32,000 nt of DNA from assembly GCF_000711955.1 (NCBI RefSeq), contig NZ_JONR01000006.1, positions 62,096 through 94,095 on the forward strand, given 5' to 3'. Below, in pieces: positions 1-32,000 of the stretch. Below the pieces are notes generated by a model that was not told the origin of the DNA, ran no database searches, and was given only the letters and a program-made list of their open reading frames with translations. Made by a program: the position numbers and the translations under genes. The stretch comes from Nevskia soli DSM 19509. GTDB taxonomy: Bacteria > Pseudomonadota > Gammaproteobacteria > Nevskiales > Nevskiaceae. How positions within the stretch are numbered: the stretch's first letter is position 1; the number at the start of each line of letters is the position of its first letter.

Positions 1-363
1 CTGCGCCGGCTGCAGGCCTACAGCTTCCCCGGCAATGTGCGCGAACTGGAGAACGTGCTGGAGCGCGCCGTGACCCTCAGCGACGGCAAGCGCATCGCCG
101 CCGGCGAGTTGCAGCTGCGCGGCGATGCCGCCGCCATTGGCGGCGGGCCGCCCGCGGTGCAGGTGCCGGCCCCGGGCGCCGCCGCGCCTGGCGAACCCGC
201 AAAAACCGGCGCCGCGTTCGAAGACCAGATGGAAGAGATCGAGCGCCGCGCCATCCGCGAGGCGCTGGAGAAGGCCCGCTACAACAAGACCAAGGCGGCG
301 GCGCTGCTCGGCATGTCGTTCCGCTCGCTGCGCTATCGCATCAAGAAGCTGGGCATCGAGTAG
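1..363 (+). CDS. Sigma-54-dependent (NtrC/Fis-family) transcriptional activator, C-terminal fragment; the gene begins upstream of the window
   Basis: Frame 1 is open from base 1 (LRRLQAYSFPGNVRELENVLERAV). GNVRELEN is the end of the AAA+ sigma-54 interaction module. The C-terminal EIERRAIREALEKARYNKTKAAALLGMSFRSLRYRIKKLGI is a Fis-type HTH. Confidence 0.85.
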   Translation: MRRLQAYSFPGNVRELENVLERAVTLSDGKRIAAGELQLRGDAAAIGGGPPAVQVPAPGAAAPGEPAKTGAAFEDQMEEIERRAIREALEKARYNKTKAAALLGMSFRSLRYRIKKLGIE

Positions 364-390
364 GTTTTTGCAGGCACTCCGGCCGGAACG

Positions 391-422
391 GAAAAGCCCC
401 GCGGACGCAGCGTCCGCGGGGC
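391..422. terminator. Hairpin between convergent genes, probably a rho-independent terminator mainly serving the minus-strand peptidase gene
   Basis: gccccgcggacg-cag-cgtccgcggggc gives a 12-bp GC-rich stem with a 3-nt loop (396-422). It is preceded by gaaaa on the plus strand, which is a T-run after the stem on the minus strand. It lies between the stops at 363 (+) and 483 (-). Confidence 0.5.
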
Positions 423-482
423 CTGTCGAGGGAAGGCGCCTGCTTGGTCCCGGACCATTCGCGATGCGGGATCGCCAGGGAC

Positions 483-2114
483 CTAGTGGCCGACCACCGT
501 GTTGAAGCTGGCGATGTCGAAGGTGCCCCAGCCGGTGGTTTCGTCGAAGCCAGCCTTGGCGCTGTAGCCGCCGAGCAGGGGCAGGCCGTTGTTGCCGGAG
601 GTGACGTCGTGATACGGCGCCGGGGTCTTGCCCGCGGCGGCGTAGAGCAGCGGCGCGGCGAAGCCCAGGCTGTTGCCGTGCGAGGACTGGACCCGCGCCC
701 AGGTGCCGGTGCTCAGCGGCGCCGACAGGCTGGTGCCGCCGATCTGGGCGGAAGCGCCGTTGACGATCACCAGCGCGCCGGAGTTCGGATCGGCGTCCAT
801 CGCCACGTCCGGCACTTCGCGCTTGGCCGAACCGGTCACGCTCTGCTGATAGGGCTGCGCCGTCTCGTAGACGCTGACACCGCCGCCGCCGCTTTTCCAG
901 GCGGTCTCGCCGGCCCAGACGTTGCCGCTGGTGCTGAGCGTGGTGCCGCCCACCGCCACCACGTAGGGCGAGCTGGCCGGATAGCTGACCGCCTTGACCA
1001 GGCCGGTGTGGCCGGAGCAGCCGGTCTTGTAGCCGCCGTCGCCGGAGGAGACGAAGAAGGTGATGCCGAGAGCCGAGGCCGACTTGAAGATGAGATCGTC
1101 GGTGGCCATTTCGCCGCTGCTGTTGGAGCTCTTCTCGCAGATGCCGAGCGAGACGTTGACCGCCTTCACCTTGTTGTCGCTCACCGCCAGGTTGTAGGCG
1201 GCGGTCAGGTCGGCGTCGCCGAGGGAGGCGGCGTTGTAGAAATAGATGTCCTTGACCGTGCCGGCGATGCCGGTGGAGCTCTGGCTGTCGAGGTCCCACT
1301 CGTCGAGGCCGCTGGTGTCGGTGCCGTTGATCTCGGCGGGACGGAACACCAGGTTCACCGGCGTCAGGCCGTTCTGGCTCTCGAAGGTGCGCAGATCGGC
1401 CACGGTCTGGGTCAGGTTGCCGTCGGTGACGATGCCGATGTCGGTGGCGCTGCCGGTGGCCACGCTGGTGGCGTTGTAGATGGCGGCGAACGCCGTGGGA
1501 ACATGGCCCGCGGTGCTCGCCTGGGTGGCGGCGGCGGGATACTCGATCATCGGCTGGGCCAGGTCGGCGTTCTGCAGGCCGAGCACGGCGGTGACCAGGC
1601 CATTCAGGGCGTCCGGAATCGACACGTCGGCCTTGTTGGCGAACACCTGCCGGTTGCCCAGCTTGAACTGCGCCAGCCTGGTGTTGAAGGCGGCTTCGAT
1701 CTGCGACGGACGCGCATCGGCGGTGATCAGCAGGCGATTGGCCGCCACGGTGACGTTCTGGAAGCCGGCGCGGACCAGGTAGTCCACGACGGTCTGCGCC
1801 TGCCGCGGCGTTACCGCGTAGGTGCCGGTGAATTCCTCGCTGGAGAGGGCGGTGCCGTAGTCGCGGAAGCCGAGCGTGTGCTGGCGAACCAGGAACGCGT
1901 CCAGCGCGGCCTCGTTCTGCAGCTTCAGGCCGATGGCCACATGCAGGGTGCGGGATGCCGGAAGGGCACCCAGTTCCACGGCGTTTTCAAGGACGTGAGC
2001 CTTGCTGCTGGTGGCGTGCCAGGCAGCCTGCGCGGAAGCGCCGCAGGACAGTGCGGCAATGCCGATTGCCAAAGCGATAGCCGGGCGCGAGCGCCCAAAG
2101 CGAGTTGCGGTCAT
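483..2114 (-). CDS. Secreted S53-family serine-carboxyl peptidase (sedolisin/kumamolisin-like) with N-terminal propeptide
   Basis: 543-aa ORF with an ATG start. Signal-peptide-like N-terminus (RPAIALAIGIAALSCGASAQA). SGDGG motif and catalytic-serine motif IGGTSLSAPL are typical of sedolisins. The long pro-domain comes before the catalytic part. Confidence 0.85.
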   Translation of the reverse strand: MTATRFGRSRPAIALAIGIAALSCGASAQAAWHATSSKAHVLENAVELGALPASRTLHVAIGLKLQNEAALDAFLVRQHTLGFRDYGTALSSEEFTGTYAVTPRQAQTVVDYLVRAGFQNVTVAANRLLITADARPSQIEAAFNTRLAQFKLGNRQVFANKADVSIPDALNGLVTAVLGLQNADLAQPMIEYPAAATQASTAGHVPTAFAAIYNATSVATGSATDIGIVTDGNLTQTVADLRTFESQNGLTPVNLVFRPAEINGTDTSGLDEWDLDSQSSTGIAGTVKDIYFYNAASLGDADLTAAYNLAVSDNKVKAVNVSLGICEKSSNSSGEMATDDLIFKSASALGITFFVSSGDGGYKTGCSGHTGLVKAVSYPASSPYVVAVGGTTLSTSGNVWAGETAWKSGGGGVSVYETAQPYQQSVTGSAKREVPDVAMDADPNSGALVIVNGASAQIGGTSLSAPLSTGTWARVQSSHGNSLGFAAPLLYAAAGKTPAPYHDVTSGNNGLPLLGGYSAKAGFDETTGWGTFDIASFNTVVGH

Positions 2115-2272
2115 ACGGAAATCCCCTTGCCTGATAAGCCCTTCTATGCCGAGGGCAGTGAGACGAGCTTAACAGGAGATTTGAAGCGGCCGTCACCCCG
2201 CCGATGCGGGGGGTTCGGACCTACCCGAAATGAGGGGAAAAGGGGGTTGAATCATCGGCGCGAATCAAGCCT

Positions 2273-3139
2273 TCACTGTGCTTTGGTTGCCGATTCCCGT
2301 TGCAGCAAGGCCGCCTTGCGCTCGGGGCCCCAGCGGTAGCCGGAGAGCCTGCCGTCGGCGCCGACCACGCGGTGGCAGGGGATGAGCATGGCGATGCGGT
2401 TGCTGGCGCAGGCGGAGGCCACGGCGCGGCTGGCCCTGGGCTCGCCCAGTTTTGCCGCCACCGCGCCGTAGCTCAACGTTCCGCCCAGTGGAATCTCGCG
2501 CAAGGCGCGCCACACGCGCGACTGGAAGGCGGTGCCCTGGATGTCCAGCGGCAGATCCAGCGCCTCGCGCGGCAGCAGCACGAAGTCGCGCACCTGTTCG
2601 AACCAGCCGTAGAGCCGCGCCTCGTCGTTGTGCAGGCGCGCCTTGGGGAAAGCGGCGCGCAGATCTTCCAGCAGGGCGCCCGGTTGCTCGCCGAAGGCCA
2701 GCCAGCAGACGCCGCGCCCGGTGGCGGCCAGCAGCATCCAGCCCAGGTCCGACAGGCCCATCCACCAGCCGATGGCGAGCGCGCCGCGCAACTGGCCTGG
2801 CGCGGCGCCGAGGGCGGCGCTGGCGTTGGCATAGGCCGCCGCACTGGACTCGTAGCCGGCGTTGAATACCGCGTCGAGGGCGGTGCCGTCCTGGCGCAGG
2901 TTCTGGGTCAGGCGGTGCAGGGCCAGGGCCTGGGCGTAGGCCTTGGGGCTGACACCGAGGCGGCGGGTGAACTGGCGCTGCAACTCGGAGGCGCTGACGC
3001 CGGCCTGCGTGGCGAGTTGCGTCAGCCTGGGCATGCCTTCATCGCGCTCGATGTGGCGGCACACCGCCATCAGCACCTGCGGCCAGTCGGTATGTCCCTG
3101 GGCTTTCTTCATGGGGTCCATTGTCGCCTTGGTGTTCAT
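2273..3139 (-). CDS. AraC-type HTH fused to methylated-DNA-[protein]-cysteine S-methyltransferase (Ada/Ogt-like; no N-terminal Zn-Ada domain seen)
   Basis: 288 aa. ATG is preceded by AAGGAG. The N-terminal half has an AraC-like HTH (LTQLATQAGVSASELQRQFTRRLGVSPKAY). The C-terminal half has the MGMT active-site motif IPCHRVV and the upstream DNA-binding helix (SYGAVAAKLGEPRASRAVASACASN). Confidence 0.85.
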   Translation of the reverse strand: MNTKATMDPMKKAQGHTDWPQVLMAVCRHIERDEGMPRLTQLATQAGVSASELQRQFTRRLGVSPKAYAQALALHRLTQNLRQDGTALDAVFNAGYESSAAAYANASAALGAAPGQLRGALAIGWWMGLSDLGWMLLAATGRGVCWLAFGEQPGALLEDLRAAFPKARLHNDEARLYGWFEQVRDFVLLPREALDLPLDIQGTAFQSRVWRALREIPLGGTLSYGAVAAKLGEPRASRAVASACASNRIAMLIPCHRVVGADGRLSGYRWGPERKAALLQRESATKAQ

Positions 3140-3158
3140 GATTTGCTCCTTGCGGCTT

Positions 3159-3800
3159 TCAGGGCAGCTCGCCGCTGGAATGGGGATCGATCGAATACGG
3201 GTGGACTTCGTCGAGGAAGCCGGGCTGGGCGCGAACCCGGGCGATCCAGGCGCGCACGCCCGGGTAGGGTTCCAGCGAGACGTCCGCCTCCCCTGCCCGG
3301 CTGATGTAGGCGAACATCGAGATGTCGGCCACGGTATAGCCGCTGTCGGTGAGGAAGGGATGTTCCGCCAAACGCTGTTCCAGGATGCCCAGCGTCTTCA
3401 GGCTGCCGGCGCGCTTCGCGGCGATCACTTCCGGCATGCGGCGGGCCAGCTTGCCGGTCATGGTCCAGTGGCGCAGCGAGGCCAGGCCGTTCTGCACGTG
3501 GTCTTCCTCGAAGAACATCCAGCGCAGCACCTGGGCGCGTTGCCAGGGGCCGAGCGGCAGGTAGGGCGTGCCTTCGGCGAGGTAGAACAGGATGGCGTTG
3601 GATTCGGCCAGGGTGCGGCCGTCCTCCAGTTCCAGCACCGGCACGGCACCGACCGGGTTGAGGGCCTGGAATGCAGGGCTCCTGCCCTCGCCTTCGAAGA
3701 TGCTGACCAGCCTGGTGCGATAGGGGCGTTCGAGGTGGCTGAGCAGCAGGCGGACCTTGTAGCCGTTTTGCGAAGGGAGGTAGTCGTGCAGCGTCAGCAT
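3159..3800 (-). CDS. Glutathione S-transferase
   Basis: The ORF runs 3159..3830. I prefer the ATG at 3800 (MLTLHDYLPSQNGYKVR...), which matches typical GST N-termini. VPVLELEDGRTLAESNAILFYLAE is the thioredoxin-fold G-site region. The start is uncertain by up to 30 nt. Confidence 0.85.
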   Translation of the reverse strand: MLTLHDYLPSQNGYKVRLLLSHLERPYRTRLVSIFEGEGRSPAFQALNPVGAVPVLELEDGRTLAESNAILFYLAEGTPYLPLGPWQRAQVLRWMFFEEDHVQNGLASLRHWTMTGKLARRMPEVIAAKRAGSLKTLGILEQRLAEHPFLTDSGYTVADISMFAYISRAGEADVSLEPYPGVRAWIARVRAQPGFLDEVHPYSIDPHSSGELP

Positions 3801-3973
3801 GGCGGGGCTCCGGGGTTTCATGGAGCGCACTTTAGGGGGTGGCCCGCATGAGTTCTTCCGGATTCTTGCGCGGGGAAGACTGTGGCTGTTGAAGGGCTGC
3901 GTTTCGCTCCATTCGCCCTGTTTTTCAGGGGGAAATCATTTCCGGTTTTCGGGGCGAAAAACATCATGCGTGC

Positions 3974-4006
3974 CATGCGTGCCAAGGGTTTTTGTTGGCA
4001 CGCATG
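3974..4006. repeat. Perfect 12-bp-stem palindrome (catgcgtgccaa / ttggcacgcatg, 9-nt loop), preceded by a partial direct repeat of catgcgtgc
   Basis: Read directly in the GST-uvrA intergenic region. Function unknown. Confidence 0.6.
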
Positions 4007-4077
4007 CGGCGAGCAGTGAATTTTCAGGGGGCGGAATTGCCGGGATTTGAGGGACTCATCCCGGCCTGCGGGTTTCA

Positions 4078-4359
4078 GTCCCCCCTCCCCACGAATGCGG
4101 GGAGGGGGTTAGGGTGAGGGGCGGGTAGCGGAGTGCAGCACTACGGCCCCTGGATTCCGGCTTTCGCCGGAATGACGATGGGGGATGGGTCCGCGCTTGG
4201 CCCCTCCCTCGGTACAAATCGCTTCGCGATTCACTCGGGACATTCGGAAAAACACACCCGCTACGCGGGCACTCGGGGCGAACGGAGATTGGTGCTCGGT
4301 CAGGTGAAAAGCGCCCCCTCACGCTAACCCGCTCCCCATCATGGGGAGCGGGGGGGGGG
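4078..4359. repeat. MITE-like composite. Two inverted ~45-bp hairpin units (4078-4123 and 4311-4359) flank ~185 bp that contains a REP-like hairpin (4149-4177)
   Basis: Left unit is cccccctccccacgaatgcggggagggggttagggtgaggggc. The reverse complement of the right unit is cccgctccccatgatggggagcgggttagcgtgagggggc. They share the ctcccc/ggggag stems and the ggttagNgtgagggg tail. The internal hairpin cctggattccggctttcgccggaatgacg recurs at 24178 and 25224. Confidence 0.6.
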
Positions 4360-4388
4360 AACAGCAGGTGGCGCCGCTTCTTCTGGGG

Positions 4389-7250
<2,862 letters not shown>

Positions 7251-7564
7251 GGGGCAGTAGAGTTTTCGGCCACGCGAGGCGCGGCGGGGAATGGGGCAAT
7301 CGGGTACTATACTTCCCTTAATTGCTGCAGTGCACCCTGTTTTCAATGCCTGCAGTGATGCGCGACAACGGCGTCTGCGCCAACCGGCCCGGAATCTGCA
7401 TCGGTTCCCGGCCAAAATGGCCCAAAACTTATCGTTTCCGCCTGACCGATGAGCCCCAAACAAGCTAAAAGCATTTTCGGACCAGCCACCGTCCCTGCCC
7501 CGCACGCGCCCGGCAGCTTCGCGGCGCTGCTGCGGATCGTCTTCAACCCGGACAGCATCGCCTC

Positions 7565-8755
7565 ATGAACGCTCTGGAATGGCGCTCCACCATCGCCCTG
7601 GGCTCGGTCTACGCCCTGCGCATGGTCGGCATGTTCATGATCCTGCCGGTCTTCGCGCTTTACGCGAGCACCCTGCCGGGCGGCGTGACGCCGCTGGAGG
7701 AAGGCTTCACCCTGGGCCTGTACGGGCTGGTGCAGGCCTTCCTGCAGATTCCCTTCGGCATCGCCTCCGACCGCTGGGGGCGCAAGCCGGTGATCGTCAT
7801 CGGCATGCTGCTGTTCGCCCTGGGCAGCTTCATCGCCGGCAGCACCCACCAGATCGGCTGGATCATGCTCGGCCGCGCGGTGCAGGGCGCCGGCGCGGTC
7901 TCCGCCGCCGTCTCCGCCCTGGTGGCCGACACTACCCGCGCCGAAGTGCGCACCACCGCCATGGCGATTCTCGGCGCCGGCATGGGCGTGTCCTTCATCC
8001 TGGCGATGGTGCTGGGGCCGGTGTTCGAGGGCTGGATCGGCGTCAACGGCATCTTCCACATGACCGGCGTGCTGGCGCTGCTGTCGATTCCGCTGGTGCT
8101 GTTCGTGGTGCCGAACGCGCCGCCGGCCGAAAAGCGCGTCGCCAACATGGAAGCCGCGATTGCCGACACGCAACTGCTGCGGCTGGACGGCGGCGTCTTC
8201 CTGCTGCACCTACTGATGGCCGGACTGTTCCAGGCGGCGCCTTACGCCATCGTGCGGACCCTGGGCCTGCCGGTGGCGAAACACTGGCAGGTGTACCTGC
8301 CGGTGCTGATCTTCTCCATCATCCCGGTGTTCCCGCTGATCCGCTGGGCGGAAAAGCGCGGCAAGACCAAGCCGGTATTCATGGGCGCGGTGGCGACGCT
8401 GGGCGTGGCGCTGCTGCTGGCCGCGGCGGGCTACACCATCGCCATCGGCCTGTGGGCGGCGATGCTGGTGTTCTTCGTCGCCTTCAACTACCTGGAAGGC
8501 TCCCTGCCCTCGATGATCTCGCGCCGCGCGCCGGCTTCGCAGAAAGGCGCGGCGCTGGGCGTGTTCTCCACCGCGCAGGTGCTGGGCGGCGCCATCGGCG
8601 CGCCGCTGGGCGGCTACCTGTACGAGCACGGCGGCCTGACCCTGGCTTTCGCCGGGCCGGCGCTGCTGACGGCGCTGTGGCTGAGCTTCGCCGCCGGGCA
8701 GACGCCGGTGGATGCCACCCACGCCGGGCCGGAGCCGGCACGGCCTGGTGCATAA
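7565..8755 (+). CDS. MFS transporter
   Basis: 396 aa with an ATG start, highly hydrophobic and multi-span. The MFS loop 2-3 motif is DRWGRKPVIVIG. It is divergent from uvrA. Confidence 0.85.
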   Translation: MNALEWRSTIALGSVYALRMVGMFMILPVFALYASTLPGGVTPLEEGFTLGLYGLVQAFLQIPFGIASDRWGRKPVIVIGMLLFALGSFIAGSTHQIGWIMLGRAVQGAGAVSAAVSALVADTTRAEVRTTAMAILGAGMGVSFILAMVLGPVFEGWIGVNGIFHMTGVLALLSIPLVLFVVPNAPPAEKRVANMEAAIADTQLLRLDGGVFLLHLLMAGLFQAAPYAIVRTLGLPVAKHWQVYLPVLIFSIIPVFPLIRWAEKRGKTKPVFMGAVATLGVALLLAAAGYTIAIGLWAAMLVFFVAFNYLEGSLPSMISRRAPASQKGAALGVFSTAQVLGGAIGAPLGGYLYEHGGLTLAFAGPALLTALWLSFAAGQTPVDATHAGPEPARPGA

Positions 8756-8911
8756 ACGGCCGTAATTTTTCTGGCCGGATTACGTCTGGGGGCTTGTCGG
8801 TTCCGCGCACTGACGTGCGCTTGAACCGACCTACGGTGCGGATATCTTGAGCAGCACGACACCCGGCTTTGCAGCTACGATAGCTTTCGCATCCGTTCAA
8901 AAGAGCGTCCC

Positions 8912-9151
8912 GTGACAACGGTGAAACTACTCCAGCTCGGTAAATCGCAAGTGCTTCGTATACCGGCGCGCTACCGTATGAACGCGCAGGAAGTGGAAGT
9001 GTTCCAGCGTGACGGCGAACTGGTATTACGTCCCAAACCGCGCACTGTCGCTGATCTGTTTGCACAGGCACGCAGCCTTGCAGATGACATGTCCGACTGG
9101 GAGCGCCCAGAGCAAGGCAAAGTCAGACAGCCAAAAGAAACACTGCCGTAA
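8912..9151 (+). CDS. AbrB/MazE/SpoVT-fold antitoxin (VapB-like), with no intact cognate toxin
   Basis: 79 aa with a GTG start (an alternative GTG lies at 8921). LQLGKSQVLRIPARYRMNAQEVEVFQRDGELVLRP matches the swapped-hairpin antitoxin pattern (xxGxSQAVRLPxxF....V.I...G..l.l.P). It sits in a lower-G+C patch. Confidence 0.7.
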   Translation: MTTVKLLQLGKSQVLRIPARYRMNAQEVEVFQRDGELVLRPKPRTVADLFAQARSLADDMSDWERPEQGKVRQPKETLP

Positions 9152-9271
9152 CAAGCCATTACATCCCACTCTTCAAGCAAGCGCCGCGATGACACGCAAG
9201 CGGCGGCGGCCCTGGTGTATTCTGTTATCCGTGAGGGTGTGCCGGACCTTACGACTATTCCCGGCGCATGA
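9152..9271 (+). pseudogene. Possible 3' remnant of a PIN-domain (VapC-like) toxin gene
   Basis: The frame opening right after the antitoxin stop reads ...RRDDTQAAAALVYSVIREGVPDLTTIPGA*. This loosely resembles VapC C-termini (D..IAA.A.......LvTrN..DF..IPGL). There is no start codon and no N-terminal PIN residues. Weak. Confidence 0.2.
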
Positions 9272-9440
9272 ACGAGGACACCAGATGAAACCATCCATCG
9301 ATGATTTTTTCGCCCCTGTGGCGTGTGTCCGCCCTCCGCTGCAAAGCCCGACCCTGCAACGCTCCAGCCCTGCCCCCGGCAGCGGCGCGGGCGCGCGTGC
9401 GGGCCGGGCTGTCCATTCCATTTAGTTAGAGGAGGCGCAC

Positions 9441-9944
9441 ATGGCTCGTGGAGTCAATAAAGTCATTCTGATCGGCAACCTGGGCAAGGATCCGGAACTG
9501 AAATCCTTCCCCAACGGCGACGCATACTGCAACCTCACGCTGGCGACGTCCGAGTCCTGGACGGACAAGACCTCCGGCGAGAAGAAAGAGCGCACCGAGT
9601 GGCACAACCTGGTCTTCACCCGCAAGCTGGCGGAGATCGTCGGCCAGTACCTGAAGAAGGGCGCGAAGATCTACGTCGAAGGCTCCCTGCGCACCCGCAA
9701 GTGGCAGGACAAGGACGGCCACGACCGCTATACCACCGAGATCCAGGTCAACGACATGCAGATGCTCGACGGCAAGGGCGGCGGTGGCGGCGGCGACGAG
9801 TACGGCGGGGGTTCCAGCAGCTACGGCGGCGGCTCCAGCGCCCGCAGCAGCGCACCGCCGCGTGAGCGGGCCCCGGCCCGCGCGGCGCCGGCTGCGCCGC
9901 AGGGCGGGGACGGCGGATTCGAGGACGACGACATTCCGTTCTGA
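9441..9944 (+). CDS. ssb: Single-stranded DNA-binding protein
   Basis: [19 protein letters not shown]... OB-fold N-terminus, a Gly-rich linker, and the canonical acidic tail DDDIPF. The SD GAGGAGG lies 6 nt upstream of the ATG. Confidence 0.97.
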
Positions 9945-9966
9945 AGCCGATTTCCTTGCTGCAAAC

Positions 9967-10002
9967 AAAAGCCCGTCAGATGCTCATCTGACGGGCCTTT
10001 TA
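9967..10002. terminator. Bidirectional rho-independent terminator between convergent ssb and the response-regulator gene
   Basis: aaaa-gcccgtcaga-tgctca-tctgacgggc-ctttt gives a 10-bp stem (9971-9996) flanked by an A-run and a T-run. Confidence 0.7.
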
Positions 10003-10015
10003 TCAATGACCGCCG

Positions 10016-10387
10016 CTACGCCGCGGCGAGCACGCGATCGACGGACGCTTTCAATTCCTTTTCGTGGAACGGCTTGTCCAGCACATCGCGCGCGCCGGCC
10101 TTGCGCGCCCGGGCGATCAGTTGCGCATCGCGCATGCCGGTGATGACGATCACAGGAAGCGCCGATTGCTTTACGGCGAGCTTTTCCAGAAGCTCGGCGC
10201 CGTTCATTCCCGGCATGTTGAGATCGAGCAGCAAGCAGTCGGGGGCGCTCCCCAGCTTCAAGGTCTCAAGGAACTGCTCGGCCGAGGCAAAGGCGCGCGC
10301 GCGCCAGCCGTAGCTGCTCAGCAAGAGGAATGTCGCCGAACGGACCGCTTCGTCGTCATCAACAATATCAATCACTGGCTGTTTCAT
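10016..10387 (-). CDS. Single-domain response regulator (CheY-like receiver)
   Basis: 123 aa with an ATG start. It has the acidic pocket IVDDDEA, the phospho-acceptor context LLLDLNMPGMNG, plus VIVITG and a conserved Lys (DKPF). Confidence 0.9.
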   Translation of the reverse strand: MKQPVIDIVDDDEAVRSATFLLLSSYGWRARAFASAEQFLETLKLGSAPDCLLLDLNMPGMNGAELLEKLAVKQSALPVIVITGMRDAQLIARARKAGARDVLDKPFHEKELKASVDRVLAAA

Positions 10388-10568
10388 ATCAATGCAATTC
10401 GCTGACGCTCGATCACGGGTTGTTTCAATCCGGGCGGCTAGGCAGGTGCTACTCCTTCTAGGCTGGGTCTTTCAAGCGTATTAGACCCGAGGGCCGCACC
10501 CCCGGCTATGATGTGGGTCAATACAGGTAGAAGCCGCAGATCGTTCCGTCATGCAGGCAGCGCGGGCG

Positions 10569-12059
10569 TCAGGCGGCGCCGCGAATCTCGTGCACGCCAG
10601 CCCCTCCCGGCGGCGGCAGCGGCAGCCAGAGGCTGAATGCGGCGCCGCCCGGCTGATTTCGCTCGGCCCAGATACGGCCGCCATGCGCTTCGACGATGCG
10701 ACGGCAGATCGACAATCCCTGGCCCAGGCCATCTTTCTTGGTGGTGAAGAACGGCGCGAACAACTGATCCGGCGGATTGCCGCCGAAACCCGGACCGTTG
10801 TCCCGCACGGTCACGCTCACGCCCACGGGCGCATCCGAGACGGCGCCTTCGATCTGCAATTCCGGGGCTGAAACCCGCGCTTCGACCATGGCCTGGACGG
10901 CATTGCGGACGAGATTGACCAGCACCTGCTCGATCTGGACGCGGTCCAGCAGCAACTGCGGCAGCGCGTCAGGCACCTTCGTCAATACGCGCACACTGTT
11001 GACTTTCAATTCATGCTGGAGCAGCTCCAGCACCTCGTGCACGCTGGCGCCGAGGTCGCTCGGCTGCTGCTCGATCTCGCCTTTCTCGACGTATTTGCGC
11101 AGGCGGCGGATCACTTCGGCGGCGCGTTCGCCCTGGCGCGCGATCTGCTGCATCGAATCGCGCAACAGCGCCATATCGGCGGTGCCGGCATCGATCATGC
11201 GCGAACAGGCGCCGGAGAAGCCGAGAATGGCGGTCAGCGGCTGGTTGATCTCATGCGCCAGGCCCGCCGCCAGATCGCCCATGGAATGCACTCGGGCCAT
11301 ATGCGCCAGTTCGTCCTGGCGGCGGCGCGCTTCCTGCTCGATCTGCTTGCGGTCGGTGATGTCGCGGATGATGCCGGTGAATACGCGCTGCCCCGACACC
11401 ACCACTTCGCCCACGGAGAGGTCCAGCGGGAATACGGTGCCGTCCTTGCGCAAACCCTCCACCTCCCGACCGAGGCCGATGATCTTCTTGCGCCGGGTGG
11501 TCAGGTAGTTGTGGAGATAACCGTCATGCTCGGCGCGGTAGGGCTGGGGCATCAGCATGGAGACGTTGCGCCCCAGCACTTCCACTGCGCGGTAGCCGAA
11601 AATGCGCTCGGCAGCGCGATTGAAAGACTGAACCCGCCCGGCGCCATCGATGGTGAGAATGCCGTCGACCGCGGTATCCAGAATCGCCTGATGCCGATCG
11701 AGCGCCTCGGACAACTCGGCCTGCATGCGATCGGCGACCCGCATGTCGGCGCCGGTCACCACCACGCCCTGGGTCTGGCCATCGGCATCGCGCAGGCCGG
11801 AGTACCCCCAGTGCACGGCGAACCGCTTGCCGTCCCTTGCCTGCCAGCTGCCGTGCTGATCCGGCACATCCTCGCCGGCCGCGGCGCGCAAGAAGCCCTC
11901 GCGCATGGTCTCGGCGTGTTCCGGCGCCGCCAGCCGCTGCCACACCGGCTGACCCCGGCACTCGGCCAAGGCCAAACCCGTCGCTGCTTCGCAATGGTGA
12001 TTCAGCTGACGAATATCGCCATTGGGAGCGCCGATGGCGACGAGTATTCTTCCGGGCAT
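10569..12059 (-). CDS. PAS-domain sensor histidine kinase (FixL/NtrB-like HisKA + HATPase_c)
   Basis: The ORF is open to 12242. I place the start at the ATG at 12059 (MPGRILV..., SD GAGGAA upstream). It has two PAS-like segments (e.g. GILTIDGAGRVQSFNRAAERIFGY), the H-box LAAGLAHEINQPLTAI, the N-box LVNLVRNAVQA and the G-boxes DNGPGF / GLGQGLSI. Confidence 0.9.
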   Translation of the reverse strand: MPGRILVAIGAPNGDIRQLNHHCEAATGLALAECRGQPVWQRLAAPEHAETMREGFLRAAAGEDVPDQHGSWQARDGKRFAVHWGYSGLRDADGQTQGVVVTGADMRVADRMQAELSEALDRHQAILDTAVDGILTIDGAGRVQSFNRAAERIFGYRAVEVLGRNVSMLMPQPYRAEHDGYLHNYLTTRRKKIIGLGREVEGLRKDGTVFPLDLSVGEVVVSGQRVFTGIIRDITDRKQIEQEARRRQDELAHMARVHSMGDLAAGLAHEINQPLTAILGFSGACSRMIDAGTADMALLRDSMQQIARQGERAAEVIRRLRKYVEKGEIEQQPSDLGASVHEVLELLQHELKVNSVRVLTKVPDALPQLLLDRVQIEQVLVNLVRNAVQAMVEARVSAPELQIEGAVSDAPVGVSVTVRDNGPGFGGNPPDQLFAPFFTTKKDGLGQGLSICRRIVEAHGGRIWAERNQPGGAAFSLWLPLPPPGGAGVHEIRGAA

Positions 12060-12302
12060 TGGTCTATTCCTCGAACCATCAATTGGTTTACACAACCGGA
12101 GGTTCGTCACCCTTTCTTTATTGATTGAAGCGTTTCGCGGTCGCCTGTAAAAGCGCCTTAATGATGTGCCGAAAACGGCCCCACAGGCAAGAAAAATTTG
12201 CCGGTACGGTACCGTACATTGCCGCAGAAATTGTGCTTGCAATCACGCCCGCATCCGGGCAGGCGGCTACCGACAGGCTTTTTGTGCAGTGGCAGCCTGC
12301 CG

Positions 12303-14228
12303 TCACGGTGCAGCGGGCTTCACCACGCCGAGACAGCTCTTCATGGTTTCCTCGTAGGAGTGCACGGTCAGGTCGATGCCCTTCAGGGCCTGGTCGAGCA
12401 CTTCGCAGTCTTCATACGGGCTTTGCAGGATGAGGGCCACGATTTTCGCGCCGGGCATGTGGAGGCGGATAGCGGCGGCCAGGGACTCGATACGCGCCTG
12501 TTCCCGGCACGGCTGGAGGCTGACCAGGCAGACCGCCGCCACGCTCTCCGGGTTGACGCCGTGCAGCGCCGGATTGCCCAGGTCTTCCACCAGCAGGTGC
12601 TGGCCGACGAGGCCATCGCCCAGCACCCGCACCAGGATTTCCGCGGCCAGCTCGTTGAAGGTGGAGTCCACCCCCACGCACAGCACCAGCGAGCCGGCGG
12701 GCACTTCGACGGAGCCGCGCTGCCCGCTCAGCAGCTCGCGCCGGTCGCGCAGCTGCCGGCCGAGATTGACGTCCGCAAGCAGGGAAATGCGCTGCCGCTT
12801 CCTCCACCACTTGCGCGGGCCGCTGAGCGCTTCGATGACTTCGGCCACCGCGCCGCGGAAGCGGACCTGCTCCGCCCTGGTGATGGAGCCCGAGGTGAAG
12901 TCCAGGCGCGCCAGGTGCATGGCCGGCATCAGCACCGAATCGCAGTAGGCGGCGAAGGACTTGCTCTTGAGGATGGTGCGGGCGCGCTGGATGACGGAGC
13001 CGGCGTCGCCGGAGAGCGCGCGCTGGTAGAAATTCTGCGGCAGGGTCAGCGCCGGCACTTCGCCGAAGAGGATCTCCAGCGCGTTGAGCGCCCTGACGTA
13101 GCGCCCGGCCACCACCAGGCACAGGGTCAGCGGCGTGGACACCACCAGCCCCACCGGCCCCCAGATCCAGCCCCAGAAGATCGCCGCGATCACCACGGAC
13201 AGGGGCGACAGGCCAGTGGTGTGGCCATACAGGAAGGGCTCGACCAGCTGCGAGACCACCGTCTCCACCACCACGAACAGGCCCAGCGTCATGAGGGCCA
13301 GGGACCAGCCGGACTCGACCGCCGCGGCGAACAGCGTGGCGCAGCCCGCCGCGATCCACACGCCCACATACGGCACGAAGCGCAGCAGCGCCGCCATCGT
13401 CGCCCACAGCAGGGCCTGGGAATGGCCGAGCAGCGCCAGGCCCGCCCAGATGACCACGCCGACGGAGAAATTCACCGCGAACTGGTTGGCGAAGAAGTGC
13501 GCCAGGCGCTCGCCGGCATCATTGACGGCGATGGTGGTGGCGCGCAGATCGCCGCCGCCGGCCAGGCGGATGAAGCGGTCCCGCAAGGCCTCCTGCTCCA
13601 GCAGGACGAAGATCAGCACCACGATGACGATGCCCGCGGACGAGAGCGGCCCCCAGACAGAGCCGAGAATCCGGCTCAGCATCTTCAGCGGCCCCAGCGG
13701 CGGCTGGTGCAATTCCACCTGGAGCGGACGCGCCGCCGGTGCGGGCGCGGACAGCGCGCCGGAGGCGGTACCGGGCTTGGCATTCGGAGCGCTCACGCCC
13801 TCCTCCGACACGCGGTCGATCACGCGCTGTACCGGGTCGATCACCACGCCGAGCTTGCCCAGCGTCATCTGGTCCAGGGCGGCCAGCTTGCCGCGCATGG
13901 TCTCCTCGTACTGCGGCATGCTGGCCCCCATGCGCAGCATCTGCGAGCCGATGACCGTGGCGATGGCCGACAGCACCAGAACCAGGACCAGCACCACCGT
14001 CCAGACCGACGCGGTCTGGCCCAGGCCGACCCGCCGCAGCGCGTGAATCATGGGAGCGACCAACAGGCTCAGCATCACCGCCAGGGTGATCGGAATCAGC
14101 ACCTCGCGCCCGAAGTAGAGCAGCGCCAGCACCGCGCCCGTCCCGAGGATGCCGATCACCCGGCTCTGGACCGTCTGGGCTTGCGCATGGCCAGGGATCG
14201 GGAACTGGGGGCTGGGCTTTGCAGCCAT
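12303..14228 (-). CDS. AI-2E (PerM/YhhT) family permease with a ~270-aa cytoplasmic C-terminal extension
   Basis: 641 aa. ATG is preceded by GGAG. The N-terminal ~370 aa are multi-span with AI-2E-like segments (FGREVLIPITLAVMLSLLVAP, FVPYVGVWIAA, GHTTGLSPLSVVIAAIFWGWIWGPVGLVVSTPLT). The soluble C-terminal half has no motif I can name. Confidence 0.8.
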   Translation of the reverse strand: MAAKPSPQFPIPGHAQAQTVQSRVIGILGTGAVLALLYFGREVLIPITLAVMLSLLVAPMIHALRRVGLGQTASVWTVVLVLVLVLSAIATVIGSQMLRMGASMPQYEETMRGKLAALDQMTLGKLGVVIDPVQRVIDRVSEEGVSAPNAKPGTASGALSAPAPAARPLQVELHQPPLGPLKMLSRILGSVWGPLSSAGIVIVVLIFVLLEQEALRDRFIRLAGGGDLRATTIAVNDAGERLAHFFANQFAVNFSVGVVIWAGLALLGHSQALLWATMAALLRFVPYVGVWIAAGCATLFAAAVESGWSLALMTLGLFVVVETVVSQLVEPFLYGHTTGLSPLSVVIAAIFWGWIWGPVGLVVSTPLTLCLVVAGRYVRALNALEILFGEVPALTLPQNFYQRALSGDAGSVIQRARTILKSKSFAAYCDSVLMPAMHLARLDFTSGSITRAEQVRFRGAVAEVIEALSGPRKWWRKRQRISLLADVNLGRQLRDRRELLSGQRGSVEVPAGSLVLCVGVDSTFNELAAEILVRVLGDGLVGQHLLVEDLGNPALHGVNPESVAAVCLVSLQPCREQARIESLAAAIRLHMPGAKIVALILQSPYEDCEVLDQALKGIDLTVHSYEETMKSCLGVVKPAAP

Positions 14229-14538
14229 TGGGGACTCCGTACACCGTGCGGGATGATCAGCTTAGGTGAATCGCGGCTGGCCGGGTATGAGGTCCGGAAC
14301 CAACTACTTCAGGCAAACTGGAGATCTGGGATCGTCAAGCAATACTAAAAAGCTCGAGAATCCGCGTCGAAAGCTCTTGAACACCCACTAGTGGCAGGCC
14401 GAGCACGGCCAAGGACATAACGCCACCGAGAACCAAGTCAAAGCATACAGATTCTCGACACCCCTAGCGGTGTTGCTTCCGAAAAAGCTCTAGTCGACAA
14501 GCCAAAGCAGGTGCATATGAAATTAGTCCGGCTCACGT

Positions 14539-15195
14539 TCAAAACAGGCTTCGAGTCCGCGGGGCGATTTCGTAGAGCTCTATCATTTGGCGAAGAAACT
14601 GCGCTTGCCCGCCGTAACTGGGATGTCGCACGCATACCACGGGTACGGAGTCAGTAATGCGCTTCGCCGCGTTTGCAGCATCATTGCCGATCGCGAGGAT
14701 TCGGCGCGGCCGAAGCAATCCAACGAGCATCGCCAGAATCGCTTCACCCGCCGCTCGCTCCAGCGAGTTGTGCTGGCGATTGGTGAAAGGTTCACCGACT
14801 TCATGTGGGTGCAGCGGAAACACATTCCATAGAAACACCCGCGCGTCTACTTGGTCGAGAATGCTCCAAATGACGGCTGCTGTACGCTCAGCAACAACCA
14901 CCCCCAGGGTCGGTCGTTCTACTTCCAAATTCCAACGTTTGGCGTGGCGTCCCATGTGCACATCGTCCGTCAGGGCCATTCCGGTACGGCGGCCACCACG
15001 ATACCCAAGATCGCGCCCAACCCAAATAGCATCAATAGGAACCTCGGCAGCGCGTCGCACCATAGCCGACAGCACCTTGGCACGACGGATCGGCGCGTCA
15101 ATTCGGTCGTGTATAGGGCACCTGTCCGTGTAGGGATTGAAAGCATTGGAAAAGCGCAGGCCAGATACATCCACGACAAAAGGATGGAGCTTCAC
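14539..15195 (-). CDS. Uracil-DNA-glycosylase-superfamily protein (divergent UDG fold, unknown specificity)
   Basis: 218 aa. The GTG start forms GTGA with the stop of the upstream gene. UDG-like motif A position is WVGRDLGYRGGRRTGMALTD (other families have GxxPG...TG.PF). The mid motif is LWNVFPLHPH and motif B is VCVRHPSYGG. Confidence 0.7.
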   Translation of the reverse strand: MKLHPFVVDVSGLRFSNAFNPYTDRCPIHDRIDAPIRRAKVLSAMVRRAAEVPIDAIWVGRDLGYRGGRRTGMALTDDVHMGRHAKRWNLEVERPTLGVVVAERTAAVIWSILDQVDARVFLWNVFPLHPHEVGEPFTNRQHNSLERAAGEAILAMLVGLLRPRRILAIGNDAANAAKRITDSVPVVCVRHPSYGGQAQFLRQMIELYEIAPRTRSLF

Positions 15196-16349
15196 AACTT
15201 GGCCTCCAGCGGCCGGTACTCAATAGTGCGTCGTACTCGGCTGCCGACCACCCAACCGCCCTCGCCGTCCCGAATCTGACGAAAGACGCGGTAGCCATCG
15301 AGGATGGCGCGCTCCCACAGTCGAAGCGGGCACTTCTCGACCTCGTAGCCGTCTACGAATTCACGAACGGTTTTTAGTATACCCAGCGAAACACGGGTCT
15401 GCCCCTCAAAATAGTCTAATTCTTTTGCACGAGAGAAAAGCCAAGCAGTGAGTCCTTCTTCAACAACTATCGCACGCCCACTATCTTCCTCCTCATCGAG
15501 CCTGGGCTGACTCTTGCGCTTGTGTTTAATAAGCGCCCGCATAACGGGAGACCAATGCAAGATTGCGGCATACGCAAAATGAAATACATCATGAAAACGG
15601 TATCCGTCCCGATCCCCGATGTTGTCAGTCAATGGATCGCCAACAAATACTCCACGCCATCGGAGATAGCTTTTCCCGCTTGGCCGCTGATTAATGCGAA
15701 TCTTAAAAAACCGCGGTAGCTGCTCTTCCGACCCAAGCCCCGCGTCGAAGTCCACTAGACTTGCTGGAGCAGGATCAAGAAACGCTCCTCGTACCTTGCT
15801 CACATTTGTGTGGGCCACCTCGGCGAACGACAGACCTGACACATGTAGAGCATTCAGATAATAAAAGGCGAAAGCTTCGACAGCCTTCACTTCTGGGCGG
15901 TCACCGAGCAGAGCTGCAGCACCCCTACCTAGATCAAATAGCGCAGAATCAAGGGAAATGTCTTTTCGCGGTACAGCAATTTGGGCAATCGCACCCGACA
16001 GATCACTTGCCGCAATGAGATGTTGATAACCACCTTGCTCGGCCGCTCGGACAAATAGATCGTCAAGGCGCAGATCCATACGCCTTGACAGCGCAGCGAG
16101 GTACCAAAGCGTATCTCCAAACTCCTCGACCGCCGACAATTTGGCACGAGGATAAGCGTTTCCTTCCCGAACGTGCTTCTTGGCGGTTGACATAATGCCC
16201 CCCACTTCGCCAAAGAGCCCCTGCAGGATTGGCTTGAAGTCTGCAGGATCAATGATGTCCGTCGGCGCGACAGCGCCTGCATATTCAGAGAGCAAAAGGG
16301 ATTTAGAGATGTCTGGGATTAGACTTTGCACGGAGGGATATCCATTCAA
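15192..16349 (-). CDS. MazG-like nucleoside-triphosphate pyrophosphohydrolase domain (N-terminal ~110 aa) fused to a ~270-aa C-terminal domain of unknown function
   Basis: LQGLFGEVGGIMSTAKKHVREG...AVEEFGDTLWYLAALSRRMDLRLDDL fits the all-alpha MazG/YpjD-type pattern (GExGE..KK..R ... EE.GD.LWYL..LA..lgidl). There is no in-frame ATG before the MazG helices. Candidate starts are TTG 16349, GTG 16331 and TTG 16295, so the 5' end is uncertain. The C-terminal part contains YRFHDVFHFAY. Confidence 0.65.
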   Translation of the reverse strand: MNGYPSVQSLIPDISKSLLLSEYAGAVAPTDIIDPADFKPILQGLFGEVGGIMSTAKKHVREGNAYPRAKLSAVEEFGDTLWYLAALSRRMDLRLDDLFVRAAEQGGYQHLIAASDLSGAIAQIAVPRKDISLDSALFDLGRGAAALLGDRPEVKAVEAFAFYYLNALHVSGLSFAEVAHTNVSKVRGAFLDPAPASLVDFDAGLGSEEQLPRFFKIRINQRPSGKSYLRWRGVFVGDPLTDNIGDRDGYRFHDVFHFAYAAILHWSPVMRALIKHKRKSQPRLDEEEDSGRAIVVEEGLTAWLFSRAKELDYFEGQTRVSLGILKTVREFVDGYEVEKCPLRLWERAILDGYRVFRQIRDGEGGWVVGSRVRRTIEYRPLEAKL

Positions 16350-16950
16350 ACGGTGAACCCTGAAATCCGCGGATCCTTAACGATCTAATCCATTCTATGA
16401 ACCGATCACGGCTTCGGGCGTCATCGATGCATGAATAACCTATTCCAGAATGAATGATAGTTCGCCCGTCGGGCCGAGTTAGTGTGTCGGGAATTAGCGG
16501 CCCTTCACCGCCAAAATAAACAAAGTCATCGCCAATCAGAACTCGATTCACTCCAGTATCAATCCGCACGTGCTCAGCGTGTATAGAGCCGTCATTATTT
16601 GTGTGAAAAGAGTCTCGTTGCCCCCAATCATTTTCCGCAGCATCCCAGTAGTAAATGTTGTCCCCACAACTCTGCTTTCGGCTACCGCGACGGTATGGCT
16701 TTTTATCCTCAAAATTCGGGTTCGCGTCATACTCTTGGAAACTTAAAATACTCGCGACTCGCATCGCGTAAACCAAATACCCAGCCCTTCGAACTGTTCG
16801 GTCGCCACTGCCAGTCCCCACAATCCAATCACCTATCTCCGCCCCCTTACGGATCGGCGGCTTACATGTGGCGAGCGTGCAGAATCCGTAGAAGGGATTT
16901 GGAGCAAACCCACTGTCGTACCGAACAACGTAGGAGTAGAGTCGCGACAT
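16303..16950 (-). CDS. Nmad2-like protein (nucleotide-modification-associated domain 2; assigned from memory of the family N-terminal signature)
   Basis: I place the start at the ATG at 16950 (MSRLYSYVVRYDSGFAPNPFYGFCTLATCKPPIRKGAEIGDWIVGTGS). It overlaps the TGA of the upstream TIR gene by 1 nt (TGATG). As I recall, the YSYVV.YD.GFAPNPF.G.CTLA.CKP.IR signature is characteristic of proteins annotated as Nmad2. No HMM search was run. Confidence 0.5.
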   Translation of the reverse strand: MSRLYSYVVRYDSGFAPNPFYGFCTLATCKPPIRKGAEIGDWIVGTGSGDRTVRRAGYLVYAMRVASILSFQEYDANPNFEDKKPYRRGSRKQSCGDNIYYWDAAENDWGQRDSFHTNNDGSIHAEHVRIDTGVNRVLIGDDFVYFGGEGPLIPDTLTRPDGRTIIHSGIGYSCIDDARSRDRFIEWIRSLRIRGFQGSPFEWISLRAKSNPRHL

Positions 16951-17417
16951 CAGCAAGGATGACGCCGAAGGGGTACTGGATCGAAAAGTGATCCATCGGC
17001 GTGTTCCCAACGGTCTTTGCCGTCGATAGCATTTACGATGGCGTTTCCATTCCAGCTAACTATGGAATCGGCATGATCCTTCAGAGCGTCGGGCAACTCA
17101 CAACCCTGATTCCCGTACGACCAAATCCCAATAATGTGCTTGCCTTGCTTGGCAGCATATTCAACTTCCCAATTCACCCACTCACTATCCCGCGTCTGAG
17201 GTGATATTACGCATATGAACGTCCCTGCCCAATCGATAAGAGGACTCAATATCCCGTACTTGATGTAGTCAGGGTCCTTCGCTTCGTTGAACTTTCCTTT
17301 ATGGATCGAGGAGTCACGGATAGTCACTCCTTTAGTCGCCAGCAGGTCTTTAAGTTTCCCCAAGCTGGTATCATCTTCATGAATGTGACTGATAAAGACA
17401 TTTCTGATGTCTGCCAT
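16950..17417 (-). CDS. TIR-like domain protein (DUF1863/ThsB-type)
   Basis: The ORF is open to 17741, but the ATG at 17417 is preceded by a strong SD (GGGGAGGGA). It gives a 155-aa protein, MADIRNVFISHIHEDD...ICVISPQTRDSEWVNWEVEYAAKQGKHIIGIW. This shows the hallmark FISH..eD start and S.WV.WE motif of bacterial TIR-like domains. Confidence 0.8.
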   Translation of the reverse strand: MADIRNVFISHIHEDDTSLGKLKDLLATKGVTIRDSSIHKGKFNEAKDPDYIKYGILSPLIDWAGTFICVISPQTRDSEWVNWEVEYAAKQGKHIIGIWSYGNQGCELPDALKDHADSIVSWNGNAIVNAIDGKDRWEHADGSLFDPVPLRRHPC

Positions 17418-17512
17418 TTCATTCCCTCCCCGACTAAAGATCTCAGAAAAACGAACAACTTCGCGGACTGAGTGTTTGGGCTTTGCTTTCAGACCCGATG
17501 TACTGGCGCAGA

Positions 17513-18061
17513 TCAACCCGTAAGCCAATCTCGCAGAGGCGTCCCAGTATTGCGCTTTGTATCTAACACCATCCATAAAGAGCCCTGGCGGCCCCGTATT
17601 TCTCCCCATACAATTTTTCGATAGAGTCCTAAATACTCCCAAGACGCCCAATCTTCGGATTGACTGTCGACGGCAGGAAATAGCGCGATGCCTCGCGTGC
17701 CCTTGTATCCATCTGCAATCCCAAGCTCCCACGGAACCCAACGACTTTCCTTACTATTGGCACTCGCCAGCAGCACAAAACGTTTCGAATGCTGAATACG
17801 ACTTTTCAATAGCTCCGCCGTCTCTTCTGTCGTGTAGGGCGGCATAGATGGATCAACTTCATCGATGTAAACATTCGCTCCATGATTTCTCAGAACCTTT
17901 ATAGCTCCGACGACTAAATCGTCATCTTTACTGGAGTGCGAAAGGAAAGTTGATGTCGTAGTACTATCTAAAGTTAATGACTTTCGAATTTGCGCCTGCT
18001 CGATAATGGTCGACTGGGCCGCAATATTGCGCAATTCAGATTTTGTTACGTATTGAACCAC
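17513..18061 (-). CDS. thsB: TIR-domain protein, Thoeris ThsB
   Basis: 182 aa. The GTG start lies 11 nt after the thsA stop. It has TFLSHSSKDDDLV...RFVLLASANSKESRWVPWELGIADG (TIR beta-A FLSH..kD and S.WV.WELG motifs). It is immediately downstream of a SIR2-SLOG gene. Confidence 0.8.
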   Translation of the reverse strand: MVQYVTKSELRNIAAQSTIIEQAQIRKSLTLDSTTTSTFLSHSSKDDDLVVGAIKVLRNHGANVYIDEVDPSMPPYTTEETAELLKSRIQHSKRFVLLASANSKESRWVPWELGIADGYKGTRGIALFPAVDSQSEDWASWEYLGLYRKIVWGEIRGRQGSLWMVLDTKRNTGTPLRDWLTG

Positions 18062-18072
18062 TGTCTTGATCT

Positions 18073-19518
18073 CTATTGAGCGGCCTTGTCGATCCGCTTC
18101 AAGATCGCCATGGCCACTGACACCAATGAATCAACATCTGCATCCGGATTGGAAAGCGCGCGCAATTCGTCGTCAGTGGGTCTAGCGGCATTATTTCCAT
18201 GCGCCGGTAGTGTCGACCCAAAGAGATCTTCAGTTATCTTTTGGGCTGCACCTCCACTTGCCCCTATTGGCAAAAGGAATGCGCCAGATGCTTGCGCTAT
18301 TCGAGCCTCTTCTATAACCCCGTCTGCAATCACGATCGATGGATTGATCTCCTTAGCTCCTCCTACAAAAACCACAACGCCAGAAATTCTTGCAAGCTCT
18401 TGCCGCAGATCTGCCCATTGACGATCATGATTCGCGTGCTCAAGAAGCGCCTGGGGAAATGGCCGAACAATCAATCTTCGATCAATATCCCAACCGCCGC
18501 CTCCACGTAAAGAGTCGAGAAATCCGGCAAGCGCTGCTGAACCGACAACCAGTCCACCGCCACTCACTAGAGATTTTCCAGATTCGCCTATAGCACGGCC
18601 AATTTCCTCCGCGACTTTGTACGCCTTTGCCATTCCCCTACTTGGCTCGATAGGCCAACTACCGCTCACCCAGACGCGTTTTCTGGCAACACGTCGCTCA
18701 ATTTGATGGAGAAGACCCTGAACCTCTGAATATTCATCGATATCAACGGCAATGAGGCCGTAACGCCTCAGATCCTTGGCCCACAACGAATGCTGAGCGG
18801 CCCGTGCCTTGTATTCGGTATCCGATCTGAAATCATCCTTGTGTGGCGGCCTGACGATTGCAAAGTGTTCAGGGGGTGCCTCAGTAAAGCTCTCTCGTAT
18901 TAGTGAAAGTACGTGCCTAATATTTGGGTCGGTGAGGCTGAGGCCAACAAACAGCATTGACATGCTGGTCAGCTGAGCTTGAAGTAATGGCAGATATGCA
19001 CCACGTTTTGATCTATACAGTTCATAGTCGTCTGTAGAGATAACAACATCATCGAGGCGATCGACGGAGCCGTGCATTTTGTATAGACGCGTTGCCCCTG
19101 GGGTGGCTTTGAGGGAAAGATCCTTCGGCGATGACAGCAAATCTAACGGCCGGCCAATAGCTTCAAATGCACGCTCGATAAGGCGGTCATAGTTCGTTGT
19201 CCAGATGTGACGAACAGGCAGTCGAGCTATCACGGCCAACGAATCAGGTACTGGATAAAGCGGTCCAAGTTTTTCGCGGATGACGCTTCGCACCCGTGTC
19301 GCGCTCCCCGTTTCTTGGATACTCCATTGGGCCAACGCCGCTAAATCATGGATATCGCTTGAACTTACACCCAGTTCCTCCCCAATTTCATGTAGTAGAT
19401 TTGACCAAGATGGATATCCGGCCCCCATCGAGACGCCAGCTCCAACGAATAAGGCTGCGTTTCCGCTTTCGAGGGCCTCAGGGAAGTCCTTTAGAAACCT
19501 AGTCCTAGCCATGTTCAT
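18073..19518 (-). CDS. thsA: Thoeris ThsA: N-terminal SIR2-like NADase domain + C-terminal SLOG sensor domain
   Basis: 481 aa. SIR2_2-type motifs are ALFVGAGVSMGAGYPSW, IWTTNYDRLIE (Asn ~109) and LYKMHGSVD (His ~149). These are near the catalytic N112/H152 positions I recall for Bacillus ThsA. The C-terminal half has SLOG/LOG-like glycine motifs (VWVSGSW, LVSGGGLVVGSAALAGF, VVFVGGA, LLPIGASGGAA). Confidence 0.9.
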   Translation of the reverse strand: MNMARTRFLKDFPEALESGNAALFVGAGVSMGAGYPSWSNLLHEIGEELGVSSSDIHDLAALAQWSIQETGSATRVRSVIREKLGPLYPVPDSLAVIARLPVRHIWTTNYDRLIERAFEAIGRPLDLLSSPKDLSLKATPGATRLYKMHGSVDRLDDVVISTDDYELYRSKRGAYLPLLQAQLTSMSMLFVGLSLTDPNIRHVLSLIRESFTEAPPEHFAIVRPPHKDDFRSDTEYKARAAQHSLWAKDLRRYGLIAVDIDEYSEVQGLLHQIERRVARKRVWVSGSWPIEPSRGMAKAYKVAEEIGRAIGESGKSLVSGGGLVVGSAALAGFLDSLRGGGGWDIDRRLIVRPFPQALLEHANHDRQWADLRQELARISGVVVFVGGAKEINPSIVIADGVIEEARIAQASGAFLLPIGASGGAAQKITEDLFGSTLPAHGNNAARPTDDELRALSNPDADVDSLVSVAMAILKRIDKAAQ

Positions 19519-19838
19519 CCCGTTGTCCTTTTGACTTTAGTTTGGGCGCACAGGTACATCTATGATGCGACCTGAACTTGCCTTAAAACATCATCGGCTA
19601 AAGCCCGACTCGGGAGGCCAACCTAAATTACTCTGCGATACGCCTTTTAGTCACCCACGGAAGGCTAACCAACTGCTAACTTCTTTAAATGTTCAGCCAA
19701 TCAACCACTTGGAGATGTGCAAAACATCTAAGGCTTAGTCCAACTCTCGAAAAGGGCGGGAATGCGATCACTGAGCTTGCGATTTAGCTGAAGAGACTGG
19801 GCGCGTATATCCCGCGAAACAGGATCGCCAGAAAACGC

Positions 19839-20735
19839 CTAGTTAATCATCCGATTCGCCCGCAACTTCTCCACCGCAAACTCGACAAACGCCCGCACCT
19901 TCGCCGAAGCGCGCCGACCTTCCGGATACACCACGTGGACCGGCAGCGGTTCTTCCTCGAACCCGGAGAGGATGGTCTGCAAGCGCCCTTCGACCAGTTC
20001 CGAGCCGATCTGGTAAGACAGGACGCGGGTGATGCCCCAGCCGTCCGTGGCGGCGCGGATGGCGGCTTCGTTGGTGCTGCAAAACAGCCGGGGGTGGACG
20101 TGGATGCCGATCTCGCGCTGGCGGCCGAAGCGCCATTCGAGCGAGGCCCAGGCGGCGGTGGAGGCGACGATGGTGTGGTTGGCGAGGTCGGCGGGGACCT
20201 TGGGGGTGCCGTGCTTTTCGAAGTAGGCGGGTGAGCCGCAGACGACGCGGCGGACGGAGCCGACGGGGATGGCGCGGTATTCGGAGTCCGGCAGGTGGCC
20301 GATGCGGATGGCCACGTCCACGCCTTCTTCGACGATGTTGACGATGCGGTCCAGGAACAGGGCGCGGCCGGTCATGGTGGGATGCTGCGTCAGAAACTCG
20401 GTGATGATCGGCAGCACATGCAGCTTGCCGAACTGGACCGAGGCGGTGACGATCAGGGTGCCGGTGGGCTTGGCGTGGGAGCCGGCGGCGGCGGCTTCGG
20501 ACTCGGCGATGTCGTTGAGGATGCGGCGGCAGTCTTCGGCGTAGCGGGCGCCGGCATCGGTGACCTTGGTGGTGCGGGTGGTGCGGATCAGCAGGCGGGC
20601 GCCGATGGCTTCTTCGAGCGCGGCGACGGCGCGCGTGACGGCGGGCGGGCTCATGTGGAGCTGGCGCGAGGCTTCGCTGAAGCCGCCGGTTTCCACCACC
20701 TTGAGAAAGACCTTCATCGCCTGCAGGTGATCCAT
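19839..20735 (-). CDS. LysR-family transcriptional regulator
   Basis: The ORF is open to 20999. The typical LysR N-terminus MDHLQAMKVFLKVVETGGFSEASRQLHMSPPAVTRAVAALEE starts at the ATG at 20735 (298 aa). Alternative ATGs lie at 20777 and 20792. Confidence 0.9.
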   Translation of the reverse strand: MDHLQAMKVFLKVVETGGFSEASRQLHMSPPAVTRAVAALEEAIGARLLIRTTRTTKVTDAGARYAEDCRRILNDIAESEAAAAGSHAKPTGTLIVTASVQFGKLHVLPIITEFLTQHPTMTGRALFLDRIVNIVEEGVDVAIRIGHLPDSEYRAIPVGSVRRVVCGSPAYFEKHGTPKVPADLANHTIVASTAAWASLEWRFGRQREIGIHVHPRLFCSTNEAAIRAATDGWGITRVLSYQIGSELVEGRLQTILSGFEEEPLPVHVVYPEGRRASAKVRAFVEFAVEKLRANRMIN

Positions 20736-20833
20736 CTGCGCTTCCCGTGGTGCGTTCGCGATCCGGCGCAGGGGCATTGCCGTGGTGTCCATTCTAGCGG
20801 ACGGTGATGCGGCCCTCTCCGCCGTGGCGGCTT

Positions 20834-22939
20834 TCACAGGTCGAGCTGGACGCTGTTGCGGCCGTCCGGGCTGGCAGCCGGCACGGCGCAGCAGATGAGC
20901 ACTTCGCCCGGGCCGATCTCGGCCGTGGGGGCCTTGGTATAGGCGACGGTGCCGGCGAGCAGGCGCGTACGGCAACTGCCGCAGCTGCCGCCGCGGCAAC
21001 TGAACTCCGGCGCGAGGCCGCGGGCTTCGGCCAGCTCGAGCAGGGAGCCGCCGCCGGGTGTCCAGCGGGCTTCCTTGGCGGACTTGAGGAAGGCCACCGG
21101 CACCGGCTGCTGCGCCGGGGTGCCGAGGTCCACGGCGGGGGCGCCGGCATCGGCGGTGCGCTGGATGCCGGCGGGGCCGAAGGCTTCGGCGTGGATGCGG
21201 GTGTCGGCGATATGGAGTCCGCGCAGGCCTTCGTAGCTGCCCTGCATGAAGGACGGCGGGCCGCAGAGGTAGAAGTCGTAGTCGTCGAACGGCAGGGTCT
21301 TTTTCAGCAGCGCCATGTCGATGCGGCCGGCGGCTTCGTAGTCGCGGCCCTGGGTGGCGCCATCGGTCTGGCTCAGCACGCGGACCAGGGTGATGGCGCC
21401 GGCGGCGCGATCAACCAGGACGGAAAGCTCGCGCTCGAAGGCGCGCTCGGCGGCGGTGCGCGCGGCGTAGAACACCCAGGTGGGCCGGACGCGGCGGGTG
21501 CGCAGGCCTTCGTAGACGAGGTGGCGCAGCATGGAGAGGATGGGGGTGATGCCGATGCCGGCGGCGAGCAGCACGGCGGGGCGGCGCTCGGCGGCGTCGA
21601 TGGTGAAGGCGCCGGCGGGGGCGCGGGCTTCGATCAGGTCACCGGCATGCAGGCTGTGCAGGTGCTTCGACGCCCTGCCCTCGCGTTTGACGCTGATGCG
21701 GTAGATACCGTCCGAAGGGGCGGTGGAGAGGGTGTAGGTGCGCAGTACCGGCGCCGCGGCACCGGGGAGCGTGAGGCGGATCGGCAGGTGCTGACCGGCG
21801 GCATGGGGGATGAGGCCGGCGCCGTCGGCGGGTTCCAGCTGGAAGGAGCGGATGCCGGCGCTCTCGTCCACGATCTGCGCGATGCGGAAGGGACGCCAGG
21901 CGCTGGCGAGTTGGGCGGCCTTGAGGCGCTCGGCGGCCTGGCTCCAGTCGCCGGTCATGAGGGAGTTGGGCGACCAGCCGGCCTGCTCGAAGGCCCAGCG
22001 CAGCGGCAGGGCGTCCGCGCGATAGACGATGCGGCGGGGGGTGAAGCGCCACAGGCGCTCGGCGCCCTGGAAGGCGGCGATCTCCGGCGAGTCGGTCAGC
22101 ACTTCGGCGGTGCCGGAGAGTTGCAGCAGGTCGCCGCTGGCGAAGTCGACGAAGACCAGGCCGGCGCGGGGATTGAGCAGGAGGTTGCCGAGGGTGTTGA
22201 AGAACAGGTTGCCGGCGAAGTCCGGAATGGTGAGCACGCCGTCCTCGCCCAGGCGCACGAAGCCGGCCTTGCCGCCGCGGTGGGAGACATCCACTTGGCG
22301 CGTGCCGTTTTCGGCATCGACGTAGGTGGCGACGAAGAAGGTGTCGGCGCCGGTGATGAGGGCGCGGGCGCGCTCGTCCAGGCTTTGCAGTTCCTCCGGC
22401 GGCGTGCTTGCAGGCGCGGCGGGCTCGCGGGCGAAGCGGTAGTCGCGCAGCTGGATGTATTGCGGGCAGTTGCCGTAGCTCTGCTGGACCTGGATGTCGA
22501 AGCCTTCAGCGGCGCCGCGGCGGATGGTGCCGTTGAGACGATTGCGGCGGCGGGTTTGCAGCTCGATGCCGAGCAGGGCGATGGCCTTGCCGTCTTCCAT
22601 GCCGCTGTCCGCGGGATCGGCTTCATCACGCGCCAGGGCGGCGTGCAGCACCTGCGGGTCCGGCGAGTGGAGGAAGCCGGGCGCGCCGGCACGCAGGGTG
22701 GCCCAGGCATCGCCCTGCGCATCCACCGCTCCGAGGGCCACGAAGGGCAGCAATGGGTAGAACTGGCGGTGTTGGTCGATCAGGTGGTTGCGGATGACGC
22801 GGCGGCCGACATCGGCCATGCGCTCGGCGGCGCCCACGGTGCGCTGCATGGCGATCTCGCCGGCGTGCCAGGGCGATGCGTCTAGCCAGTTGGCTGGTGG
22901 GGGCATGGGAGTCTCCGCGACGGGCTTGCGGGGCGGCAT
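20834..22939 (-). CDS. Three-domain oxidoreductase: PNPOx-like FMN-binding split barrel + FNR-like FAD/NAD(P) module + C-terminal 2Fe-2S ferredoxin
   Basis: 701 aa (an alternative ATG at 22906 has a GGAGA SD). PNPOx-like segment is HRGGKAGFVRL...PDFAGNLFFNTLGNLLLNPRAGLVF. FNR motifs are RTYTLSTAP and AVLLAAGIGITPILSML. The ferredoxin cluster is CRGGSCGSCRTRLLAG...CC. Confidence 0.8.
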   Translation of the reverse strand: MPPRKPVAETPMPPPANWLDASPWHAGEIAMQRTVGAAERMADVGRRVIRNHLIDQHRQFYPLLPFVALGAVDAQGDAWATLRAGAPGFLHSPDPQVLHAALARDEADPADSGMEDGKAIALLGIELQTRRRNRLNGTIRRGAAEGFDIQVQQSYGNCPQYIQLRDYRFAREPAAPASTPPEELQSLDERARALITGADTFFVATYVDAENGTRQVDVSHRGGKAGFVRLGEDGVLTIPDFAGNLFFNTLGNLLLNPRAGLVFVDFASGDLLQLSGTAEVLTDSPEIAAFQGAERLWRFTPRRIVYRADALPLRWAFEQAGWSPNSLMTGDWSQAAERLKAAQLASAWRPFRIAQIVDESAGIRSFQLEPADGAGLIPHAAGQHLPIRLTLPGAAAPVLRTYTLSTAPSDGIYRISVKREGRASKHLHSLHAGDLIEARAPAGAFTIDAAERRPAVLLAAGIGITPILSMLRHLVYEGLRTRRVRPTWVFYAARTAAERAFERELSVLVDRAAGAITLVRVLSQTDGATQGRDYEAAGRIDMALLKKTLPFDDYDFYLCGPPSFMQGSYEGLRGLHIADTRIHAEAFGPAGIQRTADAGAPAVDLGTPAQQPVPVAFLKSAKEARWTPGGGSLLELAEARGLAPEFSCRGGSCGSCRTRLLAGTVAYTKAPTAEIGPGEVLICCAVPAASPDGRNSVQLDL

Positions 22940-22961
22940 CTACCGCCCCGCGTGTGCCGGA

Positions 22962-23579
22962 TCAGCGCTTGGCGGACAGGCCGACGGCGGTCTGCTGGAA
23001 CGGGACGAAGCCGGGCAGCGCTTCGATGCGGGCCAGCCAGGCCGTGACGTTGGGATAGGCCGAGAGGTCCACATTGCCCTCCGGGGCGCGGGCGATGTAG
23101 CTGTAGAGGGCCAGGTCGGCGAGCGTGGGGCGCGGAGCGGCGAGCCATTCGCGGTCCGTCAACGCGGCTTCGATGCGCTTGAGCAGGACGTGGGCGCGGG
23201 CGATCACTTCGTCGGCATTGAAGGCGGCGCCGAATACGGTGATGAGGCGCGCGGCGGCCGGGCCGTAGGCCACGTCGCCCGCCGCGACGGAGAGCCATTT
23301 CTGCACGGCGGCGGCCGCGGCGGGCTCTTCCGGCAGCCAGCCGGTCTTGTCGTACTTCTTCGCCAGGTAGACGAGGATGGCGTTGGAATCGACGACGACC
23401 GTGCCCTGGTCGTCGATCACCGGCACCTGGCCGAAGGGGTTGAGCTTGAGAAACTCGGGCGTCTTCTGCTCGCGCTTGGTCAGATCGACCACGATCTGCT
23501 CGTGCTCGATGCCGAGCAGGGAGAGGAACAGGCGGACGCGGTGGGAGTGTCCGGACAGCGGATGGAAGTAGAGCTTCAT
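22962..23579 (-). CDS. Glutathione S-transferase
   Basis: The ATG at 23579 is preceded by [39 protein letters not shown]...[28 protein letters not shown] is a classic GST N-terminal domain. Confidence 0.9.
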
Positions 23580-23769
23580 GGTCATTCTCCTGGGGTGAGG
23601 TGGCCGGGAAGGACTCCCGTTCACGCAGGAGCAGGTTATTGGCCACGGCGCCCAGGCAGAAGATGGTTTGTCAGGAAGGGACTATTTCATTGGGAGGAAT
23701 AGTGCGGTCGGCGGGGCATCAAACCTCAACCAGCCTCTTGCGCTTATTTCCGCGCCCCATGATCCTGCA

Positions 23770-24090
23770 ATGCAAATACGACGTACGGAGCGCCCTCAAG
23801 TGAAGTCCGCGACGATTCCATCTTTGCGTATAGCGCCCGAGGTATGGGAAGCAGCTGAAAGCGTCCTGCGCGAGGGCGAAACCTTGTCCAGCTTCGTCGA
23901 GCAATCGGTGAAGGCCAACATCCTGCGGCGACGGGTGGAAAGGGCATTCGTGGAAAAAGGCCTGGCCTCGGCACAAGAGGCACGTGGTTCCGGTGAATAT
24001 GTAAGCGCGGACGCAGTGCTTGAGGAACTCAGTTCAATGCTGAAATCCGCCGGGCGTGCAAATGTGGACTTGCAACAGGGTGGCGGATAA
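23770..24090 (+). CDS. Small ribbon-helix-helix-like protein (YlcI/YnfO-type, antitoxin-like), orphan
   Basis: SATIPSLRIAPEVWEAAESVLREGETLSSFVEQSVKANILRRR...GEYVSADAVLEEL fits the pattern I recall for YlcI/YnfO-family small proteins. The start is ambiguous (ATG 23770 or GTG 23800). No toxin gene is adjacent. Confidence 0.5.
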   Translation: MQIRRTERPQVKSATIPSLRIAPEVWEAAESVLREGETLSSFVEQSVKANILRRRVERAFVEKGLASAQEARGSGEYVSADAVLEELSSMLKSAGRANVDLQQGGG

Positions 24091-24177
24091 CTCCGACGAG
24101 CCACAGGCCGCCTCTTGAGGGCGAAATCCGCCGCGCCCGTTCAGATGATTCCTGCGAAAATGGCGTCTCTCCGAACC

Positions 24178-24206
24178 CCTGGATACCGGCTTGCGCCGGT
24201 ATGACG
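24178..24206 (+). repeat. REP-like hairpin, same family as 4149-4177
   Basis: cctggataccggcttgcgccggtatgacg compared with cctggattccggctttcgccggaatgacg. The stem differences are compensatory (TA/TA instead of TT/AA). Confidence 0.7.
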
Positions 24207-24243
24207 CCGTTGCTTTGGCATCGAACCCGAGTCAAGGACATTG

Positions 24244-25167
24244 ATGAGCCGCTTCAAAGCCGACCTGCTGCTCCTGCTGTGCGCCTTCATCTGGGGCACG
24301 GCCTTTGTCGCGCAGAAGGATCTGCACGCCGCGGCGTGGCCGGTGTTGTTCGTGGCTTCGCGCTTCCTGTTGTCGGCGCTGCTGCTGGCGCCGCTGGCGC
24401 TGTTCGAGGGCCGCAGGCCGGCGGCGCCGCCGGTGCGGGGGCGCGACCTGGGGCTGGGTGTGCTGATCGGCGCCTGCCTGTGCACCGGGGCGACGATGCA
24501 GCAGTGGGCGCTGACCAGCACCACGGCGACCAATGGCGGCTTCCTCACGGCGGTGTATGTGGCCTTCGTGCCCTTCGTGGTGTGGGCGATTGCGGGCACC
24601 CGGCCGCGGCCGATGGTGTTGCTGGCCTGCGCCATCGCGGTGCTCGGGGCCTGGCTATTGGCGGACCATGGGCACGGCCAGGGCTGGTCCACCGGCGACC
24701 TGGTGCTGCTGGCCGCGGACCTGCTGTGGGCGCTGCACATCACGCTGATCGCGAAATTCCTCGGGCAGTTGAACCGGCCGTTCCTGCTGTGCTTCATCCA
24801 GTACGCGGTGACCGCGGTCGGCGCGGGGATCTTCAGCTTCTGCACCGAGCATGCGGTGTGGGCGGATTTCCAGTCGGGGTTGCCGGCGATCGCCTATGCG
24901 GGCATCGCCTCGGGCGGCATCGCCTACACCTTGCAGATCGTGGCGCAGCGGCATGCGCCCGCGGCGGAGGCGGCGCTGATCCTGTCGCTGGAGAGCGTGT
25001 TCGCGGCGATTGCCGGGGCGCTGGTGCTGCATGAGCGGCTGAGCACGGTGGCGACCATCGGCTGCCTGCTGATCCTGGCGGGGGCGGTGACGGTGGACCT
25101 GGCGCCGGCGGTGCACCGGGGATTGATGCGGGTGGTGCGTGGCGCGGCGAAGGCGCCGCCGGGTTAG
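24244..25167 (+). CDS. DMT-superfamily (EamA-like) transporter
   Basis: The track ORF starts at TTG 24241. The first ATG is at 24244 (MSRFKADLLLLLCAFIWGTAFVAQK). It has ten hydrophobic segments in two EamA-like halves. Confidence 0.85.
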   Translation: MSRFKADLLLLLCAFIWGTAFVAQKDLHAAAWPVLFVASRFLLSALLLAPLALFEGRRPAAPPVRGRDLGLGVLIGACLCTGATMQQWALTSTTATNGGFLTAVYVAFVPFVVWAIAGTRPRPMVLLACAIAVLGAWLLADHGHGQGWSTGDLVLLAADLLWALHITLIAKFLGQLNRPFLLCFIQYAVTAVGAGIFSFCTEHAVWADFQSGLPAIAYAGIASGGIAYTLQIVAQRHAPAAEAALILSLESVFAAIAGALVLHERLSTVATIGCLLILAGAVTVDLAPAVHRGLMRVVRGAAKAPPG

Positions 25168-25192
25168 TTGAAATCCGAACCTATCAAGAAGC

Positions 25193-25252
25193 GTCATTCC
25201 GGCTAAGCCGGAGTCATTGAAGCGCTGGACCCCGGCTTTCGCCGGGGTGACG
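25193..25252. repeat. Two REP-like hairpins of the same family in opposite orientation (25193-25212 inverted; 25224-25252 direct)
   Basis: gtcattccggctaagccggag plus gctggaccccggctttcgccggggtgacg. The second copy carries compensatory CC/GG in the stem. Confidence 0.65.
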
Positions 25253-25303
25253 TTTTGATTTGAACTTCATTGAAATATTTTCGGCTTTTGCCGAACACCG
25301 CAA

Positions 25304-27049
25304 TCAGGGATAGAGGTCGGCCAGCTTGCGCGTCGTCGTGCCCCGAGCCGAAGCCTTGGGCAAGGAGGTGAGGGCCGCGGCCAGTTCCGCGCCGCGCCAG
25401 GCGCCGGCGGCGTAGCAGGCGCGGTCCAGCTCGCGCAGCAATCCGCCGAGGGCGGGATCGCCCAGGCGCTGGGCCAGGGCATTGAGGCCGGTCATGCGCT
25501 CATCGGGCCAGGTGGCGCGTACCCAATCCAGCAGGTGCTTACGCGCGGCCTGCGCATCATCGGCGGCGCAAGCCTGCTGGAACGCCTTGCGGGCGGGGCC
25601 GGCATTCAGATTCGTACTTTCAGGTACCGAATTTCCGACCGGCACCGGATTGCGCTGCGCATTGCGGAGCTGGAACCACCACGCGGCAAGCGTGCCGATC
25701 CAGAGCAGGCAGAGCACAAGGCTGAGCCAGGGCCACCAGGATTGCAGCGCGGGCTTTGCCGCAAGCGGCGGAGACGGGGGCAGATCCACGCTCGGCGCAG
25801 GCCCGGGTGCGGCGGCGGCACCGGGCGGCGGCGCGGCGGATGCGGGCGCGGCGGGCGCAGGCTCGCCACCGGCTGCGGGCAGGATCTCCAGGGTGCGCTC
25901 CGGCATCACGGCTTCGCGCTGCGTGTCCTGCGCGGTGTCCCACCAGGACAGGCGCAAGGCGGGAAGCTGGTAGCGGCCCGGGCGGCTGGCGATGAGGGCG
26001 ATGTCCTGCTCGCGGGTGCCGACAACGTCGCTGTCCTGCAAGGTGTCGTCGAGCTTGGGCTGGTCGGGATAGGCCTTGATGCCTTCCGGCAGGGACAGGC
26101 TGGCGCCGAGGTCCGGCAGTTGCGCGGCGGTGAGGCCGCGGGCGCGCAGGCGCAGGTGCAGGGTGATCGGCTCGCCGACGTGCACCGCGGCGCCGTCCGG
26201 GCGCCAGGCTTCTTCCAGGGTGACCTGCCGGGCGGGCAGCCAGTCGTGCCCGCTGGCGGCGGCGGGACGCGGACGCACTTCGAGCTTGATGGCTTCGCCG
26301 TGCAGGCGCAGCGGACGGGTGGTCTGCATCATGGCGCCGAAGGGGCCGCCATTGCTCGCGTCGAAGACCTGGGCGTCGAGTACCGGGCCGTCGAGGGTGA
26401 GGCTCCCGCTGCGCTGCGGCAGCAGCAGGTACTGGCGTTCGATCACGTCATAGGAGTGGCCATTGCGCGTCTCGGTGGTCCGGCGGTCCTGGCCCGGCAT
26501 CTGCTGCACCGACACGTCGTTGCTGCCGGTCAGATCGAGGCTGGCCTGGTAGAAGCGCTTGTCGGTGTGCAGCCGCACCGTCAGCACCACGGCGGCCTGC
26601 ACGTAGGGCTTGTTCTGGTCGAGCGTGGTGGTGAGGAAGACGTGCGGCGCGCTGGCGCCGACCGTGCCGGCCTGATCCTCGGACGGCTGGTCGGAAACGG
26701 TGAGCGTGAGCGCGGCGGTCTGCTGGCCGTCCCAGCTCAGCGGGGGAATCTGCAACTTGCCGGCGTGCTTCGGCGCAAGGGTGAGGCTCAGCACGCGCTG
26801 CGACGACAGGTCGCCGTTGACCAGCTGGAAGCTGGAGCTGCTGTTGCGCTCCAGCACGTCGAAGTCCTTGTTCAGCGGCGCGAGGTCCGGATCGCCGCCG
26901 CCGCGGCCTTCGTGCTGCAGGCTGAGCTGCACGGTTTCGCCGGAGGCGATCTGGTCGCGGTCCAGCGAGGCGCTGATGGCCCCGGCCAGCGCCGGCAGGC
27001 TCAGGCCGCAGGCCAGCAGGGCGGTGACGATGAAGAGGATCTTTTTCAC
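25304..27049 (-). CDS. batD: BatD-family (oxygen-tolerance) protein
   Basis: The ORF is open to 27175, but the GTG at 27049 forms GTGA with the batC stop. It yields VKKILFIVTALLACGLSLPALAG (signal peptide), a long beta-rich region, a Pro/Ala-rich linker, a C-terminal TM segment (WWPWLSLVLCLLWIGTLAAWWF) and a tail. Its last position in the Bat operon fits BatD. Confidence 0.75.
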   Translation of the reverse strand: MKKILFIVTALLACGLSLPALAGAISASLDRDQIASGETVQLSLQHEGRGGGDPDLAPLNKDFDVLERNSSSSFQLVNGDLSSQRVLSLTLAPKHAGKLQIPPLSWDGQQTAALTLTVSDQPSEDQAGTVGASAPHVFLTTTLDQNKPYVQAAVVLTVRLHTDKRFYQASLDLTGSNDVSVQQMPGQDRRTTETRNGHSYDVIERQYLLLPQRSGSLTLDGPVLDAQVFDASNGGPFGAMMQTTRPLRLHGEAIKLEVRPRPAAASGHDWLPARQVTLEEAWRPDGAAVHVGEPITLHLRLRARGLTAAQLPDLGASLSLPEGIKAYPDQPKLDDTLQDSDVVGTREQDIALIASRPGRYQLPALRLSWWDTAQDTQREAVMPERTLEILPAAGGEPAPAAPASAAPPPGAAAAPGPAPSVDLPPSPPLAAKPALQSWWPWLSLVLCLLWIGTLAAWWFQLRNAQRNPVPVGNSVPESTNLNAGPARKAFQQACAADDAQAARKHLLDWVRATWPDERMTGLNALAQRLGDPALGGLLRELDRACYAAGAWRGAELAAALTSLPKASARGTTTRKLADLYP

Positions 27050-28023
27050 GGCTGCGTGCCCTGCTCGTCCCGCTGCTGATTCTGCCTCTGCTGACTCTTC
27101 TCTCTCATCATGTGCTCGATCATGAACTTGCGCCGCAACAGGCCGCCCGGATCGTCCGGGATGCGCCGCAGCCATTGCTCCTGCGCCAGCTGCTGCTCGG
27201 TGGCGGGTTTGGCCGCCACGGGATTGCTCTTCTCATCGCCGCGCGCGCCGTCGCCGGCTTTCTGCTCCTGCGCGGCCTGGCCGGCGGGCTGCTTCTGCGG
27301 TTGCTGGGCGAGGCTGTCGGCGGCGTCGCGGCGCGCCTGCTCCGCTTCCCTGGCCTTGTCCTGGTCCTTCTGCTCGCCCTGCCCGGTCTGGTTTTGCGGC
27401 TGTTGGGCCGAGGGGTTCTGCTGGTCCTGCTTGCCGTTGCGCGCGTCGGCTTGCTGGCTCTGCTGATTCTGCTGCTGGTTCTGGGGCTGGCCTTGCTGGT
27501 CCTTCTGGGCTTCCTTCTGCTCGCCGTCCTTGCCGGACTGCGGCTGGCCGTTGCCCTGCTGTTGTTGCTGGTCCTGCTTCTGCTGGTCTTTCTGCTGGTC
27601 CTTCTGTTGCTGGCCGGAGGACGATTGCTGTTTCGATTTCTGCTGCTTCAGGGCCTGCTCGACCAGGTCGCGATTGTGCCGCGCATCGCGATTGTCCGGG
27701 TTGCGCGCCAGCGCGGTGTCGTAGGCCTTGAGCGCGTCCTGCAACTGGCCGGCGTGGACCAGGGCGTTGCCGCGGTTGTAGTGGGCGTCGCTGTCGTCGA
27801 AGCCGCTGAAGTCCTTGGCCGCGGTGTCATAGTCGCCGGCCTGGAGTTCGGCGTAGGCCTTGTGGCGCGGGTCGTTGTAGGTCTTTGCCGCCGCGGCGGC
27901 GTCGCCTTGCCGCATCAGCTGTTCGCCGCGCTGGTCCGGCGTATGCCACAGGCCGGACCAGAAGTCGGCATGCACGGCGGACGCGATCAGCAGGCCCGTC
28001 ATCAGGATCAATGCGCGCTTCAT
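27046..28023 (-). CDS. batC: TPR-repeat protein BatC with a long Gln-rich low-complexity region
   Basis: Signal/anchor MKRALILMTGLLIASAVHA. TPR-like segments are AYAELQAGDYDTAAKDF and YNRGNALVHAGQLQDALKAYDTALARNPDNRDARHN, followed by ~145 aa rich in Q/K/D. ATGA overlap with the batB stop. Confidence 0.8.
   Translation of the reverse strand: MKRALILMTGLLIASAVHADFWSGLWHTPDQRGEQLMRQGDAAAAAKTYNDPRHKAYAELQAGDYDTAAKDFSGFDDSDAHYNRGNALVHAGQLQDALKAYDTALARNPDNRDARHNRDLVEQALKQQKSKQQSSSGQQQKDQQKDQQKQDQQQQQGNGQPQSGKDGEQKEAQKDQQGQPQNQQQNQQSQQADARNGKQDQQNPSAQQPQNQTGQGEQKDQDKAREAEQARRDAADSLAQQPQKQPAGQAAQEQKAGDGARGDEKSNPVAAKPATEQQLAQEQWLRRIPDDPGGLLRRKFMIEHMMREKSQQRQNQQRDEQGTQP
27213..27648 (-). repeat. Coding low-complexity region of imperfect short tandem repeats (ctgctggtcYtt-like), encoding (Q/K/D/G)-rich sequence
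   Basis: The translation reads QQKSKQQSSSGQQQKDQQKDQQKQDQQQQQGNGQPQSG...QNQQQNQQSQQ...QQPQNQTGQGEQKDQ. The DNA shows repeated ctgctg/ctgttg/cttctg units. Confidence 0.8.
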
Positions 28024-29024
28024 AGCCAGCCCCGGCGCGACAGGAACGCGCCCAGCAACAGCAGCACCGGCAGCAGCCAGATGCCGCCGTCGCGCCAGTG
28101 CTCGATGCGGATGTCCTGCCTGGCGGTGGCGCCCTCGGCGCGCTCGCCGTGCGTTTGCAGGCTGGCGATCAGCTTGGGCAGTTCGGCCAGCGTGACGTAG
28201 TCGCCGCCGCCGGCCGCCGCCAGCTCCTTCAGCCGGCCTTCATCGAGATGCGTCATCACCAGGCCGCCGCGCATGTCCTGGGCGAAGCCGCCGCCGGCCT
28301 GGCTCAACGGCGCGCCGCCGCTGGTGCCGACACCGATGACGCTGAGCGTGGCGCCGCCCGCCTTCAGTTGCTGCGCCGCCGAGAAGGCGGCGGCCGGATC
28401 GGTGAAGCCGTCGCTGACCACGATGACGCGCTGTTCGCGCGCGCCGGCGCGGCTGAGCAGTTGCGCCGCCTGTTGCAGCGCGGGCGCCATGTTGTCGCCG
28501 CCGGCGGGCATGATGTCCGGTGTCAACGGCGGCAGCAGCGCGCGCACCGTGGCGACGTCGTCGGTCAGCGGCGCGACGGTGTAGGGCTCGCCGCTGAATG
28601 CCACCAGGCCGACGCGCGCGTCGCGCGCCGCGCCGAGGATGTCGTCGAGCGCATAGCGCGCGCGGGTGGCGCGGTCGGGCAACACATCGGAGGCGGACAT
28701 CGAGGGCGACAGGTCCAGCACCAGCACCCAGGCGGCGGGCGCGCGGAAGCCGGTGGAGACGTCGTGCTGCCAGCTCGGGCCGGCCAGGGCCAGCGTGGCC
28801 GCGGTCCAGGCCAGGGCCAGCCAGGGCCAGGGCGAGAGGCCGCCGGCCGCGGCCGCGCCTTCCAGGCGCAGGCTGGCGAACAGCTCCGGGTCGATCAGCC
28901 GCGCCCAGCCGCCCTCGCCGCCGCGGCGACGCGCCAGCCACAGCGCCAGGCCCAGCAGCAGCGGCAGGGCCAGCAGCCAGGCCGGGCGCAGGAAATGGAA
29001 GTCGTGCAGCGCGCTCAGGTCCAT
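28020..29024 (-). CDS. batB: VWA-domain protein BatB
   Basis: The ATG at 29024 gives MDLSALHDFHFLRPAWLLALPLLLGLALW (TM). The MIDAS-type motif is VLVLDLSPSMSASD, with VIVVSDG and a C-terminal TM. It overlaps batA by 10 nt. Confidence 0.85.
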   Translation of the reverse strand: MDLSALHDFHFLRPAWLLALPLLLGLALWLARRRGGEGGWARLIDPELFASLRLEGAAAAGGLSPWPWLALAWTAATLALAGPSWQHDVSTGFRAPAAWVLVLDLSPSMSASDVLPDRATRARYALDDILGAARDARVGLVAFSGEPYTVAPLTDDVATVRALLPPLTPDIMPAGGDNMAPALQQAAQLLSRAGAREQRVIVVSDGFTDPAAAFSAAQQLKAGGATLSVIGVGTSGGAPLSQAGGGFAQDMRGGLVMTHLDEGRLKELAAAGGGDYVTLAELPKLIASLQTHGERAEGATARQDIRIEHWRDGGIWLLPVLLLLGAFLSRRGWL

Positions 29025-30031
29025 GCGCGCTCCCGCAGCAGCACCGCCGGCAGGCTCAGCAGCAGGGCCAGGGCCAGCGGCCATGGATACCATTCGGTAC
29101 TCGGCCGGTACCACTGGTCGCGGCCGGCGCTGGGCTCCAGCTTGTCGATGCGCGCATAGACCTGCTGCAGCGCGCCGGCATCGGTGGCGCGGAAGTAGGC
29201 GCCGCCGGTGGTGTCGGCGATGGCCTTGAGGGTGTCCTCGTCGAGATCGTCGTTGCCGCTGTTGAAGCCGAAGAAGCCTTCGTGCACCGCCGCGCCGACG
29301 CCGATGGTGTAGATGCGCAGGCCGGCGTCGGCGGCGAGCTTGGCCGCTTGCAGCGGCGGCATGGCGCCGGCGTTGCTGCTGCCATCGGTGAGCAGGATCA
29401 GCACGGTGTCGCCCTTGGCCGTCTGCGCGTCGTCGCCTTTGTCGTCACCGCTGCCGCCGTCGCCAGTCCTGGCATCGCCCGCGCGCAGGCGCTTGATGGC
29501 GAGACCGATGGCGTCGCCGATCGCGGTCTGCGTGCCGGCCACGCCGATCATCGCTTCGTCGAGGAACTGGTGCACCGTGGCCAGGTCGGCGGTGAGCGGC
29601 GCCTGTATATAAGGCCGCGTGCCGAACAGGATCAGGCCGACCTGGTCGCCGTGGCGGCGCTGGATGAAATCGCCCGCCACCTTCTGCACCACCTGCAGGC
29701 GGGTGTAGTTGCCGGCCATGTCCGGCGTCTGCATCGAGCCGGATACGTCCACCGCCAGCAGCAGGCGCCGCCCGGTGGTCGGCACCGGCTGCGGCTCGCC
29801 CAGCCACTGCGGACGCAGCGCGGCACCGAGCAGCAGCAGCCAGATCAGCGCCAGCAGGATCTTGCGCCCGCGCGGCCCGATGCCCAGTGCCGGCACCACC
29901 TCGTCGCCGACGCTGGCGGCGAAGGGCAGGAACAGGGCCGCGCCGCGCGGGCGCACCGCCGGCAGCAGGCGCGCCAGCAGCCAGGGCAGCGGCAGGAACA
30001 GCAGCATCCAGGGCCAGGCGAGATGGATCAT
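29015..30031 (-). CDS. batA: VWA-domain protein BatA
   Basis: The ATG at 30031 forms ATGA with the upstream stop. MIHLAWPWMLLFLPLPWLL (TM), MIDAS LLLAVDVSGSMQTPD, ILLTDGSSN, IYTIGVG and a C-terminal TM. Confidence 0.85.
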   Translation of the reverse strand: MIHLAWPWMLLFLPLPWLLARLLPAVRPRGAALFLPFAASVGDEVVPALGIGPRGRKILLALIWLLLLGAALRPQWLGEPQPVPTTGRRLLLAVDVSGSMQTPDMAGNYTRLQVVQKVAGDFIQRRHGDQVGLILFGTRPYIQAPLTADLATVHQFLDEAMIGVAGTQTAIGDAIGLAIKRLRAGDARTGDGGSGDDKGDDAQTAKGDTVLILLTDGSSNAGAMPPLQAAKLAADAGLRIYTIGVGAAVHEGFFGFNSGNDDLDEDTLKAIADTTGGAYFRATDAGALQQVYARIDKLEPSAGRDQWYRPSTEWYPWPLALALLLSLPAVLLRERAWT

Positions 30032-30507
30032 GGGCGTCGCTTGCCCCGGCCCTTGAGGAAACTGCGCGCGCCGCTCAGCCATTGCTCGCGTGGCACCTCA
30101 ATCCCGCTCTTGCCGCCGTAGGCTGCGCGCAGCAGTTCGCGCCCCGGCGTGCCGGCCAGCGCGGCACCGCCGTGCGCGGCGACGAAGTCGATCCAGCGCT
30201 CGCCGCTCAAGCGCGCCACCGGCTCGCGGCCGAAACGGGCCACGGCGTAACGGCGCAGCAGGTGTTCGAGATTTTGCGCGAATGCCGCATCGTCGGCGCC
30301 GGCACGTTCCAGCTGTTTCAGTTCGCCCAGGGCGAGCAGGCGCAGGCGCCGCATCGGGCTGCGCAGCCACAGCACCACGGCCACGATTAGAGCAAGGCCC
30401 AGCACCAGCAGCAGCCACCAGCCCGGCGCCGGCGGCCACCAGCCGAAGGCGGGCGGCGCGTGCGCAGCGGCGAGCTGCGCCAGCAGTTGTTTGTCTACGC
30501 CGCCCAT
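30028..30507 (-). CDS. DUF4381-like small membrane protein of the Bat/MoxR operon
   Basis: The ATG at 30507 gives 159 aa. It has WWPPAPGWWLLLVLGLALIVAVVLWL (single TM after a PP/GWW motif) followed by LRLLALGELKQLE. The position between DUF58 and batA is typical. Confidence 0.65.
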   Translation of the reverse strand: MGGVDKQLLAQLAAAHAPPAFGWWPPAPGWWLLLVLGLALIVAVVLWLRSPMRRLRLLALGELKQLERAGADDAAFAQNLEHLLRRYAVARFGREPVARLSGERWIDFVAAHGGAALAGTPGRELLRAAYGGKSGIEVPREQWLSGARSFLKGRGKRRP

Positions 30508-31394
30508 GTCGGCTCCCGCAGCAGGGGCGGCACCGCCGTGGCGGCATCGTTGGGTGTATGCAGGCGCGTCAGCGGCAGGTTGAGGCGGCGCGCCGTATCG
30601 CGCAGGCCCTGCTCGCGCAAGGCCCAGGCGGCGCGCCAGGGCGCGCGGCTGCGCTCGCCGCTGAGCCACCACAGACGGCCCGGCAGGCCGACGCGGAAGT
30701 CGCCCGCCGGCAGACCGGCGGATTCCAGCGGATCGACGATCCACAGCAGGCGGCAGTCACAATTGGCCGCCAGGGCGGCGAGCCCGGACTGCGCCGCTTC
30801 GTCGAGCCCGCTGAAGTCGCTGAGGATGAAGACCAGGCTGCCCGGCTTGGCCAGGCGGCGCAGGGTGGTGAGGGCGCCGGCCAGCGCCGCCGGCTCCGGC
30901 GCGCCGGGCGCGCGCGGCTGCGTTTCCACCAGGGCCTGCAATACCGGCAGCACGCCGGCCTGGCGCGCGCGCGGCGGCAGGATGCGCGGGCGACCGCCGC
31001 CGGCCAGCACCGCGCCGAGACGATCCCCGCCGAGTACCGCGGTCCAGCCGAGGATCGCCGCCGCCCGCAGCAGCAAGGCCGATTTGAGCTGGCGCTTGCT
31101 GCCGAAGAACAGGCCGGGATGCAGGTCCGCCAGCAGCCACACCGGGCGCTCGCGGTCTTCGCGGAACATCTTGGTATGCGGCCGGCCGCGGCGGGCGGTG
31201 ACGCGCCAGTCGATGCTGCGCGCGTCGTCGCCCGGCGCGTACAGGCGCACTTCCTCGAACTCCAGGCCGCGGCCGCGCTGCGCGCTGCGCTGCGCCCCTT
31301 GCAGGCGGGCCAGCGGCGGGCGATGCGCGCGCAGGTTGAGCCCCACGGCGGCCCCGCGCAGGGCCACCAGCTCGGCCAGGTCCGGCAGGATCAT
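30495..31394 (-). CDS. DUF58-domain protein (MoxR-associated, VWA-like)
   Basis: The ATG at 31394 forms ATGA with the moxR stop. RGRGLEFEEVRLYAPGDDARSIDWRVTARRGRPHTKMFREDRERPVWLLAD is the DUF58 signature. Confidence 0.85.
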   Translation of the reverse strand: MILPDLAELVALRGAAVGLNLRAHRPPLARLQGAQRSAQRGRGLEFEEVRLYAPGDDARSIDWRVTARRGRPHTKMFREDRERPVWLLADLHPGLFFGSKRQLKSALLLRAAAILGWTAVLGGDRLGAVLAGGGRPRILPPRARQAGVLPVLQALVETQPRAPGAPEPAALAGALTTLRRLAKPGSLVFILSDFSGLDEAAQSGLAALAANCDCRLLWIVDPLESAGLPAGDFRVGLPGRLWWLSGERSRAPWRAAWALREQGLRDTARRLNLPLTRLHTPNDAATAVPPLLREPTWAA

Positions 31395-32000
31395 GGGGCC
31401 GGGACTTGGCTCAGCAGTTCTTCCACGCAGGCCTGGGCGCTGATGCCGCGCGCCTGCGCGGTGTAGTCCAGCAGCAGGCGATGGCGCAGGGCGTCCGGGG
31501 CGATGGCCTGGACGTCCTCCGGACTCACATAGTCGCGCCCGTGCAGCCAGGCGAAGGCACGCGCGCCGCGCTCGATGGAGATGGCGGCGCGCGGGCTGGC
31601 ACCCCAGCGCAGCCACTCGGCCAGCTTGGCGCTGTAAGGTGCCGGGCGGCGGGTGGCTTCGACCAGGGCGGCGATGTACTCGGCCACGGCGTCGGACAGG
31701 GTCAGGCCCAGCGCCTCGCCGCGCGCGGCGAACACGGTGGCCTGCGGCAGCGGCTTGGCCGGCGGCGGCAGTTCCTCGGCGGTCTGCGCCTCGCGCCGCG
31801 CCAGCTCCATGATGCGCAGGGTGGTGGCGCGATCCGGGTAATCGACCAGGGTGTGCAGCATGAAGCGGTCGAGCTGCGCTTCGGGCAGGGGATAGGTGCC
31901 TTCATGCTCGAGCGGATTCTGCGTGGCCATCACCAGGAACAGGCGCGGCAGCTGGTAGGTGGCGCTGCCGACGCTGATCTGCCGCTCGCCCATGGCCTCG
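31391..32000 (-). CDS. moxR: MoxR-family AAA+ ATPase, C-terminal part; the gene continues beyond the window
   Basis: The frame is open to the window edge (..EAMGERQISVGSATYQLPRLFLVMATQNPLEHEGTYPLPEAQLDRFMLH). This is the sensor/Walker-B-distal region of MoxR ATPases. It is the first gene of the Bat operon. Confidence 0.9.
   Translation of the reverse strand, partial: EAMGERQISVGSATYQLPRLFLVMATQNPLEHEGTYPLPEAQLDRFMLHTLVDYPDRATTLRIMELARREAQTAEELPPPAKPLPQATVFAARGEALGLTLSDAVAEYIAALVEATRRPAPYSAKLAEWLRWGASPRAAISIERGARAFAWLHGRDYVSPEDVQAIAPDALRHRLLLDYTAQARGISAQACVEELLSQVPAP

Follow-up and report, generated by a model that had tools for sequence, protein, structure and literature searches.

Organization of the locus

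The window, that is, the whole stretch of 32,000 nt that was analyzed, contains the genes and signals listed in Table 1, where all coordinates are positions within it. Direct reading of the sequence showed four minus-strand genes, running from 17417 to 14539 and linked through start/stop overlaps. Two of these overlaps were confirmed as originally predicted: TGATG at 16950, in which the TGA stop codon of gene 1 (16952-16950) and the ATG start codon of gene 2 (16950-16948) have one base in common, and GTGA at 15195-15192, in which the GTG start codon of gene 4 lies over the stop codon of gene 3. The predicted overlap of up to 47 nt between genes 2 and 3 was obtained with the alternative start codon TTG at 16349, but it was 29 nt with GTG at 16331, the start codon of the public annotation (P0121, 379 aa). 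Because the alignment of most gene 3 homologues begins at residue 17, the true overlap could be shorter or zero. The ATG of gene 1 (17417-17415) lies 95 bp from the thsB stop at 17513 and is preceded by its own Shine-Dalgarno-like sequence, as had been claimed. A consensus scan detected no terminator-like site in this 95-bp gap, and the hairpin past gene 4 is probably the end of the transcription unit.

Table 1. Genes and sequence features at the cassette locus.
Feature	Position	Strand	Basis
Gene 1, ThsB-type TIR protein, 155 aa	16950..17417	-	PF08937, PADLOC PDLC00418
Gene 2, Nmad2 protein, 215 aa	16303..16950	-	PF18753
Gene 3, MazG-like all-alpha NTP pyrophosphohydrolase + MazG_C	15192..16331	-	PF18722; annotated P0121, 379 aa
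Gene 4, divergent UDG-superfamily protein, 218 aa, GTG start	14539..15195	-	PF03167 (marginal)
Shine-Dalgarno-like GGGGAGGGA, 5' of gene 1	17423..17431	-	Direct sequence read
Terminator-like hairpin, then T-run; 30 nt past gene 4 stop	14487..14508	-	Consensus scan
thsB (TIR), adjacent type I Thoeris	17513..18061	-	PADLOC PDLC00436, E 1e-81; Pfam TIR_2, ThsB_TIR
thsA (SIR2 + STALD/SLOG), adjacent type I Thoeris	18073..19518	-	PADLOC PDLC00407, E 9e-154; Pfam SIR2_2, STALD
Low-G+C island, just six genes (cassette + thsB + thsA)	14400..19750		Composition profile

The composition profile showed a G+C content of 0.48-0.59 over about 14.4-19.7 kb versus 0.64-0.72 in the flanks, which bore out the low-G+C island reported beside the Thoeris pair. 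As judged from flank domains, the island is bounded by an AI-2E transporter gene on one side and by a LysR gene on the other. A search of the island for a tRNA, an integrase and flanking direct repeats found none.

Protein families encoded by the cassette

First, the gene 1 protein matched Pfam PF08937 ThsB_TIR (E = 1.8e-18), in agreement with the predicted TIR-like domain of DUF1863/ThsB type, and matched the PADLOC ThsB model PDLC00418 over its full length (E = 1e-75). Its closest solved structures were 8wcf, 8fz9 and ThsB1/ThsB 9b7d/6lhy. Glu84, within WVNWE, was invariant in the aligned TIRs (alignment A6). The final residue was also invariant, being Cys (codon 16955-16953) in 22/22 TIRs of this alignment, including that of the DS-4 system discussed below. 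In P0323, the one ThsB_TIR-Nmad2 fusion inspected, this terminal Cys was missing together with two otherwise conserved Nmad2 cysteines.

The gene 2 protein proved to be Nmad2, as proposed (PF18753, E = 3.9e-69). Its AF2 model had a pLDDT of 84, and Foldseek returned weak matches, mostly to PUA-like folds and all non-significant (E ≥ 0.14); Nmad2 is a probable PUA-like protein that would bind bases or nucleic acids. Fusions of Nmad2 to TIR, to MazG+MazG_C and to NOV_C were found.

The "big extra domain" of the gene 3 protein was identified as MazG_C (PF18722, E = 8e-78). In the 379-aa form, the MazG-like part covers residues 14-184 and MazG_C residues 192-375, approximately. The expected match of the window protein to PF03819 MazG was absent from the Pfam search, but relatives match this family. 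The MazG call for the N-terminal half is based on these relatives, on the EEFGD motif, which was invariant in gene 3 homologues together with upstream Glu residues (alignment A3), on a profile match to DCTPP1 that was weak (E = 0.014), and on structures retrieved by Foldseek, namely DCTPP1, iMazG and dimeric dUTPases (probability 0.85-0.93). No fold match was obtained for the MazG_C domain, which carries the published label "predicted kinase".

The divergent UDG fold predicted for gene 4 appeared marginally supported, as the match to PF03167 UDG (E = 1.7e-5) scored 25.4 bits, just over the cut-off of 24.3. Comparison of its profile with the PDB gave the family-4 UDGs 4zbx and 1vk2 (E = 0.07-0.1). 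The motifs GRDLGYRGGRRTG, FLWNVFP.HPH and RHPSYGGQ were invariant among 28 gene 4 homologues, as were D62, N124 and H191 within the UDG motifs. With TIR Glu84, MazG EEFGD and these three residues all invariant, the cassette enzymes look active.

Conservation and distribution of the cassette

From at least 585 species genomes we analyzed the best 80 loci, which belonged to different genera. The order TIR, Nmad2, MazG/MazG_C, UDG was kept in 80/80 of these loci, so the arrangement is beyond chance, and the pairwise identities of MazG and UDG were strongly correlated (rho 0.95). Fusions of TIR to Nmad2 (P0260, P0323 and P0292) and of Nmad2 to MazG and MazG_C (P0275) were present, and the TIR-Nmad2 pair also occurred in DS-4 and four plasmid variants. 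The data showed that the four genes, whose co-occurrence had been predicted, are one conserved, co-evolving and widely spread operon.

Of the cassette, PADLOC and NCBIfam left genes 2-4 without an assignment, but not gene 1, which would be called ThsB by PDLC00418. Thoeris loci often have several thsB genes, so gene 1 might be a mere second thsB of the Thoeris pair, with genes 2-4 as a separate three-gene unit. We regard this as barely credible, since the TIR lies directly upstream of Nmad2 in all 80 best loci, mostly without ThsA, its stop codon overlaps the Nmad2 start, and the pair is found in DS-4 and the plasmid variants and as fusion proteins. Synteny and fusions already contradict this reading, and they equally contradict one with three unrelated genes behind a second thsB.

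The occurrence of the cassette in mobile elements was also investigated. Its commonest version is cargo of ICEs, beside an integrase and with TIR genes adjoining, which counts in favor of a defence role. Among 50,697 phage genomes there was no match to the Nmad2 or the MazG protein, and among 2.9 million viral contigs there was a single match to Nmad2. The possibility raised earlier, that homologues sit mainly in prophage DNA-modification operons, was thus not borne out, and the data supported the cassette as cellular cargo of ICEs and islands. House-cleaning and repair are the classical roles of the MazG and UDG families, and the Nmad name ("nucleotide modification associated") stems from DNA-modification contexts, which would fit a self-directed role in nucleotide-pool sanitizing, DNA repair or host epigenetic modification. 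However, the distribution is patchy and shaped by horizontal transfer, involving ICEs and a low-G+C island, linkage to an immune-type TIR is strict, the neighbours are TIR/SLOG immune genes, and a defence phenotype is described for the relative DS-4; a role outside immunity is therefore very improbable.

Comparison with described systems

A predicted MazG/MazG-C-NMAD-UDG system has been described with DefensePredictor (DeWeirdt, Mahoney & Laub, Science 2026, Fig. 6F, fig. S12B; PMC13092281), where it is predicted to be defensive and is sometimes within defence islands; several of the cassette domains are cited there as predicted defensive by Burroughs et al. 2015. At the level of listed domains, its set is the same as that of the cassette. 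The claim of an undescribed system was therefore only partly right: the cassette has already been flagged as a predicted system, but the account of that system in PMC13092281 reports no mechanism and no link to TIR+SLOG genes.

DS-4 (working name NTTI) is a validated E. coli system from the same paper. Its last two genes encode a ThsB-type TIR and Nmad2 in overlapping frames, with 39% (E = 2e-34) and 49% (E = 2e-45) identity to the products of genes 1 and 2, respectively, and its TIR ends in Cys like that of the cassette. In place of MazG/MazG_C and UDG, however, DS-4 has a thymidylate-synthase homologue, a dNMP kinase and a 5-hmdU-DNA-kinase-like protein. In one entry for DS-4, cloned by itself in E. 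coli MG1655, defence against lambda is modest, about 10-fold and with small plaques (PMC13092281), so that a TIR-Nmad2 relative of the cassette has a measured anti-phage phenotype. Lambda, the phage for which this phenotype is described, has ordinary bases. We consider the cassette a MazG/MazG_C and UDG variant of a wider TIR-Nmad2 class, with DS-4 as its sole tested member. Given this homology and the DefensePredictor prediction for the same domain set, an anti-phage role of the cassette is very probable.

In the sister systems, domains of thymidylate synthase and of 5-hmdU DNA kinase turn up repeatedly, giving a pyrimidine theme. Phage toolkits for thymidine hypermodification reportedly contain a thymidylate-synthase homologue, 5-hmdU DNA kinase and MazG-type enzymes. 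The same enzyme families thus recur around the TIR-Nmad2 pair, but the cassette, unlike these toolkits, was not found in phage genomes and is linked to a TIR of immune type.

Association with TIR and SLOG genes

The neighbourhood of the cassette was surveyed in 30 representative loci, in which SLOG and TIR genes were scored within 6 kb. A SLOG protein and TIR genes were present in 23/30 loci, and the SLOG partners belonged to three families, namely STALD/ThsA, LD_cluster3 with TIR and LD_cluster2 with TIR. The five most recurrent neighbour families were all SLOG or TIR proteins, and no other defence family recurred beside the cassette in these loci. The commonest neighbour set, which combines an LD_cluster3 SLOG protein, a TIR protein of 395 aa and either one or two small ThsB_TIR proteins, resembles by composition the multi-TIR + SLOG operons named "type III Thoeris" (Yirmiya et al. 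2025, introduction, 10.64898/2025.12.03.692087), a likeness of the neighbour and not of the cassette. Conversely, only 4 of 29 SLOG cluster 3 plasmids also had Nmad2. The association is therefore recurrent, specific and one-sided, and the original view of the Thoeris pair as mere neighbourhood did not survive. Identities of the cassette and its SLOG3/TIR neighbours were weakly correlated (rho 0.23-0.34), indicating recombination, yet adjacency was kept.

Canonical Thoeris needs only ThsA (SIR2-SLOG) and ThsB (TIR), and the described types that were compared have no Nmad2, MazG/MazG_C or UDG. The product of gene 1 belongs to the ThsB-family TIRs and has a catalytic-type Glu, and ThsA homologues with 66-67% identity adjoin the cassette in five loci (L055, L058, L060, L065 and L066). 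In two of these, L065 and L066, ThsA comes after the cassette, the cassette TIR is the sole TIR, and no remnant of ThsB is present. The thsA of the window, where the whole type I pair adjoins the cassette, is probably its SLOG-type partner. From these data, the explanation that we favor, tentatively and at somewhat less than an even chance, is that the cassette is a horizontally mobile anti-phage operon coupled to adjacent Thoeris-type TIR-to-SLOG signalling and does not act alone. Counting against it, the window has its own thsB, which makes the cassette TIR dispensable for Thoeris here; the 7/30 loci without SLOG have patatin, a TIR-TM protein, Lamassu or uncharacterized genes instead; DS-4 acts when cloned alone, so that a cloned SLOG partner is not strictly required by a TIR-Nmad2 system; and the PUA-like matches of Nmad2 are non-significant and the UDG fold marginal. 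The Lamassu gene that adjoins the cassette in L029 counts for a defence role.

The loci without SLOG and the action of DS-4 cloned alone would suit an autonomous system, in which TIR-Nmad2 senses infection or the TIR depletes NAD+, MazG hydrolyzes dNTPs, either canonical or modified by the phage, and uracil-type or modified bases are cut out of phage DNA by the UDG-like enzyme. Nucleotides would then be depleted or DNA bases excised, and the Thoeris adjacency would reflect only shared islands or synergy. Conserved catalytic motifs in all four proteins are consistent with this, as are DCTPP1, a dCTP pyrophosphatase and the closest solved relative of the MazG part, and Brig1, described as a precedent for glycosylase-only defence (PMC11078745). 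However, clustering in islands does not explain why TIR/SLOG genes alone recur, in three SLOG families and several arrangements, nor the one-sided dependence seen in the plasmids, nor the loci in which ThsA has the cassette TIR as sole TIR. We consider autonomy rather unlikely.

The one-sided association would also be expected if Nmad2, MazG/MazG_C and UDG were ancillary proteins that act chemically on the TIR or its signal, to prime, alter or inactivate it, with phage nucleic acids not the target, on the model of Cap2/Cap3 and Cap9/Cap10/Cap11 in CBASS and some Thoeris operons. The ancillary proteins Cap9 (QueC-family) and Cap10 (TGT-family) couple the CBASS cyclase to a nucleobase (10.1101/2025.04.06.647259), and some Thoeris operons contain Cap2/3 or Cap9-11 (10.64898/2025.12.03.692087), which provides a precedent. 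Like the cassette, the Cap9/Cap10/Cap11 set of type IV CBASS and some Thoeris operons places enzymes of nucleotide- and base-modification families beside a signalling enzyme on which they depend, and it includes a DNA-glycosylase-family protein. The invariant terminal Cys of the TIRs, lost from the P0323 fusion along with the two Nmad2 cysteines, points the same way, but it could be just a TIR-Nmad2 contact or a metal ligand. No sequence relationship of the cassette to Cap proteins was found, the TIR moves with the cassette rather than with the SLOG system (rho 0.95 versus 0.23-0.34), and systems of the DS-4 type give protection in the absence of a SLOG system. An ancillary role is thus less probable still than autonomy.

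Proposed role of the cassette

In the coupled system that we favor, the core would be a ThsB-type TIR enzyme paired with Nmad2, which may act as partner or sensor of the small TIR. Once triggered, the TIR would convert NAD+ to a Thoeris-type signal readable by the adjacent SLOG effector, here ThsA. The MazG-type pyrophosphohydrolase and the UDG-like glycosylase would act on deoxynucleotides and DNA bases, most likely uracil-family pyrimidines, and would thereby damage or starve phage DNA replication; the defence role of the MazG/UDG variant is very probable. As a hypothesis, the cassette may sense or destroy phage-modified nucleotides, as first proposed. Against the favored explanation of a coupled system, sister systems hold the biosynthetic enzymes thymidylate synthase, methyltransferase and radical SAM, which suggests synthesis of modified nucleotides rather than simple destruction. 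The present analysis adds that the Thoeris pair is more than an incidental neighbour of the cassette, and the recurrent, one-sided association with TIR+SLOG genes changes the mechanism that is likely.

Organization of the low-G+C island

The Nmad2 and MazG proteins of the window were 100% identical to public Nevskia soli records. The composition profile showed a G+C content of 0.48-0.59 across about 14.4-19.7 kb and of 0.64-0.72 in both flanks. This island contained only six genes, all on the minus strand, namely a Thoeris pair and a four-gene cassette (see table). The ThsA protein, with SIR2 and SLOG domains, and the TIR protein ThsB together make up a type I Thoeris system. Outside the island, the flanking genes code for an AI-2E transporter, a PAS histidine kinase, and a LysR regulator. 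A search of the window for tRNA genes found none, and the island borders carried neither an integrase nor convincing flanking direct repeats, in contrast to the integrase-linked copies of the cassette found elsewhere.

The observation from which the analysis started, that four chained genes lie in a low-G+C island beside Thoeris, was confirmed, and its sequence details were correct: GGGGAGGGA lies seven bases 5' of the gene 1 ATG, the gap between thsB and gene 1 is 95 bp, and genes 1/2 and genes 3/4 overlap by TGATG and GTGA, respectively. The overlap of 47 nt proposed for genes 2 and 3 applies to the longest ORF only; from the annotated start of the 379-aa product (GTG 16331) the overlap is 29 nt. 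Most gene 3 homologues align from residue 17 on. A terminator-like hairpin was present 3' of gene 4, and none was found in the gap between thsB and gene 1. The sigma-70 scan gave fewer sites than were found in shuffled sequence, and no promoter was called.

Positions of the features in the window and in loci of other genomes (L-numbers)
Feature	Location	Position	Strand	Description
Island	window	14400-19750		Thoeris and cassette
thsA	window	19518-18073	minus	SIR2 + STALD/SLOG domains; PADLOC ThsA E 9e-154
thsB	window	18061-17513	minus	PADLOC ThsB E 1e-81
Gene 1	window	17417-16950	minus	ThsB-type TIR
Cysteine codon	window	16953-16955		C-terminal cysteine of gene 1
Gene 2	window	16950-16303	minus	Nmad2
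Gene 3	window	16331 or 16349 to 15192	minus	MazG/MazG_C
Gene 4	window	15195-14539	minus	UDG-like
Hairpin	window	14508-14487		terminator-like
Insertion	L057	11753-12837		between MazG and UDG
Split matches	L074	~11438-11516		MazG and Nmad2
Split matches	L076	~10426-10462		MazG and Nmad2
SLOG3/TIR cluster	L081	12053-14987		beside cassette
LmuB homologue	L029	6539-8368		upstream of cassette
Cassette and ThsA	L065	9534-15464		
Cassette and ThsA	L066	9534-13943		
TIR and SLOG cluster-2	L030	6261-8257		
TIR and SLOG cluster-2	L079	7316-9491		
TIR and SLOG cluster-2	L069	13232-15243		
Patatin	L007	6623-9286		
Patatin	L063	6795-9377		
Patatin	L091	210-2834		
Patatin operon	L069	4977-8758	minus	with second TIR and short Nmad2
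~228-aa gene	L073	8778-9467		
~228-aa gene	L077	8816-9496		
~228-aa gene	L078	5658-6344		
~228-aa gene	L080	8782-9468		

Conservation and distribution of the cassette

Close relatives of Nmad2 were present in at least 585 genomes when one genome per species was searched. The order TIR, Nmad2, MazG/MazG_C, UDG on one strand was kept in all 80 retained loci, the exceptions being contig ends and one locus without UDG. These loci came from Gamma-, Beta-, and Alphaproteobacteria, with a small number from assemblies of Cyanobacteria and Bacteroidota. MazG and UDG co-evolve, as their pairwise identities correlated with a rho of 0.95. The library of 1.84 billion cluster representatives contained 2,432 Nmad2 relatives (clusters at 50% identity), and three TIR+Nmad2 fusions, in two orders, were found among the longer ones. 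Other fusions were Nmad2+MazG+MazG_C and Nmad2+NOV_C, the latter domain presumably of nuclease type. As predicted, the four genes co-occur beyond chance, as seen from the shared order, the co-evolution, and the fusions. The cassette is a conserved mobile operon in which TIR, Nmad2, and MazG are tightly coupled through overlapping frames and fusions.

One MazG sequence, P0213, occurred in over 1,000 blocks of the assembly index, and its public records were from Pseudomonas aeruginosa and Achromobacter xylosoxidans. In ten of its loci, from 24 contigs, the cassette is carried by an integrative conjugative element (ICE) that is inserted at many chromosomal sites. It occupies the integrase end of this element, where it follows a RelE/HTH pair and precedes DUF932, ParB, DUF736, and DUF2958 genes. 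A phage origin, or membership of a phage DNA hypermodification operon, was rejected, since the Nmad2 and MazG proteins had no tblastn match in 50,697 phage genomes and only one of 2.9 million viral contigs carried an Nmad2 relative.

Signs of decay or rearrangement were seen in some cassette copies: about 1 kb is inserted between MazG and UDG in L057, the MazG and Nmad2 matches are split in L074 and L076, suggesting frameshifts, and L073 gave no UDG match.

Domains and predicted catalytic residues

The 155-aa product of gene 1 gave the foreseen match to PF08937 TIR (E 1.8e-18, 67.2 bits against a cut-off of 21.2) and matched the PADLOC ThsB model PDLC00418 over its full length (E 1e-75); its nearest PDB sequences include solved ThsB structures. 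The idea that gene 1 is merely a second thsB was rejected: despite the PADLOC call, gene 1 is part of the cassette because the TIR is kept in the cassette order across loci, the genes co-evolve, and TIR-Nmad2 fusions occur. In scans of PADLOC-DB v2 and NCBIfam, no match was obtained for Nmad2, MazG/MazG_C, or UDG. The expectation that the cassette would be left unassigned thus held for genes 2-4, but gene 1 would be called ThsB.

Glu84 in the WVNWE motif was invariant across 22 TIR sequences and, by its position, is the putative catalytic residue. A C-terminal cysteine (Cys155 in gene 1) was also invariant, in 22/22 aligned TIRs of the TIR-Nmad2 class, including distant plasmid variants and DS-4, a validated E. 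coli defence system whose TIR-Nmad2 pair is homologous to genes 1 and 2; in two of the 22 this cysteine is the second-to-last residue. The natural ThsB_TIR-Nmad2 fusion P0323 lacks it, and also lacks Cys29 and Cys95, two of the otherwise conserved Nmad2 cysteines. Such a joint loss could mean that these cysteines share a metal or disulfide contact, or that they are a site of modification. It also bears on the proposal that the cassette is a Cap-like ancillary module modifying the TIR or its signal, which we regard as quite improbable.

Gene 2 encodes a full-length Nmad2, and the expected PF18753 match covered residues 1-204 of 215 (232.6 bits, E 3.9e-69). The AlphaFold model of Nmad2 was confident (pLDDT 84). 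Foldseek returned no significant match with it, and the weak matches were mostly PUA-like (ASCH, YTH, EVE, the McrB N-terminal domain, and a 5hmC-reading restriction enzyme). These matches are a lead that Nmad2 may be a PUA-like base or nucleic-acid binder. A PDB sequence profile search with Nmad2 gave nothing meaningful. Its conserved residues include D12, C24, C29, and K30.

The gene 3 product matched PF18722 MazG_C (260.8 bits, E 8e-78). The PF03819 MazG match that had been foreseen was absent from the window protein at E <= 0.1; this model did match the relatives L094 and P0275. The acidic residues of GEVGG and EEEFGD in the N-terminal half were invariant and may form the acidic metal-binding motif (E..E...E..D) of a four-helix NTP pyrophosphohydrolase fold; this half resembled DCTPP1 weakly in PDB profiles (E 0.014). 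Foldseek matched gene 3 to DCTPP1, integron MazG (iMazG), and dimeric dUTPases with a probability of 0.85-0.93 (E about 1 with the whole-protein query); only the N-terminal half was aligned, and MazG_C had no fold match in this search. MazG_C is labelled "predicted kinase" in PMC13092281, and no homology with the 5-hmdU DNA kinase domain was detectable (hhalign probability 0.6%).

The gene 4 product passed the gathering cut-off of the expected PF03167 UDG model only just (25.4 vs 24.3 bits), and its alignment profile matched family-4 UDGs in the PDB weakly (E 0.07-0.1). The blocks GRDLGYRGGRRTG (including GRDLGY), FLWNVFP.HPH, and RHPSYGGQ were invariant in 28 homologues. By their position these blocks may correspond to UDG motifs A and B, with the Asp (D62), base-contacting Asn (N124), and His (H191) elements. 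The predicted catalytic residues were invariant in all four cassette proteins.

TIR and SLOG genes beside the cassette

On the ICE, the cassette has neighbours on the opposite strand that encode a SLOG cluster-3 protein (SLOG3), a 395-aa TIR protein, and two small ThsB_TIR proteins. PADLOC ThsB models matched all three TIRs, and SLOG3 had no model. SLOG3, the 395-aa TIR, and one or two small ThsB_TIR genes lie beside the cassette in L081 and about 50 other loci. The L081 cluster, which is carried on a Tn4371-like conjugative element, resembles what is called type III Thoeris in the survey by Yirmiya et al. (preprint, December 2025; 10.64898/2025.12.03.692087). Of the 80 loci, 53 had a SLOG3 homologue, which usually adjoined its TIR partner and lay no more than about 5 kb from the cassette; in most loci its identity to the reference copy was only 31-53%, and at least three gene arrangements were seen.

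For a census of neighbours, flanking ORFs within 6 kb were clustered in 30 representative loci (29 lineages at 85% MazG identity). SLOG3 was present in 16 of the 30 loci, the 395-aa TIR in 15, small ThsB_TIR in 13, window-type ThsB in 10, and ThsA in five, while the mobile-element genes DUF932 and integrase were each found in four. A large patatin protein, a TIR plus SLOG cluster-2 pair, and a 228-aa protein without known family occurred in three loci each. A SLOG protein and TIR genes adjoined the cassette in 23/30 loci, and no recurrent defence family besides TIR/SLOG was found in this set. Among the few neighbour proteins scanned against PADLOC, the only non-TIR defence gene was a Lamassu LmuB homologue in Undibacterium terreum (L029, E 2e-138).

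Several other neighbours were observed. In the cluster-2 pair, a TIR of about 400 aa is followed by a SLOG cluster-2 protein (LD_cluster2), and PADLOC had no model for either protein of the L079 pair. The patatin-like phospholipase (860-887 aa) recurs beside TIR-Nmad2 in L007, L063, L091, and L069. In four alphaproteobacterial loci without a SLOG neighbour, the gene of about 228 aa directly precedes the TIR gene in the same orientation; its product had no Pfam or PADLOC match, and it may be the fifth gene of an alphaproteobacterial variant.

The adjacency of the cassette to TIR and SLOG genes is specific and one-sided. Among 29 plasmids with SLOG3, Nmad2 was also present in four, each time adjacent, and 25 had no cassette; SLOG3 lay beside Nmad2 in three of the four plasmids with close cassette-type Nmad2. 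The cassette and the SLOG3/TIR module recombine (rho 0.23-0.34) but stay adjacent. With regard to this pattern, we consider it unlikely that the cassette is an autonomous nucleotide-depleting or base-excising system merely co-travelling with Thoeris.

In both L065 and L066, a ThsA with 66-67% identity to the window protein directly follows the cassette, and neither locus contained a further TIR gene or a remnant of ThsB; in L065 an integrase lies 3' of ThsA. In these loci the cassette TIR is the sole candidate for generating the signal that ThsA would read, which gives indirect support to its predicted role as a Thoeris signal maker.

Related systems with other enzymes

In DS-4, TIR-Nmad2 is accompanied by a thymidylate-synthase homologue, a dNMP kinase, and a 5-hmdU-kinase-like protein. 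A Sinorhizobium plasmid combines it with thymidylate synthase, an O-methyltransferase, and a 5-hmdU-kinase-like protein; upstream lie three TIR genes and, in divergent orientation, an 874-aa patatin. The partners are a 5-hmdU-kinase-like protein and a radical SAM protein on a Parabacteroides plasmid, and a CBASS-type phospholipase, a 5-hmdU-kinase-like protein, and MazG/MazG_C on a Gloeothece plasmid. In L069, the patatin lies in an operon of its own, which also holds a second TIR and a short Nmad2 of 152 aa. Judged from the domains encoded, predicted pyrimidine C5/thymidine-type nucleotide chemistry together with an immune-type TIR is common to these relatives.

PMC13092281 describes DS-4 as validated and replicated; one entry of its plaque data gives about 10-fold lower plating of lambda with small plaques. 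The cassette has only the TIR and Nmad2 of the five DS-4 genes and is not a DS-4 member. Among the 80 loci there was no match to the DS-4 thymidylate synthase or dNMP kinase, and one weak match to its 5-hmdU-kinase-like protein (L073, 26% identity).

Discussion

The domains of the cassette were probably first described by Burroughs et al. in 2015 and Iyer et al. in 2013. DefensePredictor (PMC13092281) gives a predicted system with MazG, MazG-C, NMAD, and UDG domains as one of eight examples; according to that paper, none of these domains had been validated, and several had been predicted to be defensive by Burroughs et al. (2015). At the level of the figure legends, the domain composition of that system (Fig. 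6F/fig. S12B) matches the cassette. The original prediction was borne out as to one conserved four-gene unit, but not as to its undescribed status, since the same domain set was already listed. The text of Yirmiya et al. does not mention Nmad2, MazG, or glycosylases, and reports Cap2/3 or Cap9-11 ancillary genes in some Thoeris operons. Literature searches found no mechanistic studies of Nmad2, or of MazG with SLOG and TIR. Because DefensePredictor lists the same domain set and no mechanistic work was found, the cassette is unnamed but not unnoticed. The specific link of the cassette to Thoeris-type TIR/SLOG immunity is newly documented here, and the cassette is best filed as a predicted variant of the TIR-Nmad2 defence class.

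We tentatively read the cassette as an anti-phage module that would plug into Thoeris-type signalling and act on deoxynucleotides or DNA bases. Nmad2 would control the small TIR, a protein that lacks its own sensor domain, and this TIR would make an NAD-derived signal readable by a neighbouring SLOG effector. Deoxynucleotides and bases in DNA, probably those of the uracil/thymine family, would be the targets of MazG and the UDG-like enzyme.

It is a long shot that nucleotide chemistry is itself the sensor and forms a new front end for Thoeris-type immunity, in either of two versions. In the first, MazG and the UDG-like enzyme could free a base or a nucleotide from material that is specific to phages or derived from replication. 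Nmad2 could bind this product, and the TIR could be switched on by it or could join it to ADP-ribose, which would give SLOG effectors a new signal. In the second, the three enzymes could covalently prime the TIR at its C-terminal cysteine by nucleotide- or base-to-protein conjugation, for which deazaguanylation in type IV CBASS offers an analogue.

The cassette is common, as judged by the number of species-representative genomes with Nmad2 relatives, and three of its four genes have no defence-annotation model. If the proposed anti-phage module is phage-protective, it would add a MazG-type pyrophosphohydrolase, a new UDG-fold enzyme, and the Nmad2 and MazG_C domains to the immune repertoire. 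The one-sided link with TIR and SLOG genes suggests that an accessory module for nucleotide processing can be attached to Thoeris-type signalling, much as Cap proteins are to CBASS. Such an accessory role would make it possible to test how small TIRs without sensors become switched on, and might show whether nucleotide chemistry of the thymidine or uracil type serves bacteria as a weapon.
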